Below are positions 1 to 64,000 of a stretch of DNA of 64,000 nt, in pieces. The translations under genes were made by a program, and so were the position numbers. The notes below the pieces were generated by a model that saw only the letters and a list, made by a program, of their open reading frames with translations, had not been told where the DNA came from and did not search any database. Position 1 is the first letter of the stretch, and each line of letters begins with the position of its first letter. Source of the DNA: Limnochordia bacterium. Lineage in GTDB: Bacteria; Bacillota; Limnochordia; DTU087; JAAYGB01. The stretch is from NCBI GenBank assembly GCA_041687495.1, contig JAWLBR010000002.1:11349-75348 (forward strand), in the 5' to 3' direction.

Positions 1-919
1 GTTCAGATCCGTCGGCGGGCACGGCCTCAGATAGCTGTTCGCTGCGGTAGTAGGCAGGAAGCAGCGTCCCGTTGAAGTGGGCACCCGGGTTACCATCCTT
101 GTCTAGGGCAATGACGGCAAAGAGCGCTTTGGCCTTCGTACCTTGAGTGACAATCTCCTGGCAGGCCTCTTGGACTGCCAGTCCTCTAGCCAGTTTCTCC
201 ACCACAGCCCGGGTTGCTCCCAGTTTGATGATCCCTTCGCCATAGCCCGTGGCCGAAGCGCCACCTTCCACGGCAGCGAAGGTGCCAGCTCCAATGATGG
301 GGGTGTCTCCAACTCGACCCGGCAGTTTTTGCGGGATACCGCCGGTAGAGGTTCCGGCAACAATCAATCCGCTGGAGTCAATCGCGACGGCGCCAACGGT
401 GGAATAGCTCCGATGCTTCTTGCGAATTTCCTCGTACCGCTCCATTAGCTGGCGCATGCGTTCGGGTACTTTGCCAAGCTGCTCTTCCAACAGCCCCCGC
501 GCGTAGTCTGTACCAGGATCGTATTCGGGGAATCCGTAGCTGCGGGCAAAGAGTTCTGCTCCCCTACCCACCATCAGAACGTGAGGAGTCTCTTCCATTA
601 CAAGCCGGGCTGCGCTAATGGGGTGCTGAACATGTTGGATGCAAGCCACAGCACCAGCATTTCCTGTGGAATCCATGATCGACGCATCCATCTCGATTTC
701 ACCAAAAAGATTGTAGAAGGACCCCGTACCGGCGTCAAATATTGGGTCATCCTCCAGGTGGTGCACCGCAGCGATCACCGCTTCCAGTGCAGAATCTGTT
801 TTTTGCAGTGCCTCGTATCCAACTTCGCAGGCCTGTTTAGTTCCTGCGTAGCGTTTTCCCTTAATCTCGGGGGCTAGGTCAGTGTCTTCCATGCCACCAT
901 GGACAATAATTGCCTTCAT
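1..919 (-). CDS. Isoaspartyl peptidase / L-asparaginase (Ntn-hydrolase, plant-type asparaginase family), partial (C-terminus beyond left edge)
   Basis: Minus-strand ORF running off the window start. ATG at 919-917 is preceded by a GGTGAT RBS. The translation MKAIIVHGG...GTGS...TVGAVAIDSSG contains the Thr-nucleophile motif of the asparaginase_2 family. Confidence 0.8.
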   Translation of the reverse strand, partial: MKAIIVHGGMEDTDLAPEIKGKRYAGTKQACEVGYEALQKTDSALEAVIAAVHHLEDDPIFDAGTGSFYNLFGEIEMDASIMDSTGNAGAVACIQHVQHPISAARLVMEETPHVLMVGRGAELFARSYGFPEYDPGTDYARGLLEEQLGKVPERMRQLMERYEEIRKKHRSYSTVGAVAIDSSGLIVAGTSTGGIPQKLPGRVGDTPIIGAGTFAAVEGGASATGYGEGIIKLGATRAVVEKLARGLAVQEACQEIVTQGTKAKALFAVIALDKDGNPGAHFNGTLLPAYYRSEQLSEAVPADGSE

Positions 920-1239
920 ACCATCACCTTGATTCCCTCAATGTTTGTCTGTGCCTACCGATTCAACGGTCTGTTGAACCTATTATATATGTTGTCCCGC
1001 CATTACTTTAACCGTCGGGCAGCCTAGATCATTCTCTAGACGCTGCTGTTTTCCTCCCAATAACCTACCGGCAGGCAGGGTTATTCCCCGGTATCGGCTA
1101 GGTTGGCTGCGAAGGATAAGCCTCAACCTTGCAGAACCTGTGACTAGAACATACGGACAGGAAGGCTTTGCGCATATGCTATCTAGGCCGGTGTGTATAT
1201 GGTAACAGCTAACCAGTATCCTAGAAAGGGTGGTCACAT

Positions 1240-1998
1240 ATGGAAAAGCCTATCGTGTTGGATAGCTGTGGTCAGCAGATGGTAGGGATGCTACATTTAC
1301 CCGATGGGATGCAAGTAGTGCCGGCAGTAGCCCTGTTTCATGGATTCACCGGCACCAAGTCTGAGCCGCATCGGATCTTTGTCAAGCTGGCACGAAAGCT
1401 GAACGAACTGGGAATCGCGGCCGTTCGCTTTGACTTTCGCGGCTCCGGTGACAGTGAAGGTGACTTTGCTGAAATGACAGTGAGCGGTGAGATTGCCGAC
1501 GCCCGGCGGGTGTTGGATTACCTTGAAGGACTGCCCGGAGTGGACAAAAGCCGCCTCGGAGTACTGGGTCTCAGCATGGGTGGAGCCGTGGCTGCCTCGG
1601 TGGCAGGTCTGGACAAGAGGGTCAAGTCCTTGGCCTTGTGGGCTGCTGTGGCTGATTTTGCCCTCTTTGAGCAAAATGCTGAAGCGGTGGCCCTTGCGCA
1701 GAAACAGGGGTACGCTGACGTAGGCGGAAATGTGCTCAACTACACCTTTTACGAGGATGCCCAGGGTCAGGATCCAGCGGCCCTTGTGGGCAAGTACACT
1801 GGGCCAGCTCTAGTCGTTCATGGCGATGGTGATCCTACTGTCCCGGTGGGGCACGCCGATATCTACGAAAGGGCCATTCCTGGGCAAAAGGAGAAGTTTA
1901 TCGTACCTGGAGCCGACCATACATTTAACAGTCGGGAGTGGGAGACAGCCGTCATAGAGAAAACGGCGGCGTGGTTTGCGCAGACCCTGCAGGGGTAG
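1240..1998 (+). CDS. Alpha/beta-fold hydrolase (dienelactone hydrolase/BAAT-like serine hydrolase)
   Basis: 252 aa with a GxSxG nucleophile elbow (GLSMGG) and late conserved Asp/His (HGDGD...ADH). Confidence 0.75.
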   Translation: MEKPIVLDSCGQQMVGMLHLPDGMQVVPAVALFHGFTGTKSEPHRIFVKLARKLNELGIAAVRFDFRGSGDSEGDFAEMTVSGEIADARRVLDYLEGLPGVDKSRLGVLGLSMGGAVAASVAGLDKRVKSLALWAAVADFALFEQNAEAVALAQKQGYADVGGNVLNYTFYEDAQGQDPAALVGKYTGPALVVHGDGDPTVPVGHADIYERAIPGQKEKFIVPGADHTFNSREWETAVIEKTAAWFAQTLQG

Positions 1999-2057
1999 CC
2001 ATCAGGCAGCCCTCAGGCAGCCCAACGCCGCTGTGGCAAAGATCAGGAAGTACTGGG

Positions 2058-2270
2058 TTACGGCTGCATGTTGGGCGGCTGTTGGCACCCTAACTCCTTC
2101 CACACGGTGAAGGTGCGGGCGTGGTTGTACTCGTCAGAGGCAATGCTGGCAAGTAGCACCTTGAGTGTGGGATTCTCGGAGTCTCGAGCCATTCCGGCGT
2201 ACATGCTCATGGCGCCGTACTCATCGTTAATAATGTCGTCTAAGTCATCGCAGAAGTTGTGATAAGGCAT
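2058..2270 (-). CDS. Ferritin-like / spore coat protein F (Coat_F)-like domain protein (C-terminal half)
   Basis: 70 aa with DDIINDEYGAMSMYAGMA...LKVLLASIASDEYNHARTF. The DxxNDxL...EY...H..F spacing resembles the Coat_F/ferritin-like four-helix proteins of spore formers. Confidence 0.4.
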   Translation of the reverse strand: MPYHNFCDDLDDIINDEYGAMSMYAGMARDSENPTLKVLLASIASDEYNHARTFTVWKELGCQQPPNMQP

Positions 2271-2273
2271 GAG

Positions 2274-2564
2274 CTATCGTCCTCCTCTTGTCCGTAAATC
2301 AGGTTTTGGAAACGGCTTCCAAACCAGCTGCGGTACTGTGGACTGACTGTTTTTCGGCAGCTGCGGTGAGTCACTGAAGTTATTCTCCGCCCAGTTCAGC
2401 ATGGCCAGAGCTTCGGTGGTATCGGCGGCGGCTTGTGCCAAGCGCCCCTGCAGCTGCGGTGTGGCCGCACGAGCTGTGAGGTTTTGATAGCGCTGCACTC
2501 TCTGCTGCAGATGGGACTTGGCGTTGCGCAGAATCTCCTGGTCTCGCGGTGAAAGGGGGGGCAT
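2274..2564 (-). CDS. Hypothetical helical protein; possible N-terminal half of a split ferritin-like/Coat-F-like gene
   Basis: 96 aa ORF with an ATG at 2564. It is in the same frame as ORF 2058-2270 and separated from it only by TAG (2276-2274) plus one codon. Confidence 0.4.
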   Translation of the reverse strand: MPPLSPRDQEILRNAKSHLQQRVQRYQNLTARAATPQLQGRLAQAAADTTEALAMLNWAENNFSDSPQLPKNSQSTVPQLVWKPFPKPDLRTRGGR

Positions 2565-2759
2565 ACGGGTCTGGCCTCCTTAGGCAAGTGCCAAAGTGTG
2601 GGGGCGAGTATGAAGGTGTCGCTCACCCATCTCCTGCATCATATGCTCCGAGGAAGGTCCTCTGCCTTGGGAGGAAGTTCTCCTTTCGCGGTAACTGACA
2701 AAAAGGCTGAGAGCCTAGGGCTCCCAGCCTTTTTGTTTGAACACACATCCTCTGCAGCT

Positions 2760-3590
2760 TTAGCTGGCTGTCTGACTCAACTGCTCCCGCAGCCGCTCCT
2801 CAAACTCAATGGCGCTGGTCGGGCACTTCTCGACACAGAGACCGCAGGCGGTGCACTTGTCGTAGTCAATGCTGGCCACGTTGTTGGTGACAGTAATGGC
2901 TCCGGTGGGGCAGACCCGCTCGCAGGCCTTACAGCCGATGCATCCCACTTGGCAGGCGGCCTTCACCTCTTTACCCTTGGCTAGCGACTTACACCGAACG
3001 TGCACAGGCTTGATCTCATCGACTAGGTCAATAATGCTGCGGGGGCAGGCCTTCACGCAGTTGCCGCAGCCAGTACAAGCGATGGGGTCAACCTCAGGTA
3101 GACCGTTTTCTCCCATGTGAATAGCATCAAAGGGGCAGGAGGCGACACAGTCCCCCAGGCCAAGACAGCCAAACTCACAAGCTTTAAAGCCACCGCCCAC
3201 AGCTTGCGCTGCTCGGCAGGTCTGGATTCCTGTGTATTCGGCCCGCTTCAGGGCTTCTTTGTTCCCACCATGACACTGGACTTGGGCGATGAGGCGCCCG
3301 CCGGCCCCAGATAGGTCTACGCCCAGGATTGCTGCCATGGCACTTTGCTGATCGGAGTTGGACACGGGGCAGCCGGTAACCGGACTCTCACCTTTGGCCA
3401 AAGACTCCGCAAACTGCTGGCAGCCAGCAAATCCACAGCCGCCACAGTTGGCCCCAGGAAGAGCCTCCACTAATTGCTCAATTTTCGGATCAGTCTCTAC
3501 CGCAAACTTCTTGGAAGCATATGCCAGACCGAGCCCGAAGGCAGCGCCTAAGATCCCGGTGCTAACAATTGATACAACAACAGTGCTCAT
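2760..3590 (-). CDS. rnfB: Rnf electron transport complex subunit B (polyferredoxin with N-terminal membrane anchor)
   Basis: 276 aa with multiple CxxCxxCxxxCP 4Fe-4S motifs and an AGGAGG RBS. It is the last gene of the rnfCDGEAB array. Confidence 0.9.
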   Translation of the reverse strand: MSTVVVSIVSTGILGAAFGLGLAYASKKFAVETDPKIEQLVEALPGANCGGCGFAGCQQFAESLAKGESPVTGCPVSNSDQQSAMAAILGVDLSGAGGRLIAQVQCHGGNKEALKRAEYTGIQTCRAAQAVGGGFKACEFGCLGLGDCVASCPFDAIHMGENGLPEVDPIACTGCGNCVKACPRSIIDLVDEIKPVHVRCKSLAKGKEVKAACQVGCIGCKACERVCPTGAITVTNNVASIDYDKCTACGLCVEKCPTSAIEFEERLREQLSQTAS

Positions 3591-3648
3591 TATCGGTCCT
3601 CCTTAACGAGTCCGCTTCAGTCTGTTTCTTATAGTGTACTCTCTTAGG

Positions 3649-4230
3649 CTACATTGCGATCAGGCCGGAAAAGCCCATAAAAGCCATGGACATCAGTCCG
3701 GCGATGAGCAGAGCAATTCCGGAACCCTGCAAGGGTTTGGGCACATCTGCAAATTGCAGCTGCGAACGAATTCCTGCCATCATCAGCATAGCTAGAGTAA
3801 ATCCGGCTCCAGCGCCCAAGCTGAAGACGATGGTCTCAAGCAGGTTGTAGCCCTTCAACACTACCAGCAGAGCCAAACCTAGAATGGCACAGTTGGTGGT
3901 GATCAGCGGCAGGAAGATACCCAATGCCTTGTATAGTGCCGGGCTGGTCTTTTGGAGAAACATCTCTACCAGCTGCACCAATGAAGCAATGATCAGGATA
4001 AACGCTACGTACTGCAAAAACGGCAGGTTGAAGGCATCCAGAATAAAGTGCTGGACAAGCCAAGCCGCCGCACCAGACATGGTCAGAACGAAAGTAGTGG
4101 CCATCCCCATTCCCAAGGCGGTGTTAACCTCTTTGGAAACACCCAGGAAGGGACAAATCCCCAGGAACCTGGCCAAAACAAAGTTGTTCACAATTGCCGA
4201 GCCGAAGAAAAGCAATACCAGTTCTTTCAC
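3649..4230 (-). CDS. rnfA: Rnf complex subunit A
   Basis: 193 aa polytopic membrane protein of the RnfA/NqrE type, with a GAGGAGG RBS. Confidence 0.9.
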   Translation of the reverse strand: MKELVLLFFGSAIVNNFVLARFLGICPFLGVSKEVNTALGMGMATTFVLTMSGAAAWLVQHFILDAFNLPFLQYVAFILIIASLVQLVEMFLQKTSPALYKALGIFLPLITTNCAILGLALLVVLKGYNLLETIVFSLGAGAGFTLAMLMMAGIRSQLQFADVPKPLQGSGIALLIAGLMSMAFMGFSGLIAM

Positions 4231-4255
4231 AGCCGAACCTCCTCTCGAATTGGCC

Positions 4256-4906
4256 CTATTGGGCTACACTGCTGCCGGAAACTGTCCGCCGGGTGCTGGT
4301 TTTTTTGCGCTGATCCAGATAGGCGGTCAGTTGGTTCATGCCACCAACCATGATTCCCAGGGTGATGAATGCACCGGGGGGAAGGATGGCGATGACCCAC
4401 GGGGTGAAGTTGGCCCCGAACAACGCGTGACCAAAGAGAGAACCCATTCCGAGAACCTCCCGCACGCCTCCCAGCAGGGTGAGTGCCCAGGTGAAGCCAA
4501 GGCCCATGCCTACGGCGTCGGCAATGGCATAGTGCACTGGAGCCTTGTTGGCGTAGGCTTCAGCCCGGCCGAGGATGAGGCAGTTCACCACGATCAACGG
4601 AATGAACAGGCCTAAGACCTTGTGCATCTCCGGCATATTAGCTGCCAGAACCAAGTCCGCGATGGTAACAAAGGTGGCGATGATGATGGTATAGCTGGGA
4701 ATACGCACCTTCTTGGGAATCACTGACTTGACCAAAGAGACAATGGTTGACGAGCAGATTAGAACAAAGCTAGTAGCTAAGCCCATGGCCAGACCGTTGG
4801 CGGCACTGGTAGTGACGGCCAAGGTCGGACACATTCCGATTAGAAGGCGGAACGTGGGGTTTTCTTTCCACAAACCGCGGAGAAAATCAGTCCACAGCTT
4901 CATCAT
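4256..4906 (-). CDS. rnfE: Rnf complex subunit E
   Basis: RnfE/NqrD-like membrane protein. I place the start at ATGATG 4906-4901, directly after the rnfG stop at 4908-4910. The longer ORF-track start at 4963 would overlap rnfG. Confidence 0.85.
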   Translation of the reverse strand: MMKLWTDFLRGLWKENPTFRLLIGMCPTLAVTTSAANGLAMGLATSFVLICSSTIVSLVKSVIPKKVRIPSYTIIIATFVTIADLVLAANMPEMHKVLGLFIPLIVVNCLILGRAEAYANKAPVHYAIADAVGMGLGFTWALTLLGGVREVLGMGSLFGHALFGANFTPWVIAILPPGAFITLGIMVGGMNQLTAYLDQRKKTSTRRTVSGSSVAQ

Positions 4907-4907
4907 C

Positions 4908-5489
4908 TTAGTTCGCCTCCTGTACAAGAATGGGTTTGAGGCTTTGGGCTGTATCTCTAACAATGTCGGCTACAGCCTTGGACGAAATGGTAGCACCAGT
5001 AATGGCGTCAACGTCCTGTTTGGCAACAAAGGGATCAGAAAGTGACTTGCCTTGGAACTGGTCTTGGAACCAGTCCTCAGCGATGCGTGCGCCAAGTCCA
5101 GGGGTCTCCTGCTGCGCCAGCACCTTGAGCCCGGTGACGGCCTGGGTTTGGGGGTCAATTCCAATCATCAGCTGGATTGCTCCCTGAAAGCCTACGCCCT
5201 CTGCCAAGACTGCCAGCCCCGTGTGAGTTCCATTGGAGTCGGCGGTGCGAAACAATCTCAGCCCGCTGACAGAGCTTTCTCCGTCGGTACTTGCTGGCAC
5301 TGCACTGCCATCTGCCACTTCAGTATAGGAACTGGCTCCGGGGACAACCTGCAAAATACCCTCTTTGAGAGCGAGTTCCTTTTGCTCAGCGATGACCGGT
5401 GCTGTAGCTTGGTACAGATATGCCAGAGCAGCCCCGGAAACCATCGCAATCACGGCTAACGTTACAACTAAGGGTAAAGCGTTACGCAT
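4908..5489 (-). CDS. rnfG: Rnf complex subunit G (FMN-binding)
   Basis: RnfG/NqrC-like with an N-terminal TM and the S/T FMN-attachment region (ITGATISS). The start is placed at the Met overlapping the rnfD stop by 8 nt. Confidence 0.85.
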   Translation of the reverse strand: MRNALPLVVTLAVIAMVSGAALAYLYQATAPVIAEQKELALKEGILQVVPGASSYTEVADGSAVPASTDGESSVSGLRLFRTADSNGTHTGLAVLAEGVGFQGAIQLMIGIDPQTQAVTGLKVLAQQETPGLGARIAEDWFQDQFQGKSLSDPFVAKQDVDAITGATISSKAVADIVRDTAQSLKPILVQEAN

Positions 5490-6423
5490 TGGCCCGCACC
5501 TCCCCAAACATTCGGGGTCGGACATACCGGTCAATGAGCGGGGTGAATCCGTTCATCAACAGGATGGAGTACGAGACCCCTTCTGGATAGCCGCCCCACA
5601 AGCGGATAATCATCAGAATAACGCCGGCGCAGATCCCAAAGATCAAACGCCCTTTGGCGGTGATGGGAGAGGTCACCATGTCAGTGGCCATAAAGAATGC
5701 TCCCAGCATCAGTCCGCCGGCAAGCAAGTGAAACAGTGGGTCCTGACCAAATACTACTGAAAGAACAAAGACGGTACCCAGATAACCAACTGGAACTCGC
5801 CAGTCAATGTAACCTTTGTACAGCAGGTAGAGTCCGCCGATGAGAATGGCAAGGGCAGAAGTCTCACCTAAACTACCGCCAGTCTGCCCGATGAAAAGCT
5901 GCCAAAGACTGGTAGTGGTTCCCTCCATCTTCATCAGAGCCAAAGGTGTCGCAGTGGTGGTGCCATCAAAGGGAGCTGTCCAAGTTGTCATCGCAACCGG
6001 GAAAGCTGCCAGAAGAAAAGCCCGGCCCACCAGCGCTGGGTTAAACGGGTTGTGCCCAAGTCCACCAAAAACCTGCTTCCCGATGGAAATAGCTACTACG
6101 GTGCCGACGAAAGCCATCCACAACGGCAGGGAGGCGGGCACGTTAAAGGCAACGAGAACGCCGGTAATCAGTGCGCTACCGTCCCAAAGACTGATGGGCT
6201 TGTTGCGCAGTTTCTGAAAAACATACTCTGTGGCCAGCGCAGCCACGGAACAGGTGACAATAAGCAGTACAGCGCGAAACCGAAAATAGTAAATTGATGC
6301 TAAGGCTGCCGGAACCAGCGCCAACAAGACAGCGTACATAATCCGAGAAATGGATTCTCCGGACGATACGTGTGGAGCTGGGGACATGAGCAGCTTTGGC
6401 TCAGTGTTTTCCATATCTGACAC
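5482..6423 (-). CDS. rnfD: Rnf complex subunit D
   Basis: 313 aa NqrB/RnfD family membrane protein. Confidence 0.9.
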   Translation of the reverse strand: MSDMENTEPKLLMSPAPHVSSGESISRIMYAVLLALVPAALASIYYFRFRAVLLIVTCSVAALATEYVFQKLRNKPISLWDGSALITGVLVAFNVPASLPLWMAFVGTVVAISIGKQVFGGLGHNPFNPALVGRAFLLAAFPVAMTTWTAPFDGTTTATPLALMKMEGTTTSLWQLFIGQTGGSLGETSALAILIGGLYLLYKGYIDWRVPVGYLGTVFVLSVVFGQDPLFHLLAGGLMLGAFFMATDMVTSPITAKGRLIFGICAGVILMIIRLWGGYPEGVSYSILLMNGFTPLIDRYVRPRMFGEVRANA

Positions 6424-6460
6424 TCCCCTTAATAGTGAGATGTGCGCAAAGAACCAGCCG

Positions 6461-7792
6461 TTAGCTTGCTCTTTGGCGTCTCTTCGCGATCAACTGCTGC
6501 TTACCGACCTTGATGTTTTGCACCAAGTAGCGATTGGCCGGGCAAACAAAGGAGCAGCTGCCGCATTCCATACAGTTCAGTAGTCCGTAGCTCGCCGCAT
6601 CTTCCAGCATATTGGCACTGGCCAAGTTGGCCAGTGTCACCGGCAGAAGAAAAGCCGGGCAGGCTTCTACGCAACGACCGCATCTAATACAGGGACCGGG
6701 TTCGGTGGCGGTGACTTGGCCTTCGGTAAAGACCAGCAGTCCGGATGTGCCCTTGATCACCGGGATGTTCGTAGTGTGCTGTGCAAAGCCAGTCATCGGT
6801 CCACCCATGATGATTTTGCGGGGAGTGCCCTTAGGACCACCGGCAGCGGCGATCAGCTCGCTGAACGGAGTTCCCAGCCGAACTAGAAAGTTGGACGGTT
6901 CAGCTATGCCCTCACCACTTACTGTGACTACCCGCTGATACAAAGGCAGTCCGGTCTGAATGGTGTTGGCCACCGCGATAGCTGTTCCCACGTTACTGAC
7001 AACAGCACCGACATCCATCGGCAGTCCTCCAGCTGGCACCTCCCGCTTGAGAATAGCCTGAATCAGCTGCTTTTCAGCACCTTGCGGGTACTTGACTGTG
7101 AGCCCAATGATTTGGACGTTGGTGCCGGAAGCAGCTTTCTGCAGCGCTGCAATGGCGTCAGGTTTGTTCAGCTCAACTCCGACAAACACCTTGCTGACAT
7201 CCAGCGCCTTGGCCAGTGCACGAGCACCGTACACCACTGCTTCGGGCTGCTCCAGCATCTGCCGATGGTCGCAGGTCAGGTAAGGTTCACACTCACTGCC
7301 GTTGAGAATTAGTGCATCGATGGGCTTATCTGCTGGCGGTGAGAGCTTGACGTGGGTGGGAAATGCGGCGCCACCAAGGCCGACAATTCCAGCGTCCCTA
7401 ATGCGTTGGATGATCTCCTTGCCCGAGAGTTGAGCGATGTCAGCGGCTTGGGGAAGGTCAGGATAGACCCGATCTTCACCATCGTTGACAATGACAATGC
7501 ATTCAACTGTTCCACCGACGGGGTGGGGGTACGACTCAATACGTTTCACTGTTCCAGAGACAGAAGCATGGATTGGAGCTGAGACAAAGGCATCAGCTTC
7601 GGCAATCTTTTGGCCAAGGAGAACTTCATCTCCCCGTTTCACCAAAGGCTTGCAGGGAGCACCGGCATGCTGCCGAACCGGAATCACTATTTCGGCTGGA
7701 GCCGGGAGAACCTGAATGGCCTTATGGCTGCTGAGTTCCTTGCCTTCGCGGGGGTGAACTCCGCCCTTGAAGGTATAGCGGTTATCTGCCAC
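6461..7792 (-). CDS. rnfC: Rnf complex subunit C (NADH-binding, 2x[4Fe-4S])
   Basis: 443 aa with RnfC N-terminal and SLBB/NuoF-like regions and two CxxCxxCxxxCP motifs near the C-terminus. RBS is GAGGAGGG. First gene of the operon. Confidence 0.9.
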   Translation of the reverse strand: MADNRYTFKGGVHPREGKELSSHKAIQVLPAPAEIVIPVRQHAGAPCKPLVKRGDEVLLGQKIAEADAFVSAPIHASVSGTVKRIESYPHPVGGTVECIVIVNDGEDRVYPDLPQAADIAQLSGKEIIQRIRDAGIVGLGGAAFPTHVKLSPPADKPIDALILNGSECEPYLTCDHRQMLEQPEAVVYGARALAKALDVSKVFVGVELNKPDAIAALQKAASGTNVQIIGLTVKYPQGAEKQLIQAILKREVPAGGLPMDVGAVVSNVGTAIAVANTIQTGLPLYQRVVTVSGEGIAEPSNFLVRLGTPFSELIAAAGGPKGTPRKIIMGGPMTGFAQHTTNIPVIKGTSGLLVFTEGQVTATEPGPCIRCGRCVEACPAFLLPVTLANLASANMLEDAASYGLLNCMECGSCSFVCPANRYLVQNIKVGKQQLIAKRRQRAS

Positions 7793-7960
7793 AACGAGAC
7801 CCTCCTCGTAAGCTAAAAACGCGCAAAAACCCCTAGCTGCTCTTACGCATTTAAACTAGGTCAAAGCTATAGAATGAAACAGATATTAATTCGAGACAGC
7901 TTCGGTGGGATCCTTGTGTCTTGGGTGGAAATGTTTAGGGAAAAGGCGAAAGTTATTTAT

Positions 7961-7987
7961 TTCACAATAAATGTGAAATCAATCACG
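7961..7987. promoter_or_regulatory. CRP/FNR-type palindrome (TGTGA-N6-TCACG) plus adjacent TTCACA half-site in the AT-rich rnfC/osmC divergent intergenic region
   Basis: Read directly from the sequence: ttcacaataaaTGTGAaatcaaTCACg. This region sits upstream of rnfC (minus strand) and osmC (plus strand). Confidence 0.3.
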
Positions 7988-8303
7988 ATTGGGCGTGGAA
8001 ACCGACACGTAGGTGTGGAGCCGGCTATCATCGGGTTTGCCGAAGCAAGGCTCTCCACAGGATGAGAGATCTGCTCTTACGGGGATATGTAAATTTGGAA
8101 ACATGTCCCTAAAAAAACACTTATGCTTGGTTACTTCTATGTACACGAGTAGTTTCCTGTTGCACATAGGGTGAACGCAATCACAATGTCCACTTTTCAG
8201 GTACATCTTCTGCTTGGGGCGGTGGCATCACAATTGGGTTTGAGAAATTGGGAGTTCGGGCACAAGTAAGTACTGAATATCTAAGTGATAGGGGGATGGA
8301 AGT

Positions 8304-8714
8304 ATGAAAGCGAAAGTCGAGTGGAAGACGGGTATGCAGTTCGCTGCATCAACTGGATCTGGGCATCAGATCCTAATGGACTCCTCTGCAGAAGTTGGCG
8401 GCAGCAACAGCGGGCCGCGACCGACTGAATTGCTGCTGGCTGGCTTAGGAGGATGCACCGGTATGGATATGGCCTCCATCTTGCGTAAAATGCAGCAGCC
8501 ATTCAAGAGTGTGGACATGGAAATTGAGGGTACCCGGGCTGAGGACCATCCCAAGCGTTTCACTGCAATTCACCTTCATTATACCGTGAAAGGTTCCGGG
8601 CTGAATGAAGAGAGGGTGGCCAGAGCAGCACAACTCTCTGTGGAGAAGTACTGCTCGGTGTCGCATTCCCTAAACGCCGACATTACTTACGATGTCACGG
8701 TAGTTGAGGAGTAA
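8304..8714 (+). CDS. OsmC/Ohr family peroxiredoxin-like protein
   Basis: 136 aa with conserved GGCTGMD and EKYCSVS cysteine motifs of the OsmC family. RBS is GGGGGATGG. Confidence 0.85.
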   Translation: MKAKVEWKTGMQFAASTGSGHQILMDSSAEVGGSNSGPRPTELLLAGLGGCTGMDMASILRKMQQPFKSVDMEIEGTRAEDHPKRFTAIHLHYTVKGSGLNEERVARAAQLSVEKYCSVSHSLNADITYDVTVVEE

Positions 8715-8746
8715 ACAGTAGGGCAGGGCATCAGGGTAGGCTTGTC

Positions 8747-9205
8747 CTACTGACGTCTGCGCAAAAACCAGACTAGCGGGATGCCCAAGGCCAAGACAGC
8801 CACAGCCTCACTTAGCCCAATGCTTAACACCGTAACCCAATATGGGATCTGAAAGATGAATTTGAGATACAAGCTAATCAAAAATGCATTGAGCACAATG
8901 GGGCTGGCGTAGGCAACCCAGGAGCCACGGCAGCGGCGGGTGATATAGGCCGCAAGTAAGGTGACAAGACTACCTCCGAAAATGTCCCAAGGGCCAAGAC
9001 CACCGATAATATTGCCCAAGAGAACACCTACATACAGTCCTGGAACCGCCTCCGAATACAAGATGGGCAGCACCGTCAGCGCTTCCGCGGGACGAAACTG
9101 CAAGATTCCAAAGCTCCACGGAGCAAAGCCAACAATGAGAGCTAAGTAGAGGGCTGCAATGATCGCGGCCCGGGTAAGATAGCGAATCGACAAAACCCAG
9201 CACAT
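8747..9205 (-). CDS. queT: QueT-like queuosine-precursor transporter (ECF S-component family)
   Basis: 152 aa small polytopic membrane protein. Its composition and N-terminal LTR..IIAALYLAL segment are typical of QueT. Confidence 0.55.
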   Translation of the reverse strand: MCWVLSIRYLTRAAIIAALYLALIVGFAPWSFGILQFRPAEALTVLPILYSEAVPGLYVGVLLGNIIGGLGPWDIFGGSLVTLLAAYITRRCRGSWVAYASPIVLNAFLISLYLKFIFQIPYWVTVLSIGLSEAVAVLALGIPLVWFLRRRQ

Positions 9206-9250
9206 CCATTCTGTTTTCGAGTAGAGCCGTGGTCAGCAACGGCTCTTTTC
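9200..9250 (-). ncRNA. Candidate preQ1-I-like riboswitch aptamer (hairpin plus A-rich tail abutting the queT start)
   Basis: Minus-strand RNA AGAGCCG-UUGCUGACCA-CGGCUCU followed by ACUCGAAAACAGAAUGG-AUG. A 7-bp stem, 10-nt loop and A-rich tail containing the SD region, directly 5' of queT. Not verified against a covariance model. Confidence 0.25.
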
Positions 9251-9320
9251 TAGTTTATCCAGCTGCAGCGGCTAATGCAAGACTCGGCAGCTTTCTTCAG
9301 AAGGACTGCTGTATCCTTGT

Positions 9321-9533
9321 CTATCTAGTCATTGAAAGCAATAGTAGTACGAGAAGAAATGTCACCAAGACCAAAATCGCTGTTGGGGCTACCAACAGGG
9401 TCAGGAATAACAACAAGATCGCGGCAAATAAGATAGAGTAAGCTTTCAGGTGAATCCAGTCAAACAAGCGATACCAGTGGAAGTGCTTGAACTCTCTTTT
9501 GACTTTATCTGCGTAATGCTTGAATCGATACAT
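9321..9533 (-). CDS. Small hypothetical membrane protein (single long TM)
   Basis: 70 aa ORF with an N-terminal basic segment followed by one hydrophobic helix. No recognisable family. Confidence 0.3.
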   Translation of the reverse strand: MYRFKHYADKVKREFKHFHWYRLFDWIHLKAYSILFAAILLLFLTLLVAPTAILVLVTFLLVLLLLSMTR

Positions 9534-9736
9534 GACCGAGGCCTCCTCGAAACAACGGCCTTCTTGGGGTTAGACATTATCAGTCTATGTTCGGCGGGGC
9601 ACAAAGGTGCCCCTAAAAGGGACGCATCAACGAACTAGGACTTTGGTGCCACGAATTTTAGCCAATCGGGGCACAAGGACGCTAGTCTTTCAATATATTG
9701 TAGAGAGTACCAGGAATCGGGTAGGGGGGGAAAAGT

Positions 9737-10999
9737 ATGGACGAAAGAAAAGCTGACAGTAGGGACGAGAATACAATGGATCTTGCCCAGCTGTCTGGCC
9801 GGATCGAGAGCCTCCAGGATAGAATAAAGAAACTGGTGGAAATGGCCGGCGGGATTCAGAGCTACCTAACTGAGGCGGCTGAACCCTGGACTGAGCCTGT
9901 ACCCGACTTGGGAGCTGAAGACTTCAGCGTCCAGGAGCTGGATGTGGAAGCCAATACCCATTCATTTCTCGATGATTGGGATCGCGACCTAGCGGCTGCG
10001 CCCAAGCCTATCGGGCCTCAGTCTCCAACCCAGCCCACTGGATACGGCAGACCAAGGTCGGGCGGCGAAATCCCAGTGGATCAGGCCTCAGATGCTAACG
10101 AAGGCAGCCAACGGGAACTGGCGGCGCAGGAGATCGACATAGAGATTGCGGCTAAGGAACCCGAACTGCATATCGCACAGCCCAGCCATGTCTGGGTAGA
10201 AGAAGCTAATCCGATTCAGGATACATGGGAGTCTACTAACTATCCCACCAATCGTCAAGAGAGTTTTGCTGCTGGGCATGAGATGAATGTGGAAAAAGCG
10301 CACCCGTTGACAGGCGGGAATGCTCCGGATCACGTTGCAGATAGATCCACCGACGTAAAGGTAGAGAAAGCTGCCCCAACCGGAGCGCAAGGTGTGTTGG
10401 ACGATGTAGAAGCCAACAGATCTCAAGAAGTAGAGCTTGTGCAGGCAGATCCGGAGAAAGCAATGGCCCAAGATGCAACATCCAAGGAAGTCGAGGCAAA
10501 GGAGGAGTCGGCGCCGGAGGTAGTAATTGAGGAAGAAACGGTAGAGGAAGCTATGGTACAGACGGAGTCAGCGCCGGAGGCAGTAGTTGAGGAAGAAACG
10601 GTAGAGGAAGTTATGGTACAGACAGAGTCGGCGCCGGAGGTAGTAATTGAGGAAGAAATGGTAGAGGAAGTTATGGTACAGACGGAGTCAGCGCCGGAGG
10701 TAGTAGTTGAGGAAGAAGCAGTAGAGCAAGCTGTGGTTGAGGAAGAGTCTGCCGCCGAGCTGGCGGTAGACGAGAACACGACGGCGGAAGGCGAGAAGCC
10801 GGAAACAGCTGTTGCCGAGACCGAGGGTTCCGAGGGCGAGTCCTCGGCGGCATCGACGACAATCAGTGGGCAACATTCGGCGACTGCCGAGGATGTCAAG
10901 CCGGCCAAAGCAGCCAGTGCTAAGTCCGATAAAGGTGCTAAGCAAAGCGGTACACTCCAGTGGAAGCTGCCGCCTCCGATGAGCCGTCGACATCGGTAG
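9737..10999 (+). CDS. Highly acidic Glu/Val-rich repeat protein, unknown function
   Basis: 420 aa with a strong RBS (GGGGGGGAAAAG). It has an N-terminal coiled-coil-like segment, then a low-complexity acidic region containing four perfect 20-aa repeats (ESAPEVVIEEETVEEAMVQT), and a basic C-terminal tail. Confidence 0.6.
   Translation: MDERKADSRDENTMDLAQLSGRIESLQDRIKKLVEMAGGIQSYLTEAAEPWTEPVPDLGAEDFSVQELDVEANTHSFLDDWDRDLAAAPKPIGPQSPTQPTGYGRPRSGGEIPVDQASDANEGSQRELAAQEIDIEIAAKEPELHIAQPSHVWVEEANPIQDTWESTNYPTNRQESFAAGHEMNVEKAHPLTGGNAPDHVADRSTDVKVEKAAPTGAQGVLDDVEANRSQEVELVQADPEKAMAQDATSKEVEAKEESAPEVVIEEETVEEAMVQTESAPEAVVEEETVEEVMVQTESAPEVVIEEEMVEEVMVQTESAPEVVVEEEAVEQAVVEEESAAELAVDENTTAEGEKPETAVAETEGSEGESSAASTTISGQHSATAEDVKPAKAASAKSDKGAKQSGTLQWKLPPPMSRRHR
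10501..10770 (+). repeat. In-frame 60-bp tandem repeat, about 4.5 copies, inside the acidic protein gene
   Basis: Direct reading shows units at 10501-10560, 10561-10620, 10621-10680 and 10681-10740, plus a partial unit. They differ by only a few substitutions. Confidence 0.9.
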
Positions 11000-11213
11000 T
11001 CAGGAGGTAGGGGGGGAAATAGGAGTGCCATCCCATGGCGGGTTCGCTGTTCGAGCATACCATGTTATTGGGAAAGCCAACATGATTCATCCCATCCCTC
11101 CCTTTCTCCGGCGGTGAGTGCAAACTTGCCGCCCTCTTTCTTGCTGTAGGCTTGGACACTGTCGACCTAAGAAAAACTCCCTGCAAATAACTTGTAGGGA
11201 GCAAGACTGTGGT

Positions 11214-11480
11214 CTAGTCCATTGGTAATAGTCCGTACCTAATGGCCCAAAGTGCCACTTTTGTGCGGTTTCGGGATCCGATTTTACGATAAATGTTGGT
11301 TATATGGTTCTTAACGGTGTGCTTGCTGATAAACAACTGTTCGGCGATCTCTTCATTAGACAGGCCTTTGGCGATCAGCTTGAGCACTTCCCGTTCTCTC
11401 ATGGTCAACTGAGCAAAGCGCTGCGCACGTGCATCGTCATTTGCCGCCAACGAGTGACACCTCCTTGACTGCCAGTGCAA
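11214..11480 (-). CDS. LuxR/GerE-family helix-turn-helix transcriptional regulator (small, single-domain)
   Basis: C-terminal sequence REREVLKLIAKGLSNEEIAEQLFISKHTVKNHITNIYRKIG is a canonical LuxR-type HTH. Its size fits the GerE-like regulators of spore formers, though the exact start is uncertain. Confidence 0.8.
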   Translation of the reverse strand: MHWQSRRCHSLAANDDARAQRFAQLTMREREVLKLIAKGLSNEEIAEQLFISKHTVKNHITNIYRKIGSRNRTKVALWAIRYGLLPMD

Positions 11481-11656
11481 GACTGAATCATGGGAAAAGA
11501 TGGATCACCGGAGTGCTTAGTCCATAGTATGTGAGATGCCTTAAGGCGGAACTAGGAACCCTTTCCCCATTTCCCCCTGCGCGCAAAGGCGGTCAATTCT
11601 GGGTCAATCTGGTACATTCTTAAGCAAACAGAGGTTTTACCAAACATGGATTCGTG

Positions 11657-11866
11657 TTATCCACACCTGTGGATAACTTGTGAATAACTGTGGAAAAGTT
11701 GAGGACCAAGGAAACTCAGCCCCGTGAAAACCCTTGAGAAAGGGGGTTTGCATCGATTTTGACTTGTGGATAGCAATTGTGAACATACGACGGCAACCTG
11801 TGGATAACTAGCCCTTGCGATCGGGCAATTCCCCAGATATTGGGGGTTTTTGCCAGATGTGGATAA
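11657..11866. promoter_or_regulatory. Cluster of 6-7 DnaA boxes (TTATCCACA and near-consensus variants) in the luxR-adh intergenic region
   Basis: Exact 9-mers at 11657-65 (TTATCCACA), 11668-76, 11799-807 and 11858-66 (TGTGGATAA, the reverse complement). One-mismatch variants lie at 11679-87, 11688-97 and 11765-73. The first two boxes form a perfect 9-2-9 palindrome. Confidence 0.6.
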
Positions 11867-12012
11867 GATCAGCGAATCGCAAACTAGAAAGGCATTTCTC
11901 TACCCTATGCTTGGCACCACAACATGTGCCTCGGAGGCTGCAATTGTCCCGGGAAGGATAATTCCCTCTAGTGGAGAACGGGAGAGCAACTGTGATACGA
12001 GGAGGAGCGATT

Positions 12013-13047
12013 ATGGGCAAGATTTTGCGGGCGAACCTAATCGAGCCAGAAAAGTTTGTGCTAGAGCAAGTAGAGGCACGGTCGCCGGGAGCAGGCGAAG
12101 TCCTGGTTAAGGTGAAGTTGTGCGGCATCTGCGGCAGCGATATTCATGCCTATCACGGGACTCATGCGTTTATCGATTGTCCCATTGTCCTAGGTCATGA
12201 GTTTGCTGGGACGGTTGGCGCCCTGGGGGAAGGCGTGGATGCATTTGAGGTGGGCCAAAAGGTAGTAGTAGAACCGTCTTTGGTCTGTGGCGAGTGTTAT
12301 AACTGCAAGACGGGCCGGTACAACGTCTGCGAGAATCTGAAGGTAGTCGGCTGTCAAGATACCGGTGCCTATGCCCAGTCGATTGTGGTTCCTGCAGCGA
12401 AGGTGATCCCGATCCCCGAGGATATGGAGTATGACAGGGCAGCATTGGTTGAGCCCTTGGCAGTGGGTGTGCATGCAGTCCACCGGGCGCGGATGGAAGA
12501 GGGAGCTCGGGTTCTGGTCTTTGGGGTGGGGCCGATCGGGCTTCTAACTTTGGTGGCGGCAAAAAGTATGGGCGCAGGTAAGGTTTTGGCTGTTGACGTC
12601 TTGGACTCCCGTCTGGAACTAGCCAAGCAAATGGGTGCAGATGCGGTGTGCAATCCGACCAAGCAAGACCTACTTGGCGCGATAACTGAGGTCTTTGGGC
12701 CGGAACGAGCTGACATCAGCTTTGAATGTTCAGCCTCTGAACCCGCTCTTAACCAGGCCATTGACCTTGCGCGAAAAGGAGCCACCATTGTCCAAGTAGG
12801 GTGTTTTGGACCTCCGGTGACCATTAAGAACATGAGCTATATACAGGAACATGAGCTGATGATCGTGGGGACGATGATGTATATGCAGCCGGATTATCAA
12901 GAGGCAATAGATATTCTGCACAACTCCAGGCTTCCCCTTGAGGTGCTCATCACCCACCGCTTCTCTCTGGAAGAGGTGGCCGAAGCTTTTCGCATGCTGG
13001 ATGAGGAAAAGGCAAAAGTGATTAAGGCGGTAATTGATATCAGTTAG
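12013..13047 (+). CDS. Zn-dependent alcohol dehydrogenase (MDR family; sorbitol/threonine-dehydrogenase-like)
   Basis: Motifs CGICGSDIH and GHEFAG, the structural-zinc CGECYNC motif, and a GVGPIG Rossmann motif. ATG at 12013 has a GGAGGAG RBS. Confidence 0.85.
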   Translation: MGKILRANLIEPEKFVLEQVEARSPGAGEVLVKVKLCGICGSDIHAYHGTHAFIDCPIVLGHEFAGTVGALGEGVDAFEVGQKVVVEPSLVCGECYNCKTGRYNVCENLKVVGCQDTGAYAQSIVVPAAKVIPIPEDMEYDRAALVEPLAVGVHAVHRARMEEGARVLVFGVGPIGLLTLVAAKSMGAGKVLAVDVLDSRLELAKQMGADAVCNPTKQDLLGAITEVFGPERADISFECSASEPALNQAIDLARKGATIVQVGCFGPPVTIKNMSYIQEHELMIVGTMMYMQPDYQEAIDILHNSRLPLEVLITHRFSLEEVAEAFRMLDEEKAKVIKAVIDIS

Positions 13048-13080
13048 GTGTGGACCGCTGGGAACAAAGGAGGAAAATCG

Positions 13081-14451
13081 ATGCACTGGAGTGCCCAAGC
13101 GTTAGCCGGCAGTGAAGTGCAATGCGAGTGTGGTCGACTGCACAAAGTGCCGATTCGGACGATCAGAACGGGAGCCAAGGTACTGGAGTACCTTGGCCAA
13201 GACGTGACGGAGCTGGGACTGCCCCGCAGGGCAATCATCGTCGCCGATGAGACTACCTTCGAGCTAGCGGGAAGAGTTGTTGAACAGCAGTTGCGGGCAG
13301 CCAATGTCAGCGCAGAAACCGTGATCCTCAGGCCTCTTCGTGCTTTTGGGGGCCGAGAATGGGTTTTGCCCGACGAGCGTAGTCTTGGCCAAGCGCTGAT
13401 GTCAGTAACCGACGAGCCATGCTTTCTGGTGGCGATTGGCTCCGGAACAGTAAATGATGTTGTCAGGTTTGTCTCCCACAAGACGGGCCGCACCTTTGTC
13501 AGTGTTGGGACGGCGCCATCGATGGACGGGTACGCTTCGACGGTGGCAGCGCTGCTGACGGGCAGTTTCAAGAAGACCTTACCTGCTACTTATCCCACGG
13601 CCATTTACGTTGATGCCGATGTACTGGCTAGCGCTCCGTTGGAGATGGTGGCGGCCGGATTTGGTGATTTGGTGGGGAAGTCGGTGGCTCTGGCGGACTG
13701 GATGGTGTCGCACATCCTGAACGGCGAATACTATTGCCCTACCATCTGGTCCCTGGTAGAGCAGGTATTGCAGATGGCCATCGCCGACGTTGGCGCCCTG
13801 CAGCGGCGCGATCCGCAAGCATTGGTTAGTCTGACGGAGGGGTTAATTCTCTCCGGGGTGGCGATCTTGATGTTCAACGATTCCAGGCCAGTGTCGGGAG
13901 CTGAACACGAAATGGCCCACTTCTGGGAAATTCGTGGAATTCCTGAGGGCAGCCTCTTTTACCACGGGGCTAAGGTAGCTGTTGCGACTCCCATAGTCAC
14001 CAAGTTTTATCAGGAGCTGCTGGCAAGGAATCCATCGGAAATCCCCTGGGACAAAGTTCGCACCACTCGGCCCAGCATCGACCAGTACAGTAAGCAGCTG
14101 GAGCAGGATTTTCGGGGGGCATGGCAAGCCATCGCTACCCCTACCTGGCGAGAGAGTAAGGCAGTGGAATTCGAGCGAGACAGCCAGAGCCTCCTAGTCA
14201 GCAAGTGGGAGGAGATCAGAGCAAAGGTGCCTAGTTCGCTCCTTGACGTTGACAGAGTCCATCGGGATTTAGCGACGCTGCAGGCTCCTGCTACTCCACA
14301 GGAACTGGGGCTAAAGCGGGAATGGCTGGAGGCATCGCTGCGCAGTGCCAGGGAGATGAAGCCCCACCGCTACACGGTATTGGATCTGGCTGCCGAAATG
14401 GGCTGTCTAGAGGAGATCAGCGAATCAGTTTTGTCATGGATCTGGCCGTAG
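13081..14451 (+). CDS. Glycerol-1-phosphate dehydrogenase (AraM/EgsA)-like member of the Fe-ADH/DHQS superfamily
   Basis: 457 aa with a GSGTVNDV nucleotide-binding motif and a conserved Asp/His region typical of the glycerol/G1P dehydrogenase group. RBS is AAAGGAGGAAAA. It is translationally adjacent to the ADH gene. Confidence 0.6.
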   Translation: MHWSAQALAGSEVQCECGRLHKVPIRTIRTGAKVLEYLGQDVTELGLPRRAIIVADETTFELAGRVVEQQLRAANVSAETVILRPLRAFGGREWVLPDERSLGQALMSVTDEPCFLVAIGSGTVNDVVRFVSHKTGRTFVSVGTAPSMDGYASTVAALLTGSFKKTLPATYPTAIYVDADVLASAPLEMVAAGFGDLVGKSVALADWMVSHILNGEYYCPTIWSLVEQVLQMAIADVGALQRRDPQALVSLTEGLILSGVAILMFNDSRPVSGAEHEMAHFWEIRGIPEGSLFYHGAKVAVATPIVTKFYQELLARNPSEIPWDKVRTTRPSIDQYSKQLEQDFRGAWQAIATPTWRESKAVEFERDSQSLLVSKWEEIRAKVPSSLLDVDRVHRDLATLQAPATPQELGLKREWLEASLRSAREMKPHRYTVLDLAAEMGCLEEISESVLSWIWP

Positions 14452-14557
14452 TAAGCCTAGTAATAGAATGACTACGAAATGCAGGTAATGAAGAAGATTT
14501 TGGCCGCTCAAGCTGGGGCAATAGCCAAGGCTGGAGATAGGGTGATTTCCACTTCCC

Positions 14558-14614
14558 TTGACAGTTGGCTTAGTCAAGGGTAGAATAAATATAGGATACG
14601 GCAGTAGGGTATCC
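14558..14614 (+). promoter_or_regulatory. Sigma-A-type promoter (TTGACA-17-TAGAAT) plus downstream GC-rich inverted repeat (GGATAC-N9-GTATCC), a candidate CsoR-type operator for copZ
   Basis: Read directly: TTGACA at 14558-63, TAGAAT at 14581-86, and the palindrome at 14594-14614 sitting at the predicted transcription start. Confidence 0.4.
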
Positions 14615-14675
14615 GGAGCGACTTGGTGGAACATTGCAGCAGCACCGGGATTTCACCGTCGAAGGAGGGGCTACT

Positions 14676-14882
14676 ATGGCACTTAGCAAGGTGTATCACG
14701 TGAGGGGAATGAGCTGTAACCACTGCGTCATGGCAGTGAAAAAGGCTTTGACGAGTATTGATGGAGTGAACTCGGTTGACGTGGAGTTGGCAACAGGCCA
14801 AGTCACTGTGAACTTCACCGACGCGGTTGACGACGCAGTCGTCGCCGAGGCTATACAAGACGCTGGTTATCAGCTGGCATAG
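14676..14882 (+). CDS. copZ: Copper chaperone CopZ (heavy-metal-associated domain)
   Basis: 68 aa with a GMSCNHC (MxCxxC) motif. RBS is GAAGGAGGGG. Confidence 0.85.
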   Translation: MALSKVYHVRGMSCNHCVMAVKKALTSIDGVNSVDVELATGQVTVNFTDAVDDAVVAEAIQDAGYQLA

Positions 14883-15038
14883 CTGGACAGATATGGGTAC
14901 AACATACTAACGACCTACTTAAGCCCCAAGAGCGTACAACCGCCCTTGGGGTCTTTGCGCGCTCGGTATTTGCTGTCAGTACATGGTTAGGGCGACTTAA
15001 TGCAAGAATAGAGGCGATAGAATAGAGGAGGCGGTAGT

Positions 15039-15722
15039 TTGTTCAAGCATGAAAAGCAGCTGCTGAATATGGTAAGGGTGCAAGCTCCCAATCCGACCTA
15101 TGCTTCGATGCTGTCTGAGCAGTTGGGGGGCCCGCAGGGTGAACTGAAGGCGGCAATGCAGTACTTGTCGCAGAGCTTTCGGATCAAAGATAAAGAGATC
15201 AAGGACGTATTCATGGATATCGCTTCCGAAGAGCTGAGCCACATGGAAATGGTGGCGACCGCAGTAAACCTGCTTAACGGACACGATGTCGACTCGATGG
15301 CGGTGCAGTCTGGTCACATTGAAAGCCAAGTTCTCACGGGACTCAACCCCTTCCTAGCTAATGGCTCTGGCTTTCCTTGGACCGCAGCTTATGTCAATGT
15401 AACGGGAGATCTGGTGGCAGACATTCTTTCGAATATCGCGGCTGAGCAGCGGGCTAAGGTGGTTTACGAGTACCTCCATCGCCAAATTAACGATCAGTAT
15501 GTGCGGGAAATGATCGACTTCCTACTCAATCGAGAGGAAGCGCACAATACCCTTTTCCGTGAAGCTCTGGCCAAGATCCAGGATACCGGGTCCAATCGGG
15601 ACTGGGGAGTGGACGAAGATGCTCGGCTGTATTTTGATCTGTCCAGCCCAGGCAAGTACTTTGACCTAAATAACCCGCAACCACCTGCCTTCCAGAACCC
15701 AGACCAGCAGCCGTCTCACTAG
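15039..15722 (+). CDS. cotJC: Spore coat protein CotJC-type manganese catalase family protein
   Basis: TTG start with an AGAGGAGG RBS. The N-terminal sequence ...EKQLLNMVRVQAPNP...GGPQGELKAAMQYLSQSF...EELSHMEMV matches the CotJC/Mn-catalase di-metal ligand pattern. Confidence 0.8.
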   Translation: MFKHEKQLLNMVRVQAPNPTYASMLSEQLGGPQGELKAAMQYLSQSFRIKDKEIKDVFMDIASEELSHMEMVATAVNLLNGHDVDSMAVQSGHIESQVLTGLNPFLANGSGFPWTAAYVNVTGDLVADILSNIAAEQRAKVVYEYLHRQINDQYVREMIDFLLNREEAHNTLFREALAKIQDTGSNRDWGVDEDARLYFDLSSPGKYFDLNNPQPPAFQNPDQQPSH

Positions 15723-15870
15723 GAACTCGTGGAATAACAGCGCAAGCTTAACCTAGCACAGCTAACACAAGGGGCTATCCCGATTTGAAATCAGGATAGC
15801 CCCTTAGTGTGCCTCAATGCAGCGTCTCCCGGTGGGATAAGCTAACCGGAATAACGGAATGTGATCTCGC

Positions 15871-18198
15871 CTATAGTTCTACCCCGAGCCACCAGCCCGT
15901 GGGATCGTCGCCGTCGGGGAATCCTCTTCCCCATGAGTGGCCCAGCGCAATGGCCGCTCCTGGCGTGATCGAGTAACGCCCTTTGATTCCGGTTATCGTC
16001 TGGGCAATGGAACCGCTTTCTGAGTCAACTCCAGATTTTTGCTTGTAGTGCGCTGACAAGCGAACGCGATCTGATAGATCCTTATGGGCCGCAAGTCCAA
16101 CCGTGGTTGAAGTCTCTGGTCCCGGTCCATATTTCCGTTCATAGGAGGGTGCCAGTGATACCAAACGGACAAGCTCAAGCTGAGCTCCAAGAGTATAGTA
16201 TTTGGCGGTGTCCTGCCCAAGCCACTCCCTGCCGGTGCTTCCCGTTATCTGAGACAGATACACCGAAGCGTCGGGGGAAATCTGTCGCGGCTGCCATAGC
16301 CCCTTGAGCTCCAGAATCCGCTCACCTGGGGTTTGACTGAGGTTGACTTGGGTTGTCAGAGTTGGCGATAGTTGCCAGGATAGCTGGGAGTCCCCCTGCC
16401 ATTCCCACTGACCAGACCACTGCAGGGCAGCACTGCTGAGTAAAGATAAGCGGTTTGATGGCTTATACTCCAGGGAGGCCCCGATACTGCTGCCAAGCTG
16501 AGACTGTGCCCAAGCTGTCCCTCGGTTCTGGTACACGCTGCCATCTAGGCTCAGCCGATACCTGTCACCACTGTGGGCTAAGCTAAGGAGCAAGGAGTCC
16601 TTGCGATCAACCAAAACACTCTCGCCCGGAACTCTGCTGTCTTCACGCCTCACGCCCAAGAAAATCTGATTTCCTGCCCCAATATGGCGAGAGACATCGG
16701 CTCCGTAGAGGCGGGTGTCTAGCCTGTCGTAGGTGGCGTAGCCAATTTGGGTGTGCTCTTTGCTGCCCCAGCCGTAGGTGAAGCTCTGATTCCAGGAGCC
16801 GCTAGAGGTGACAGTGACCCAGTTGTCCCGGCTACGTTCGCCTAGATACCCCGGATCCTTCGGGGCCCAGTTAGACGTTCGATTCTGGCCGACCCCTATA
16901 CTCCAAGCATTGCCCAAGTCCTTTACCAAGGAGATCCTCGCAGACCCAGACTGCAGTCTGCCGGCGTATTCTGCAAAGCTGTCATCTGTGGTGAGACTGT
17001 ATCCCGCACTAAGTTCAGCACGGTTCCAGCGTTTGAGGCCATCTAGGGACCAACCGCGCTCTCCGGGACTGTACTCAGAGCCGGGAAAGTCAGGGAACGC
17101 TGTTCCATACCGAAATGCCTGTCCAGATAAGCGGACAGAGTCACTTAACCATGTTCCAATCTGAGCTGACCAGGCGGTGGAGTCGGGGTGTTTTTGCTCT
17201 AGAAACAGCGGCATAGCGGCTTCCAGCTGCACCCGCTGTCTTCCGTCATCCCAGCCTCCCGAAATTGTGGCTACCTGCTTAGGAGAGCGGGGATCTGTGT
17301 CACTTAGGTATCCCAGCGCTCCGTTGTAGGGGCCACTTTGCACTGCAAGCTCACCACCGCTGACCCGGTAACCGCCACCTTCCTGCGTCTGATACTCATA
17401 GGTGACAAATAGGCGCCCTTCGTTGCTGCCTACTCTGGCGGCGGGGGACTCAGCCAAGGACAGAGCCCCACTAACGTAGTCCAGCGTGTAGTCTGGAAAG
17501 AACATATCGATGGTCTGGCTGGGATCACCCGGCGGATGGACAGTAATCTGAACCATTTCACTTCCGGGAACGATGTTTTCCTCGGCCAACCGATAGTGGA
17601 GTTTTCCGCTGTTGATAGAAAAGGACTCGGCATTTGGCTTTTGGTGTACAATGCCCGAGAATCCGCTCAGCTGGACATTACCATACTTACCCGATGCGTG
17701 TAGTCCCGCCACAGGCCGGCTGTGTGAGAACAGGCTGGATGGTGTTGTGCTCCATCTGGTCTGCCACGCCGCTGCCCCCGAGGGAGCATTAGCCGAACCC
17801 AGCCAGGAACCAGCAGGCTGCGCCGTGTCGTCTTTCCCCTTAGAGATGTTCTGCTCTTTGAACCATGCTCGCCAGCTATCGGTATCGCTGTCGCCGTCGG
17901 CTTTTGCCCATCCAGAGTCGTACTCCAGGCGAAATTCGACACCGGGAGCAGTATCCCCAGAGAGGATAAACCCATAGTCATCGCCAGCTGTGTGCGAGGT
18001 TTTCCATACTTCGGCTTGGTCTAGACTTAAGCTGACCGCTGGTGCCGCTGGCAAACCCTCGACAGGAGCCATTGGCGTGTTCAGACCGCCTGCAGCCGTA
18101 ACTGGCGTCGATACCGCCAGCGATAGCAGGAGGGCCGCTGTCGAAAGCCTTAACCTGCCCTTGGGCTTGCTTCCCAAGCTTCCTTTCCATATATTCAT
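15871..18198 (-). CDS. Large secreted beta-rich protein, putative outer-membrane beta-barrel
   Basis: The ATG at 18198 is preceded by an AAGGGGA RBS. It has a signal peptide (KPKGRLRLSTAALLLSLAVSTPVTAAG). It is rich in W, Y, G, S and D, with many alternating hydrophobic/polar strand-like segments through to the C-terminus. Confidence 0.5.
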   Translation of the reverse strand: MNIWKGSLGSKPKGRLRLSTAALLLSLAVSTPVTAAGGLNTPMAPVEGLPAAPAVSLSLDQAEVWKTSHTAGDDYGFILSGDTAPGVEFRLEYDSGWAKADGDSDTDSWRAWFKEQNISKGKDDTAQPAGSWLGSANAPSGAAAWQTRWSTTPSSLFSHSRPVAGLHASGKYGNVQLSGFSGIVHQKPNAESFSINSGKLHYRLAEENIVPGSEMVQITVHPPGDPSQTIDMFFPDYTLDYVSGALSLAESPAARVGSNEGRLFVTYEYQTQEGGGYRVSGGELAVQSGPYNGALGYLSDTDPRSPKQVATISGGWDDGRQRVQLEAAMPLFLEQKHPDSTAWSAQIGTWLSDSVRLSGQAFRYGTAFPDFPGSEYSPGERGWSLDGLKRWNRAELSAGYSLTTDDSFAEYAGRLQSGSARISLVKDLGNAWSIGVGQNRTSNWAPKDPGYLGERSRDNWVTVTSSGSWNQSFTYGWGSKEHTQIGYATYDRLDTRLYGADVSRHIGAGNQIFLGVRREDSRVPGESVLVDRKDSLLLSLAHSGDRYRLSLDGSVYQNRGTAWAQSQLGSSIGASLEYKPSNRLSLLSSAALQWSGQWEWQGDSQLSWQLSPTLTTQVNLSQTPGERILELKGLWQPRQISPDASVYLSQITGSTGREWLGQDTAKYYTLGAQLELVRLVSLAPSYERKYGPGPETSTTVGLAAHKDLSDRVRLSAHYKQKSGVDSESGSIAQTITGIKGRYSITPGAAIALGHSWGRGFPDGDDPTGWWLGVEL

Positions 18199-18601
18199 TG
18201 GCAAATCCCCTTGCTGTTTTGGTGTAGTTAATGCTGCGTTTGGTAGCTAGTAGAAGTGCTAGTTCTGTCCTAAATACACTGGTAGCAGCGTCAAATGGAG
18301 TTGCTGTGTATCGATACAAAGGGACATTATCATATGAATTCAGCATATTCCAAAAGAAAGGCGACATCAAGGGCTAGTCCTTGCCAGTTGGTTGAAAGCA
18401 AGCTTTGCCAATGCACTAGAAGATTCCCGCTATATCAGTATCTGGGGGATAATGCTAGGTTTTGGGGGTTGTTCCAAGTTTGCAGTCTCCAGTAAAATGA
18501 TAAGTGATTAGACCACACTTTGACACAGAAGGGGTGTTTGAACCAGAAACAATGTAAGGAAAAAAACTAGAGGGGGATTCTTTCTGAAGAAGCTAACCTA
18601 T

Positions 18602-19732
18602 TTGTCGACGTTAGTCCTGGTCTCATGTCTAGTTCTTACGATGTCTTCTTTAGCGGCGGCAGCTACGTATCACACGGTTAGCCGGGGTGACACCCTGTAT
18701 CTGATCGCCCAAAGGTATGGAGTCTCCATCGCAGCTTTGCGCAATGCCAACAATCTGCGCAGCGATGTACTCTATCCAGGCCAAACACTGGTGGTTTCAT
18801 CAGTCGGCGGGGGTTCTGGCTCCAGTTCAGGGACGCAATACGTAGTCAAAGCTGGAGATTCCCTGTGGCGGTTGTCAACTCAGTTCGGAGTCTCGATAGC
18901 TGCGATCCGTTCAGCTAACGGATTGGTCAGCGATGCTCTGCATGTAGGTCAGAAGTTGACCATTCCCGGTTCCCATTCCGGAGGTGGACAGAGCGGCAGT
19001 ACTACTTATACTGTAAAGTCTGGCGACAGTTTGTACCTCATTGCCCAGCGATTTGGTATCACGGTTAACCAGATCAGACAACTAAACGGACTGAGTTCCA
19101 ACACCATCTATGTGGGGCAGACACTTAAGGTCTCTAGTACTGGGGCAAGTAACCCAGTACCAGCTCCGCCGACCCAGCAGGTTGTGTATGTTCACTCCGT
19201 TAAGTGGGGTGAGACCCTAGAGAGCATTGGGCGCAACTATGGAGTGACTGCTCAGGCGATTGCTTCAGCAAATATGCTGACAAGCTATACGGTGAAATCA
19301 CCGATGGCACTCATCATTCCAGGCCCAACCAAGAATCACGCCGGGCTGACTGGACTCTACCTTAAGCCAGGGATGTCTGTGGCAGATTTTCATCGGTTGG
19401 CTAGGATGACCTATGCTGAAGCTGGCGCTGAACCGTATAGCGGTCAAGTGGCTGTGGCAGCGGTGATCCTCAACCGGATTGCAAGTCCGAAGTTCCCTAA
19501 CACTATGGACGGGGTTCTAAAACAGGCATGGCAATTTGAGCCTGTATCAAATGGCTACTACTACAACTGTGTACCTTCGTTAAGTGCATACAAGGCAGCT
19601 CTAGACGCTGTGAATGGAGTAGATCCCAGTCGGGGAGCACTGTTCTTCTTCAACCCGGCCAAGATCACCAACCAATGGCTGCTCAGCAAGCCGTTTGTAT
19701 ACCAGGTTGGCTCACACGCCTTCGCATACTAG
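18602..19732 (+). CDS. sleB: Spore cortex-lytic enzyme SleB/CwlJ-family hydrolase with four N-terminal LysM domains
   Basis: Four LysM repeats (TYxVxxGDTLxxIAxxYGVSIAALRxAN), then a C-terminal Hydrolase_2 (SleB) domain: ARMTYAEAGAEPYSGQVAVAAVILNR...GALFFFNP. A better start may be the CTG at 18584 (see findings). Confidence 0.85.
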   Translation: MSTLVLVSCLVLTMSSLAAAATYHTVSRGDTLYLIAQRYGVSIAALRNANNLRSDVLYPGQTLVVSSVGGGSGSSSGTQYVVKAGDSLWRLSTQFGVSIAAIRSANGLVSDALHVGQKLTIPGSHSGGGQSGSTTYTVKSGDSLYLIAQRFGITVNQIRQLNGLSSNTIYVGQTLKVSSTGASNPVPAPPTQQVVYVHSVKWGETLESIGRNYGVTAQAIASANMLTSYTVKSPMALIIPGPTKNHAGLTGLYLKPGMSVADFHRLARMTYAEAGAEPYSGQVAVAAVILNRIASPKFPNTMDGVLKQAWQFEPVSNGYYYNCVPSLSAYKAALDAVNGVDPSRGALFFFNPAKITNQWLLSKPFVYQVGSHAFAY

Positions 19733-19750
19733 TTCAGCCGAGGATATGCA

Positions 19751-19800
19751 GCGGGCAGTGAGGGGTAATATACCCTTCACTGCCCGCTTTATGTTTGTCT
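19751..19800 (+). terminator. Rho-independent terminator after the sleB-like gene
   Basis: A 17-bp stem (GCGGGCAGTGAGGGGTA / TACCCTTCACTGCCCGC) followed by TTTATGTTTGTCTATTT. Confidence 0.65.
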
Positions 19801-19907
19801 ATTTCACTGAATTAAGCTGCAAATAGGCTATTCGCCGTATGGACGAGTAATCTTCTCGCCTGTGTTTGCCCACTTTATAGATACTATGGGATTTGCTGGC
19901 TGATTTG

Positions 19908-19936
19908 TTGACACCTGCAGGTGACTAGAGTAGAAT
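19908..19936 (+). promoter_or_regulatory. Sigma-A-type promoter (TTGACA-17-TAGAAT) with embedded 12-bp perfect palindrome CACCTGCAGGTG, a candidate ArsR/CadC autoregulatory operator
   Basis: Read directly: TTGACA at 19908-13, TAGAAT at 19931-36, and the palindrome spanning the -35 element and spacer. Confidence 0.4.
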
Positions 19937-19981
19937 ACAATTAAAAGATTGCTTAATCGTTCAAACGTGGAGGTGTCATTG

Positions 19982-20350
19982 GTGGGAGAGTGTACCAAGG
20001 GCCGCAGCGACATCTGCGACCAATACTGCCCGACGTGCAATGAGCGAGCTGACCAGCTGCGGGAGTCGCTGCTGGAGGTTGCTGGCTTGTCGGAGTTGTT
20101 TAAGGTCTTGGGTGATGAGACCAGGACCAAAATTCTGTACCTTCTCGCACAGCAAGAACTGTGTGTTTGCGATATGGCGGAGTTACTAGATATGAGCCTT
20201 CCCGCTGTTTCTCACCATCTGCGATTGCTGAAGGCAATGCGGTTGGTGAAGTACCGCAGAGATGGCAAGCAAGTGTACTACAGCCTCGACGATGATCACA
20301 TTGTCAACCTGATTCGGCAGGCGCAAGAGCATTTTGCGGAGGAAAGGTAG
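19982..20350 (+). CDS. cadC: ArsR/SmtB-family metalloregulator, CadC-like (Cd/Pb/Zn sensing)
   Basis: Winged-helix core with the alpha3 metal site ELCVCD, plus an N-terminal Cys cluster (CTKGRSDIC, CPTC) as in CadC. Start is GTG (or the TTG 3 nt upstream) after GGAGG. It sits immediately upstream of the P1B-ATPase. Confidence 0.8.
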   Translation: MGECTKGRSDICDQYCPTCNERADQLRESLLEVAGLSELFKVLGDETRTKILYLLAQQELCVCDMAELLDMSLPAVSHHLRLLKAMRLVKYRRDGKQVYYSLDDDHIVNLIRQAQEHFAEER

Positions 20351-20357
20351 TGGCCAC

Positions 20358-22532
20358 ATGTCTAACCACGATTCTATGCATACCGACGAACTGAAGACTT
20401 TCCCGCTGAAGGGACTAACTTGCGCCAACTGCGCCGCAAAAATAGACTCGCGGCTGAAGAAACGGTTTGGCTCCAGCTCGGGGGTTAACTTTGCGGCCGG
20501 AAAGATAACTGTTCCAGAGAGTCAGCTACAGCAGGCCCAGGAGATCATTGACTCAGTTGAAGATGGAGTATCCATTACCTCTGAGGCCAAGGGCGCACAC
20601 GCTGGGGGAGGGAGCCTCCTGAGTTGGCGGCAGGTCCTGCCGCTGGGCTTAGCTGCAATACTTTTCGTGTTTGGACTTATCTACCGTCAGGCTCTGCAAG
20701 CAACTCCCTATGCACTGGGTGACTACCTGGTGTTCATGAGCGCTTATGTGCTCGTTGGCAGAAACGTATTACTGGCTGCCACTCGCAATGTTGCCAGTGG
20801 AAGTCTCTTCGATGAGAATTTCTTGATGGCGCTGGCTACTATCGGGGCCATTGCGCTAAACGAGCTGCCAGAGGCGGTTGGGGTTATGCTGTTTTACTAT
20901 GTTGGGGAGCTGTTTCAAGATATGGCTGTTAATCGCTCCCGCAGGTCTATCCAGGCGCTGATGGATATTAGGCCCGACTACGCCAATCTCAAGAACGGTG
21001 ACACGGTACAGAGAGTGGACCCGATCACAGTGTCGGTGGGAAGCCTAATCGTGGTGCAGCCTGGAGAACGGGTGCCCTTGGATGGTGAAGTGGCGGCTGG
21101 CGATTCTTTTGTCGACACATCGGCCCTGACCGGGGAATCTGTTCCAACCAAAGTCGGGGTGGGTGACTCTGTTCTGGCAGGAAGCGTCAATACTTCGGGG
21201 CTCTTGACCATGACGGTGACCAAGGAGTTTGGGCAATCTTCTTTGGCTAAGATCCTGCACCTAGTTGAGAATGCCACGGGCCGCAAGGCCCCTACAGACA
21301 AGTTTATCACCAAGTTTTCCAGGTACTACACTCCAGCGGTTGTGCTGGCGGCCGCTGCGTTAGCTGTGGTCCCCCCGTTGGTCATTCCAGGGGCTGCCTT
21401 TGGTGAGTGGGTGCACCGATCGCTGATATTGCTGGTGATTTCATGTCCCTGTGCTTTGGTCGTATCCATTCCCCTAGGTTATTTCGGTGGAATTGGCGCA
21501 GCTTCCAAGCAGGGTGTTCTAGTTAAGGGCGCAAACTTTCTTGAGGCGCTGGTTAATGTAGATACTGTTGTGTTCGACAAAACCGGAACCTTGACGGAAG
21601 GGGTTTTCCAGGTCAGTGCGGTGGTGCCTGCTGCCGACTTTGATGAAGATACGCTGCTCGCAGCGGCTGCCCAGGCCGAGATGCATTCCAGTCACCCCAT
21701 CGCTACATCCATTGCCAAGGCTTACGGCCGCCCGGTAAACCCTGATCAAGTGACAGAGTATGAGGAGATCTCAGGTCACGGCGTAAGAGCCGTTGTCCAG
21801 GGCCAGTCCGTTTTGGCAGGTAACAGGCGACTGATGATGCGGCATGGCTTGTCTGTCCCGGATGTGAATGGTATGGGAACCGTAGTCTATCTAGCCATTG
21901 ACGGTCGGTTTGCCGGTTATATAGTCATTTCTGACCGAGTGAAGGTGGACTCAGCCGCAGCTGTGGCTCAGCTGCGGAGAGCAGGCGTACACCACACGGT
22001 TATGTTAACCGGTGATTCCGCCACTGTCGGTGAGCAGGTAGCAAAGCAGCTGGGCCTTGACGCTGTTCACAGCAATCTCCTACCAGAAGATAAGGTGGAG
22101 CGGGTCGAAGCTCTACTGGCTGAGGTCCGCCAGCGGCGAGGGAAACTAGTTTTTGTTGGAGATGGGATTAACGATGCGCCGGTTTTGACCAGGGCGGACG
22201 TAGGTGTGGCCATGGGTGGTTTGGGGTCAGACGCAGCCATTGAGGCTGCTGATGTGGTAATCATGGATGATTCGCCATCCAGGCTGGCCACTGCCATCGG
22301 AGTTGCCCGGGGCACGAGAAGAATTGTCATCCAGAACATTGTGTTTGCTTTGGCGACGAAGGGGCTGTTTATTGCCTTAGGTTCACTGGGGGCTGCCACG
22401 ATGTGGGAGGCAATTTTCGCCGATGTGGGAGTTGCTCTGATTGCCATTTTCAACTCAACGCGGGCGCTCAGGATTAATGCAGATACTCAGGTGCGACGGG
22501 ATGGGCCTACGAAGGAACAATTGGCAACGTAA
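20358..22532 (+). CDS. cadA: Heavy-metal-translocating P1B-type ATPase (Cd2+/Zn2+/Pb2+ CadA-like)
   Basis: N-terminal HMA domain (GLTCANCAAKI), a transmembrane CPC motif (SCPCALV), DKTGTLT phosphorylation and GDGINDAP hinge motifs. RBS is GGAGGAAAGG. Confidence 0.9.
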   Translation: MSNHDSMHTDELKTFPLKGLTCANCAAKIDSRLKKRFGSSSGVNFAAGKITVPESQLQQAQEIIDSVEDGVSITSEAKGAHAGGGSLLSWRQVLPLGLAAILFVFGLIYRQALQATPYALGDYLVFMSAYVLVGRNVLLAATRNVASGSLFDENFLMALATIGAIALNELPEAVGVMLFYYVGELFQDMAVNRSRRSIQALMDIRPDYANLKNGDTVQRVDPITVSVGSLIVVQPGERVPLDGEVAAGDSFVDTSALTGESVPTKVGVGDSVLAGSVNTSGLLTMTVTKEFGQSSLAKILHLVENATGRKAPTDKFITKFSRYYTPAVVLAAAALAVVPPLVIPGAAFGEWVHRSLILLVISCPCALVVSIPLGYFGGIGAASKQGVLVKGANFLEALVNVDTVVFDKTGTLTEGVFQVSAVVPAADFDEDTLLAAAAQAEMHSSHPIATSIAKAYGRPVNPDQVTEYEEISGHGVRAVVQGQSVLAGNRRLMMRHGLSVPDVNGMGTVVYLAIDGRFAGYIVISDRVKVDSAAAVAQLRRAGVHHTVMLTGDSATVGEQVAKQLGLDAVHSNLLPEDKVERVEALLAEVRQRRGKLVFVGDGINDAPVLTRADVGVAMGGLGSDAAIEAADVVIMDDSPSRLATAIGVARGTRRIVIQNIVFALATKGLFIALGSLGAATMWEAIFADVGVALIAIFNSTRALRINADTQVRRDGPTKEQLAT

Positions 22533-22604
22533 TCTGAACTTCTAAAGTCAAAAGTCAAAAGGCAGAAGGCGAACCTGGCGCAGGTGTATTTGGCAGAGGA
22601 TGAA

Positions 22605-23144
22605 TCATCCTCTGCCAAATATCGCGTTACAGACAGCTACAGCGGCGGCGAATCCTGCCGCATCGGCAGTAAGGCCAACTAGAATAGAGTGCCGGGGACG
22701 GGTCACACCTACCGATCCATAGTAGACGGTGGCAATGTACATAGTGGTATCGGTACTGCCCTCAATGGTGCTGGCCATGTATCCGATCAACGAGTCAGGG
22801 CCGTGTTTTTCCATCAAGCGCAGCACAACGGCCATGGCGGCAGGGCCAGATAGAGGGCGAATGATCGCCAGCGGAACCACTTCTTTGGGGACACTAAGAT
22901 AGCTGAGTAGGCCCTGCAGGGGCCCGATCAACAGATTAAGCGCACCTGAGCTTTGAAAGAGATCCAAAGTGAAGTAGATGGTAATGATGTACGGCAGAAT
23001 GCGGACAACCATTCCCACCGCTTCTCCTGCCCCTTCGATGAAGGCCGCAAAAACGTCGACCTTGGCCCAGTACCCGTGAATGAGGATGGTACCGATTAGA
23101 ATGGGGACTACCCAGGTTGCCAGCGATGATAGCAGATCGATCAC
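22605..23144 (-). CDS. spmB: Spore maturation protein B (nucleoside-transporter-like membrane protein)
   Basis: 179 aa SpmB family membrane protein, encoded downstream of spmA. Confidence 0.85.
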   Translation of the reverse strand: MIDLLSSLATWVVPILIGTILIHGYWAKVDVFAAFIEGAGEAVGMVVRILPYIITIYFTLDLFQSSGALNLLIGPLQGLLSYLSVPKEVVPLAIIRPLSGPAAMAVVLRLMEKHGPDSLIGYMASTIEGSTDTTMYIATVYYGSVGVTRPRHSILVGLTADAAGFAAAVAVCNAIFGRG

Positions 23145-23188
23145 AGCAATCCCTCACTTTCGGTTCCAGCGCTGTGGGGAGCTTAGCT

Positions 23189-23767
23189 CTATAGCCGCTG
23201 ACGTCTGCGGATAAACCAGTCCAGTGTGATGGCAATGGAGGTGGAGAAAGTCGTAGCGATCACAGTTGAGACAACCACTGCCTCCGGGTTTGCCGAACCA
23301 GACGAAGCCCGCAGGGCGATAATAGTGGTTGGGATCAGAGTCACGCTGGATGTATTGATGGCAAGAAATGTACACATGGAGTTGGAGGCTGCCTCTGGGT
23401 TCGGATTCAGTGTCTGCAACTCCTTCATGGCCTTAAGGCCAAAGGGAGTGGCGGCGTTTCCAAACCCGAATACATTGGCACTTAAGTTCATGGTGATGTA
23501 GGAGAGGGCGGGATGCCCTTTGGGTACATCTGGGAACAGGCGCAGCAAAATTGGAGACAAGAGCTTTGCCCAAAAGGCCAGAAACCCCGATTTCTCCGCC
23601 ACTTTTGCCACTCCTAGCCAGATGCTCAGAATTCCCAGTAGCATCAAGGCTCGCTCTATCGCCGCAGATGATGACTGGACCAGCGCTTGGGTGATCAGCT
23701 CAGGGTGACCACTGCCCAGGGCAGCTCCTAGGCCGAGCAGAATTAAGAACAGAAACACCGCAGTCAA
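23189..23767 (-). CDS. spmA: Spore maturation protein A
   Basis: 192 aa SpmA family protein. Its ATG overlaps the stop of the upstream L,D-transpeptidase gene (ATGA overlap). Confidence 0.85.
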   Translation of the reverse strand: MTAVFLFLILLGLGAALGSGHPELITQALVQSSSAAIERALMLLGILSIWLGVAKVAEKSGFLAFWAKLLSPILLRLFPDVPKGHPALSYITMNLSANVFGFGNAATPFGLKAMKELQTLNPNPEAASNSMCTFLAINTSSVTLIPTTIIALRASSGSANPEAVVVSTVIATTFSTSIAITLDWFIRRRQRL

Positions 23768-25209
23768 TGTAGATTCCCTCCCTTGACAAAACGCTCCAGT
23801 GTCTGTTGGTCGTCCATGAAGATGATCCGGTCGTCTTCAAGGGAAATAGAACTAAGGGATCTGGGTGGCCCGTGAATGATGACCAGGGCTCGCTCAGGCA
23901 CATTTCGATATACCCATTTGGCGTCATTCAAAGGTAGACGAACACAACCGTGGCTGGCTGGACTGCCAATCTTTCGGATCTCTTCCGGAAGGAACTTTCC
24001 ATCAGGGCCAAAGGGAACAGAATGAAAGAGGTAGTTGCCCAAGAAACGGACCCAGTAGTAGGCACCCTCGTTGTATCTTTGTGAGAAGAATGCATACCCC
24101 CGCCCGTTGATTCGGTACCTGCCAAAGGGAGTTGGGGAGGTGTCCTTTCCTCCCGAGGCGATCATCTCCTTGAGCAATGCCTTGCCCTGGAACACTCTGA
24201 CTGAGTGAGGTTCCCAGAGACTCACTTCAACCCAAATTCGATCCCCCATACTTTCAGTGGCAAAACTCACCGTCTCTGCGACCGATTCACCATACGTGTC
24301 TGTTGCCTGGATCTCGATTTCGTATTTAGTATCGGGAAGCAGCAGCCTTTTGGGAATGAAAATAGCCGTTTCCCCTTGGAGCATTGCCAGATGCGCCTGG
24401 CCGTCAACACTAATCCGGCAATCGGTCAACTCCCGGTTGGCTTCAACCCTAACAGGGGTTTCTAAGCTCAGGCCCGTTGCCTGATCAGCAGGGGCAACAG
24501 ATACCAGCTCTAACTTTGGAACTGTGGTCACCTGCCATCGTACTGCTTTGTCCAGGGTGATTCCACCAGTCGACTTCAGGGTGTCTGCCAGCTGTATCCG
24601 GTACTGAGTATCGTGTCTTAAGGGCTGTGTCGGGGTAATCAACCAAGCCGAAGTGTCGATGAACGGTTTCCCATCGATGGTTACCTCCTTGGGCGAAGCG
24701 GTAAAATCAAAGTCTGCGGTAAGCGCTCTTTGCAGGCTGTCGCTGCTGACACTGCTGTTGAATCTAAGCTCAAGGGGCGATGTAGTTCCGACCAGGCCGG
24801 AGGGCCCGGATACGACCTGGGGAGTGGGCCTGCCCGAAATCTGCTTTGTCTTTACCCAATGAGTTTTTGGCAGCAGCGTAGGCAGCTGCATCGACACAAG
24901 CACGGGACTGCCCAACGGTAGGTTATGCTCTCGAAAGGTCAGTTCGTAGGTGTGTCGACCGCGGCTGGTGATGTTCCAAGTGACTTTTTGTCTCGGATCG
25001 GTGCTGGCAACACTGAGTTGGGCTGCCAGTTGCTCCGCGTTCAAAGGCAGCAACGACAGAAAGACCACTGTGGCCGAACCGTCCGTGTGCTGGTGTAAAG
25101 CGGTGGGAACGACGCCTCCTGTAATGTAGTAAAGGTATAGAAGAATAAATGCAGCTGTGGTTGTCAAGAATGTTTTGCCTGTCAGCCTAAGGCTTCCTAG
25201 CTGGTTCAT
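23764..25209 (-). CDS. L,D-transpeptidase (YkuD/ErfK domain) protein with N-terminal membrane anchor and Ig-like repeats
   Basis: The C-terminal YkuD catalytic domain has the SHGC active site (IGSPASHGCVRLP). An N-terminal TM segment is followed by about 250 aa of beta-rich repeats. Confidence 0.75.
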   Translation of the reverse strand: MNQLGSLRLTGKTFLTTTAAFILLYLYYITGGVVPTALHQHTDGSATVVFLSLLPLNAEQLAAQLSVASTDPRQKVTWNITSRGRHTYELTFREHNLPLGSPVLVSMQLPTLLPKTHWVKTKQISGRPTPQVVSGPSGLVGTTSPLELRFNSSVSSDSLQRALTADFDFTASPKEVTIDGKPFIDTSAWLITPTQPLRHDTQYRIQLADTLKSTGGITLDKAVRWQVTTVPKLELVSVAPADQATGLSLETPVRVEANRELTDCRISVDGQAHLAMLQGETAIFIPKRLLLPDTKYEIEIQATDTYGESVAETVSFATESMGDRIWVEVSLWEPHSVRVFQGKALLKEMIASGGKDTSPTPFGRYRINGRGYAFFSQRYNEGAYYWVRFLGNYLFHSVPFGPDGKFLPEEIRKIGSPASHGCVRLPLNDAKWVYRNVPERALVIIHGPPRSLSSISLEDDRIIFMDDQQTLERFVKGGNLH

Positions 25210-25362
25210 AGCTTCACCTCTACCCGTGGTATCAAGTGATCCTATGCAAGCACCGGTGGCAAAATGCGGGGATGGGTAGGTGTGAAACAGGATTTGCTCG
25301 ACCAGCAGGGGTGATACTATGGATTAGGACGAACCGTATGATTCGAAAAAGGAGAGGTACAA

Positions 25363-26775
25363 GTGTCCATAATTGCCACGAAGGTTCGACAGGCTGTCGC
25401 CGAGGTGGTGCAGGAGCTGTGGGCTACCACCATCACCGACAACTACACGAGGAGTAACTTTGCCTTGTATCCGGTTTTGCAAAAGGTGGGCATTAGGCCC
25501 ATGGTGGAGGCAAACTTGCGGGCGACCGATGGAGAGGTTCTGGACCGGCCCCTAGGCAGTCCTGTGGTTTTGTCGCCGTGGGAGAAGCTACTGCTCAGCC
25601 CGGTGCATCTTTGTCGCATGCCTATCGACGAAAAGTCGGAAATTACCACTGCGGCAGTAATCGGGCCCACGGCGCAGCGCCCGGTTAAGCTGGCGGTTCC
25701 CATCGCAATCTCAGGCATGTCTTGGGGCTCGGCGTTAAGTCTACCGGTAAAGGCAGCGCTGGCTAAGGCTGCATCTATGGTAGGAACGGCGACCAATACG
25801 GGAGAAGCACCGCTACTTCCCGAGGAGCGGCACGAGGCTAGGATTCTCATTGGGCAGTACTCCCGCGGCAAGCTCATTAGCAAACCTGAAGAGCTAAAGC
25901 AGCTGGACGCCATTGAGATTCAGCTGGGGCAGGGAGCGCAAGCTGCTGCACCCGTGTTTCAGCCCTCTCGGTTTATTGGAGAGGATATCCGAGCTTTCAC
26001 CAACTCTCCCGAAGGCAAGCCGTCGCGGATTCCGACTCGGATTAAGGGCGTCAGCAATCTGAGTGAGTTCTATCAGCTGGTCCGGGAGTTGAAACAATAT
26101 GGAGTTCCTGTGGGAGTCAAGTTTGCGGCTACCGACCATATGGAAGAGGAATTGGCCATTTTGGTAGAGGCCGGTGTCGACTACGTTGTAGTCGATGGCG
26201 CAGAGGCTGGAACCCACGCAGGGCCTACTATTTTGCAGGATGATATGGGTCTGCCCACCCTAATTGCCCTAGCCAGAACGGTGAACTTTCTAGAGGAGGA
26301 GGGTGTGCGGGGCCAAGTCAGTGTGATCGCTGCGGGAGGGTTAACTACGCCTGGCCACTTCTTGAAAGCGTTGGCTCTGGGTGCAGACGTCATTTACATC
26401 GGCACCATTGCCCTAATCGGCTTGCTGCATACCCAGCTGACCAAGGCCGTCCCGTTTGAGCCTCCCACGCAGCTGGAGCTGTACACCGGCAAGTTGAAAG
26501 ACAAACTGGATATCGACAAAGCCGCCGAGAATCTCGCAAACTTCATCCACTCATCAGTAGAGGAGATGAAGATGGCTTGCTACGCTCTGGGTAAGCCGTC
26601 CACCGCGGCAGTGGATCGCTCTGATCTGTGTACAGTAGATCGAGACTTGGCTCGATTGTGTCGGATTCGTTGGGCATACGATAGTAAACCTGCCAGGCCT
26701 CAGCCCGGTGATGCGCCGGGGTTCTACTCCGACTTCAAGCAGGATCTGCAGTCCGCTCCCGACTATATGCACTAG
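25363..26775 (+). CDS. Glutamate synthase-related FMN-dependent oxidoreductase (stand-alone GltB domain-2-like protein)
   Basis: GTG start with an AAAAAGGAGAGG RBS. It carries the ISGMSWGSALS motif (the GxMSxGxxS signature of glutamate synthase FMN domains) and a TIM-barrel pattern with VVVDGAEAGTHAG. Confidence 0.7.
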   Translation: MSIIATKVRQAVAEVVQELWATTITDNYTRSNFALYPVLQKVGIRPMVEANLRATDGEVLDRPLGSPVVLSPWEKLLLSPVHLCRMPIDEKSEITTAAVIGPTAQRPVKLAVPIAISGMSWGSALSLPVKAALAKAASMVGTATNTGEAPLLPEERHEARILIGQYSRGKLISKPEELKQLDAIEIQLGQGAQAAAPVFQPSRFIGEDIRAFTNSPEGKPSRIPTRIKGVSNLSEFYQLVRELKQYGVPVGVKFAATDHMEEELAILVEAGVDYVVVDGAEAGTHAGPTILQDDMGLPTLIALARTVNFLEEEGVRGQVSVIAAGGLTTPGHFLKALALGADVIYIGTIALIGLLHTQLTKAVPFEPPTQLELYTGKLKDKLDIDKAAENLANFIHSSVEEMKMACYALGKPSTAAVDRSDLCTVDRDLARLCRIRWAYDSKPARPQPGDAPGFYSDFKQDLQSAPDYMH

Positions 26776-26963
26776 TTGGACAAACCAGGGTAGTGCCCGG
26801 AGGGTCATGTGCGACCATATCCGGGCTTTCTTCGCGTCCGCACGCTCTGCACGGCTGCGGTTGGTGAAGTATACACCATACTTGGTAGAATACGGGAGGA
26901 ATCTGACATATACTTAACAAAAGTCAAGGGGTACAGAGTTGAGGGTGAAAGGAGACAGTACTT

Positions 26964-27743
26964 ATGCCCAACTCAAAGGCAGAACTGCTCGATGAGAAGA
27001 GCCGATCCACTGGGGCTCCGATCATCAGTTTTCGCGATGTAAATAAATGGTTTGGAGACCTGCACGTTCTCAAAGACATCAATGAGGATGTACTCACTGG
27101 CGAAGTAGTCGTAATCATTGGGCCCAGTGGTTCAGGTAAGAGCACTATGCTTCGCTGCATCAATCGTTTGGAGACGATCCAGCAAGGCAAACTGGTGGTG
27201 GACGGCCACAGTATTCATGATCCAAAGGTGAACGTGACCCCGGTTCGAGCTGAGATTGGAATGGTCTTTCAGCATTTTCACCTCTACCCGCACATGACCG
27301 TACTTGAAAACATCATCTTGGCTCCGTGCCGAGTCAGAAAGATGCCTCGAGGAGAAGCCGAAAAAATTGCTCAAGAGCTTTTGGAGAAGGTCGGTATACC
27401 AGAAAAGGCTAACTCCTATCCAGCGCAACTCTCGGGCGGCCAGCAACAGCGGGTAGCCATAGCCAGAGGTCTAGCGATGCGCCCCAAGATCATGTTGTTT
27501 GACGAGCCGACCTCGGCCTTGGATCCAGAGATGATCAAAGAGGTCTTGGACGTCATGAAGACCTTGGCTAAAGAGGGTATGACCATGGTTGTGGTCACCC
27601 ATGAGATGGGCTTTGCCAGGGAAGTGGCTGATAAGGTACTGTTCATGGATGGTGGGAACATTGTTGAAAGAGGTACTCCAGAACACTTCTTTACTAACCC
27701 GGTGGAAGAACGGACCAAGGCATTTTTGCGCCAGATCCTTTAG
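26964..27743 (+). CDS. Polar amino-acid ABC transporter ATP-binding protein (GlnQ-like)
   Basis: Walker A (GPSGSGKST), ABC signature ([13 protein letters not shown]) and Walker B ([11 protein letters not shown]). Confidence 0.9.
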
Positions 27744-27843
27744 TGATGGGTTCGCATCACAGGGAGAACGGCGCAGAAGTGGTGCGGGTAATGACTGGCG
27801 TTAAGGCCTCGAGCCTAGCAATAATAGCCCAGGAGGGAAAGAG

Positions 27844-28659
27844 ATGAGACTAACACAGAGATTGACGGTTTTTGCCCTAGTACTGACTTTGGTGCTGAGT
27901 TTGGGTTCGGCAGCATTTGCTGAAAACACCCTAGAAAAAGTGAAGGCCAATGGTGTTTTGGTAGCCGGCGTCAAGTTCGATGCTCCGCCGTTTGGCTATG
28001 TGGATGAAAGCGGGAGCGTGGTCGGGTTTGACATCGACGTTACCAAGTACATTGCAGATTTCATCGGCGTTGACGTGGAAATGAAACAGGTAACTTCCAA
28101 AACCAGAATTCCTATGCTCCAAGAAGGTACCGTAGACATGTTGGTCGCTACCATGACCCACAACAAGCAGCGGGAAGAGGCCATTGACTTTAGTATCACC
28201 TACTTCTTCACTGGGCAGAAGCTGCTGGTCAAAGAGGGCAGCAATATCGAAAGTGCCGCGGACTTAGCCGGGAAGACCGTCTCTACCATCCAGGGTTCTA
28301 CGAGTGAGCTAAATATTAAGAGAGCTCAACCGGCGGCTCGGGTGCTGACCTTCCAAGAGTATCCACAAGCATTCCTGGCGCTGCGGCAGGGTAAAGCTCA
28401 AGCAATGACAACCGACGCCAGTATCTTGGCTGGGTTTGCCGGTCAATACCCAGGCTTCAAGATTGTTGGCCCCAACATCGCTCCAGAACCATACGGGATC
28501 GGAGTGCGGGAGTTTGACTCTGACTTCCGAGATGCCGTCAACTTGGCTATCATGGACATGTGGGAGACTGGGTACTACCAAGAGGTTTACGAGAAGTGGT
28601 TCGGCCCTGACACTAAGTACCCAATTCCGCTGGGCGGAGAGGTCGAAATCTGGCCGTAG
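27844..28659 (+). CDS. Amino-acid ABC transporter substrate-binding protein (SBP family 3)
   Basis: Signal peptide plus the periplasmic binding fold typical of the Gln/Glu/Arg/His binders. Confidence 0.85.
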   Translation: MRLTQRLTVFALVLTLVLSLGSAAFAENTLEKVKANGVLVAGVKFDAPPFGYVDESGSVVGFDIDVTKYIADFIGVDVEMKQVTSKTRIPMLQEGTVDMLVATMTHNKQREEAIDFSITYFFTGQKLLVKEGSNIESAADLAGKTVSTIQGSTSELNIKRAQPAARVLTFQEYPQAFLALRQGKAQAMTTDASILAGFAGQYPGFKIVGPNIAPEPYGIGVREFDSDFRDAVNLAIMDMWETGYYQEVYEKWFGPDTKYPIPLGGEVEIWP

Positions 28660-28768
28660 GCTAGCTGACAACTAGCGGAGTGCGAGAAAGAAACGGTAGC
28701 AAACGGAGGAGAGCGGCGTAAAGCCGCTCTCCTGATTGAGGACATACGTACACTAAGGCGGGAAGTCT

Positions 28769-29473
28769 ATGAACTATGATTTCGATTGGGCGGTCTTGTG
28801 GGAATATCGAGGTCTGTTGCTGCAGGGCCTTGTGATTACGCTGCAGCTGTCCGTGGTTTCGGTTATCTTAAGTACGGTTTTTGGAGTCATATTTGGAATC
28901 ATGCGGTTATCCAAAAACGTGGTTGTACGAATGATCGCTTCGGCCTATGTCGAGTTCTTCTTAAACACTCCATTGATTATTCAGCTCTTTTTCTGGTATT
29001 TTGCTCTGCCGATGGTGTTTCCAGAATCCGTACAAGCATGGTTGTGGGCGCACAACTATGAGTTTGTCAGTGGTGTCATTGGACTGACAATTTACACCAG
29101 TACTTTTATTGCCGAGGCCGTAAGAGCTGGGATCCAGTCCATCAGCCACGGTCAGACGGAAGCAGCGCTGTCCAGTGGGCTAACGGGATTTCAGACCTTG
29201 TGGTATGTGATCTTGCCTCAGGCAGTCAAAGTAGTAATCCCACCGATCTGTAATCAGTTTTTGAACCTAATCAAGAATTCGTCGTTGGCTATGACCATCG
29301 CTGTCCCGGAGCTAACTTATCAGGCCCAGGCGGTCGAGGCCTACACCTTCCGGGGCTTTGAAGCTTTTACGGCAGCTACGCTGATCTATATTGCCTTGAC
29401 CCTGACAGTGTCGCTGTTTATGAGTCGGCTGGAGCATTGGTCAGCAAAGGAACGTCAGGCCGCGGCAGCGTAG
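28769..29473 (+). CDS. Amino-acid ABC transporter permease (HisM/GlnP family)
   Basis: Polytopic membrane protein with the EAA-like loop (TIYTSTFIAEAVRAGIQSI). Confidence 0.85.
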   Translation: MNYDFDWAVLWEYRGLLLQGLVITLQLSVVSVILSTVFGVIFGIMRLSKNVVVRMIASAYVEFFLNTPLIIQLFFWYFALPMVFPESVQAWLWAHNYEFVSGVIGLTIYTSTFIAEAVRAGIQSISHGQTEAALSSGLTGFQTLWYVILPQAVKVVIPPICNQFLNLIKNSSLAMTIAVPELTYQAQAVEAYTFRGFEAFTAATLIYIALTLTVSLFMSRLEHWSAKERQAAAA

Positions 29474-29488
29474 GAAAGAGGTGGTTAG

Positions 29489-30205
29489 GTGTCTATTGAT
29501 GTGATAGTAAGGAACCTGCCGTATCTCATGGAAGGATTCAAGGTTACTTTGTACTTGGCGGCTATTTCTATCGTACTCAGCTTTTTCCTCGGTACTTTTC
29601 TGGGAATGGCCCGGATTGCCAAGAGCGCCCTCATCCGGATCCCAGCTACGGTGTATATCGAAGTTGTCCGGGGTACTCCCTTGATCATGGTCATTTTCTG
29701 GATCTTCTTTTTGCTTCCCATAGTTGTCGGGCATTCCATTGAGCCTTTTACCAGTGCGGTGGCTGCCTTTGTTATTTTCACCAGTGCCTACATCGCCGAG
29801 ATTGTCCGGGCCGGAATTCAGTCAATTCCCGCTGGGCAGGTGGAGGCAGCGTTATCCTCAGGACTAAACTATTGGCAGACAATGCGCCACGTAGTTCTTC
29901 CCCAGGCGATTACAAAGATGATCCCTCCCTTGGTGGGACAGTTCATCGCTCTATTTAAGGACACGTCGCTGGCTTACATTATTGGCGTGTTAGAGCTGAC
30001 CCGAAGAGCGACCATTGTCAACAACCGGGAGTTTCGGTCTTTTGAGATTTTCACTTGCGTTGCGCTTATTTACTTTGTCGTCTGTTACGGGATGTCCAGG
30101 TATGCAAAATTCTTAGAAAAACGCAGGCGGGTGGGTGAACGCACCGAGTCAGAGAAGAAAGTTGTACCGGAGCCAGAAATGCTGGTAGAAAATGCCCAGG
30201 CGTGA
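29489..30205 (+). CDS. Amino-acid ABC transporter permease, second subunit
   Basis: Paralogous to the preceding permease (SAYIAEIVRAGIQSIPAGQVEAA). Confidence 0.85.
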   Translation: MSIDVIVRNLPYLMEGFKVTLYLAAISIVLSFFLGTFLGMARIAKSALIRIPATVYIEVVRGTPLIMVIFWIFFLLPIVVGHSIEPFTSAVAAFVIFTSAYIAEIVRAGIQSIPAGQVEAALSSGLNYWQTMRHVVLPQAITKMIPPLVGQFIALFKDTSLAYIIGVLELTRRATIVNNREFRSFEIFTCVALIYFVVCYGMSRYAKFLEKRRRVGERTESEKKVVPEPEMLVENAQA

Positions 30206-30255
30206 TGGCGGGGTATGCAAAAGAAAAACATGGCAGTACACACAAGAACAAACAC

Positions 30256-30290
30256 AAAAACGGCCGGGCTAAGCCCGGCCGTTGGGTTTG
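30256..30290 (-). terminator. Rho-independent terminator for csp (also positioned 3' of the ABC permease on the plus strand)
   Basis: A perfect GGCCGGGCT-a-AGCCCGGCC hairpin. On the minus strand it is followed by UUUUUGUGUUUGUUCUUG. Confidence 0.65.
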
Positions 30291-30321
30291 TCGCAGTAAG
30301 TTTGCTCACCGCGAAATGTTG

Positions 30322-30531
30322 TTACCAGCCCACAGAAACGTTGCTTGCCTGGGGACCTTTTTGGCCTTGGGTCACTTCAAAAGAGACACGCTGGCCTTCC
30401 TCCAAGGTCTTGAAGCCATCGCCTTGAATGGATGAGAAATGCACAAACACATCTCCGGCGCCGTTCTCCCGCTCGATAAACCCGTAGCCCTTTTCACTGT
30501 TGAACCATTTCACGGTACCTTGCTCTTTCAT
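30322..30531 (-). CDS. csp: Cold-shock protein (CspA family)
   Basis: 69 aa with [15 protein letters not shown] and VFVHFS RNP motifs. Confidence 0.9.
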
Positions 30532-30820
30532 GGTAATCTGAAACTCCTCCTAAAATCCCTGGCTGTTTGTGCCAGGCTTGTGGTGATAGACTAACACACT
30601 GACCGGAAAAAGTCAAAGGAAATTTGGGAAAATTTCTGCACTAGTCCCAAAGAACCTAAGGCCAGTGGCCGTCATTTAAATAATGTCCAAGGAAGACCGG
30701 ATCCATAGCTACTTCTCTGCCAAGTCTAAAATGTGGCTGCCTGAGCAAAATGATCTTTCTGTCACTACCTAGGTGTTTTGTGGTATCATAGGTAGACATT
30801 GTGACAAATAGGAGGCGACC

Positions 30821-32176
30821 ATGCGAAGGATTTTTGGGAATCGAGCAATGACCAAGAGCATTTTCGTGCTGGCGGTGCCAGCGATTTTAGAGATGGCCCT
30901 AAACACTCTGGTGGGGATCGCGGATACGCTAATGATTAGCCGAATTATCGGCCAAGAGGGGTTAGCTGCAGTTGGCTTTGCCAATCAAGTGATATTCACC
31001 TTGATTTTCATTTTTTCATCTTTCAATGCCGGAGCCACCGCGATGATCGCCCGCAGCTTTGGTGAGCGGAATTTCGCACGACTGAACCGAATTGTGGGTC
31101 AGAACCTAACGCTGAATGCTCTAATTGGAATTAGCGTGTTGGTTGCTTCCTTGTTTTGGGCGCCGCATCTGCTTCAGGTCTTTGACATCACACCTCAGGT
31201 TGCTGACATGGGCACAGTGTACCTGCAGTACGCGTCCCTTAGCCAGCTATTCATGTTTATTTCCTTTGCCGGAGCTGCCAGTTTGAGGGGCGCGGGAAAC
31301 ACGAAAATCCCGATGTTGATCACTGCTACAGCCAATCTACTGAACATCATTGGGAACTACGCATTAATGACTGGGTGGGCATTCTTTCCCAACTTGGGTA
31401 TTGCCGGAGCAGCAATGTCAACGACATTTGCCAGGGGTGTGGCGGCGTTCCTGTATCTATATATTCTGGTTCATGGCAAATCGGGAATCAAACTCAGCTT
31501 CGCCGATCTAGGCCTATCTGCCGATATTCTGCGACCGTTGTGGCGATTCAGCTATGCTGCAGGATTAGAACAACTGTTTACCCAGTTGGCCTTTTTTGCT
31601 AATGGGATTATCATCTCGCTGTTGGATACTACATCTGAAGCGGCCTTTCGGATTCTTGTCAATATCGAATCGACATCCTTTATGCCGGCCGTAGGGATTA
31701 GCATCGCTACTGCTACGTTAGTTGGCAAAAAGCTGGGGGAGAACAAGGCGGAAGAGGCTCTAACGTTGGGCACCACGGCGGCGTCTTTGGGTATTGCCTG
31801 GGGAGTGATCATGGGAGCCGTGTTTATTTTGCTTCCTACCCAGCTGCTTAGGGTATTTACCAGTGAGCCAGAACTGATCGAGCAGTCTATCTATACCATG
31901 AGGCTTGCCGGGATTAACCAAGCGCCGTTGGCTTTTACCATCATCATGGGCGGAGCACTGCGGGGTGCCGGTGATACTCGAGGCGTAATGGTGATTACCT
32001 CTCTCCGGCTATGGCTGATGTTTGTACCGCTAACTTATCTCTTCGCGATCTCGCTGCAAACCAGTGTGGCAGGAGTCTGGTATTCCGAAATCCTGTCGCT
32101 GCTGGTGTTCTCTGTGGTGATTTTCCGCAGATTTGCAGCCATGAGGTGGGCGCAACTGAAAATGTTTGAGGCATAG
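30821..32176 (+). CDS. MATE-family multidrug/compound efflux transporter
   Basis: 451 aa with 12 TM segments and the MatE repeat pattern. RBS is AGGAGG. Confidence 0.85.
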   Translation: MRRIFGNRAMTKSIFVLAVPAILEMALNTLVGIADTLMISRIIGQEGLAAVGFANQVIFTLIFIFSSFNAGATAMIARSFGERNFARLNRIVGQNLTLNALIGISVLVASLFWAPHLLQVFDITPQVADMGTVYLQYASLSQLFMFISFAGAASLRGAGNTKIPMLITATANLLNIIGNYALMTGWAFFPNLGIAGAAMSTTFARGVAAFLYLYILVHGKSGIKLSFADLGLSADILRPLWRFSYAAGLEQLFTQLAFFANGIIISLLDTTSEAAFRILVNIESTSFMPAVGISIATATLVGKKLGENKAEEALTLGTTAASLGIAWGVIMGAVFILLPTQLLRVFTSEPELIEQSIYTMRLAGINQAPLAFTIIMGGALRGAGDTRGVMVITSLRLWLMFVPLTYLFAISLQTSVAGVWYSEILSLLVFSVVIFRRFAAMRWAQLKMFEA

Positions 32177-32224
32177 CGACAATGGTCAACATAGAAGCGC
32201 CCTGCCAGGGGCGCTTCTGTGTTT

Positions 32225-32518
32225 TTAGGCTTGCACGGCTATAATCGAATCTGCGTCTTGCAGAGCCATCTGTAGTTGCTCTTCGGGAGTGCCGAAGGGT
32301 TTGGACCAGCCTTGGTCAGCTATATAGGTCTGAATGGCCTCTAAGCTCAGCTGTGTTTCCTGCCCGAATGTCTTGTACATCCGCTTGAGATCCGGATTAC
32401 TTGCTGCCTGAGAAAGGGCGCAGAGCATGCTGGTCGCGGCGGCGCTGGCGTTCTGCAGCTGGCCTGCTATCACCTTGTCAGTGAGCGTTTTTGGTTTAGC
32501 TGGAGATAGAACCCCCAA
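32225..32518 (-). CDS. Small helical hypothetical protein (possibly DUF1657-like sporulation-associated family), paralogue A
   Basis: 97 aa. It is clearly paralogous to the adjacent 71-aa ORF (shared DKV...L..ASAA..ML..S.A...L pattern). The family assignment is tentative. Confidence 0.35.
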   Translation of the reverse strand: MGVLSPAKPKTLTDKVIAGQLQNASAAATSMLCALSQAASNPDLKRMYKTFGQETQLSLEAIQTYIADQGWSKPFGTPEEQLQMALQDADSIIAVQA

Positions 32519-32535
32519 TGTGTGTCGCCTCCTCG

Positions 32536-32751
32536 TTAACCGATGTTGTGGGATTTACAGAATTCTTGGCATCCTTTGATCTGACCCTCGGTGGCGGCGA
32601 TGGCGCCGTCTATCAACTTGCGCAGTCCATCGTCCTGAGCCAATCCTGCTGTCGATTGCAGCATCGCGAGACTAGCCGCAGATGAGCTAAGAAAAGCCGC
32701 TAGATCGACCTTGTCTTTTGCTGAAACTGGTGTCAACATAAATCCCTCCAA
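32536..32751 (-). CDS. Small helical hypothetical protein, paralogue B
   Basis: 71 aa tandem paralogue of 32225-32518. Confidence 0.35.
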   Translation of the reverse strand: MEGFMLTPVSAKDKVDLAAFLSSSAASLAMLQSTAGLAQDDGLRKLIDGAIAATEGQIKGCQEFCKSHNIG

Positions 32752-33008
32752 TTACAAATCAGGTAAGAGCGTAGAGATAGGTTGAATAACCTTGGTCCGA
32801 TTTTAAGTCTGCCCTTGATTGGTATTTTGTTGCGGCAGCCGCTATGGCACAATCTGGCGGTGTAGTCTGCCACAGCCTGTGATGGTTCGGCTGAGGGAGG
32901 GCAGCCCTATTGCTGCAAGATTAAGACCAGGCTCCTTTCCAACTTGGCAATTTGGGCCATATGCTGAGATTGCAAAAGTAGCCAGACAGTGGAGAGGAGA
33001 TGTGGCGC

Positions 33009-33362
33009 ATGTCCGATGGGTATAGTCGTGGTTACTACGGCGGTGCCGGTTATTACGGCGGTGGCGGTTACTACGGTGGTGGCGGTTACTACGGTGGTGG
33101 CGGTTCCTGCGGTATCGGAGGAGACTGGTATTCGCTCTTGTGTCGGCAGCTAAACGATAACGTCTTAGTTATCCTGACTTCGGGAGGTTCAACCAGCGCA
33201 GTCTCAGGTATTCTCACCCGGGTCTATCCTGACTACATCGTCTTAGTCACCGGCAACGTGATTCACGAGATTCCTATGCACAGAATTGCAGCTGTTTCTA
33301 AGTTTGCCGGCGGAGGTCCAGTTGCCCCTATATCTGGTAGGCGTGGCAAACACTCCTACTAA
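33009..33362 (+). CDS. Gly/Tyr-rich repeat protein (GYYGGG x4-5) with conserved C-terminal domain; spore-coat-like composition
   Basis: ATG at 33009 with a GGAGAGGAG RBS. N-terminal (G)YYGGGG repeats are encoded by an 18-bp DNA repeat at about 33040-33110. The C-terminal 70 aa form a beta-rich domain (LVILTSGG...DYIVLVTGNVIHEIP). Confidence 0.5.
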   Translation: MSDGYSRGYYGGAGYYGGGGYYGGGGYYGGGGSCGIGGDWYSLLCRQLNDNVLVILTSGGSTSAVSGILTRVYPDYIVLVTGNVIHEIPMHRIAAVSKFAGGGPVAPISGRRGKHSY

Positions 33363-33395
33363 GTGGTGCGTGACTGTACAGCCAAGACGACGAAA

Positions 33396-33425
33396 AAGCA
33401 GCCGTCCATCGTCGGGCGGCTGCTT
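33396..33425 (-). terminator. Hairpin terminator, bidirectional position between the GY-rich gene (+) and the DUF1861-like gene (-)
   Basis: A 9-bp stem (AAGCAGCCG / CGGCTGCTT). On the minus strand it is followed by UUUUUCG. Confidence 0.5.
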
Positions 33426-33486
33426 CTGATCCCGCTCACTTTTCTCTAGCAGATCGATTTTTCCTAGACAGATGACAAGAAATAGA

Positions 33487-34452
33487 TCAGGTACTATGAC
33501 TTCCCACCTTGATCTGTTCGTACTCCAAGAAGGGGTCGCAGATGGTTACACGATAAGCCTCAGCGTCGCTAATTCCCCCGTAGAAGGTTGTGTGCCCATC
33601 ACAGTGCCGGACTATACCACCGCTAAAGATCACATCCACAAGATCTGGTCTTTTGGCTGGGCCCGGTGGAAGTTGGCTTCGGGTTAGGATGATTTTCATC
33701 CCAGAGGCCAGTTTTTCTGAATTAGGATCAAAGGCGAAGGTCATAGGATAGTAGTGCCGGTTGCCGCCTTCATCGAAGCAGGCTATATGTCCAAGGACAC
33801 CGAGTAAGCCGTTGGCCAGTGGGTGGACCTCGTTTGCACCGCCCCATTCCTCAGGTACAAACTGTTCAAGTAGCTGCGCTGAGTTGATTGCTTCCGGACA
33901 CAGATTATCGAGGGAGTTAATCTTAGTAAATCCAATAGTACCCCGTCCCCCAATGGTTCCTTGCGGCCGTGCGAAAACACCAATATCGCCATTGGGCAGT
34001 TCCACCAGCCTAATATCCTTCATCCCATCAGGCCCGACGGCGAAAGGTTCCAGATCCTCCAGTGATCTACCCCGGTAAAAGCGGGTTCGCCACCCCAAGG
34101 CTCCCGGGCGCTGTGGATGCGGAAATGTCTCGACTCCGCCCATCACCAGCTCTCCCCTGATGCGGGTCACGAAAGGATCCTGCAGCCGGGGTTCAGGGAC
34201 ATGAGGCAGGGGGCTCCACCACCCATCTTCCTCAGCAAAGAAAACGACCCGGGAGACTTCGGATGATCTCGGCTCAACTCTTCCTCCAATGACGAGGCTT
34301 CTTCCATCGAGAAATGGTGCTGTGATGTTGTAAACGTCGTCAGTGCCAATTCCAGTAAACCGCAGTTTCTCCGGGCGGCACGGGGCGGGTCTATGCTTGA
34401 GCTCAGCTACAAGTTCTGCGCATGTTTGCCTCATTGCCATCATGACCTCCAA
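33487..34452 (-). CDS. DUF1861-like beta-propeller protein (putative glycoside-hydrolase-like fold)
   Basis: 321 aa with no signal peptide. Repeated GG...V/I blades resemble the GH43/GH130-like DUF1861 family. Assignment is tentative. Confidence 0.4.
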   Translation of the reverse strand: MEVMMAMRQTCAELVAELKHRPAPCRPEKLRFTGIGTDDVYNITAPFLDGRSLVIGGRVEPRSSEVSRVVFFAEEDGWWSPLPHVPEPRLQDPFVTRIRGELVMGGVETFPHPQRPGALGWRTRFYRGRSLEDLEPFAVGPDGMKDIRLVELPNGDIGVFARPQGTIGGRGTIGFTKINSLDNLCPEAINSAQLLEQFVPEEWGGANEVHPLANGLLGVLGHIACFDEGGNRHYYPMTFAFDPNSEKLASGMKIILTRSQLPPGPAKRPDLVDVIFSGGIVRHCDGHTTFYGGISDAEAYRVTICDPFLEYEQIKVGSHST

Positions 34453-34642
34453 CAGTATTAGCCAGTGTCAGTTAGTATTCATCGCTATCTTGACTACTTC
34501 GGTTACGATGTCTGCTCCCCTCTGATTTGGGTTATCTCTCTAGGTTTTGGCATCGTTGTTGTCGAAAAGTAGCAAAATACTGAGTAGGTGTTTGTCTTCT
34601 TGCTTGTCTAGCGGCGGGTATCTTGGCGAGGAGGTTCTAGTA

Positions 34643-37372
34643 ATGCCGGAAAATCGTGAGAAGCAGTGGCACTCCCTTGGGGTTGAAGAAGTAATAGGAA
34701 ATCTCCAAACTGACACACAAACTGGGCTCAGAGACGGAGAAGTACAGAAGCGGCAGACTGAGTATGGCAAAAACCAGTTAACAGAAGCCCCGGGCCGTTC
34801 AATTTTGTCCATGATCTACGATCAGGTCAGCGGACCGCTGACATTGGTGTTACTGATCGCTGGCCTAATTTCGGGATTGGTCGGTGAATTTGAAGACACC
34901 GTTGTGATCCTCGCTATCGTCGTATTGAATGCTGTCTTGGGGGTCTTTCAGGAAAACAAGGCTGAACAATCGTTGTCTGCGCTGCGCAAGCTATCAGCTC
35001 CCGCCGCGAGGGTAGTGAGAGGGGGACAAACCAAGGATCTCCCAGCCAGTGAGTTAGTTCCCGGTGACGTGATTTTGTTAGAGGCTGGTGCTAGCGTTCC
35101 TGCTGACGCCCGGCTGGTGGAAGCGGCGAACTTGAAGTGCGAGGAAGCGGCACTAACCGGGGAGTCTGTTCCGGTGGACAAAACGACCGAGCGGATAGAT
35201 GACGAGCAAGCCGGAATCGGTGATCGGGAGAACATGGTCTTTGCTAGCACCACGGTCACCTATGGTCGGGGAACCGCCATTGTCGTTGCTACGGGAATGG
35301 GTACAGAGATCGGAAAGATTGCCGGCATGCTGCAGTCTACGCAGCAGGAACCTACCCCCCTCCAGCGCAGAATGGAGGAGCTGGGTAAGCTGCTTGGGTG
35401 GTTTGCTTTGGCGTTGGTTGTGCTGGTCTTCATCGCTGGGCTTCTACGCAAAGAACCTCCCTTTGAGATGTTCATGACTTCCATCGGGCTGGCCGTGGCA
35501 GCGATCCCAGAGGGGCTGCCAACCATTGTGACCATTGTTCTGGCTCTTGGTGTGCAGCGAATGATTAAGCGCAATGCCATTATACGCAAACTGCCCGCGG
35601 TGGAGACTTTGGGAACAGCAACAGTAATCGCGTCGGATAAGACAGGAACACTGACCCAGAACCAAATGACTGTCGCCAGGGCTTTTGTAAACGGTGAATC
35701 GGTAGATGTTTCTGGTCAAGGGTATGAGCCTAAAGGCGAGTTTACGATAGGTGGAGAAACGCCGTCTCACGAACTGGATCATGCCCTCTCTCTTCTCCTG
35801 ACGGCAGGTGCTCTGGCCAATGACGCCAAGCTGGAAAAGAGCGAGACAGGGTACAACATGGTGGGTGATCCCACTGAAGGCGCTTTGGTGGTAGCAGCTG
35901 AGAAGGCTGGACTGATCGCTCGGGAGCTGAACAAGGAGTGGAAGAGAGTCGCTGAACTCCCCTTCGATTCACAACGAAAACGGATGACTACTTTTCACCA
36001 GGTTCCAGGGAAGCACCACTTCGCGGAGGTTTTGAATGGAGACATTGTGGCGTTCACTAAGGGTGGCCCTGATGTGCTGCTTGAGCTGTGCACCCACCAT
36101 TACCGCGACGAGAAGATAGTACCTTTGTCCGATTCGGATAAGGAATCCCTGTTGCAGGTCAACTTGAGCATGGCCGAAGAGGCGCTTCGGGTGTTGGGAG
36201 TGGCTTTCCGGTCTTGGGATAGTGTTCCAGCGCAAGATCAGCTGACGCCTGAGTCGGCAGAAACAGATTTGGTCTTTATCGGCTTCGCCGGCATGATCGA
36301 TCCACCTCGCCCTGAGGCCAGGGAAGCAGTGCGGGAGGCAAAGACGGCCGGCATTCGCCCAATGATGGTGACGGGTGATCATAAAGCAACGGCAATGGCC
36401 ATTGCGAAAGACCTGGGAATTATGGAGACAGGTGATGTGGTCATCTCCGGAGCAGAACTCGAGTCTATTGCCGATGAGGAACTGGCGGAGAAGATTAAGC
36501 ACACGGCGGTCTTTGCCCGGGTGTCTCCTGAGCATAAGGTACGGATCGTGGAGGCACTTCGGAGTAATCGTCAGATCGTAGCTATGACTGGGGATGGGGT
36601 CAACGATGCTCCAGCGCTAAAACGGGCCGATATCGGAGCGGCCATGGGGATAACCGGTACTGATGTTGCCAAACAGGCCGCTGACATGGTCCTGCTTGAT
36701 GACAACTTTGCCACCATTGTAACAGCAGTGAAGGAAGGACGTACTATTTATGCCAACATCCAGCGGGCCATTCAGTACTTGCTTTCCTGCAATGTGGGAG
36801 AAATAGTTGCTATTTTTGCCGCAATCATGTTGGGACTTGGGCGTCCTCTTACAGCGATTCAGATTTTATGGGTTAACCTGGTGACCGATGGGCTGCCCGC
36901 TCTAGCACTGGGAGTCGAGCCTCCGGAGCCGGGGGTCATGGACCGTCCACCGCGGGATCCTAAGGCCGGCGTGTTTAGTGGAGGTCTTGGAGTGTTGATT
37001 GGGCTGCAGGGAGCGATGATTGGCGTTTTGACTCTGATCGGCTACTACTGGGCGCTTACTTCCGGAAGATCAGTTGAGGTTGCCAGAACAGTGGCGTTTG
37101 GCGTACTGGCTTTCTCCCAGTTAGTGCATTCCTTCAATGTGCGCACCCGGAATCGGCCCTTGCTCAAAGTAGGATTTTTCGGCAATACGTGGCTAAACCA
37201 TGCCTTCTTAGCTTCGGGCCTACTGCAGCTTGCCGTTTTGAGCATCCCTGCTGTCGAACCCATATTCGATGTTGTTCCTTTGGGGTGGACTGAGGCGGAG
37301 GTAATTGCCTTGTTGGCCACAGTACCGCTTCTGTTGGGTGAACTGACTAAGTGGCTGTTCCGAAGGAGTTAA
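34643..37372 (+). CDS. P-type ATPase, P2-type (Ca2+-transporting, SERCA/PMCA/YloB-like)
   Basis: ATG at 34643 after GAGGAGG. Carries the DKTGTLT, TGES, PEGLP (AIPEGLP), TGDGVNDAPALK and MVTGDH motifs. 910 aa. Confidence 0.85.
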   Translation: MPENREKQWHSLGVEEVIGNLQTDTQTGLRDGEVQKRQTEYGKNQLTEAPGRSILSMIYDQVSGPLTLVLLIAGLISGLVGEFEDTVVILAIVVLNAVLGVFQENKAEQSLSALRKLSAPAARVVRGGQTKDLPASELVPGDVILLEAGASVPADARLVEAANLKCEEAALTGESVPVDKTTERIDDEQAGIGDRENMVFASTTVTYGRGTAIVVATGMGTEIGKIAGMLQSTQQEPTPLQRRMEELGKLLGWFALALVVLVFIAGLLRKEPPFEMFMTSIGLAVAAIPEGLPTIVTIVLALGVQRMIKRNAIIRKLPAVETLGTATVIASDKTGTLTQNQMTVARAFVNGESVDVSGQGYEPKGEFTIGGETPSHELDHALSLLLTAGALANDAKLEKSETGYNMVGDPTEGALVVAAEKAGLIARELNKEWKRVAELPFDSQRKRMTTFHQVPGKHHFAEVLNGDIVAFTKGGPDVLLELCTHHYRDEKIVPLSDSDKESLLQVNLSMAEEALRVLGVAFRSWDSVPAQDQLTPESAETDLVFIGFAGMIDPPRPEAREAVREAKTAGIRPMMVTGDHKATAMAIAKDLGIMETGDVVISGAELESIADEELAEKIKHTAVFARVSPEHKVRIVEALRSNRQIVAMTGDGVNDAPALKRADIGAAMGITGTDVAKQAADMVLLDDNFATIVTAVKEGRTIYANIQRAIQYLLSCNVGEIVAIFAAIMLGLGRPLTAIQILWVNLVTDGLPALALGVEPPEPGVMDRPPRDPKAGVFSGGLGVLIGLQGAMIGVLTLIGYYWALTSGRSVEVARTVAFGVLAFSQLVHSFNVRTRNRPLLKVGFFGNTWLNHAFLASGLLQLAVLSIPAVEPIFDVVPLGWTEAEVIALLATVPLLLGELTKWLFRRS

Positions 37373-37513
37373 GCAGCGCTACTTCTGCCAGTCTTGAAGC
37401 CGAGACTGGCACAGATCCCCATTTGTGGGTATACTGATATAGTGGGGATGGTAGTTATTCGTTTGTGAGTAATAAGCAGTTGCCAGCCCCGCAGAGACGG
37501 AGGAGGGTTCGCT

Positions 37514-38311
37514 GTGGATTTGGACGAGCTGTATGCCCTTGGCGTTGCCATCGGCGGGAGAGTTATGGCGGCTATCGCCATATTCCTGGTAGGAATTCAT
37601 CTAGTTAAGCTGCTAATGCGGTTGGTTTCTGCATCTTTCGAACGACACCAAGTCGATGCGTCGCTTCGGTCTTTTTCCCTGTCTTTAATCCGTGCGGGCG
37701 GGTACATTATTCTCGGTATCACCATCGCCTCAACTCTAGGAATAGAGATGACGTCGGTGTTGGCGCTGCTTGCTTCAGCCGGATTAGCGGTGGGACTTGC
37801 TTTGCAGGGGAGCCTGTCTAACTTTGCCGGTGGCGTGTTGCTTCTAGCTCTCAAACCCTTTAGGGTAGGGGATTATATCGAGGGGGCAGGCCAGGCTGGA
37901 ACGGTAAATGCAATTCAGATCTTCTATACGACGCTAGTTACACCTGATAACCGTAAGATCATCATTCCTAACGCTGATCTAGCTAACAGTAATACTGTCA
38001 ACTACTCTGCTAACCCGACCCGCCGTTTGGACTTGGTCTTCAGTGCAGGGTACGAGGATGATGTGGACTTTGTTAAGGGAATTCTGGAAGGGGCCGTCGC
38101 AGAGCAGACAGAGGTCCTATCTGATCCGCCTCCCCAAATCGTTGTCGGGGAACACGGTGCCAACTCCATCAATTACTTTGTCAGGGTTTGGGTGAAACGG
38201 GAGGATTATTGGCCCCTGCGATTTGCTTTATTAGAACTGGTGAAGAAGGAGTTTGACAAAGCAGGGATCAATATTCCATACCCGCAGGTGGACGTTCACA
38301 TGAAGAACTAA
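37514..38311 (+). CDS. mscS: Small-conductance mechanosensitive channel (MscS family)
   Basis: GTG start after GGAGGAGGG. Three TM helices, then the MscS beta-domain (FRVGDYIE...GTV..I.IFYT). Confidence 0.85.
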   Translation: MDLDELYALGVAIGGRVMAAIAIFLVGIHLVKLLMRLVSASFERHQVDASLRSFSLSLIRAGGYIILGITIASTLGIEMTSVLALLASAGLAVGLALQGSLSNFAGGVLLLALKPFRVGDYIEGAGQAGTVNAIQIFYTTLVTPDNRKIIIPNADLANSNTVNYSANPTRRLDLVFSAGYEDDVDFVKGILEGAVAEQTEVLSDPPPQIVVGEHGANSINYFVRVWVKREDYWPLRFALLELVKKEFDKAGINIPYPQVDVHMKN

Positions 38312-38355
38312 AGCCTGGTCTTTCGGGCTTAGTATCAAGAATTGCTGTGGATTCG

Positions 38356-38395
38356 AGGCTGGGTTGCTCCAGCCTTGCTTTTTTTGTTTTAGGCC
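38356..38395 (+). terminator. Rho-independent terminator after mscS
   Basis: AGGCTGG-gttgct-CCAGCCT hairpin followed by TGCTTTTTTTGTTTT. Confidence 0.6.
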
Positions 38396-38455
38396 ATCGA
38401 TCAGGCAAAGGATAAAGCTGAGTCCACCCCGAATTCAATACCTCATTCTAACCAC

Positions 38456-39337
38456 GTGATGAGGAATGCGACCATGGCGGAACGCAAAAAAGCAATAATG
38501 TATTTGGTGATCACCGCGGTCCTTTGGAGCACCGGGGGTCTGCTAATCAAGCTGGTGGAGTGGAACCCGGTGGCAATAGCGGGTGCCCGCAGTGGAATCT
38601 CTGCCATGGTGATGATGATCTACTTAAGAAAGCCGATCCAGCTGCGGGGGATCGGTAGAATGCAGTTGTTGGGGGCTATTTCCTATGCTGCGCTGGTGAT
38701 TTTGTTTGTCACCGCGAATAAATTGACTACGTCGGCAAATGCCATACTCCTGCAGTTCACCGCTCCAATCTGGGTTGCTCTATTCTCCGGCTGGATTCTC
38801 AAGGAAGAGATTCGAAAATCAGATTGGGCTGCTGTCATTGCGGTCGTATGTGGAATGGCGGTTTTCTTTGCCGGCGATCTGAGGACTGGAAATATGCTGG
38901 GTAACTTCATTGCAGTCTTGAGCGGCGTGGCCATGGCCGGCGTTGTGATCTTCCTCAAACTTCAGGACAAGTGTTCCCCGTTGGAGATGACTCTGCTGGG
39001 CAACCTTGTCACTTTCGCCATTGCGCTTCCGTTTTACTTCCTGTCAGTTCCCAGCATGAGTAGTGTCGTCGGCTTAGTAACCATGGGAGTTTTTCAGTTG
39101 GGCATTGCCTACATTTTTTATACGATGGCAATCCAACATGTATCGGCCATTGAGGCCATTCTGATCCCGATCATTGAACCCTTGCTCAATCCCGTTTGGG
39201 TATTTCTGGTGGCCAGGGAGTCACCGGGAGGGTATGCCCTTGTCGGAGGCACCATCGTAATCGGTGCAGTCGTGCTTAGGGGAGTGTATCAACAGAGAAA
39301 GCAGCGTCTCTTAGTTAGACAGCACAGCACGGTCTAG
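38456..39337 (+). CDS. EamA/DMT-family (drug/metabolite) transporter
   Basis: 293 aa with two EamA-type 5-TM repeats. Confidence 0.8.
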   Translation: MMRNATMAERKKAIMYLVITAVLWSTGGLLIKLVEWNPVAIAGARSGISAMVMMIYLRKPIQLRGIGRMQLLGAISYAALVILFVTANKLTTSANAILLQFTAPIWVALFSGWILKEEIRKSDWAAVIAVVCGMAVFFAGDLRTGNMLGNFIAVLSGVAMAGVVIFLKLQDKCSPLEMTLLGNLVTFAIALPFYFLSVPSMSSVVGLVTMGVFQLGIAYIFYTMAIQHVSAIEAILIPIIEPLLNPVWVFLVARESPGGYALVGGTIVIGAVVLRGVYQQRKQRLLVRQHSTV

Positions 39338-39385
39338 TTGGCTGCAGTGGCGCTCTGGTAACAAATCAAAGCAGCAAAAAAATGC

Positions 39386-39433
39386 AACCCGGATTGTAAG
39401 ACCTTATCTAGGTCTACTCAATCCGGGTTTTTG
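39386..39433 (+). terminator. Rho-independent terminator after the EamA gene
   Basis: An 11-bp stem (AACCCGGATTG / CAATCCGGGTT) with an internal mini-hairpin, followed by TTTTT. Confidence 0.6.
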
Positions 39434-39578
39434 GCGTCTGCAGCATTTTGATATTTGCGACACAAATCAAGGATTGTAGTCGAATGGAGCGAAATGCCAG
39501 GTTTAGGGTCGCTCTATCTTAGTGGGTTTTGGCTCTTCTGGATACCATTGAAGCCTAAGACGGAGGTGCAGCTAAGCT

Positions 39579-41420
39579 GTGAATGAGTATGCGGAGCTGA
39601 AGCGAAGACTAGCCCATGGTTGGAATACATGGAACACCAGAAGTGTGTTATCTCATGTTTTGTTACCGCAAGGGTTTGCCGTTAATCTAGGAATCAAGGA
39701 ATATGCCAGCGGCAAATACCTGAAGGAAGCTTTGATTGGGAGGTTTGGGGACGATGAAGAGCAAATTCACCCAGGTGCCCATGCCTACGATGCAAGCTAT
39801 ACCGAACTGAACCTGAAGTGGAGAGGTATTGAGATCGTGGTGGAGAGCGCAGTTGTGGAGGATGATTTGGTTCTGCTGGTGACTCCAGTCAAGAATCAGA
39901 TGTATCCGCCTACGCTGGTGATCGAGACGGGGATGCTCTGGAACAGACCTGGCGCCTTGGCTCTCGAGGGTGAGAGGGTTAAGGCTGACCTGCCGACGGG
40001 GACTTTGTCCGTGTACACTACTGGGGAACCGGTCAAAGAGCTTAACATTCCGACCCAGGCTCCTTATCTTGCGGTGAAAATGGATCAAGCGGTGGGAGTC
40101 TCGGTCGGTAAAGAAAGGTCTTTGTCAGAAATCCAATCGGCTGTGCGGGCCAATCGCGAGGAGCATGTGCAGCGGCGGGAAATATATGGAGAGCTGGCAG
40201 AAACGTATAACGCTCTGCAAAGTTGCATGGCATGGGATACCATCTATGAGCCGCAGAAAGATCGGGTCGTTACTCCCGTAAGCCGTATTTGGAATATCAA
40301 GAATGGCGGTTATGTCTTGTTTTGTTGGGACAATTACTTTGCTGCTTATCTGGCTTCTTTGGATAGCAAGGACCTGGCGTATGCCAACGCTGTGGAGATG
40401 ACCCGAGAAGCAACACCAGATGGTTTTGTGCCCAACTGTGCTTGGGGTACAGGGTTCTCCAGCCTTGATCGCTCTCAGCCTCCGGTAGGTTCGATGGTTG
40501 TCCGTGAACTCTATCGTAAGTACCGAGAGAAGTGGCTGGTAGATGAGGTTTTTGCTGATCTATACAAATGGAACACCTGGTTTATCCGCAATCGAGAGGT
40601 GGAGCCAGGCTTGATGGCGTGGGGCTCAACTCCCTATGGACCAAAATACGGAAATCACTGGGAGACAGCGGGGGTCAACGATACATTTGGCGGAGCGTTG
40701 GAGTCTGGATTAGATAACTCGCCGATGTACGATGATATCCCCTTTGACCAGGAAAAGCACTGTATGAAACTGGCAGACGTAGGCTTAACCGGCTTGTGCA
40801 TCATGGATTGCCGTGCCCTTGCCGAACTCGCCGATGTGCTTGGGAAAGCTGACGAGGCAAAGGAATTGCGCGCTAGAGCAGCCAATTTGGAACAGGGACT
40901 GCAGACACTGTGGGATGAGCAGACTGGATTTTTCCTGAACAAGCGCACTGACACGGGGCAGTTCAGTCATCGGATCTCGCCGACGAACTTCTACGCCTTG
41001 TTTGGTTCAAGTGTGACTCCTAATCAAGCGGAGCGAATCATTAGCGAGCATTTCTATAACCCCGAAGAGTTCTGGGGCGAATGGATCATGCCGTCCATCG
41101 CCCGCAATGATCCCGCCTACCCAGATCAGAACTACTGGCGGGGACGGATTTGGGCCCCAATGAATTTCCTGGTATACTTAGGACTGCGCAACCATTGCTT
41201 AGAGAAGGCTCAACAAGACCTAGCCGACAAATCCCAGCGGCTGCTGTTGAAGGAATGGTTGGAGCTGGGGCACGTGCACGAGAACTATTGCGCTAATACC
41301 GGCAGTGGGTGTGGTGTTAGCAACAGCGACAAGTTCTACCATTGGGGATCACTGCTGGCTCTGATCACCTTGATCGAAGCTGGATATGTTGAAGGCCCGG
41401 AAAAGCCTTTGGAGCCTTAA
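39579..41420 (+). CDS. (alpha/alpha)6-barrel glycoside hydrolase, GH63-like (glucosyl/mannosyl-glycerate hydrolase or processing alpha-glucosidase type)
   Basis: 613 aa cytoplasmic protein. The acidic and aromatic motif pattern (FCWDNYF, LDNSPMYDD, YWRGRIWAPMNFLVY) is characteristic of the GH63/GH37 six-hairpin fold. Confidence 0.55.
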   Translation: MNEYAELKRRLAHGWNTWNTRSVLSHVLLPQGFAVNLGIKEYASGKYLKEALIGRFGDDEEQIHPGAHAYDASYTELNLKWRGIEIVVESAVVEDDLVLLVTPVKNQMYPPTLVIETGMLWNRPGALALEGERVKADLPTGTLSVYTTGEPVKELNIPTQAPYLAVKMDQAVGVSVGKERSLSEIQSAVRANREEHVQRREIYGELAETYNALQSCMAWDTIYEPQKDRVVTPVSRIWNIKNGGYVLFCWDNYFAAYLASLDSKDLAYANAVEMTREATPDGFVPNCAWGTGFSSLDRSQPPVGSMVVRELYRKYREKWLVDEVFADLYKWNTWFIRNREVEPGLMAWGSTPYGPKYGNHWETAGVNDTFGGALESGLDNSPMYDDIPFDQEKHCMKLADVGLTGLCIMDCRALAELADVLGKADEAKELRARAANLEQGLQTLWDEQTGFFLNKRTDTGQFSHRISPTNFYALFGSSVTPNQAERIISEHFYNPEEFWGEWIMPSIARNDPAYPDQNYWRGRIWAPMNFLVYLGLRNHCLEKAQQDLADKSQRLLLKEWLELGHVHENYCANTGSGCGVSNSDKFYHWGSLLALITLIEAGYVEGPEKPLEP

Positions 41421-41476
41421 GTAAACCATTTCTGCACTGCTCCTAGCTACGGACAAACTTTGGAACGAAGAAGGAG

Positions 41477-41866
41477 ATGTGGTCGGTGGACTTCACTGAA
41501 CTGTACAATGAAGCGAAAGCTGTCCTGAATCCTCGCAAGCTGTCTGATACAGCAGACGCCGGGGGCGTAGGAGCTGCCATTCTTAGTGAGTCTGGCACAG
41601 TGTATCGCGGTGTGTGTATTGACACTGCTTGTTCCATGGGATTTTGTGCCGAGCATGCTGCGGCGGCAGCGATGATAACTGCCGGCGAGAACCGTGTGGT
41701 AAAGATGGTCGCCGTTGATTGGGATGGTAAGGTTCTTCCGCCGTGTGGACGCTGTCGGGAGTTCATCAGCCAGCTCCACTTAGATAACTTGGAAGCAGAA
41801 GTGTTGGTTGCTGATGGTGTAGTCGTGACCCTAAAAGAGCTGTTGCCCTACAGTTGGCGGGGGTAG
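41477..41866 (+). CDS. Cytidine/deoxycytidine deaminase-family zinc enzyme (tetrameric CDA-like)
   Basis: Zinc ligands CAEHAA...PCGRCRE, spaced as in homotetrameric cytidine deaminase. Confidence 0.7.
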   Translation: MWSVDFTELYNEAKAVLNPRKLSDTADAGGVGAAILSESGTVYRGVCIDTACSMGFCAEHAAAAAMITAGENRVVKMVAVDWDGKVLPPCGRCREFISQLHLDNLEAEVLVADGVVVTLKELLPYSWRG

Positions 41867-42059
41867 GGTAAGAGCTAGCGTTGACGCACAGGCTTGTTTA
41901 CGCGGTACCGTCTTTTGGAAGGTAAAGGCCTTGGTCTCGCCAGCATGCGGCGAAGCCAAGGCCTGATCTATGCTACTTGAATTTCCGCGGTGGCGAGAAG
42001 CTTGTATGTCCCATGTGTATCAGGGTAACTTAGGTGTGACGATTGAGAGGAGACGAAAT

Positions 42060-42497
42060 ATGTACTTTGAGGATTTTACACTCGGGCAGATCTTTCGGCT
42101 TGAACCGATAAGCCTGACAGAAGCTGAGATCCGTCAGTTCGCAGAGAGCTACGATCCACTGCCAATACACACCGAGCCGGATTTCGCGGCGAGTTCAATC
42201 TTTGGCGGAATCATTGCCTCGGGTTTTCACACTCTCAGTGCAGTGTGGGGGCGATGGATCCGATTGAACAAGCTGGGTACAGAGGTGATTGGTGGTCTGG
42301 GTATAGACTACCTGAGATGGACTGCCCCGGTACGTCCAGGTGACCAACTCCGGGCTGAGGTAGAAATCTCCGAGCTCATTCCCTCCTCGAAGGGCGGGCG
42401 GGGCATTGTTGGGATGAAGGTCTCAGTGAGCAATCAGCATGGAGAGTCTGTACTAGTCGCCCAAGTTAAGGGGCTAATGAAGGGCAGACACCAGTAG
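42060..42497 (+). CDS. MaoC-like (R)-specific enoyl-CoA hydratase / hot-dog fold dehydratase
   Basis: ATG at 42060 after GAGAGGAGACG. Hot-dog motif (FAAS.IFGG.IASGFHTLS) and a central helix. Confidence 0.8.
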   Translation: MYFEDFTLGQIFRLEPISLTEAEIRQFAESYDPLPIHTEPDFAASSIFGGIIASGFHTLSAVWGRWIRLNKLGTEVIGGLGIDYLRWTAPVRPGDQLRAEVEISELIPSSKGGRGIVGMKVSVSNQHGESVLVAQVKGLMKGRHQ

Positions 42498-42510
42498 ACA
42501 CAAGGGGGCC

Positions 42511-42936
42511 ATGTCTGATAGAATTGAGAAAACAGTGTCAATAGAGGTTGATACAATGAAGTGCAAACCTGCTTACCTGCTCAAGCTGTTTGCAGTTCTT
42601 CTGATCGCTCTGGTTGTGGCAGGCGCTGTTTCCCACCAAGAGGCACAGTTGCCACAAGCAGATAAGGAGCTACTGCTTCCAGTAGGAACCCGACCACTGG
42701 GTAGTACAACGATTAGCCTTTCGAGAGAGCGGCCCTTCGTCGCGGTCTTTACTCAGTTGAACCGATTTGCCTCGCTAGCCCTTTTGTCTAGCCTTTTGGT
42801 TATGCCAAACCGTTCTCCTGCCTCCAAGGTAGTCAGAGCGGTTTTTATCTCCGCTTTTCGTCCCTTCCGACGACAGTTCACCCTAGCGGTTTACAATCAA
42901 TCGGCGTACAAAGACCTCCCCACGGCTTGCTCATAA
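42511..42936 (+). CDS. Hypothetical membrane-anchored protein
   Basis: 141 aa with one TM segment (LLKLFAVLLIALVVAGAV). No family recognised, and the start is uncertain. Confidence 0.3.
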   Translation: MSDRIEKTVSIEVDTMKCKPAYLLKLFAVLLIALVVAGAVSHQEAQLPQADKELLLPVGTRPLGSTTISLSRERPFVAVFTQLNRFASLALLSSLLVMPNRSPASKVVRAVFISAFRPFRRQFTLAVYNQSAYKDLPTACS

Positions 42937-42960
42937 CAAGAAGCCATTGGGGGGGAGTTG

Positions 42961-43035
42961 CATGCTGGAGAACATTATTGTCGGTGCCATCGTCGTAGTG
43001 TTTGTTATTGGTGCCTTCATCAGCCTGCGTCGTTA
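42961..43035 (+). CDS. Possible 24-aa hydrophobic micro-protein (MLENIIVGAIVVVFVIGAFISLRR)
   Basis: Not in the ORF track (too short). ATG after GGGGGGA, a single TM-length hydrophobic stretch ending in RR, followed immediately by a strong terminator. Confidence 0.3.
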
Positions 43036-43044
43036 GCAGCGGGA

Positions 43045-43090
43045 AGTCCAGGCAGGTCGGAAATGTCACTGCCTGGACTTCTTTTCCTCG
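43045..43090 (+). terminator. Rho-independent terminator following the micro-ORF
   Basis: An 11-bp perfect stem (AGTCCAGGCAG / CTGCCTGGACT) with a 13-nt loop, then TTCTTTTCC. Confidence 0.55.
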
Positions 43091-43174
43091 CTCCATGGAG
43101 CGACACTCCTCCTGTTGAGAAATATGTCCATATCAACGGCATTTCCGCTCGATACCGGAAGGAAGTGAGACTAT

Positions 43175-44668
43175 TTGAACGTACTCATCGGAAAGTTCAA
43201 AGAAGTATTGTTTGCCGTACTTCCGACCACCGTTATTGTCTTGGTTTTGCATTTTACCCTTACTCCTCTTGACGCCCCCATGCTGGTTCGTTTCCTTGTC
43301 GGCGCAGTCCTGATTGTCCTCGGTCTTTCTGTGTTCCTATTTGGAGTGGACCTTGGCATTAGCCCCATTGGTCACTTGATGGGGGGAACACTGACCAAGA
43401 GCAACAAACTCTGGGTCGTGGTGGCCGGTGGGTTGATCCTGGGATTTTTCATTTCGATAGCGGAACCAGATCTGCATATTTTGGCTGGGCAAGTTGATTT
43501 TGTCACCTCCGGAGTGATTTCCAAGCTTAGCATCGTTGCGGTTGTGTCTGTTGGCATCGCCGTCATGCTCGCCTTGGGACTGGTTCGGATCGTGTACAAC
43601 ATTCCCCTGTACAAAATACTGACGGTACTGTATGCCATCGTATTTGCGTTAGGCGTATTCACTTCACCAGAGTTTCTGGCGATCTCCCTCGATGCTTCTG
43701 GAGCTACAACCGGGGCAATGACAGTGCCGTTCATTTTGGCGCTGGCTCTTGGTGTCACAGCACTCAAGAAGGATCCTAAGGCTTTAGAAAAAGACAGCTT
43801 CGGTTTGGTTGCAATTGTCTCCGCGGGTGCTATAATATCAGTTATGTTAATGAGTATTCTCTCGGGTGTAGACAGAGATTTTGCTGGGCCTGCATCCGAG
43901 GTGGCTTATGCAGCATCGATTTTTGCACCCTTCGGACAGAAGCTGCCCACAGTCGTTGAAGAAGTGTTTGTCGCACTCATCCCCATCATTGCAGCATTCC
44001 TCATCCTGCAATATGTATCGTTTAGGCTACCGGGGAGAAGCGTTAGGAAAATCCTAACGGGCCTAGTGTATACGTTCACAGGGTTGGTGCTGTTCTTGGT
44101 GGGCGTAAACGCAGGCTTCATGGATGTCGGAACTTTTGTAGGATATCGTCTCGCATCGCTGGACAACAAAGCTTTGGTAGTAGGCCTCGGTTTTCTCATA
44201 GGTCTGGTAACAATACTGGCAGAGCCGGCTGTTTACGTTTTGACGACACAGATAGAAAACGTTACCAGTGGATACGTGAGGAGGAAGATTGTCCTTCTGG
44301 CACTGTCCTTGGGAGTTGGCATTGCCGTGGCACTATCGATGCTTAGGATCATTGTTCCTGGAATTCAGCTATGGCACTATGTCCTTCCTGGTTATGTCCT
44401 AGCGATCACGATGACCTACTTTGCGCCAAAGCTCTTTGTCGGCATGGCCTTTGATTCAGGTGGAGTTGCTTCTGGTCCCATGACTGCCACTTTTGTGTTA
44501 GCCTTTGCTCAAGGCGTCGCACAGGCCATTGAAGGGGCAAACGTTGTGGTCGACGGGTTTGGCGTCATTGCCATGGTGGCGATGACACCATTGATCACGC
44601 TGCAGATTTTGGGGCTGATTTTCAAAGCAAAGTCTGGAAAAGAGGGAGTGGCAGCAGATGGACAATAG
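43175..44668 (+). CDS. DUF1538-family integral membrane protein, internally duplicated (two DUF1538 halves fused)
   Basis: 497 aa. TTG start after AGGAAGTGAG. The N-terminal half (KEVLFAVLPTTVIVLVLHF...) is echoed by the second half (VEEVFVALIPIIAAFLILQYV...). Polytopic. Confidence 0.55.
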   Translation: MNVLIGKFKEVLFAVLPTTVIVLVLHFTLTPLDAPMLVRFLVGAVLIVLGLSVFLFGVDLGISPIGHLMGGTLTKSNKLWVVVAGGLILGFFISIAEPDLHILAGQVDFVTSGVISKLSIVAVVSVGIAVMLALGLVRIVYNIPLYKILTVLYAIVFALGVFTSPEFLAISLDASGATTGAMTVPFILALALGVTALKKDPKALEKDSFGLVAIVSAGAIISVMLMSILSGVDRDFAGPASEVAYAASIFAPFGQKLPTVVEEVFVALIPIIAAFLILQYVSFRLPGRSVRKILTGLVYTFTGLVLFLVGVNAGFMDVGTFVGYRLASLDNKALVVGLGFLIGLVTILAEPAVYVLTTQIENVTSGYVRRKIVLLALSLGVGIAVALSMLRIIVPGIQLWHYVLPGYVLAITMTYFAPKLFVGMAFDSGGVASGPMTATFVLAFAQGVAQAIEGANVVVDGFGVIAMVAMTPLITLQILGLIFKAKSGKEGVAADGQ

Positions 44669-45323
44669 CCCTGACCAGAAACAGTTTGAGCTGATGTGCG
44701 TAGTGGTGGATTTTGGCTCCGGAAGTAAGGTAATGAAAATCGCAAGGGAACACGGAGTGACAGGAGGAACCATCTGCTTAGGGTTGGGGACTATTCGCAG
44801 CTGGCTGTTAGAGCTGCTTGCCATAACAGAGGTTAGGAAAGAAATTGTCCTCATGGTTGCCGAGAAAGTGGTGGCGTACAACACTCTTGAGCAGCTGAAT
44901 AAAGATCTGAAGTTCCACAAACGTGGTCATGGAATAGCGTTCAGTACATCTGTGAAGAGTTTCATCGGGGCTGTCGATGGCAGTAGCAGTGCTTCCGAGG
45001 AAAGCAGAGGTGAGGAGAACCCAATGCACAGCGTTGTTTTTGTAGTAGTTGATAAAGGTAAAGGTGAAGAAGTTATTGACGCGGCCCGGAAAGCCGGTGC
45101 CAGAGGCGGTACCGTGATTAATGCCAGAGGCTCGGGTATCCACGAAGCCACTACGCTGTTTTCAATGGCCATAGAGCCCGAAAAGGAAATCGTGATGGTT
45201 ATCGCGAAAAATGAGCTGATTGAGGGTATCGTCACCTCGGTGCGGGAGAAGTTACGGATTGATGAGCCGGGCAACGGTATCATGTTCGTTCAGGATATCA
45301 ATAAGACATACGGGCTGTACTAG
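44658..45323 (+). CDS. Tandem P-II-like (GlnB-superfamily) signalling protein, two P-II-like domains
   Basis: Repeats ELMCVVVDFGSGSKVMKIAREHGVTGGTICLGLG and SVVFVVVDKGKGEEVIDAARKAGARGGTVINARGSG. Overlaps the DUF1538 gene by 11 nt. Confidence 0.65.
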   Translation: MDNSPDQKQFELMCVVVDFGSGSKVMKIAREHGVTGGTICLGLGTIRSWLLELLAITEVRKEIVLMVAEKVVAYNTLEQLNKDLKFHKRGHGIAFSTSVKSFIGAVDGSSSASEESRGEENPMHSVVFVVVDKGKGEEVIDAARKAGARGGTVINARGSGIHEATTLFSMAIEPEKEIVMVIAKNELIEGIVTSVREKLRIDEPGNGIMFVQDINKTYGLY

Positions 45324-45448
45324 CCAGAAGGAGATAGGGTGTTTTACAGGGGCTGACCACGCGGTTGGCCTCTGTTTTATTTTTAGGGGAGCTTATCCAG
45401 CATATGTAGACGAGTGCAGCATAGACATATGGAGAGGTTGACAACCTA

Positions 45449-46063
45449 GTGGGTTGTCTAAAAACTAAGTCCGGCCGAAGTGAGGGATGCCTAGTGCGCA
45501 GCAAGTTGGTAATGCAATGGGTTGTTGTTCTGCTGTTGTTTCTTGGCTTTACGGTGTCGGGCCACGCTGGGGTAACGGTTACTTTGGATCCACTCGGCTC
45601 CAGCTGGACGACGGGGATCGTTGTCGACAGTTTCTATGAACTTCAGGACGTTTATGTGAGCGATGTTCTGTCTTTCTCTGTAGCAGACGATGAGTACATA
45701 CCGGGTGATTACTACACCGTCACGGTGAGTGTGGACCCCGAACCAAGCACCTGGAGTAAAGCACTGATGGATCCATCCAACGTTGCCATGCACACCCAAG
45801 ATTATGAGAAAGCGTTTGACATCTTTCTGAAGGGGCCAGATAACCAGTGGTCTAATCTAGGCCACTCGGGTTCTGTGCAGGAGAACTCACCGCTGCCCCA
45901 TCTCTACGACTTGCGGCTGGTCTTGGTTCTAGTGGATCAGGAAAACTCGGTCATGGGGGAAGATACGGCGGGGGAGCCTGGGAAGCGTCGTTTTGCTGAG
46001 CTGCCTAGCGGACATTATGAGACCGACGTAGTCGTTACAGTAGCCCAGGGTTACAACCCCTAA
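45449..46063 (+). CDS. Secreted hypothetical protein, paralogue 1 of a pair (candidate surface/fibre subunit)
   Basis: GTG at 45449 (or ATG at 45512), with a signal peptide. The C-terminal block GEPGKRRFAELPSGHYETDVVVTVAQGYNP is shared with the next gene. Confidence 0.55.
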   Translation: MGCLKTKSGRSEGCLVRSKLVMQWVVVLLLFLGFTVSGHAGVTVTLDPLGSSWTTGIVVDSFYELQDVYVSDVLSFSVADDEYIPGDYYTVTVSVDPEPSTWSKALMDPSNVAMHTQDYEKAFDIFLKGPDNQWSNLGHSGSVQENSPLPHLYDLRLVLVLVDQENSVMGEDTAGEPGKRRFAELPSGHYETDVVVTVAQGYNP

Positions 46064-46303
46064 AGAGTCATCTCCATTTTTTTCTAGGATTTTGGTGTCA
46101 CCAACTAGCCGAAGCGACCATAGGATAGCGTGAAAGGAGGGAGTGGTCACCTAGGTTGGTTTTCTCAGGCGTCTACAAGTGCAGATACCAGAGAACAGGC
46201 CGAAGTAATCTCCAAATGTAATCACCTCGGCCGCAGACAAGGCAAAGCCCTATGGCGCATCACGATCCTAACTTAAGAAAATGGAGAACGGAGGAATTGA
46301 TGG

Positions 46304-46975
46304 ATGAAAAGGCTATCCGTTGTCGGCTTAGTTGTGGCTTTCTGCATGGTGTTTTCGGTGGCAGCGTTCGCTGCTGATGATACGGGAGCAGCTACCTTGA
46401 CGACCGAAGTTCTCAGCCCCTACGTAGAGTGGGTATGGGACGACGCTAACGGCTACAATCTAATCAACGCTTCTTTAGGACTGGACAATGTATATCTGTT
46501 CTCTCAAGAGTTCAAGGTCCGGTCTACCACTTCCTATAGCATTTCCGCCGAGATAACGGCTGATTGGCCGGGCGTAGTGATGGATGACTCCAATGCAGCT
46601 GTGGCCCACAGAGACGAACATGATGCGGCTTTTGATATCGCTGCAACATTCCGTAACTACGAGAAGTGGCTGCAGTTTGACAAACCAATTGTCAACAAGT
46701 GGACCGGTTGGATCAACAACGCTCGCTCGCATTATGGGTTCCTCGCCCGCAGTATCAATACTCTGGGTACCCCAGACAATGAGGTCGTCCATTCCTTGGG
46801 CGTGGCTCTAGTACTTGTAGACGACGTGGCCTATAAGGGAGTTAGCACCGGAGCTCCTGGCGACGATTCGACACCTACAGCCGGTACTATGGGCAAGCGG
46901 CGTTTTGCAGAGTTGCCTGCCGGCACCTACACAGCCGATGTAGTGGTAACTGTTAAGCAAAACCCGATGTATTAA
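46304..46975 (+). CDS. Secreted hypothetical protein, paralogue 2
   Basis: RBS AACGGAGGAA, signal peptide MKRLSVVGLVVAFCMVFSVAAFA. It shares three blocks with paralogue 1 (AFDI..., LVLVD..., GKRRFAELPAGTYTADVVVTVKQNP). Confidence 0.6.
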   Translation: MKRLSVVGLVVAFCMVFSVAAFAADDTGAATLTTEVLSPYVEWVWDDANGYNLINASLGLDNVYLFSQEFKVRSTTSYSISAEITADWPGVVMDDSNAAVAHRDEHDAAFDIAATFRNYEKWLQFDKPIVNKWTGWINNARSHYGFLARSINTLGTPDNEVVHSLGVALVLVDDVAYKGVSTGAPGDDSTPTAGTMGKRRFAELPAGTYTADVVVTVKQNPMY

Positions 46976-47167
46976 TTGGTCTAGGAAGCATTTGACAGAA
47001 GCAAAGCACTGCCCTTAAAAGGCAGACAGCTGATTTATATATAGTTTAAGACGGATTGGGGAGATGCTTCTTGTCTCCCCAGTCCGACTCTTGGATTTGT
47101 TTTTTTGTCCGGGGCAAGTCGGTCAGCATCGGGAGAGTCCTTCCCGAATTCACTGATGGGAGAGGAT

Positions 47168-48010
47168 ATGATGAAACAACACAAGTTGGGCGTAGTGATG
47201 GCATGCATATTGGTAGCCTTTTGCACATTGCATGTTGCTGCCTCTGCACCGTTTGCCGTTGATCAACAAATCGTTGAGCACAACATGGATGCCGGAGGTA
47301 GAGTGTCGGGGTCTATCGTCGCGACTAATCCTGGAGACCAACCGGTGAAGATTAATATCGTTCCAGTGGACTATGTTCGCAACGCCAAAGGCGATACTGT
47401 TAAGGCAACCCAGGAGCAGCTGGAGCGGTCGTTGTTCCCCTACATAGCTCTGTCGGCAAGTTCGCTGACGCTTGAACCTAAGAGCTCTGCCAAACTGGAC
47501 TATATCATTGACATGCCCGAAACGGCAGAGGGAAGCTATTGGTTGGCGGTGTACTTTGAGCCTGAAACCGGGACAGTGGTTCAGGGCGGAGCTTTGGAAG
47601 GGCGCCCAGAGGTAACTTTCAACTTCAACCTGAAAATTCGCTATGAGGTCATGTTTCTGGTCACCATCAACGGAACGGACAACCCCAACGGGGCGGTAAC
47701 GGGAATGCGCCAGATCTCCCAGTCCGACGGATTGGCCTTTGAGGTGGATTTTCGCAACACGGGCAACGTCTACTATGGGGCCGGTGGTCGCGTTGAGATC
47801 CGCGATCAAACGGGAGCGACGGTGGCGGAACTACCACTTGAGCGGACCTTTGCTCTGCCCAACCAGTCGTATACCTTTGAGGTGAGCGACGGGTCGCTGC
47901 AGCTGCCTCCCGGTGACTATATTGCCCTTGCGGTAGTGGATTTCGGAGGCGACAAGTTGGTAGCCGGTCAACTCCGGTTTGCGATCCATGGGAGGGAGGA
48001 AGCAAGGTGA
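47168..48010 (+). CDS. Secreted two-domain beta-sandwich protein (PapD-like chaperone-like or DUF916/DUF3324-like)
   Basis: ATGATG start after GGGAGAGGA, with a signal peptide. Two beta-rich domains each carry a V.V.N.G..P-type strand pattern. The stop overlaps the GTG of the next gene (GTGA). Confidence 0.45.
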   Translation: MMKQHKLGVVMACILVAFCTLHVAASAPFAVDQQIVEHNMDAGGRVSGSIVATNPGDQPVKINIVPVDYVRNAKGDTVKATQEQLERSLFPYIALSASSLTLEPKSSAKLDYIIDMPETAEGSYWLAVYFEPETGTVVQGGALEGRPEVTFNFNLKIRYEVMFLVTINGTDNPNGAVTGMRQISQSDGLAFEVDFRNTGNVYYGAGGRVEIRDQTGATVAELPLERTFALPNQSYTFEVSDGSLQLPPGDYIALAVVDFGGDKLVAGQLRFAIHGREEAR

Positions 48011-50715
48011 GCAGAGCACGGCTTGGAATCGTTGCCGCCGTTTTACTTCTGAGCAGTCTGATGTGTACCACATCTTACGGAGCAAGCTCGGACGGGTTGG
48101 TGAAGTTGGCGTTGGTGGGCGACACCACCGTACAGCCGGGCTCGTTTGTCACCTTAGTAGCGCACCTTGAGGGCGCCTCCTTTACACAGCAGGTTTACCG
48201 TACGACAGTGGTCGTACCTGACGGGTGGACTGTGCTGCCGCTGCCTGATCAGACCGCAGTCAGCTCCAGTCAGCCTGAGTTGTTGTTTGTAACTCTAGGC
48301 GTGCCGAGTACGGCGCCGGCTGGGGTGCACTCGGTGACCATAGACCTAAACACGCCGGATGGCAGTCTTGTGCAGACGGCCAACATTGATATTGAGGTCT
48401 TGCGCAGGCGGTCTATTACCATAAGCCAAAAATCAGTACCTCGGCTGTATCCGGGTGAGACGGGTACGGTGGTTTTGGTTGTGCATAACTCGGGTAACAG
48501 TCGTGAAGTGATCTCGGGCGATATTGAGCCGGACTCTGGCTGGGGGGTCAGCCCGACTAGATTTGCTAGCCAGTTGGAGCCAGGCGATACTACCTCCATC
48601 GAGCTGGCAATATCGGTCCCGACCAAGGTCGGTGAAGGGGTGCGACAGCGCGCCGAAGTTACGGTGGGAACGGCAGATAAGGATCTGCGTGAGGTGTTTG
48701 GGGTTCGGACCCACATCCTCCCACCTTTCCCTGGGTCAGTTCCGCCCTTAAGACCGGATGCACTAAACGCGTTAGTAACTGTTAGCTCAGGCGATGTGCT
48801 CGAAGACATCGTGCGTCCGGCCCTCTGGTTTTCCGCTTACGGAACCGTTGGAGATCGGCATGAACTGGATCTAAGAGCTAAAGTCGATACTGATGCAAAT
48901 GGGAGCACGGATATTGACCATGTAGGATTTGACTATGCACGGGCCCCTTGGTCGGTGAGCTTTGACTGGAACCCCGGTGCCTACTCCGACCGGTATAGAT
49001 ATCTAGTAGGGTATGATCGAGATCCGTGGTCACTGGCTGCCGGAGATATTGACCTAGAGCTAAGCCCCCTCGTTACCGCTAGGGGCAGAGGAGCCAGTGC
49101 TCGGTACTTCGCTCGAAAAAGCGGAATGGACTACGGAGCATTCTGGCTGGATGACAATGCCGGTGGTACCGTAGGCAAAGAGTGGACATCGGGCAACCTG
49201 AGGTTAACCGTACTCAACCGCCCCGAACTTGGAGGCAGTCTGTTTAGTATCAGCGCTGAACAGCAGTTGACTAAGCGCCTGCGAGTCGATGGTGAACACG
49301 TCAGCGTCGATGGTGACAATGCCTGGGCTGTGGGCGCCAACTGGGCTGGCGATAGGATGGACGTAGAGGGTCGGTACTATTGGTATGGCACGGATTACCC
49401 TGAAGCAGAAGCCGGTGATGAGGGCTATGAGCTAACTGCATCGGGCAGCCTCGGCTCCACGTCGATGACTGTGCGGGTGGAAGACATGCGGGATAGCGTT
49501 GTCTACGACCCGAACGCTCGGATTGTGGCTCGAAGGTCCATTTCTGCCTGGACAGATACACCGATTGGGACCAATCGCTTGAACACCTATGTAAATCGTG
49601 ACGATGCAGAGAGCGTATATCTGCCGGCGGGTACTTCACCTGTTGATAGTGAGTCTTGGTCGGCAGCAGCCAGTTTCCGCAGCCCGCAAGAGAACTGGTT
49701 CTGGGAAGTGGGCGGATCGTTGGACTCATACGAGAACAAGGTGACGGATGAGGGATGGGCGGAGGTGTACCTTGGCCCGACTATTGGTCGCAGCTGGGAT
49801 AGAACCCGTGTTTCCGGTGGCTTGGGACTTGTCGGATCAGGAGATACGCTGGATGAAGCCATAGATGAGGCGAGATTGGGGCCTCGGGCTGACTTGTACT
49901 ATCGTCCATATCTTTCTTGGTTTGACTATGTAGGCGTCTCGTATCGAGGCGGGGAGAATCCTGATACTAGGCTGAGGGCAGGACTGGGCTTTGGGAAACC
50001 CGATTTTCGGGTTACCGTTACTGGCCAAGGCAGGTTCTACAAGGGCGAAGAGGATTGGCGCCTGATGCTTGGGCTCAGCAAGCGGTTTGCTCTACCGGTG
50101 CCAGGTGCATACTCGAAGGGGCAAATTCGAGGTCGCGTTTTCACCGGTGAAGGCGACGCTGTTCGTGGCCTGGGCAAGATTGTCTTGGCCATTGATCGCA
50201 CTCGGGTATCAACCGATGCTGATGGTTACTTCGTGTTCCCGCCCATGCCAGAGGGCGAGTACCTAGTCACGTTCGATGGTCTTCCAGTTACCTATCAGCC
50301 GCTGGTCGAGGTGCCCATGCTGGTCAGTGTCCAGCATGGCAGGATCAGCGATGTGGAGATCCCGGTTAGGTCAGCGGCGCAGGTCGTCGGGAGAGTCTAC
50401 CTGACCGACCCAGACCAAAATGAACGCAGTATTCTCCGGCCTGCTGGGGTCAAGGGAATTGCTGTTCAGCTCTGGCAGGAAAACGAGCTCGTGGACACTG
50501 CCATCTCTGATGACAACGGGTATTATCAATTGTCAGGGATGCAGCCTGGGCAGTATCGGGTGACTGTTGATTCGACCAGCCTCGGGGCAAGGTATGAACT
50601 TGTGACCGATGAAACTACGGACATCGAAGTCGACGCAACCAGCAGCCATCGGGTGAATTTCGGGGTTGGGCACAAGACACTAGACATTGAAATCACCTTC
50701 GAGGGTGAAAGCTAA
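48007..50715 (+). CDS. Large secreted multi-domain protein: N-terminal Ig-like (CARDB/NEW3-like) repeats, central Trp/Tyr/Asp-rich beta-barrel-like region, two C-terminal carboxypeptidase-regulatory-like (transthyretin-fold) domains
   Basis: GTG after GGAGGGAGG, with a signal peptide. N-terminal repeats carry the PGETGTVVLVVHNSGNS pattern. The central region has alternating amphipathic strands. C-terminal domains carry GRVFTGEGDAVRGLGKIVLAI...DADGYFVF and GRVYLTDPDQ...DDNGYYQLSGMQPGQYRVTV. Confidence 0.55.
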   Translation: MSRARLGIVAAVLLLSSLMCTTSYGASSDGLVKLALVGDTTVQPGSFVTLVAHLEGASFTQQVYRTTVVVPDGWTVLPLPDQTAVSSSQPELLFVTLGVPSTAPAGVHSVTIDLNTPDGSLVQTANIDIEVLRRRSITISQKSVPRLYPGETGTVVLVVHNSGNSREVISGDIEPDSGWGVSPTRFASQLEPGDTTSIELAISVPTKVGEGVRQRAEVTVGTADKDLREVFGVRTHILPPFPGSVPPLRPDALNALVTVSSGDVLEDIVRPALWFSAYGTVGDRHELDLRAKVDTDANGSTDIDHVGFDYARAPWSVSFDWNPGAYSDRYRYLVGYDRDPWSLAAGDIDLELSPLVTARGRGASARYFARKSGMDYGAFWLDDNAGGTVGKEWTSGNLRLTVLNRPELGGSLFSISAEQQLTKRLRVDGEHVSVDGDNAWAVGANWAGDRMDVEGRYYWYGTDYPEAEAGDEGYELTASGSLGSTSMTVRVEDMRDSVVYDPNARIVARRSISAWTDTPIGTNRLNTYVNRDDAESVYLPAGTSPVDSESWSAAASFRSPQENWFWEVGGSLDSYENKVTDEGWAEVYLGPTIGRSWDRTRVSGGLGLVGSGDTLDEAIDEARLGPRADLYYRPYLSWFDYVGVSYRGGENPDTRLRAGLGFGKPDFRVTVTGQGRFYKGEEDWRLMLGLSKRFALPVPGAYSKGQIRGRVFTGEGDAVRGLGKIVLAIDRTRVSTDADGYFVFPPMPEGEYLVTFDGLPVTYQPLVEVPMLVSVQHGRISDVEIPVRSAAQVVGRVYLTDPDQNERSILRPAGVKGIAVQLWQENELVDTAISDDNGYYQLSGMQPGQYRVTVDSTSLGARYELVTDETTDIEVDATSSHRVNFGVGHKTLDIEITFEGES

Positions 50716-50923
50716 GGTGTGAGCAATAGCTATGGACCAAAAGGCCCTGTCAATCTGGCAGGGCCTTTGCGCTGGGTGCTGTTCCTCCCGCATTTGCGCT
50801 ATGCAAGTTCTTGTTCGGTGAGTGACACTGCTCAAGATGCAAGGTATCTTGTCCTTCATAGCCAATGGTTAATATTAGTGCATTTACTTGACCATATCAA
50901 TTGGATGAATCGAGGGAACTGCG

Positions 50924-51514
50924 ATGGAAAACCAGGTGCTAGGAAACATTCGCAAGCGGAGAAGCATTCGAGCATACAAGCCAGAACAGCTGGCAGATGA
51001 CGAGCTTTCCCAGATCATTGAGGCGGGTCGCTTCGCCCCCAGTGGCGGCAATAACCAAACCAGTCACTTTGTCGTTGTGCAAAACGCCCAGACTCTCAAC
51101 AAACTCAAGAGATTGGTGGTTGCAGAGTTTGCCAAGATGGAGGTAGCAGAGGACACGTACAAGAGTCTCAAGACCTCCATCCTCCGGTCCAAGAAAGGCG
51201 ACTATGACTTCATTTTTGGCGCCCCAACTTTGATCATTGCCAGCAATCGCCGGGGATACGGGAATGCCATGGCTGACTGTGCCGTCGCTTTAGAGAACAT
51301 GATGCTAGCGGCCACCTCTCTTCAGATCGGTTCTTGCTGGATCAACCAGCTTCGTTGGTTAGCGGATAATGAGCACGTGAAAGAGTACTTGACAAAACTG
51401 GAAATTTCGGAGGATGAGATCGTCTGTGGAGCCCTTGCCTTGGGCTACCCAGACCAACAGATGCCCTCAGAACCTCTCCCCAGAAAGGGAAACAGGGTGA
51501 CGTACATTAGATAA
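50924..51514 (+). CDS. Nitroreductase-family NAD(P)H-dependent oxidoreductase
   Basis: RRSIRAY...APSGGNNQ motif, 196 aa. Confidence 0.85.
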   Translation: MENQVLGNIRKRRSIRAYKPEQLADDELSQIIEAGRFAPSGGNNQTSHFVVVQNAQTLNKLKRLVVAEFAKMEVAEDTYKSLKTSILRSKKGDYDFIFGAPTLIIASNRRGYGNAMADCAVALENMMLAATSLQIGSCWINQLRWLADNEHVKEYLTKLEISEDEIVCGALALGYPDQQMPSEPLPRKGNRVTYIR

Positions 51515-51867
51515 TTGAGTGTGCTGTTAAGGCACTGGCTTGGCCAGTGCCTTAACTATGTCGTCTGCACTAAAACGCCAATTCGCGCAAAAATGCTGCC
51601 CTTTGGGCCAAGCCCAGGCAAATGCCTGGGTCCTTTCGCGCCTTCATACCTATGACATCCCGCGAAACTTCACATCTACCCGCCTCATATTACAGAACAT
51701 GTATAATTAAGGGAAAAATGCCAATAATAAGAGAGGCTGAATGAGCCCTCTGAGTAGATTCTGGTATAGGGATGATGAGACAGGCGAAGTAGGGGGGCTT
51801 GTTTCGCTTAGCCCGAAAGAGCTTTACGGCAGAGGTATCAATACTATGACTAGTGGGGGTAAGCAGA

Positions 51868-52701
51868 GTGAAAAAGTTTGGCGTCTTGGCTGTTGTGTGT
51901 GCCCTGTTGCTTGCGACTTCGGTGGTGTCCGCTGAGGGGATTACCCTTAAGGGTGGAGCCTGGTTTGTGGACGTTGATGGGTCTCTAGGAGCTGATGCGA
52001 ATATCTCCGCGTGGGAACCCGCGAGTCTTGATGCTACTTTCGGTGAAGATGATACTAACTACTACATAGCTGGTAGCGGAGATTTTGGGAAGATTGGCGT
52101 AACTGGCTTTTATGGCACTGCCAGTGCCTCTAATCCGAAGGCTATGCTTGACATTTCGGTCTCTGACACACCATTCGAGTCTTTGAGTGGTACCTTAGAT
52201 GGTGCGTCACTGCAGGCAGATGCCTTCTATGGTTTGGCTGGGTGGAATCTTGGGGCAATCTCAGTTGGTGGAGGTTGGGCCTACATGGACCACTTGCTCA
52301 CAGTACCGCTGTTTGATGATGATACCGTCAAAGTGAAGGGCGAGGCTAGAGGCGATGGGTTTGCTGTCGGGGCTTTTGGGTCCTATCCACTAGCCGAAAA
52401 GGTCGACGTCTTTGGCACCCTCTACTATGTCCCTTGGGCCGACATCATGGCGAAGGCATCAGTGGCAGGCGAAGGGTTGGATATCAGCCTTGCGCAAGAC
52501 TTCGACGGAAGTATGTGGGGACTGGACGTTGGAGTATCCTACAGCTTTACTGAGACCTTTGGGATCGAGGCTGGCTATCGAAATTTCGAGCTAAATGCAG
52601 ATCAGAAGACGCTACTAAGCATCCCCGGTCTTATCGAGATAGCCGGCGATGGTTCCACTGCAATGGATGGTTTCTATGTAGGGGCTAAGGTGGTTTTCTA
52701 G
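51868..52701 (+). CDS. Putative outer-membrane beta-barrel protein (porin/OmpW-like size class)
   Basis: GTG at 51868 after GGGGGTAAG. Signal peptide KKFGVLAVVCALLLATSVVSAEG, alternating-residue strands throughout, and a C-terminal aromatic residue (…YVGAKVVF). Confidence 0.5.
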   Translation: MKKFGVLAVVCALLLATSVVSAEGITLKGGAWFVDVDGSLGADANISAWEPASLDATFGEDDTNYYIAGSGDFGKIGVTGFYGTASASNPKAMLDISVSDTPFESLSGTLDGASLQADAFYGLAGWNLGAISVGGGWAYMDHLLTVPLFDDDTVKVKGEARGDGFAVGAFGSYPLAEKVDVFGTLYYVPWADIMAKASVAGEGLDISLAQDFDGSMWGLDVGVSYSFTETFGIEAGYRNFELNADQKTLLSIPGLIEIAGDGSTAMDGFYVGAKVVF

Positions 52702-52754
52702 GCTAGCTAGTATGGAATGAATTGAAATCCTCATCATCCTTGCTTTGCATCGCT

Positions 52755-52786
52755 AACGGTCGCTTTTCGCGGCCGTTTTCCTTTTA
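52755..52786 (+). terminator. Rho-independent terminator after the OMP-like gene
   Basis: AACGGTCGC-ttttc-GCGGCCGTT hairpin followed by TTCCTTTT. Confidence 0.55.
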
Positions 52787-52904
52787 GGAGGTCCTGCGTG
52801 GGGGTGGTAGTTTAGCTGTTCCACTAAATGGCTGCGGCTTTTGACACAGGAACTCTCTCTGCCTATGTTGAAGAAGAGCCCAAATAGTTGTTTGTGGTCA
52901 CAGA

Positions 52905-54275
52905 ATGGTTGGTGTTACAGTGGTAAAGCTCCCAATAAGAACAACGTCATCCAAACCCTACGATCGCGGGGAGCACGGGGTAGCGTTTGTCCTGGTCATG
53001 GTCCTAATTCCAGTTGTCCTTATCTATGGAGGTGCGCTCCTGCAGGGTGTTCTTCATGACGCCAGGAGCGTTGACTTGGAGCAAAAGCGGTTGAAGGCCT
53101 ATTACCTTGCCAGGTCCGGAGCTGTTGCTGTGTTACAGTGGGCTCAGAGCAACTCCGTCACGGATCTTCTAGGACAGCAATCAGCGCCAGTCAGTTTGGG
53201 GGAAGGCGCTTTCTCGGTCGAAGTCATTGAGGATGCAGATGGGTCGATTATTATCAAATCCACTGGGACTGTCGATGGGGTGTCTCAGGTAGTTAAGGTT
53301 CGGCCCCAACCACAGGAGGTAGCCTTTGACAGCGCGCTTTTTTCGTCTGGAGATATCACTCTTAAGGGCAGCGCCGGTATCACAGGTCAAGTTATGACTA
53401 ATTCATCGGAGCCCGGAAGCATCAGTATTAGTGGCTCGGGAGGTATCAGGATCGACGGCAATGTTTACATCGGACCACAAGGGAATCCGTTGGAAGTGGT
53501 TGTCGGTTCCAACAATCTTAACCCTTTTGCCGTTGTGAGTGGCGAAATCAGCAACTTGCAGGAAGCCCGCAATTATCCGACGCCACTCCTCCCGGATTTT
53601 CCCAACCTACCTCAGGTTCGAGATGGTGGTCCCATCAGCGGTGGAGTGCTGAAAGTAGAAGGCGGCAAATACAAGACCTATACCTTAACAGAGGGCGGCT
53701 ACTTCCAGTCCATAGAGGTTAAGGGGAATGGTGCTTTGTACATCAACGTCGGATCGGCTGACATGCAAATCCGAACACGCAATTTAGATATTAGTCAAGG
53801 TCACATCATTGTTCAGGGCAGTGGCAACCTGCAAATCTACGTCGAAGATTCCTTTAGTATCGGTGGAAGTAGTACCGTTAATGCCGGCGGTTCTCTTGAC
53901 GACGTGACAGTTTTTCACAGAGGAAGCGAGACTATTGATATTGGAGGCGCGGTGGTGTTCAAGGGATCACTGGTGTCTGAGTCAGCCAATGTAGAGCTTG
54001 GCGGTAGTGGAGCGGTAACCGGTCACTTGATTACAGGCGGCTCACAGGTTAGTGTCCAGGGCAGTGCCGATGCTGAGACCAGGCTGCTTTATGCTCCCAA
54101 CGCTGACATTAGTGTGAAGGGTAGTGGATACATCCGCGGGGCAGTAATCGGCAGGACCATCGATGTTTCGGGCAGTGCGCACGTGACCTTTGTGGATGTT
54201 GATCTGGACTCAATCCCAGTCAATCTTTCCGGTGCAGGAGGGTCGGCAGGTGCGTCCAAACCTATGTGGCTTTAG
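52905..54275 (+). CDS. PilX-N-domain-like type IV pilus minor component with Gly/Ser-rich beta-helix-like C-terminal region
   Basis: Hydrophobic N-terminus then LKAYYLARSGAVAV (the PilX_N signature AYYxAEAG-like), followed by a long GS(G)xGxxG repeat region. The start is uncertain (52905 or an internal site). Confidence 0.45.
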   Translation: MVGVTVVKLPIRTTSSKPYDRGEHGVAFVLVMVLIPVVLIYGGALLQGVLHDARSVDLEQKRLKAYYLARSGAVAVLQWAQSNSVTDLLGQQSAPVSLGEGAFSVEVIEDADGSIIIKSTGTVDGVSQVVKVRPQPQEVAFDSALFSSGDITLKGSAGITGQVMTNSSEPGSISISGSGGIRIDGNVYIGPQGNPLEVVVGSNNLNPFAVVSGEISNLQEARNYPTPLLPDFPNLPQVRDGGPISGGVLKVEGGKYKTYTLTEGGYFQSIEVKGNGALYINVGSADMQIRTRNLDISQGHIIVQGSGNLQIYVEDSFSIGGSSTVNAGGSLDDVTVFHRGSETIDIGGAVVFKGSLVSESANVELGGSGAVTGHLITGGSQVSVQGSADAETRLLYAPNADISVKGSGYIRGAVIGRTIDVSGSAHVTFVDVDLDSIPVNLSGAGGSAGASKPMWL

Positions 54276-54639
54276 AGGCAAGCACGAGCAAGGATTTACA
54301 CTGGTTGAGGTCTTGGTGGCCTTGGCGATCATAGTGATTGTCATTCAAATGTTTACTAGCGTGTTCACTGGTGGCCTGCGGACAATCAGAGGTGTTGGGG
54401 CCATCAGCAAGTCTATTGCTGAGGGGCAAGAGTGCATGGAAAATGCAATCATCTCCCTCAATGGGCAAGAGGGCGTGGTAGAGGTTACCGAGCCGTGGGT
54501 GGTGGCAATCCAATTCCCGGACTCCGGCGCGGTGATAGAAACACCTGGATGGAAAATCGATGTCACGGTCTCCGAAGATGATGGTTCGGAAAGGGAACTT
54601 ACCCTAACCACGTTTGTTGCAGGTACTAGTTCGCAGTAA
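54250..54639 (+). CDS. Type IV prepilin-like protein (pseudopilin/minor pilin)
   Basis: Class III signal ...KHEQG|FTLVEVLVALAIIVIV, with Glu at +5. GTG at 54250 after AGGAGG. Overlaps the upstream gene by 26 nt. Confidence 0.6.
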   Translation: MRPNLCGFRGKHEQGFTLVEVLVALAIIVIVIQMFTSVFTGGLRTIRGVGAISKSIAEGQECMENAIISLNGQEGVVEVTEPWVVAIQFPDSGAVIETPGWKIDVTVSEDDGSERELTLTTFVAGTSSQ

Positions 54640-54653
54640 TAGGGGACGTTAGA

Positions 54654-55163
54654 ATGCGCAGATACGTTGGCGACCGCGGCTTTAGCCTAGTGGAATTGAT
54701 GCTGGCATTGTCGCTCTTGGCATTCGTCATTGCCATATCATCTGGATACTACGTTAGGAGCGCGCAAGTATTTCGCGATGCTGATCAACAATCGAGAGTT
54801 CAGGTTGAGGTGACTCGAGCAGTGAGCTTTATCAGCACCGAAGTGAGAAATGCTGTCGAGATTGAAGTGTTGAGTCCAGCTGCTCTTCAAGCTCGGGATC
54901 CGGCAAGTAGTTACATTTTTGTGGATAACGGCGCGTTAAGGCGCTGGAATGCATCTGGAGAGACGATAGTGGCTGAGCACGTAGCAGGTGCCCAATTCGA
55001 GCTGATTTCCCATCGAGAGGCCACGACTCTAGAGTTTACGCTGCAGGTGGGAGGCCGGCTGCGTGAACTGCAGACAAGATCTGAAGTGCTGCTGAACAAT
55101 ATCACAGAGGCTAGTCCAACTCTGAATCCGGAGAGGGTCTTGCGTTACAAGAGGGCAAACTAG
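54654..55163 (+). CDS. Type IV prepilin-like protein (pseudopilin)
   Basis: Leader MRRYVGDRG|FSLVELMLALSLLAFVIAI with Glu at +5. 169 aa. Confidence 0.7.
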   Translation: MRRYVGDRGFSLVELMLALSLLAFVIAISSGYYVRSAQVFRDADQQSRVQVEVTRAVSFISTEVRNAVEIEVLSPAALQARDPASSYIFVDNGALRRWNASGETIVAEHVAGAQFELISHREATTLEFTLQVGGRLRELQTRSEVLLNNITEASPTLNPERVLRYKRAN

Positions 55164-55262
55164 ATGATATGAGGTAGGGGAGATCTCAGCTTGTTTCCCC
55201 TCTCGGCGTACTTTGAACTGCCTTGTTTGGCAGCCCAGTGATCGGCATGAAGGGAGCTCACC

Positions 55263-56435
55263 ATGCTAACATTGCTGCTAATCATCATTTATATAGCGTT
55301 TATCAGTCTGGGTCTGCCCGATTCGCTCTTGGGAACAGCTTGGCCTGCTGCGTACAGAGATTTCGCCGTCCCCATTTCGTGGGCAGGGCTCTTGTCTGCA
55401 ACCGTGTCGGCTGGAACCATCATTTCCAGTTTCTTTAGCAGCAGGGTCATCCAGAGATTTGGAACTGGAGTTACCACAGCGGTGAGCGTGTCCATGACCG
55501 CTGTGGCTCTTCTAGGTATTTCCCGTTCGACAAGCTTTGGTGTCATGCTTTTGTTTGCGATACCCCTGGGGTTGGGGGCGGGTAGTGTTGACGCTGCTTT
55601 GAACAATTTCGTCGCGCTTTACTATAGGGCAAAACATATGAGCTGGCTTCACTGTTTCTGGGGAATAGGAGCCAGCGCTGGCCCGGTCATTATGTCGTTT
55701 TACCTCGTTCAAAGCACCTGGAAGTCAGGATACTCTACCATTGGATGGATTCAGGTAGCACTGGTAGTCATTTTGATTGCCTCCTTGCCGATCTGGCGAC
55801 GCTTTTCCTCCAAGGCTGAAGACGTGAGCGCCGGCAGAGTACTCAAGGCAAAAGAGCTTCTGGCAGTCAGTGGGGCAAGACCCATTCTTGTTGCGTTTTT
55901 CTGCTACTGCGCGATTGAGTCTACGGCGGGGCTGTGGGGAAGCAGTTTCCTTGTGCTTGCCAAAGGAGTTTCAGCTCAAGTAGCTGCTTCCTGGATTTCT
56001 CTGTACTATTTCGGGATTACCTTCGGCAGATTTGTTTCGGGATTTCTCACTATGCGCATTACGAATAAAGACCTAATCCGTATTGGTCAGGGGCTCATCG
56101 TGCTGGGCGTTTTACTGCTGCTGATCCCGGGGTCTAATGCTGCTCTATGGAGTGGCTTTTTCATCATCGGCTTTGGGTGCGCTCCAATCTTTCCCTCGTT
56201 GCTTCATGATACGCCTGAGAACTTTGGGAAGGAGCTGTCACAGTCCATTATGGGGATCCAGATGGCCTGCGCTTATACAGGGGCGACCGTAATGCCCCCG
56301 CTATTCGGGTTGATCGGTGAACGCACGACCATGAGCTTGCTGCCAGTGTACCTGATGGCGCTTGCTGTCCTAATGGTTGTCATGGTTGAGCGTCTTAACA
56401 AAGTCAAGACGTTGCAGGTTGCCGGTGCCAGATAG
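55263..56435 (+). CDS. MFS-family transporter
   Basis: 390 aa with 12 TM segments and MFS motif-A-like loops. Confidence 0.8.
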   Translation: MLTLLLIIIYIAFISLGLPDSLLGTAWPAAYRDFAVPISWAGLLSATVSAGTIISSFFSSRVIQRFGTGVTTAVSVSMTAVALLGISRSTSFGVMLLFAIPLGLGAGSVDAALNNFVALYYRAKHMSWLHCFWGIGASAGPVIMSFYLVQSTWKSGYSTIGWIQVALVVILIASLPIWRRFSSKAEDVSAGRVLKAKELLAVSGARPILVAFFCYCAIESTAGLWGSSFLVLAKGVSAQVAASWISLYYFGITFGRFVSGFLTMRITNKDLIRIGQGLIVLGVLLLLIPGSNAALWSGFFIIGFGCAPIFPSLLHDTPENFGKELSQSIMGIQMACAYTGATVMPPLFGLIGERTTMSLLPVYLMALAVLMVVMVERLNKVKTLQVAGAR

Positions 56436-56550
56436 CAATCCGCAGAGTGTTGGAGAACAATGCGGGAAACGAGAAAAGCTGGAGGATCACAAGTGTGACT
56501 AGAGGGCATCACCCACTCATTGCATAATATACTCTATCGACTGGAGTAGT

Positions 56551-57120
56551 TTGGAAAAAGGAGTGAGTGAATTGATCTTCGCAGTTGGGCTGCTGGTAGT
56601 TTTAGGGATCTACGTAGGTACTGCTTACAACGGATTGGTTACCCTCCGGGAGCGGGTGAAAAACGCATGGGCTCAAGTCGATGTTCAGTTGAAGCGTCGC
56701 TATGATCTGATCCCGAACTTGGTCAGTACAGTGAAGGGTTACGCCAAACACGAAAAAGAGACCTTTGAGCGGATTACGCAGGCTCGTAGCCAGGCGATGA
56801 GTGCAGAAGGCCCAGGCCGGGCCGAGGCTGAAACCGAGCTTACCAGGTCAATTCGGAGTCTTTTTGCTGTGGCGGAGAATTATCCTGAGCTGAAAGCTGA
56901 CGCCAACTTCCGCCATCTTCAAGAGGAGTTATCCCAGACCGAGTCCAAGATTGCCTATGCCCGGCAATTCTACAATGATACGGTGCAAAGATTCAACATA
57001 CGGATTAAAGTGTTTCCGGTGGTGTTGTTTGCCGGCAGTTTTGGCTTTCGAGAAGAGTCGTTCTTTAACCTCGAGGGCTCACCTGACGAACGGGAGAACA
57101 TCAACATATCCTTTGATTAG
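56551..57120 (+). CDS. lemA: LemA-family protein
   Basis: N-terminal TM anchor followed by the LemA helical domain ([33 protein letters not shown]). Confidence 0.85.
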
Positions 57121-57122
57121 GA

Positions 57123-58961
57123 GTGAGGCAGTTGAAGGCTCTTAGGTGGTTGCTTGTTCTCCTTGGTGCAGTTTTCCTCATCTGGCCACTGGCGGTGACT
57201 GAAGCCAGGAGCTTTGAGTTTACCGACTTGACCATCGACGCGTGGGTTCAACCCGATGGGGCAGTTAGGATCGTTGAGAACCGAACGGCACAATTTGACG
57301 GCACTTTCCGGGGAATGTTTCAATGGATTGACACATCCAAGGACGTTGAGGTTCAGGATGTGGTGGTCGCAGAAAACGGAGCTCCGTATGAGCGGAACTA
57401 TGGCACTGATCCAGGTCCGGCAGGGACTTTCTTTGTCCGCGAGGATCCGGACTCGATGTATGTGGACTGGAGTTTCGAGGCAGCTGACGAAAGCCGGACT
57501 TTCACCTTAAGCTACACCATCACAGACGCTGTTGTCGTCCACAATGATGTGGCTGAGCTCTACATTCAGTTCGTCGGCGATGAGTGGGAAGCTTCTGTAA
57601 ACCAAGTGCAAGTAACACTGCATCTACCTAATGGCGGGTCTGAGCAGCTCAGAGCGTGGGGGCACGGCCCATTGCAGGGCGAAGTTACCGTTGCCGGTCC
57701 AGCTACCGTGGTATGGAAGACCAGTCCTCTTCCCGCTGAGACCTTCTTAGAAGGTAGAGTGACATTTCCTCCCGATTTGGTACCCGAAGCTAGGAGGCGA
57801 TCGGGACAATCCGCCTTGACATCCATCTTGAGCGAAGAAGAGCAGTGGGCTAGCGAGGCTAATAGAAAGCGAACTATGGCTAAAGCTGACCTAGCCGCAG
57901 GTATACTCGCAGTGGTGGCGGCAGCAGTTTTGGCCCTTTCGTGGCAGTTGCGTTGGGGCAGGGAGTATAGGCCGCAGTTCACCGGTGAGTACCAGCGGGA
58001 GCTGCCTCAGGACTACTCCCCTGCGGTCATGTCGATTTTGTACAGCTTTGGCACTACCGGTGCGAAAGACTTAAGTTCAACGCTGCTGGATTTGGCTCGC
58101 CGAGGGCTTGTTGCCATCGAAGCGGTCGAGGAGGGGAAGAGAAAACCCCGAAACGACTACCGTATCACCTACCGAAACCACGGTGATGCAGATAACTCGA
58201 CCCTGCGTCCCCATGAACAGGAGCTTTTGCGTTTTCTTTTTCTCGATGTGGACAAGGAAGGCGATAACAGTCTTACCTTCCAGGAGATCCAGGCCTACGC
58301 TCGCCGTAAGCCCAATGACTTTGTACAGTTCTGGAAGGGTTGGCAGGAACTGGTTAAAGAAGAGGCTGCCGCATTCGATTTCTTTGACGAGACTACAGCC
58401 AAGAAGCGCAACCAGCAGGTGATTGTCGGGCTGATTGCCGTTGCCCTGTCAGTTGTGGCCTTTATCGCTCGGTGGTTGTTCGCTGGGGTGGGGCTCGTTA
58501 TCGCCGCATTGATGCTGCTCATCGGTTCTGTCTGGCTGCGCCGCCGCAGCCAAAATGGCTGTACTGAGTTCGCCCAGTGGAAGGCATTCCGCCGATTCCT
58601 CCTGCACTTTTCGGAGATGCAGCGCCACGAGGTCGGATCCTTGGTGATTTGGGAGCATTACCTGGTTTACGCTGTGTCCCTCGGGGTGGCAAAAGAGGCG
58701 CTTAAGCAGCTGCGCTTAGTTTTTCCGGACCTGCAACAAGACGGGCGCCGGTTTGGGTACGGCTGGTACCATTACGCTGCCCTCAGTCAAGCTGATGCCT
58801 TTGAGAGCAGCTTGTCTAGCCTAACCAGTTCCATCGAATCTAGCTTTCAGCAGGCCATTTCAGCGGCAGCTAGCAAGTCATCTTCTGGCAGCGGTTCAGG
58901 TGGTGGCTTCTCTGGCGGCGGTGGCGGTGGAGTCGGGGGTGGCGGTGGGGGTGTGCGTTAG
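57123..58961 (+). CDS. DUF2207-domain membrane protein with C-terminal poly-Gly tail (the usual partner of lemA)
   Basis: Signal/TM segment, an extracellular domain, internal TM helices, and a C-terminal SSGSGSGGGFSGGGGGGVGGGGGGVR tail. Immediately follows the lemA stop. Confidence 0.7.
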   Translation: MRQLKALRWLLVLLGAVFLIWPLAVTEARSFEFTDLTIDAWVQPDGAVRIVENRTAQFDGTFRGMFQWIDTSKDVEVQDVVVAENGAPYERNYGTDPGPAGTFFVREDPDSMYVDWSFEAADESRTFTLSYTITDAVVVHNDVAELYIQFVGDEWEASVNQVQVTLHLPNGGSEQLRAWGHGPLQGEVTVAGPATVVWKTSPLPAETFLEGRVTFPPDLVPEARRRSGQSALTSILSEEEQWASEANRKRTMAKADLAAGILAVVAAAVLALSWQLRWGREYRPQFTGEYQRELPQDYSPAVMSILYSFGTTGAKDLSSTLLDLARRGLVAIEAVEEGKRKPRNDYRITYRNHGDADNSTLRPHEQELLRFLFLDVDKEGDNSLTFQEIQAYARRKPNDFVQFWKGWQELVKEEAAAFDFFDETTAKKRNQQVIVGLIAVALSVVAFIARWLFAGVGLVIAALMLLIGSVWLRRRSQNGCTEFAQWKAFRRFLLHFSEMQRHEVGSLVIWEHYLVYAVSLGVAKEALKQLRLVFPDLQQDGRRFGYGWYHYAALSQADAFESSLSSLTSSIESSFQQAISAAASKSSSGSGSGGGFSGGGGGGVGGGGGGVR

Positions 58962-59075
58962 TGCACCCTTAGCTTCGGCAACTGCCACTCAAGGCGAACC
59001 ACATCCGTACATTGGATTTCTAGATTGTTTGGGAAACGGGCACCTTAATTCCAGCAGATTAACCAATGCTGGGAG

Positions 59076-60560
59076 TTGGGTGCCTTGGTCTTTCGTATCT
59101 CTGTTGTTGTAATGCTGGCATTTGTAACCTGGGGAATCGTCTCCCCAAACCACCTGGCGGAGACTGCCAATAGCCTCTTGGGCGTTACCATCGAGAAATT
59201 CGGCTGGCTTTATCTGCTGTCATCGTTTTCCTTCCTGTTGTTTGCTTTGTATCTTGCCTTTGGCAAGTATGGGCATATCAAGCTCGGCGCAGATGACGAT
59301 GAGCCCGATTATTCCAACTTGACTTGGTTTGGTATGCTCTTTAGTGCAGGAATGGGGATTGGCCTCGTGTTTTGGGGAGTAGCCGAACCGATGGTCCATT
59401 ATGTGGATCCACCAATGGGAATTGAACCAGGAACCGCAGAAGCCAGTCTGATGGCTATGCGGTACGCTTTCTTCCATTGGGGTCTTCATCCGTGGGCGAT
59501 CTACACTGTAATTGCCCTTGCCTTGGCGTACTTCAACTTTAGAAAAGGGTACAAAGGACTGATTAGCCAGACCTTTCATCCCATCCTTCAGGATAGGGTC
59601 AACGGGCCCCTTGGCAAGGCCATAGACATCATTGCGATCATTGCCACAGCCTTTGGCGTAGCGACCAGCCTTGGGTTAGGGGCCTTGCAGATCAACGGCG
59701 GCCTGGCTTACGTTCTCGGGATTCCCAACGCCGCCATCGTGCAAGTGATAATCATCTCCATTGTCACTGTGCTGTACATGATCTCGGCCACAACTGGCCT
59801 AGACCGGGGGATTCGGATTCTCAGCAACACCAATGTGGCAGTAGCTGGATGCCTGCTCATGTTTGTCCTGTTTTTGGGTCCAACCTCTTTTCTGTTCGAG
59901 ACCTTTACGGTAACGTTGGGTGGATATCTGCAGAACCTGGTGCAGATGAGTCTGAGGCTGACTCCCTTTAGCCAAGGAACGTGGATAGGCGAATGGACCC
60001 TCTTTTACTGGGCATGGTGGATCGCTTGGGCTCCGTTTGTAGGGACGTTTATTGCCCGGGTTTCTCGCGGGCGGACTATCAGAGAGTTTGTCCTTGGAGT
60101 ATTGGTAGTCCCAAGTGTGTTCAGTTTTGTTTGGTTCTCGGTGTTTGGTGGAACGGCGCTGAATTTTGAGATCCTGCGGGGGATAGATATCGCCGGAGCA
60201 GTGGCAAAGGACATCACTTCTGCACTATTTGTGACGCTGGGCCAGTTACCTCTAGGGAGCGTAGTGTCTTTCATCGCCACAACCCTGATAGTCACCTTTT
60301 TTATCACCTCTGCAGATTCCGCAACTTTTGTCCTCGGAATGCTGTCTTCAGGCGGTGACTTGAACCCATCAAACGGCATTAAGCTTGTTTGGGGATTGCT
60401 GCAATCCTCGGTGGCCATCGTCCTGCTTTTGAGCGGTGGATTGGAGGGGCTGCAGACCATAGCAATAGTCAGCGCCCTTCCTTTCGCGCTGGTAATGATC
60501 GGGATGTGTTTTTCTGTTTACCAAGCTTTATCCGAGGAGAAAAGGAAAAAGAGGAAGTAA
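59076..60560 (+). CDS. BCCT-family (betaine/carnitine/choline) transporter
   Basis: Conserved BCCT segment (WTLFYWAWWIAWAPFVGTFIARVSRGRTIREF). Exact start is uncertain. Confidence 0.85.
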   Translation: MGALVFRISVVVMLAFVTWGIVSPNHLAETANSLLGVTIEKFGWLYLLSSFSFLLFALYLAFGKYGHIKLGADDDEPDYSNLTWFGMLFSAGMGIGLVFWGVAEPMVHYVDPPMGIEPGTAEASLMAMRYAFFHWGLHPWAIYTVIALALAYFNFRKGYKGLISQTFHPILQDRVNGPLGKAIDIIAIIATAFGVATSLGLGALQINGGLAYVLGIPNAAIVQVIIISIVTVLYMISATTGLDRGIRILSNTNVAVAGCLLMFVLFLGPTSFLFETFTVTLGGYLQNLVQMSLRLTPFSQGTWIGEWTLFYWAWWIAWAPFVGTFIARVSRGRTIREFVLGVLVVPSVFSFVWFSVFGGTALNFEILRGIDIAGAVAKDITSALFVTLGQLPLGSVVSFIATTLIVTFFITSADSATFVLGMLSSGGDLNPSNGIKLVWGLLQSSVAIVLLLSGGLEGLQTIAIVSALPFALVMIGMCFSVYQALSEEKRKKRK

Positions 60561-60597
60561 CAACCCCAAGTTGCCTGCCGGTGTGACGTTCCAGCAG

Positions 60598-62061
60598 TTA
60601 GTGGATCACGAAAACCCGTAGCCCAAGTCGACGCCAGGTCACTGTAACCAGTGCCGAGACAAACAGGAAGTCACCAAGGGCAAACAAAGCGCCTCCAGCC
60701 GCTCGGATGATGAGGTATGGTCGGAGTAGGGCGTGGGTATCCATGAAGCCCATGCCCGTTACCCGCCACAAATAGGTCTGCAGGACTCCAGCGATGATCA
60801 GCATGGTGCTCATTAACAGCAGACCTGCGTTGAGGATCAGGAATCCGCTCCAGCTGCGGATGATTTCGGATCTGGTCAATTCGGTCTGCTTAGTGAGAAT
60901 GTACGTCGCGCCGGTAAGAACGAGCATACCGACGGCACCAAAAAGGGCTAGGTGAGCATGGGCGGAGGTCAAATACGTTCCGTGGGTATATCGGTTCCAC
61001 TCGGGAATGGACATGATCAGTCCCAACATACCCGCTCCAGCCACGTGATAGACAATGCTTGATCCACCTAGGGCGAGAACAAGGCGGTCAGCTTGACGCA
61101 GTTCCTGCCAGTTTGTAGGTATCCCCCGGTAACCCAGATAAGCCAAAACTAGTATCCCCAACATCTGGATAAAGCTAAAGACTCCACCGATCCACAGCCA
61201 CTCCCCGGTCGAGCCTATCCAATAGTAATGGTGGCCTGTGGCGAAGACTCCCCCAATGATGGTAAGAACAATGTTTACAGCCAGTATTCGTTGAAGGCTG
61301 GTTCGCCGCTTAGGAGAGAAGATAAGGAGCAAGCCTACGAACGCGCTAATATCTAGCAGCTCTAAGCTCATTTCCTCTGTCATATGGACAACCCAAAACC
61401 GGACGACGTTCTCGATGCTGGGGTGCACAAAACTAAATAGGTTCGGGACATACTGGGCGAGAATGAAAAGGGCTCCGGTCAGCATGCCAGCGAGAACCAA
61501 ACGGGAGTGGGAGGGCTTGGCCTTGGCGTAGGTGCGAGCAAGGTTGTAACAAAACAGCACCAGAGCGAGGATAATCCCAAGCTTCAGCATGGGAAGCGCC
61601 TCCAGGTACTCTCTCCCAGCCGTATATCCAAGTAGCAGTGCTGTGATGATGCTGCCAAAAGTAAGGGCGAAAACCCAAAACTGACCCAGAGCCAGCGTCC
61701 GACTGTGCAGATCCGTCTGGGCCTCCTGCACGAAGAAGTAGTAACCCATGCCCATACTTCCCAGCAGCGGCCAGTAGACGCTGAGGTTAAGGTGAATGGC
61801 ACGCCCAACTTGGAACGAAATGGGACTGGGTAAGTCCGGAAACACCAGGTCTAGAGCCCCTAAGGTTGCGACCAGACCTTGTACGGCAAAGATTAACACA
61901 GCAGTAAAGCAGTAGGGGAGTGCTGCTTTCTGCGATGGGTATTCCTTAGGAGCGTTGTGTTCGGGAGACTGCCTTTGCCTGCGGCGAAACAAGTGTGGTA
62001 ACGACCTATAGAGGATCGCCGGCAACGTAACCAGTATGTGTAGCCATCGACGCCTGGGCAT
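60598..62061 (-). CDS. norB: Nitric oxide reductase large subunit NorB-like (cNOR-type heme-copper oxidase family)
   Basis: 12-TM HCO fold with helix-VI VVHMTEE (His plus Glu, as in NorB HLWVEG), helix-VII HHYYW, and helix-X HAHLALFG. RBS GGAGGGAGAG precedes the Met at 62061. About 487 aa, so no qNOR extension. Confidence 0.7.
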   Translation of the reverse strand: MPRRRWLHILVTLPAILYRSLPHLFRRRQRQSPEHNAPKEYPSQKAALPYCFTAVLIFAVQGLVATLGALDLVFPDLPSPISFQVGRAIHLNLSVYWPLLGSMGMGYYFFVQEAQTDLHSRTLALGQFWVFALTFGSIITALLLGYTAGREYLEALPMLKLGIILALVLFCYNLARTYAKAKPSHSRLVLAGMLTGALFILAQYVPNLFSFVHPSIENVVRFWVVHMTEEMSLELLDISAFVGLLLIFSPKRRTSLQRILAVNIVLTIIGGVFATGHHYYWIGSTGEWLWIGGVFSFIQMLGILVLAYLGYRGIPTNWQELRQADRLVLALGGSSIVYHVAGAGMLGLIMSIPEWNRYTHGTYLTSAHAHLALFGAVGMLVLTGATYILTKQTELTRSEIIRSWSGFLILNAGLLLMSTMLIIAGVLQTYLWRVTGMGFMDTHALLRPYLIIRAAGGALFALGDFLFVSALVTVTWRRLGLRVFVIH

Positions 62062-62066
62062 TGCGG

Positions 62067-62480
62067 TCACTCTCCCTCCCTGCTTGGTGGTAAGATGGGG
62101 GCTGGCGGCCAATCCAACAGCCTAATCTGAGAAACAGAGCGTAGATATTGGATCATCTCGGGAATTTCTTTGTCGGATAGTCCTAAATGCCGTTTCTTGT
62201 TGCTTGGACGCCTCATAGGAGGGTCACGGAAGAAATCGGCCAACCAGTTCTCCCCACGGACTGCAAAGGTTTTGGTGAGGTCAGGTGCGGCATACCCGCC
62301 GTTCCCAAATACGGCGTGGCACTCGATACACCCCTTACTTTCCCACACTTTCTTGCCAGCCGCTGCTTCAGTGCCAATTGTCTGCGGATCTATGTTTGTC
62401 GTGAAGTGGTAGATCAGGAGGGCAAATAGCAGAACACTGATCGACGACAACGCTAGAACATAGACTAATGGTCTTTTCAT
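62067..62480 (-). CDS. norC: Membrane-anchored mono-heme cytochrome c, NorC-like
   Basis: N-terminal TM then CIECHAV (CxxCH). 137 aa, encoded immediately upstream of the NorB-like gene. The start overlaps the stop of the ccsA-like gene (ATGA). Confidence 0.65.
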   Translation of the reverse strand: MKRPLVYVLALSSISVLLFALLIYHFTTNIDPQTIGTEAAAGKKVWESKGCIECHAVFGNGGYAAPDLTKTFAVRGENWLADFFRDPPMRRPSNKKRHLGLSDKEIPEMIQYLRSVSQIRLLDWPPAPILPPSREGE

Positions 62481-63997
62481 TGGGGATTTTCCACCCCTTG
62501 ACTTTCCTTACCATTCCCGCGGTGGATTGCCATCAGCATTCCGGTGAGCATGAGAAGGCCTCCTATTCCCCCCAAAGCCACCAGTGATTCTCTGAAGAAA
62601 GCAGGTTCAGACACCACCTGTGTCCCCACAGTCTCTAGAGAATCTTGGGGCAGCCAGCTTGAGCTGATCCCACCAAGGTAGACCCCTAGCAACAAAAGCG
62701 AAAGGCCTAGATGCACGAGCTTCGCCGCAAAAGCATGGTGGCGTGACAGCAGTGTGCTAATACACAAGAGTACTACCCCAAGACCCAGGGGAGCCAGTCC
62801 GATGGTAAAGACCGCTTCCGGCAGGACCACTGTTTTTCCCAAAGGGAGCAGAAGCAGTGGAAGTGCTGTTCCACAAAATACCAACACTGCGGCCGAGGCT
62901 AGAAGCACAGTTGCGGACTGCAGTGTTGCTCCTGTGGGAGCAGCATTGGCTGGCTTGTGGCAGGGCGCTGGGTCTCTTGACCAGTTGACTCTCGCAGACG
63001 CCAGAAGAAACACCAAGGCAGAGGCGGCAGCAGCCAAGAGAAAGTAGCCAGCGGACGGATCGGTTAAGTGATTTCTTCCCAAGCGCAGCAGGCCACTCCG
63101 GGTCAAGTACGAGCTGAGGAGAAGCGAAAGAAAGACAAGGCACACGCAGAGTGCGGTCGTCCGGTGCAGTCTGTGGTTCAATCTGTCTCTGGCCAACAAG
63201 TGCACTGCGGCTCCAGCTAACAGCCAGATCAGCAGAGCTGAATTCTCGATTGGATCCCACCGCCAGTATCTCCCAGCAAAGTGTAGGTATGCCCAAGCAC
63301 CCCCCAATAGGATGCTGACAGTCAGCAAGCTCCAACCGAGCAAGACCCACTGCCGCACGTGGGCCAAAAGTGCGATCTGGGCATCTGGCTCTTGCGCCCC
63401 CTTGGCAGCTATGCCGTATCCGACCAATAGGGCAAAGGCAGCACCAAAACATGCGTAGCCCAGAAATGTTGCCGGTGGATGGAGCAAGTTGAAGGGACTT
63501 TGCAGAGCTTGACTGATGCCAGTACCGAAGCCGGTCATGGAGCTTGTCCGTACTAGGAGCGGAGTTGCGTACCGAAGTATAGAGCTGAAAAGGGCCGTCT
63601 CTGCGGTTAAGACAAGGCCTGCGATCGCTCCTGTCCTCCGCAGCATACCAGGTACGCGAAATACAGCGAATACCGTGGTCAGGCTGGTGAAACACAGCCA
63701 CAACAGCAGAGCACCTTCCCGTCCAGACCATAAGCTTGCGATCTTGTACAGCCATGGTAGGGTCGGACTGGAATACTTGGCTACATAGGCGAGGGTAATG
63801 TCATCGGTAACTAGGCCAAAGACCAAACGCGTGAAAACTCCGAGGACCAGGCAGAGATTGAGAATGATGCCCACCTTTGCCGCCAGGGGAAAGCTACCTT
63901 CCCCCCTACTTCGGTTTGGACTAACCCTCGCTGCGATTGCTGCAATGGTAAATAGGGACGTGACCAAGATCAAGTCAAAGAGAACTTTGCTATGCAC
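62477..63997 (-). CDS. Cytochrome c biogenesis heme-handling protein, CcsA/CcmF/NrfE family (WWD domain)
   Basis: Polytopic membrane protein with the tryptophan-rich signature AYLHFAGRYWRWDPIENSALLIWL. 506 aa. Confidence 0.7.
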   Translation of the reverse strand: MHSKVLFDLILVTSLFTIAAIAARVSPNRSRGEGSFPLAAKVGIILNLCLVLGVFTRLVFGLVTDDITLAYVAKYSSPTLPWLYKIASLWSGREGALLLWLCFTSLTTVFAVFRVPGMLRRTGAIAGLVLTAETALFSSILRYATPLLVRTSSMTGFGTGISQALQSPFNLLHPPATFLGYACFGAAFALLVGYGIAAKGAQEPDAQIALLAHVRQWVLLGWSLLTVSILLGGAWAYLHFAGRYWRWDPIENSALLIWLLAGAAVHLLARDRLNHRLHRTTALCVCLVFLSLLLSSYLTRSGLLRLGRNHLTDPSAGYFLLAAAASALVFLLASARVNWSRDPAPCHKPANAAPTGATLQSATVLLASAAVLVFCGTALPLLLLPLGKTVVLPEAVFTIGLAPLGLGVVLLCISTLLSRHHAFAAKLVHLGLSLLLLGVYLGGISSSWLPQDSLETVGTQVVSEPAFFRESLVALGGIGGLLMLTGMLMAIHRGNGKESQGVENPQ

Positions 63998-64000
63998 CTA

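Follow-up and report, generated by a model that had tools for sequence, protein, structure and literature searches.

The locus described here raises a simple question: what is a dense group of DnaA boxes doing between a regulator gene and an alcohol dehydrogenase gene, in a 64-kb stretch of DNA (the whole sequence analysed, hereafter the window) that carries no dnaA? Four exact copies of TTATCCACA and three boxes with one mismatch lie within 210 bp (11657-11866), and a rescan recovered all seven within the stretch given in the preliminary description of this DNA:

11657..11665, + strand: DnaA box 1, exact TTATCCACA, the sole box in the + orientation
11668..11676, - strand: DnaA box 2, exact; the + strand reads TGTGGATAA
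11679..11687, - strand: DnaA box 3, one mismatch, TTATTCACA; the + strand reads TGTGAATAA
11689..11697, - strand: DnaA box 4, one mismatch, TTTTCCACA; the + strand reads TGTGGAAAA
11765..11773, - strand: DnaA box 5, one mismatch, CTATCCACA; the + strand reads TGTGGATAG
11799..11807, - strand: DnaA box 6, exact TTATCCACA
11858..11866, - strand: DnaA box 7, exact TTATCCACA, with the start codon of the alcohol dehydrogenase gene 146 nt downstream

Boxes 1 and 2 together form the perfect 9-2-9 palindrome of 20 bp that had been noted earlier and is confirmed here (TTATCCACA-cc-TGTGGATAA). Boxes 2-4 follow in tandem, with start-to-start distances of 11 bp (box 2 to box 3) and 10 bp (box 3 to box 4), which is about one helical turn.

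The number of boxes is far above what the composition of the sequence predicts. Exact boxes occur five times in the 64-kb window, compared with 0.43 expected from shuffles, none of 100 shuffles reached five, and four of the five fall within the 210-bp cluster. Taking the rate outside the cluster as the background, the Poisson probability is about 5e-14 for seven boxes with at most one mismatch in 210 bp and about 5e-12 for four exact boxes in the same length. A secondary cluster was defined as DnaA boxes (TTATNCACA, at most one mismatch) clustered in an intergenic region at a density well above background; here, seven boxes, four of them exact, were found in 210 bp of a 562-bp divergent intergenic region. 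The fifth exact box of the window (54920-54928, - strand) is isolated and lies inside a pilin-like gene (54654-55163) whose product has an N-terminal methylation motif; this gene belongs to a block with few Pfam hits at 51.8-55.2 kb.

The gene calls agree with the earlier placement of the cluster between a divergent GerE/LuxR-type gene and a pair of genes encoding an alcohol dehydrogenase (ADH) and a protein resembling sn-glycerol-1-phosphate dehydrogenase (G1PDH):

11214..11450, - strand: GerE-like stand-alone LuxR-type HTH regulator, 78 aa (Pfam GerE, 2.5e-23); left neighbour
12013..13047, + strand: Zn-dependent alcohol/polyol dehydrogenase, ADH (Pfam ADH_N and ADH_zinc_N); right neighbour
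13081..14451, + strand: sn-glycerol-1-phosphate-dehydrogenase (G1PDH)-like gene, downstream of ADH

The GerE-like gene starts with a TTG codon at 11450, preceded by a strong RBS (AAGGAGGTG), and its homologues in relatives are likewise called as 78 aa. The product consists of the Pfam GerE domain only and so matches the stand-alone LuxR-type HTH form of about 74 aa represented by GerE of B. subtilis. Against PDB structures, the match to GerE (1FSE) has an E value of 4.6e-12 and ranks below the VpsT and VraR domains. Further to the left are the rnfBAEGDC operon (- strand), osmC, queT and the gene of an acidic repeat protein; to the right, ADH and the G1PDH-like gene are followed by copZ, a CotJC-like manganese catalase gene, the gene of a SleB-like cortex hydrolase, transporters and other genes. 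The presence of the CotJC-like catalase (15039-15722) and of the SleB-like protein (18602-19732), which has four LysM domains and a Hydrolase_2 cortex-lytic domain, is consistent with a spore-forming host.

Several other genes of the region deserve mention. The acidic protein (9737-10999, + strand) is a very acidic, Glu/Val-rich protein of 420 aa with no Pfam or NCBIfam match, and its gene carries, at 10504-10737, a 60-bp (20-aa) tandem repeat present in 3.9 copies; in relatives, the protein is encoded at a syntenic position but varies in length (309-408 aa). Another protein without a Pfam or NCBIfam match, of 777 aa and with a signal-peptide-like N-terminus (15871-18204, - strand), is conserved in the related loci L001 and L002 at 724-794 aa. 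Genes for DUF1538 membrane proteins are paired with P-II-like genes, with one such pair in the window (43175-45323) and two tandem pairs at 12106-16226 of the related locus L064. No tRNA, rRNA or Rfam family was detected anywhere in the 64-kb window, which belongs to a contig of 80.9 kb from an uncultured Bacillota genome.

The most immediate reading of such a cluster would be a chromosomal origin, or half of a split origin, after oriC had moved away from dnaA. The layout of the boxes is indeed like that of an origin or a dnaA promoter, and the flanking genes lie mostly on the - strand to the left and mostly on the + strand to the right. In Firmicutes, oriC is usually adjacent to dnaA and dnaN. 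The preliminary description had found no dnaA, dnaN or rpmH in the window, and this was confirmed across its 64 kb, over the 11.6 kb that lie left of the cluster and the 52 kb that lie right of it; the same three genes are missing from the loci of 15 relatives, which extend as far as 10 kb from the cluster in each direction. The other features expected of an origin are absent as well. There is no AT-rich unwinding element, as A+T does not exceed 62% in any 40 bp of the intergenic region. The highest A+T content of the window, with G+C falling to 28% per 60 bp, occurs instead in the divergent rnfC-osmC intergenic region (7793-8303), and this stretch, at about 7.9 kb and 3.5 kb from the cluster, contains no DnaA boxes. 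A basal unwinding system (BUS) consists of a DnaA box followed by at least three DnaA-trios within 16 bp (PMC8287927), and a scan by these criteria found no such arrangement beside any of the seven boxes. Per-gene GC skew was 0.168 to the left and 0.114 to the right of the cluster for genes on the + strand, and -0.018 and 0.001, respectively, for genes on the - strand, which gives a strand-corrected replication component of about +0.075 on the left, where only about 8 kb of genes are available, and about +0.058 on the right. The replication component does not change sign at the cluster, and the + strand is the leading strand throughout the window. The cluster is not oriC; the origin reading is already largely refuted, and we consider what is left of it highly improbable.

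A plasmid or phage origin was also considered and rejected, given that blastn detected nothing similar among 72,556 plasmids and 50,697 phages and that synteny with chromosomal genes is conserved.

If the boxes have a function, they should have been maintained where the same locus occurs in other genomes. Relatives were found by protein searches with the flanking genes, which gave three further lineages beyond the window: L001-L003 (the MAG GCA_012727955.1 and two ENA assemblies), whose G1PDH-like protein is 75% identical to that of the window; L064-L067, whose ADH is 72% identical; and L077-L080, whose GerE-like protein is 95% identical. All three have the same order of rnf, queT, acidic protein gene, GerE-like gene, intergenic region and ADH, and in all four lineages, the window included, a box cluster sits between the GerE-like gene and the ADH gene. 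L001 has seven boxes (five exact and two with one mismatch), L077 has eight (five exact and three with one mismatch) and L064 has five (three exact and two with one mismatch), or six if one box with two mismatches is counted. The conservation check proposed earlier for this locus thus came out positive in L001, L064 and L077.

The conservation is concentrated in the boxes themselves. In a three-way alignment, L001 and L064 agree with the window in 94% and 79%, respectively, of the box columns, against 44% of the other intergenic columns in both, and the difference between box and non-box columns is significant in each (Fisher P of 6e-15 for L001 and 8e-8 for L064). Box 1 is invariant in the window, L001 and L064 and exact in L077. 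Box 2 is exact in L001 but carries two mismatches in L064 and one in L077, while box 3, which has one mismatch in the window, is exact in all three other lineages. Box 4 is kept in L001 and reads TGTGAATAA in L064 and L077. The least conserved is box 5, of which just TGTGG is retained in L001 and L064; the stretch around it turns over, with TGGGGATAA found 19 bp ahead of box 6 in L001 and three boxes found there in L077. Box 6 is held in place as cTGTGGATAnCT in L001 and L064, and L077, a lineage that was not aligned, has an exact box in the corresponding stretch. Finally, box 7 is exact in L001 (8808), L064 (7080) and L077. The four-box array and boxes 6 and 7 are, therefore, positionally stable while the middle boxes turn over, and conserved boxes in diverged flanks together with turnover in the middle are the pattern expected under selection for DnaA occupancy. 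Judging from these alignments, selection has kept the boxes of the cluster in the related lineages.

This pattern also bears on the idea that similar 9-mers have simply accumulated here by chance or neutral drift and have no function. Considering the Poisson probabilities of about 5e-14 to 5e-12 and the selective conservation of boxes in several lineages, against 44% identity around them, we regard that explanation as practically negligible; the conservation of the boxes refutes it.

The other genes of the neighbourhood do not all share this history. In each of the four close lineages, the cluster is followed on its right by ADH. A link between the cluster and the G1PDH-like gene was rejected, as this gene is absent downstream of ADH in L064 and L077 and a homologue of 61% identity (L004) lies in another context without boxes.

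More distant homologues of the GerE-like protein, at 75-78% identity, were found in L070/L071 and L072/L073. These loci are of a spore-coat type, with YutH/CotS-family kinases and glycosyltransferases, and both genes flanking their boxes differ from those of the window. They carry a reduced array of three to four boxes, TTATCCACA-gg-TTATCCACA-gaa-TGTGGATAG, directly upstream of a HAD-phosphatase gene; the regulator gene is about 2 kb away, beyond two other genes. Read on the opposite strand, this array has one box facing tandem boxes, as in the window, and L072 has one additional box with one mismatch; the counterpart of box 1 carries one mismatch in the L070/L072 array. Boxes 5-7 are absent from L070-L073 and are present only in lineages with ADH as the right-hand gene. 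A second conserved feature accompanies the array:

11624..11646, unstranded: (G/C)CAAACA in two copies spaced by 16 nt, reading TGTTTG on the - strand, on the side of box 1 that faces the GerE-like gene; conserved in alignments A2 and A3

There are two copies of CAAACA in the window and L001, one in L064 and three in L070/L072 (those of L070 at 3075-3125), at a fixed distance from box 1. Given the same layout and the same CAAACA motifs at the same distance (alignment A3), the array of L070-L073 is apparently orthologous to that of the window. With both neighbours changed, the core array seems to persist whatever its neighbours.

Whether DnaA is the protein that binds these boxes was approached through the layout. 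One genome per GTDB species was scanned with a query made of the 9-2-9 palindrome followed by the start of the third tandem box, and 57 loci in many phyla were retrieved. Of these loci, each taken as 8 kb, 23 encode both DnaA signature motifs in a single reading frame, and 26 have at least one marker of DnaA or L34; in most of these, the gene directly adjoins the match. When JGI metagenomes were scanned for the full four-box layout, the sole match was the upstream region of an unrelated dnaA. The recurrence of a head-to-head pair plus a tandem box just upstream of dnaA points to DnaA rather than another protein, and we take this layout to be a standard DnaA assembly platform.

The adjacent gene nevertheless suggests another candidate. 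A perfect 20-bp palindrome lies beside the gene of a dimeric HTH regulator, and operators of the LuxR family are often palindromes of 18-20 bp, so the palindrome and repeats could be read as the operator of a different protein, such as the neighbouring LuxR/GerE-type regulator, with the match to the DnaA box being coincidental. However, the palindrome accounts for just two of the seven sites; the other five, which occur singly or in tandem, fit the universal DnaA consensus and are conserved as 9-mers in diverged flanks. Many unrelated phyla without this regulator also have the identical arrangement upstream of their dnaA. Moreover, the consensus of GerE sites, with its TRGGY core, is unrelated to the boxes. 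The conservation of isolated 9-mers, together with an array that lies 2 kb and two genes away from the regulator gene in L070-L073, argues against an HTH operator, which we consider very unlikely. Box statistics, conservation, the absence of origin features and the dnaA-upstream layout all agree with the earlier classification of the locus as a secondary DnaA-box cluster outside oriC, and we hold with considerable confidence that it is a genuine DnaA-binding cluster of this kind. The physiology proposed earlier, in which the cluster would titrate DnaA or let it act as a transcription factor that couples replication to the adjacent genes or to sporulation, would be compatible with these data.

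The same scan returned further sites away from dnaA. In four genomes (L028 3315-3340, L032 1256, L047 2848 and L052 433; Clostridia and Christensenella MAGs), the head-to-head pair and tandem box lie between a metallophosphoesterase gene and rsmH/mraW, with no dnaA nearby. As rsmH/mraW is the first gene of the division and cell-wall (dcw) cluster, there may be a recurrent secondary DnaA site at dcw. In Desulfosporosinus MAGs (L019 4528-4600 and L040 around 1797), the pair and tandem box, with a further TGTGGACAA, are found between yabQ and divIC; yabQ encodes a spore cortex protein, which makes this array another non-origin site beside sporulation and division genes. The occurrence of the same layout at rsmH (dcw) and yabQ-divIC in other Firmicutes suggests a wider, minable regulon connecting DnaA to division and sporulation.

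If DnaA binds the cluster, its effect would depend on what lies around the boxes. The region between the array and the left-hand gene contains the following candidate:

11524..11559, - strand: putative promoter of the GerE-like gene, GTTCCTAGTTCC, 16 nt, CATACTAT; conserved blocks in alignments A1 and A2

The motif pair, in the form GTTCCTAGTTCC-N16-CATAnnAT, has the same 16-nt spacing upstream of the GerE-like gene in L070. Its CATA-type -10 presumably resembles those of mother-cell sigma-E/sigma-K promoters. The HAD genes beside the array in L070 and L072 are preceded by CATAAGAT or CATATCAT about 30 bp before the RBS. The idea that GTTCC-N15-17-CATA is a recurrent promoter was rejected, as the motif has a single occurrence in the 64-kb window. 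A scan for sigma-A promoters on both sides gave a single weak site, located within the cluster on the - strand, a yield not above that of shuffled sequences, and manual reading revealed no conserved -35/-10 pair for sigma-A. The sigma-E/K-like -10 and the spore-coat YutH/CotS neighbours in relatives point to a link with sporulation that is suggestive only.

Other elements were looked for between and around the boxes. No small RNA, riboswitch or attenuator was found between them, with no Rfam hit at gathering thresholds or at E<=1. A consensus scan flagged one structure:

11830..11851, + strand: small hairpin with T-run just before box 7, doubtful

As an RNA element, this hairpin was rejected since it folds no better than shuffles (z of -0.96, +0.69 and +0.37 in three lineages). 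A conserved small ORF, encoding an Sda-like peptide, was likewise rejected, as the stretches between boxes 4 and 6 and between box 7 and ADH are poorly conserved and rich in indels, one of them of 57 bp.

Taken together, the cluster is probably a site in a divergent promoter region at which DnaA assembles with high affinity; it resembles the DnaA-box clusters (DBCs) of B. subtilis, which act on the genes beside them and also buffer free DnaA. In the mechanism we propose, DnaA would nucleate on the high-affinity four-box array (11657-11697), where box 1 faces three tandem boxes at a pitch of 10-11 bp, a spacing that could support head-to-tail oligomers of DnaA-ATP. From there, DnaA might extend or loop cooperatively to boxes 5-7, so that the complex would cover about 210 bp. 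The strongest DnaA-binding regions in B. subtilis are arrays of boxes, to which binding is cooperative (PMC4447404). Such a nucleoprotein complex would make transcription of the divergent genes dependent on the level and nucleotide state of DnaA. Boxes 5-7 would most likely act on the ADH promoter side, considering that they are found only where ADH is the neighbour, and on the other side, the GerE-like gene has its putative promoter of mother-cell type about 100 bp downstream of the array. Incidentally, every copy of the chromosome would also keep several DnaA molecules at the cluster and away from oriC.

How much of the selection on the cluster concerns its neighbours is a finer question, and for a main role in cis-regulation of the neighbouring genes, as opposed to replication control independent of them, we see the case as evenly balanced. 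An ADH/polyol dehydrogenase is not an obvious cell-cycle target, which counts against cis-regulation. The survival of the array in L070-L073 with different flanking genes argues for a neighbour-independent role. The cluster would then be a DnaA sink, by titration as in DBCs or as in E. coli datA, or a site of DARS-like nucleotide exchange, with selection acting on DnaA occupancy. This is a less probable but still serious alternative, and the same weight goes to its corollary that effects on adjacent genes would be incidental. It fits the conservation of the core array and CAAACA motifs in L070-L073 despite different flanks, and the box number, which is held at 6-8 while individual boxes turn over. 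In addition, the DARS core is likewise built of one box set against tandem boxes (PMC6868365), and deletion of the DBCs in B. subtilis causes over-initiation (PMC3245932). On the other hand, a single cluster of seven boxes would be a small sink, and boxes I and II of DARS are 5 bp apart, compared with 2 bp for the opposed boxes here and 3 bp in L070. DARS2 and datA also depend on IHF, and DARS2 on Fis as well; to our knowledge, neither IHF nor Fis is found in Firmicutes. Boxes 5-7, furthermore, occur together with the ADH gene, and this suggests that their part of the cluster has a gene-specific role.

A more far-reaching version, which we regard as improbable, would treat the four-box array and CAAACA motifs as an old autonomous module, either a gate on late mother-cell genes or a Firmicute counterpart of DARS/datA that resets the nucleotide state of DnaA. 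If true, a gate on the GerE-like regulator and on spore-coat polysaccharide genes would constitute a replication-to-late-sporulation checkpoint distinct from Sda and SirA, and the function of the module would be new to Firmicutes.

Secondary DnaA-box clusters allow the replication initiator to double as a transcription factor and to buffer its own availability, and they have been studied in few model species only. The cluster described here has stayed at a single locus in several spore-forming, uncultured lineages of Bacillota from anaerobic digesters, which makes it a clean candidate for testing DnaA control of sporulation or coat genes outside Bacillus. Its interest is modest and derives from two sources, this one-locus conservation and the GerE-like regulator as neighbour; no new kind of system emerges from it.

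Comparison with known systems supports this assessment. The arrays upstream of dnaA, in the dnaA promoter or oriC of many bacteria, share the head-to-head pair, the 2-bp gap and the tandem boxes at a 10-11-bp pitch; unlike them, the cluster has no dnaA, unwinding element, DnaA-trios or skew switch. We know of no DARS described in Firmicutes. The core of E. coli DARS1 and DARS2 consists of three boxes, with box I opposite boxes II-III and a 5-bp gap between I and II (Sugiyama 2019, PMC6868365). The likeness lies in one box opposed to at least two tandem boxes, here box 1 (+) facing boxes 2-4 (-), while the gap between the opposed boxes differs (2 bp here) and the flanking IHF/Fis sites of DARS2 have no noted counterpart at this locus. 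E. coli datA and the Streptomyces DnaA-box cluster (Smulczyk-Krawczyszyn 2006, as cited in PMC3245932) are similar in being non-coding clusters of DnaA boxes outside oriC that are able to lower the availability of the initiator; datA differs in its box arrangement and in that it needs IHF and promotes ATP hydrolysis.

The closest likeness is to the B. subtilis DBCs, and the cluster is best assigned, on its sequence features, to this known class of secondary DnaA-box clusters rather than to a new kind of element. An oriC-proximal position of secondary clusters is a tendency in Bacillus and not strictly defining. Ishikawa 2007 is reportedly a further source for the DBCs outside oriC in B. subtilis. 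Six such clusters are known there, yqeG-sda, ywlC-ywlB, yydA-yycS, ywcI-vpr, gcp-ydiF and thdF-jag (Okumura 2011, PMC3245932; Smith & Grossman 2015, PMC4447404), and the deletion of all six leads to early initiation or over-initiation, with only this combined deletion having a clear effect (PMC3245932). In B. subtilis, sda is under positive control by DnaA, and ywlC, yydA and others are under negative control (PMC3245932); a dual role in gene regulation and DnaA buffering is established for the family in that species. The cluster shares with the DBCs an intergenic array of consensus boxes, away from dnaA, in a Firmicute and beside potentially DnaA-regulated genes, and the sda cluster, which links DnaA to sporulation, also has about seven boxes. 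Unlike the DBCs, it is flanked by a GerE-like regulator and ADH, none of the B. subtilis targets. Bacillus species carry their clusters upstream of different genes (Okumura 2011, PMC3245932), whereas the one described here has been held at one locus across several lineages.

Follow-up and report, generated by a model that had tools for sequence, protein, structure and literature searches.

Few bacterial machines for surface assembly are understood as well as chaperone-usher pili. Their pilin subunits have an Ig fold that is short of its last strand and carry an N-terminal extension that serves donor-strand exchange, while the pore of the usher is gated by a plug domain of about 85 residues located between strands 6 and 7. 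To our knowledge, every known chaperone-usher class relies on PapD-type chaperones and on ushers of PF00577, the surface appendages of deep-branching diderm Firmicutes are almost unstudied, and there is no experimental demonstration of WxLIP (DUF916 plus DUF3324) acting as an assembly chaperone. The commonest WxL cluster encodes a single WxLIP together with a pair of WxL proteins, and according to AlphaFold predictions a loop of WxLIP turns into a strand and so closes a gap in the beta-sandwich of WxL (PMC10599100). Both WxL and DUF916 have been reported to bind peptidoglycan (PMC10599100, PMC9772566). [quoted passage not shown]

The window, i.e. the whole 64,000-nucleotide stretch of Limnochordia bacterium DNA that was analysed, contains four co-oriented genes, here called A, B, C and D, that make up a conserved four-gene module of double-membraned Firmicutes, which looks self-contained and directed to the cell envelope. 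We estimate a probability of roughly 55% that the module is a new chaperone-usher-like pathway exporting or polymerising the small proteins A and B. The operon logic is that of Fim/Pap and Csu/CupE chaperone-usher systems, namely small secreted subunits, a periplasmic two-Ig-domain protein and a large outer-membrane protein; however, Pfam matches to Usher, PapD_N/PapD_C, Fimbrial and SCPU are all absent, and the hosts are diderm Firmicutes, unlike those of chaperone-usher pathways. With WxL clusters the module shares the layout of one WxLIP-type gene beside two small secreted paralogues, but it has no gene for an LPXTG protein, a frequent WxL-cluster partner, and it encodes a predicted usher-like outer-membrane barrel, which would be impossible in monoderm WxL clusters. 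No published description of such a module was found in the literature.

Structure of the locus

The initial annotation claimed four open reading frames on the + strand, and all are present (Table 1), except that its start for gene A (45449) is an in-frame GTG upstream of a likelier one, the GTG at 45494, which has GAGGGA six bases 5' of it. The proposed translational coupling of C and D is borne out by the overlap of the C stop codon (TGA, 48008-48010) with the GTG of D (48007), and a hydrophobic, signal-peptide-like N-terminus can be recognised by eye on all four proteins, as had been suggested. The description of A and B as separately terminated does not hold: a terminator scan finds no site after either gene beyond shuffle expectation, and RNA folding in the A-B and B-C gaps is no better than in shuffles. 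Each of the four proteins is a singleton cluster. A small OMP-like gene lies at 51853; it is unrelated to the OMP-like gene preceding the module in another contig (L004) and was left out of the module.

Table 1. Coordinates of the module genes, the gaps between them and the domains of protein D.
Feature	Coordinates	Strand	Description
Gene A	45494..46063	+	Subunit-like, 189 aa; ORF; exact match to NCBI gene call
A-B intergenic gap	46064..46303	+	240 nt; convincing intrinsic terminator absent
Gene B	46304..46975	+	Subunit-like, 223 aa; ORF
B-C intergenic gap	46976-47167		192 nt
Gene C	47168..48010	+	Secreted two-Ig-domain protein, 280 aa; ORF
Gene D	48007..50715	+	Usher-like predicted outer-membrane protein, 902 aa; coupled to C through GTGA overlap
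D residues 33-237	48103..48717	+	Two tandem Ig-like (NEW3/CARDB-type) domains
D residues 252-697	48760..50097	+	Putative transmembrane barrel, 28 predicted beta-strands (DSSP of model)
D residues 704-889	50116..50673	+	Two transthyretin-like (CarboxypepD_reg / SdrD_B) domains; Pfam E=1e-13, model

Protein families of the module

The claimed paralogy of A and B is confirmed by BLASTP (E=1e-13; 149 residues align at 34% identity, GKRRFAELP[SA]G.Y..DVVVTV among them). Protein A has the signal peptide MRSKLVMQWVVVLLLFLGFTVSGHA, followed by the alternating strand GVTVTL, and ends in LVLVD...GKRRFAELPSGHYETDVVVTV. In protein B the signal peptide ends at AFA|ADD; the conserved N-terminal strand is TLTTEVLSPYVEW, for which the equivalents in orthologues are FDVKVTNPTIKW, FEIEVTNPYVAW and YEVKVTSPYAEF, and further blocks are VRSTTSYSI, AAFDI, LVLVD and GKRRFAELPAGTYTADVVVTV. 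Alignments of A, B and their relatives show an alternating hydrophobic strand directly after the signal peptide. Together with the C-terminal G.Y...V.VTV strand, this resembles the arrangement of pilins. The orthologues of B are L044_203, L004_186 and L043_213, and the best non-self match of A is L044_188, the first small gene of a Halanaerobacter-type locus; A-type and B-type subunits are conserved separately across lineages. No Pfam or NCBIfam family is found for A or B, nor for any of 27 subunit-like proteins, and judging from these profile scans the two belong to an unannotated family. The AlphaFold model of protein B (pLDDT 48.5, from an alignment of eight rows) is too poor for use, and its Foldseek matches (birnavirus VP2 and Pgp3, TM 0.2-0.3) are regarded as noise.

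Two known families were considered for the subunits. Like WxL proteins, they end in a strand of the form G.Y...[LV].[WVYF].[LV], but A and B have neither WxL motif, with Y.I where distant relatives have W.L, and there is no match to the WxL family (PF13731) for A, B or 23 distant subunit-like proteins. When compared by hhalign with seven proteins from six plasmid WxL clusters (six annotated small WxL proteins and one adjacent unannotated paralogue), only the final strand is aligned (45% probability, 17 columns), and the assignment of A and B as WxL proteins was rejected. The second family is that of the TLP-1 pilins. A union profile of the subunits (A6) searched against PDB at E<=10 retrieves only TLP-1b (E=0.0067) and TLP-1a (E=0.029), both borderline, with an alignment spanning the donor strand at the N-terminus, the strand "V.SS..W.L" and a KxAFD block. 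With profile A5 the values are E=0.09 and 0.68, the narrower profile A8 has no TLP-1 match, and the reciprocal phmmer search from TLP-1 is not significant. The closest cited TLP-1 relative is from Flavobacteriales, whereas the module is found in Firmicutes. The match to the TLP-1 pilins is kept as a lead only.

Profile comparisons identify C as a homologue of WxLIP over its whole mature length, with both domains in order. The C-family profile matches EfmWxLIP1 (PDB 9i1y/9i25) with an hmmsearch E-value of 2.1e-8, query residues 39-287 aligning to chain residues 23-274 across both domains. Alignment of the C family to bona fide WxLIPs by hhalign gives a probability of 98.5% (E=3.9e-15), or 96.7% (E=3.9e-10) when the close relatives of C only are used, covering residues 28-276 of the window protein. 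C alone falls under the Pfam WxLIP threshold (E=0.05), and one relative passes that of WxLIP_PGBD (34.8 bits, cutoff 27.3). The parallel that the initial annotation drew with WxL/DUF916 loci is therefore strengthened, while its statement that no canonical motifs can be recognised is only partly right, since profile methods place C in the WxLIP family. Unlike WxLIP, C lacks the cytoplasmic-membrane anchor, since in place of a C-terminal transmembrane helix there is a polar tail (...RFAIHGREEAR) of 10-15 residues past domain 2, and the four closest relatives end in the same way. C is a putative periplasmic chaperone or adaptor. Unlike the chaperones of chaperone-usher systems, C is not PapD-like at the level of sequence, and its two-Ig-domain layout appears to come via homology to WxLIP: C has no Pfam match to PapD_N or PapD_C, one distant relative matches PapD_N at E=0.048, and the PDB chaperones FaeE and YadV match C only at non-significant E-values of 1.2-1.5.

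For protein D, the layout of Ig-like repeats, a strand-rich centre and two carboxypeptidase-regulatory-like domains agrees with the Pfam matches, which are NEW3 at 149-211 and two CarboxypepD_reg/SdrD_B at 707-884, with none within 250-700; no Pfam family is found in the barrel region across 11 family members. In line with the suspected barrel, the AlphaFold model (pLDDT 90.9) predicts the central region as a run of 28 barrel-type strands with short turns, located between two Ig-like domains and two beta-sandwiches. Short turns alternate with longer loops, the composition is rich in Gly, Asp, Tyr and Trp, and the last barrel strand carries an invariant F694, followed by LPVPGxYSxG, the most conserved motif of the D family. 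The best structural matches are FimD and PapC. According to the model, the architecture is usher-like, with N-terminal domain(s), a large barrel and a transthyretin-like pair where CTD1 and CTD2 sit in ushers, and the fold is similar to that of solved ushers, so that the chaperone-usher parallel of the initial annotation gains model-based support from D. Three features distinguish D from ushers. Its predicted barrel has about 28 strands against 24; it has no plug domain, as inter-strand gaps in residues 252-697 of the model (DSSP string) are at most 11 residues and none could hold a plug-sized insertion; and in place of the usher NTD there are two WxLIP-like Ig domains, which share homology with C's own domain pair. 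Pfam Usher (PF00577) matches neither D (E<=1) nor ten members of its family (E<=0.001).

Conservation of the module and alternative readings

Relatives of D were found through an exhaustive HMMER scan; word-indexed searches with D and B returned the query only, and with C two weak relatives. Within the diderm-Firmicute subfamily (28-33% identity), searching with D yielded only four relatives over the full length, plus some fragments. A check of gene neighbourhoods shows that the module recurs in Halanaerobacter and Limnochordales assemblies with unrelated flanks, and because of this recurrence in other lineages it stands above chance. With S for a small gene, the Halanaerobacter-type contig (L044) has the genes in the order S-S-C-D, the Limnochordales-type contig (L043) in the order S-C-D-S, and L004 in the order S-C-D. 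The diderm context that had been suggested is supported by both genome-level relatives, given that Halanaerobiales and Limnochordia have been described as outer-membrane-bearing Firmicutes (PMC11456536). Among 28 metagenome loci found through C, a D homologue adjoins C in 13. Most of the metagenome C loci with sufficient flanks also have small genes, many with signal-peptide-like N-termini and products ending in PG.Y...V.[VYF]T[VL]. In some clusters of C and small genes no D is within reach (L013, L030/L031).

An alternative that we consider unlikely is that the module encodes a non-polymerising surface complex, a diderm counterpart of the WxL cluster, where D would anchor or export and single-copy A and B would be held by C-like domains as an adhesion or substrate-binding platform. 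The homology of C to WxLIP and the combination of one C with two small paralogues, as in the commonest WxL cluster (PMC10599100), speak for such a complex, as do the dockerin modules in distant C homologues (L006 and L008), which suggest scaffolding of surface complexes; polymerisation, moreover, is something that we infer. Against this, neither A and B nor their relatives match the WxL family beyond the last strand, C has no anchor, and polymer assembly is the better fit for D's usher-like architecture and for the N-terminal strand conserved among the subunits.

It is less probable still that D serves as a channel for solutes or polymers, i.e. a large porin or a pore for uptake or export, whose Ig-like and transthyretin-like domains would bind the substrate while A, B and C would be periplasmic or surface binding proteins for that same substrate and not cargo. 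Ushers outrank transporters among the Foldseek matches of D by 5-9 orders of magnitude in E-value, the model has no candidate transporter plug between the Ig-like pair and the first barrel strand, and the flanking genes vary between lineages and have no metabolic theme. A cytochrome (MtrB-like) reading of D was also rejected, as the CxxCH motif is absent and there is only one Cys.

The weakest alternative, and in our view a very improbable one, is an envelope-architecture complex, where the small proteins and C would bind peptidoglycan and, jointly with D, would tether the outer membrane or set its spacing in Firmicutes lacking a Braun-type lipoprotein: the reported peptidoglycan binding of WxL and DUF916 and the diderm Firmicutes as closest hosts would fit, but Pfam and NCBIfam scans find no SLH, OmpA or LysM domains in any of the four proteins, peptidoglycan binding by WxLIP is itself a prediction, and a core tether should be commoner than singleton clusters and a D subfamily of so few members.

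Proposed assembly pathway and its implications

The proposal that this is a surface-fibre or secretion/assembly locus is favoured by its parallels with both known systems, the conserved neighbourhood, the barrel-type model and the paralogy of A and B, with fibre formation being putative. In the chaperone-usher-like pathway that we favour, A and B would be exported by Sec and bound in the periplasm by the soluble, WxLIP-type C, which by analogy would probably lend a beta-strand to complete their fold. D would be a large outer-membrane barrel, with its WxLIP-like N-terminal pair and transthyretin-like C-terminal pair facing the periplasm, where these domains would receive complexes of C and subunit, and the subunits would pass through the pore. 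They may then be displayed at the surface or joined head-to-tail by the N-terminal strand of the next subunit, in a putative donor-strand exchange. Different roles, e.g. shaft versus tip or anchor, may fall to the two conserved classes of paralogue.

A more far-reaching reading, which is speculative and which we hold to be doubtful, is that the module is an outer-membrane-era relative of the WxL cluster, where a WxLIP-type chaperone and an usher with a WxLIP-like N-terminus assemble donor-strand-exchange fibres of a new pilin family, possibly including TLP-1. On loss of the outer membrane, the usher would have been lost, WxLIP would have gained its anchor, and the subunits would have become the peptidoglycan-bound WxL proteins. 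If true, this would add a new chaperone-usher class and give an evolutionary origin for WxL proteins.

A system that combines an usher-like barrel with a partner of WxLIP type and a new family of subunits would mean that deep-branching diderm Firmicutes built the logic of chaperone-usher systems too, or that this logic diverged there to an unrecognisable degree. For WxLIP, which to date is only predicted to keep WxL proteins at the wall, the module suggests a possible role as a strand-donating chaperone, and the orphan donor-strand-exchange pili from environmental cryo-EM gain a possible machinery for their assembly. The module may also serve as a marker for the diderm-to-monoderm transition, with one family that is accompanied by an outer-membrane barrel in diderms and carries a membrane anchor in monoderms.

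Organisation and conservation of the module

An ORF scan recovers the four co-oriented genes proposed in the initial annotation: two small secreted subunit-like proteins (A and B), a secreted two-Ig-domain protein (C) and a putative usher-like outer-membrane protein (D). The A gene is present, but the start first assigned to it, 45449, is an upstream in-frame GTG; the GTG at 45494, with a GAGGGA ribosome-binding site six bases before it and a 189-aa product identical to the NCBI sequence of A, is favoured. The proposed paralogy of A and B holds (BLASTP E=1e-13, 34% identity over 149 residues, including the near-identical C-terminal stretch GKRRFAELP[SA]G.Y..DVVVTV), as does the coupling of C and D, where the D GTG (48007) is overlapped by the C TGA (48008-48010). 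Read from the sequence, all four products have signal-peptide-like N-termini and none has a lipobox cysteine. The separate terminators suggested after A and B are not supported, since the scan found no terminator-like site there above shuffle expectation, and folding of the A-B (240 nt) and B-C (192 nt) gaps does not surpass that of shuffled sequences; a good terminator-like hairpin occurs in this region only after the conserved-looking DUF1538/P-II-like pair. As this pair upstream and a nitroreductase gene downstream are unrelated housekeeping genes, the module is bounded at approximately 45.4-50.7 kb.

Features in the window and in related metagenome loci (aa, product length)
Feature	Sequence	Coordinates	Strand	Length	Description
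OMP-like ORF of the initial annotation	window	15871-18204	-	777 aa	no Pfam family at E<=1e-5
DUF1538/P-II-like pair	window	43175-45323	+	497 aa, 221 aa	DUF1538 membrane protein overlapping P-II-like-domain protein by 11 bases
Hairpin	window	45346-45375			terminator-like
A	window	45494-46063	+	189 aa	small secreted protein
B	window	46304-46975	+	223 aa	small secreted protein
C	window	47168-48010	+	280 aa	WxLIP homologue
D	window	48007-50715	+	902 aa	usher-like protein
Barrel-like gene	window	51853-52701	+	282 aa	signal-peptide protein 1.1 kb downstream of module, C-terminal ...GAKVVF
DUF7305 gene	window	52905-54275	+	456 aa	hydrophobic GspK/PilX-like N-terminus
Prepilin-like gene	window	54654-55163	+	169 aa	prepilin N-methylation motif
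OMP-like gene	L004	34-744		236 aa	ends GLGFRF, precedes subunit gene
Gene after D	L004	5396-6343		315 aa	weak Peptidase_C39_2/C70 matches
Distant C homologue	L006	2889-4316		475-488 aa (with L008)	C-terminal type I dockerin
Distant C homologue	L008	2913-4379		475-488 aa (with L006)	C-terminal type I dockerin
Metagenome cluster (with L011)	L013	1-7412			two C homologues, at least six small genes

Relatives of D were found by genome scan in one Limnochordales and one Halanaerobacter MAG, both with a C homologue just upstream of D and a truncated subunit gene before C; Limnochordia and Halanaerobiales are deep-branching, outer-membrane-bearing Firmicutes (PMC11456536). Conservation of the neighbourhood is confirmed by whole modules with unrelated flanks on longer contigs. 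With S denoting a small subunit-like gene and numbers the lengths in aa, these run S188-S203-C274-D894 on the Halanaerobacter-type contig L044, S213-C285-D922-S206 on the Limnochordales-type contig L043, S186-C274-D897 after an OMP-like gene on L004, which is the closest full module, and C283-D912-S198 on L005. The 315-aa protein after D in L004 may act as a processing protease.

Scanning metagenomes with the C profile yielded 28 loci, in 13 of which a D homologue adjoins C. Where the flank is long enough, most loci have one or more small genes whose products end in the subunit-type C-terminus, and many of these products begin with a signal-peptide-like sequence; the order is often C-S-D. Several S and two C genes with D absent within reach are seen in L013 and L030/L031; the small genes of the L013/L011 cluster come in two types by sequence, …DWATDIVGAYSI.VTL.ISE and …DIPGTYTTTVTYTI.AP, and no D homologue occurs in the 7.4 kb of L013 examined. 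In L006 and L008, the dockerin-bearing C homologue is followed by a second dockerin protein (~400-450 aa) and then by a D homologue to which a PKD domain is added; these loci are a cohesin-dockerin-linked variant of the system.

The 282-aa protein downstream of the module weakly matches families of outer-membrane beta-barrels (TIGR04219, E=1.5e-6; OMP_b-brl; YfaZ) and is unrelated to the OMP-like gene of L004. The two genes beyond it look like type IV pilus/pseudopilin genes and are missing from related loci, so they probably belong to a separate system.

Protein C, the small proteins and the WxL parallel

Against Pfam, C alone gives only weak matches, including WxLIP_PGBD/DUF916 at E=0.05 (WxLIP, WxL-interacting protein). 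Its relatives match this family repeatedly, one of them above the curated threshold (34.8 vs 27.3 bits; E=1.9e-8), and a C family profile of 25 sequences matches both domains of E. faecium WxLIP1 (PDB 9i1y, 9i25; E=2.1e-8). When aligned by hhalign with the WxLIPs of six annotated plasmid WxL clusters, the C family reaches 98.5% probability (E=3.9e-15, 272 columns) and the five closest C sequences alone 96.7% (E=3.9e-10, C residues 28-276). C therefore carries the DUF916+DUF3324 pair. It stops directly after the second domain in a polar tail, and so is without the transmembrane helix that is a defining feature of WxLIPs (PMC10599100). A relation to PapD-like chaperones is not detectable (E about 1). 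In the protein collection, C (P0003) has the precomputed Pfam accession PF26059.1, which the Pfam scan used here did not report for C even at E<=1; it may be a newer family already covering C.

No Pfam or NCBIfam family was found for A or B, or for 25 related proteins and subunit-like neighbours encoded at other loci. In close relatives, an N-terminal strand (TLTTEVLSPYVEW; B-type [FY].V.V[TL][NS]P...[WF]) comes right after the signal peptide, and the other common blocks are V.S...Y.I.V, AFD[IV], LVLVD and RRF.ELP.G.Y...V.VTV. B clusters with L044_203, L004_186 and L043_213, and A with L044_188; as the two classes are separately conserved, the duplication is older than the split of these lineages. 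Small genes beside C and D in distant loci keep the block order but have W.L where the close group has Y.I, and they end in ...W..D.PG.Y..T.T[YF]T...P; hhalign links them to the close group through the last strand only (76%).

The motif pattern of the distant small proteins resembles WxL domains. Tested against six annotated small WxL proteins and one adjacent unannotated paralogue, the small proteins aligned by hhalign in the final strand only; their assignment as WxL proteins is not supported. The WxL parallel drawn initially gains support from C. With WxL clusters the locus has one true homologue in common, WxLIP, but their defining anchor, WxL motifs and monoderm host are missing. That A to D form a non-polymerising WxL-like surface complex is rather unlikely.

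A union subunit profile matched only TLP-1b (E=0.0067) and TLP-1a (E=0.029) in the PDB, across the N-terminal donor strand, the next strand and the KxAFD block. TLP-1 fibrils are unassigned environmental pili built by donor-strand exchange (PMC11494351). As the match was lost with a narrower subunit profile and the reciprocal search was not significant, it is kept as a lead only. The model of B (eight-sequence alignment) has a pLDDT of 48.5, and its fold matches are noise.

Protein D is usher-like in predicted architecture

Pfam identifies in D a NEW3 Ig-like domain (residues 149-211) and two CarboxypepD_reg/SdrD_B domains (707-884), with no family in residues 250-700. A word-indexed search returned only D itself; HMMER, run exhaustively over 1.84 billion representatives, gave 1,489 matches, 30 of them at E<=1e-30, and among them are four full-length relatives sharing 28-33% identity. 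Both ends, the Ig region at the N-terminus and the C-terminal domain pair, are matched in about 100 proteins of 850-1060 aa; all ten scanned with Pfam share the end domains, some with an added PKD domain, and none has a central Pfam family or an Usher match.

The AlphaFold model of D (101-sequence alignment; pLDDT 90.9, pTM 0.73) has two Ig-like domains at 33-237, 28 beta-strands in 252-697 with all inter-strand gaps at most 11 residues, and two beta-sandwiches at 704-889. Gly, Asp, Tyr and Trp are abundant in the central region, where turns of 2-5 residues alternate with longer loops, and the modelled region fits an outer-membrane barrel; closure and exact strand count are model-based estimates. 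The usher-like plan proposed for D is borne out by Foldseek, in which each of the best eight PDB matches is an usher aligned in full length (FimD 1.9e-15 to 3.5e-12, PapC 9.5e-12; 735-919 columns aligned). TM-scores are low (0.26-0.35), as would be expected if the domains were oriented differently. Judged from the model, D is usher-like in architecture and fold but does not belong to the usher family by sequence. Ushers have a plug, whereas the modelled D has no plug insertion and apparently more strands, so its gating must differ. Among barrel families, BtuB and FecA follow the ushers in Foldseek, with E-values near 1e-6 to 1e-7; that D is a channel unconnected with export of A and B appears improbable.

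A proposed chaperone-usher-like pathway

The simplest model using all parts is a chaperone-usher-like pathway, to which we assign a probability of roughly 0.55. The locus would work as chaperone-usher systems do, although its proteins failed sequence membership as usher, chaperone and pilin alike. To the architecture and homologies demonstrated here, this model would add binding, translocation and polymerisation. A and B would be exported by Sec and bound in the periplasm by soluble C, plausibly via strand insertion, as predicted by AlphaFold for WxLIP-WxL pairs (PMC10599100). The complexes would be taken over by the putatively periplasmic C-like pair and C-terminal domains of D, whose barrel would pass the subunits outward, where they may be displayed or polymerised via their N-terminal strand. 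The idea that the module is instead an envelope tether is the least probable of those weighed.

No description of such a module emerged from full-text searches that covered usher-like systems of diderm Firmicutes and any link of DUF916/DUF3324 to pili or donor strands. In a collection of 15 billion proteins, A to D each form a singleton without a name, and the D homologue of Halanaerobacter is recorded as 'hypothetical protein'. In PDB 9i25, the second 2026 entry, EfmWxLIP1 is chain C, which suggests a solved WxLIP complex, perhaps with WxL partners, whose partner chains would be the proper reference for the subunit fold.
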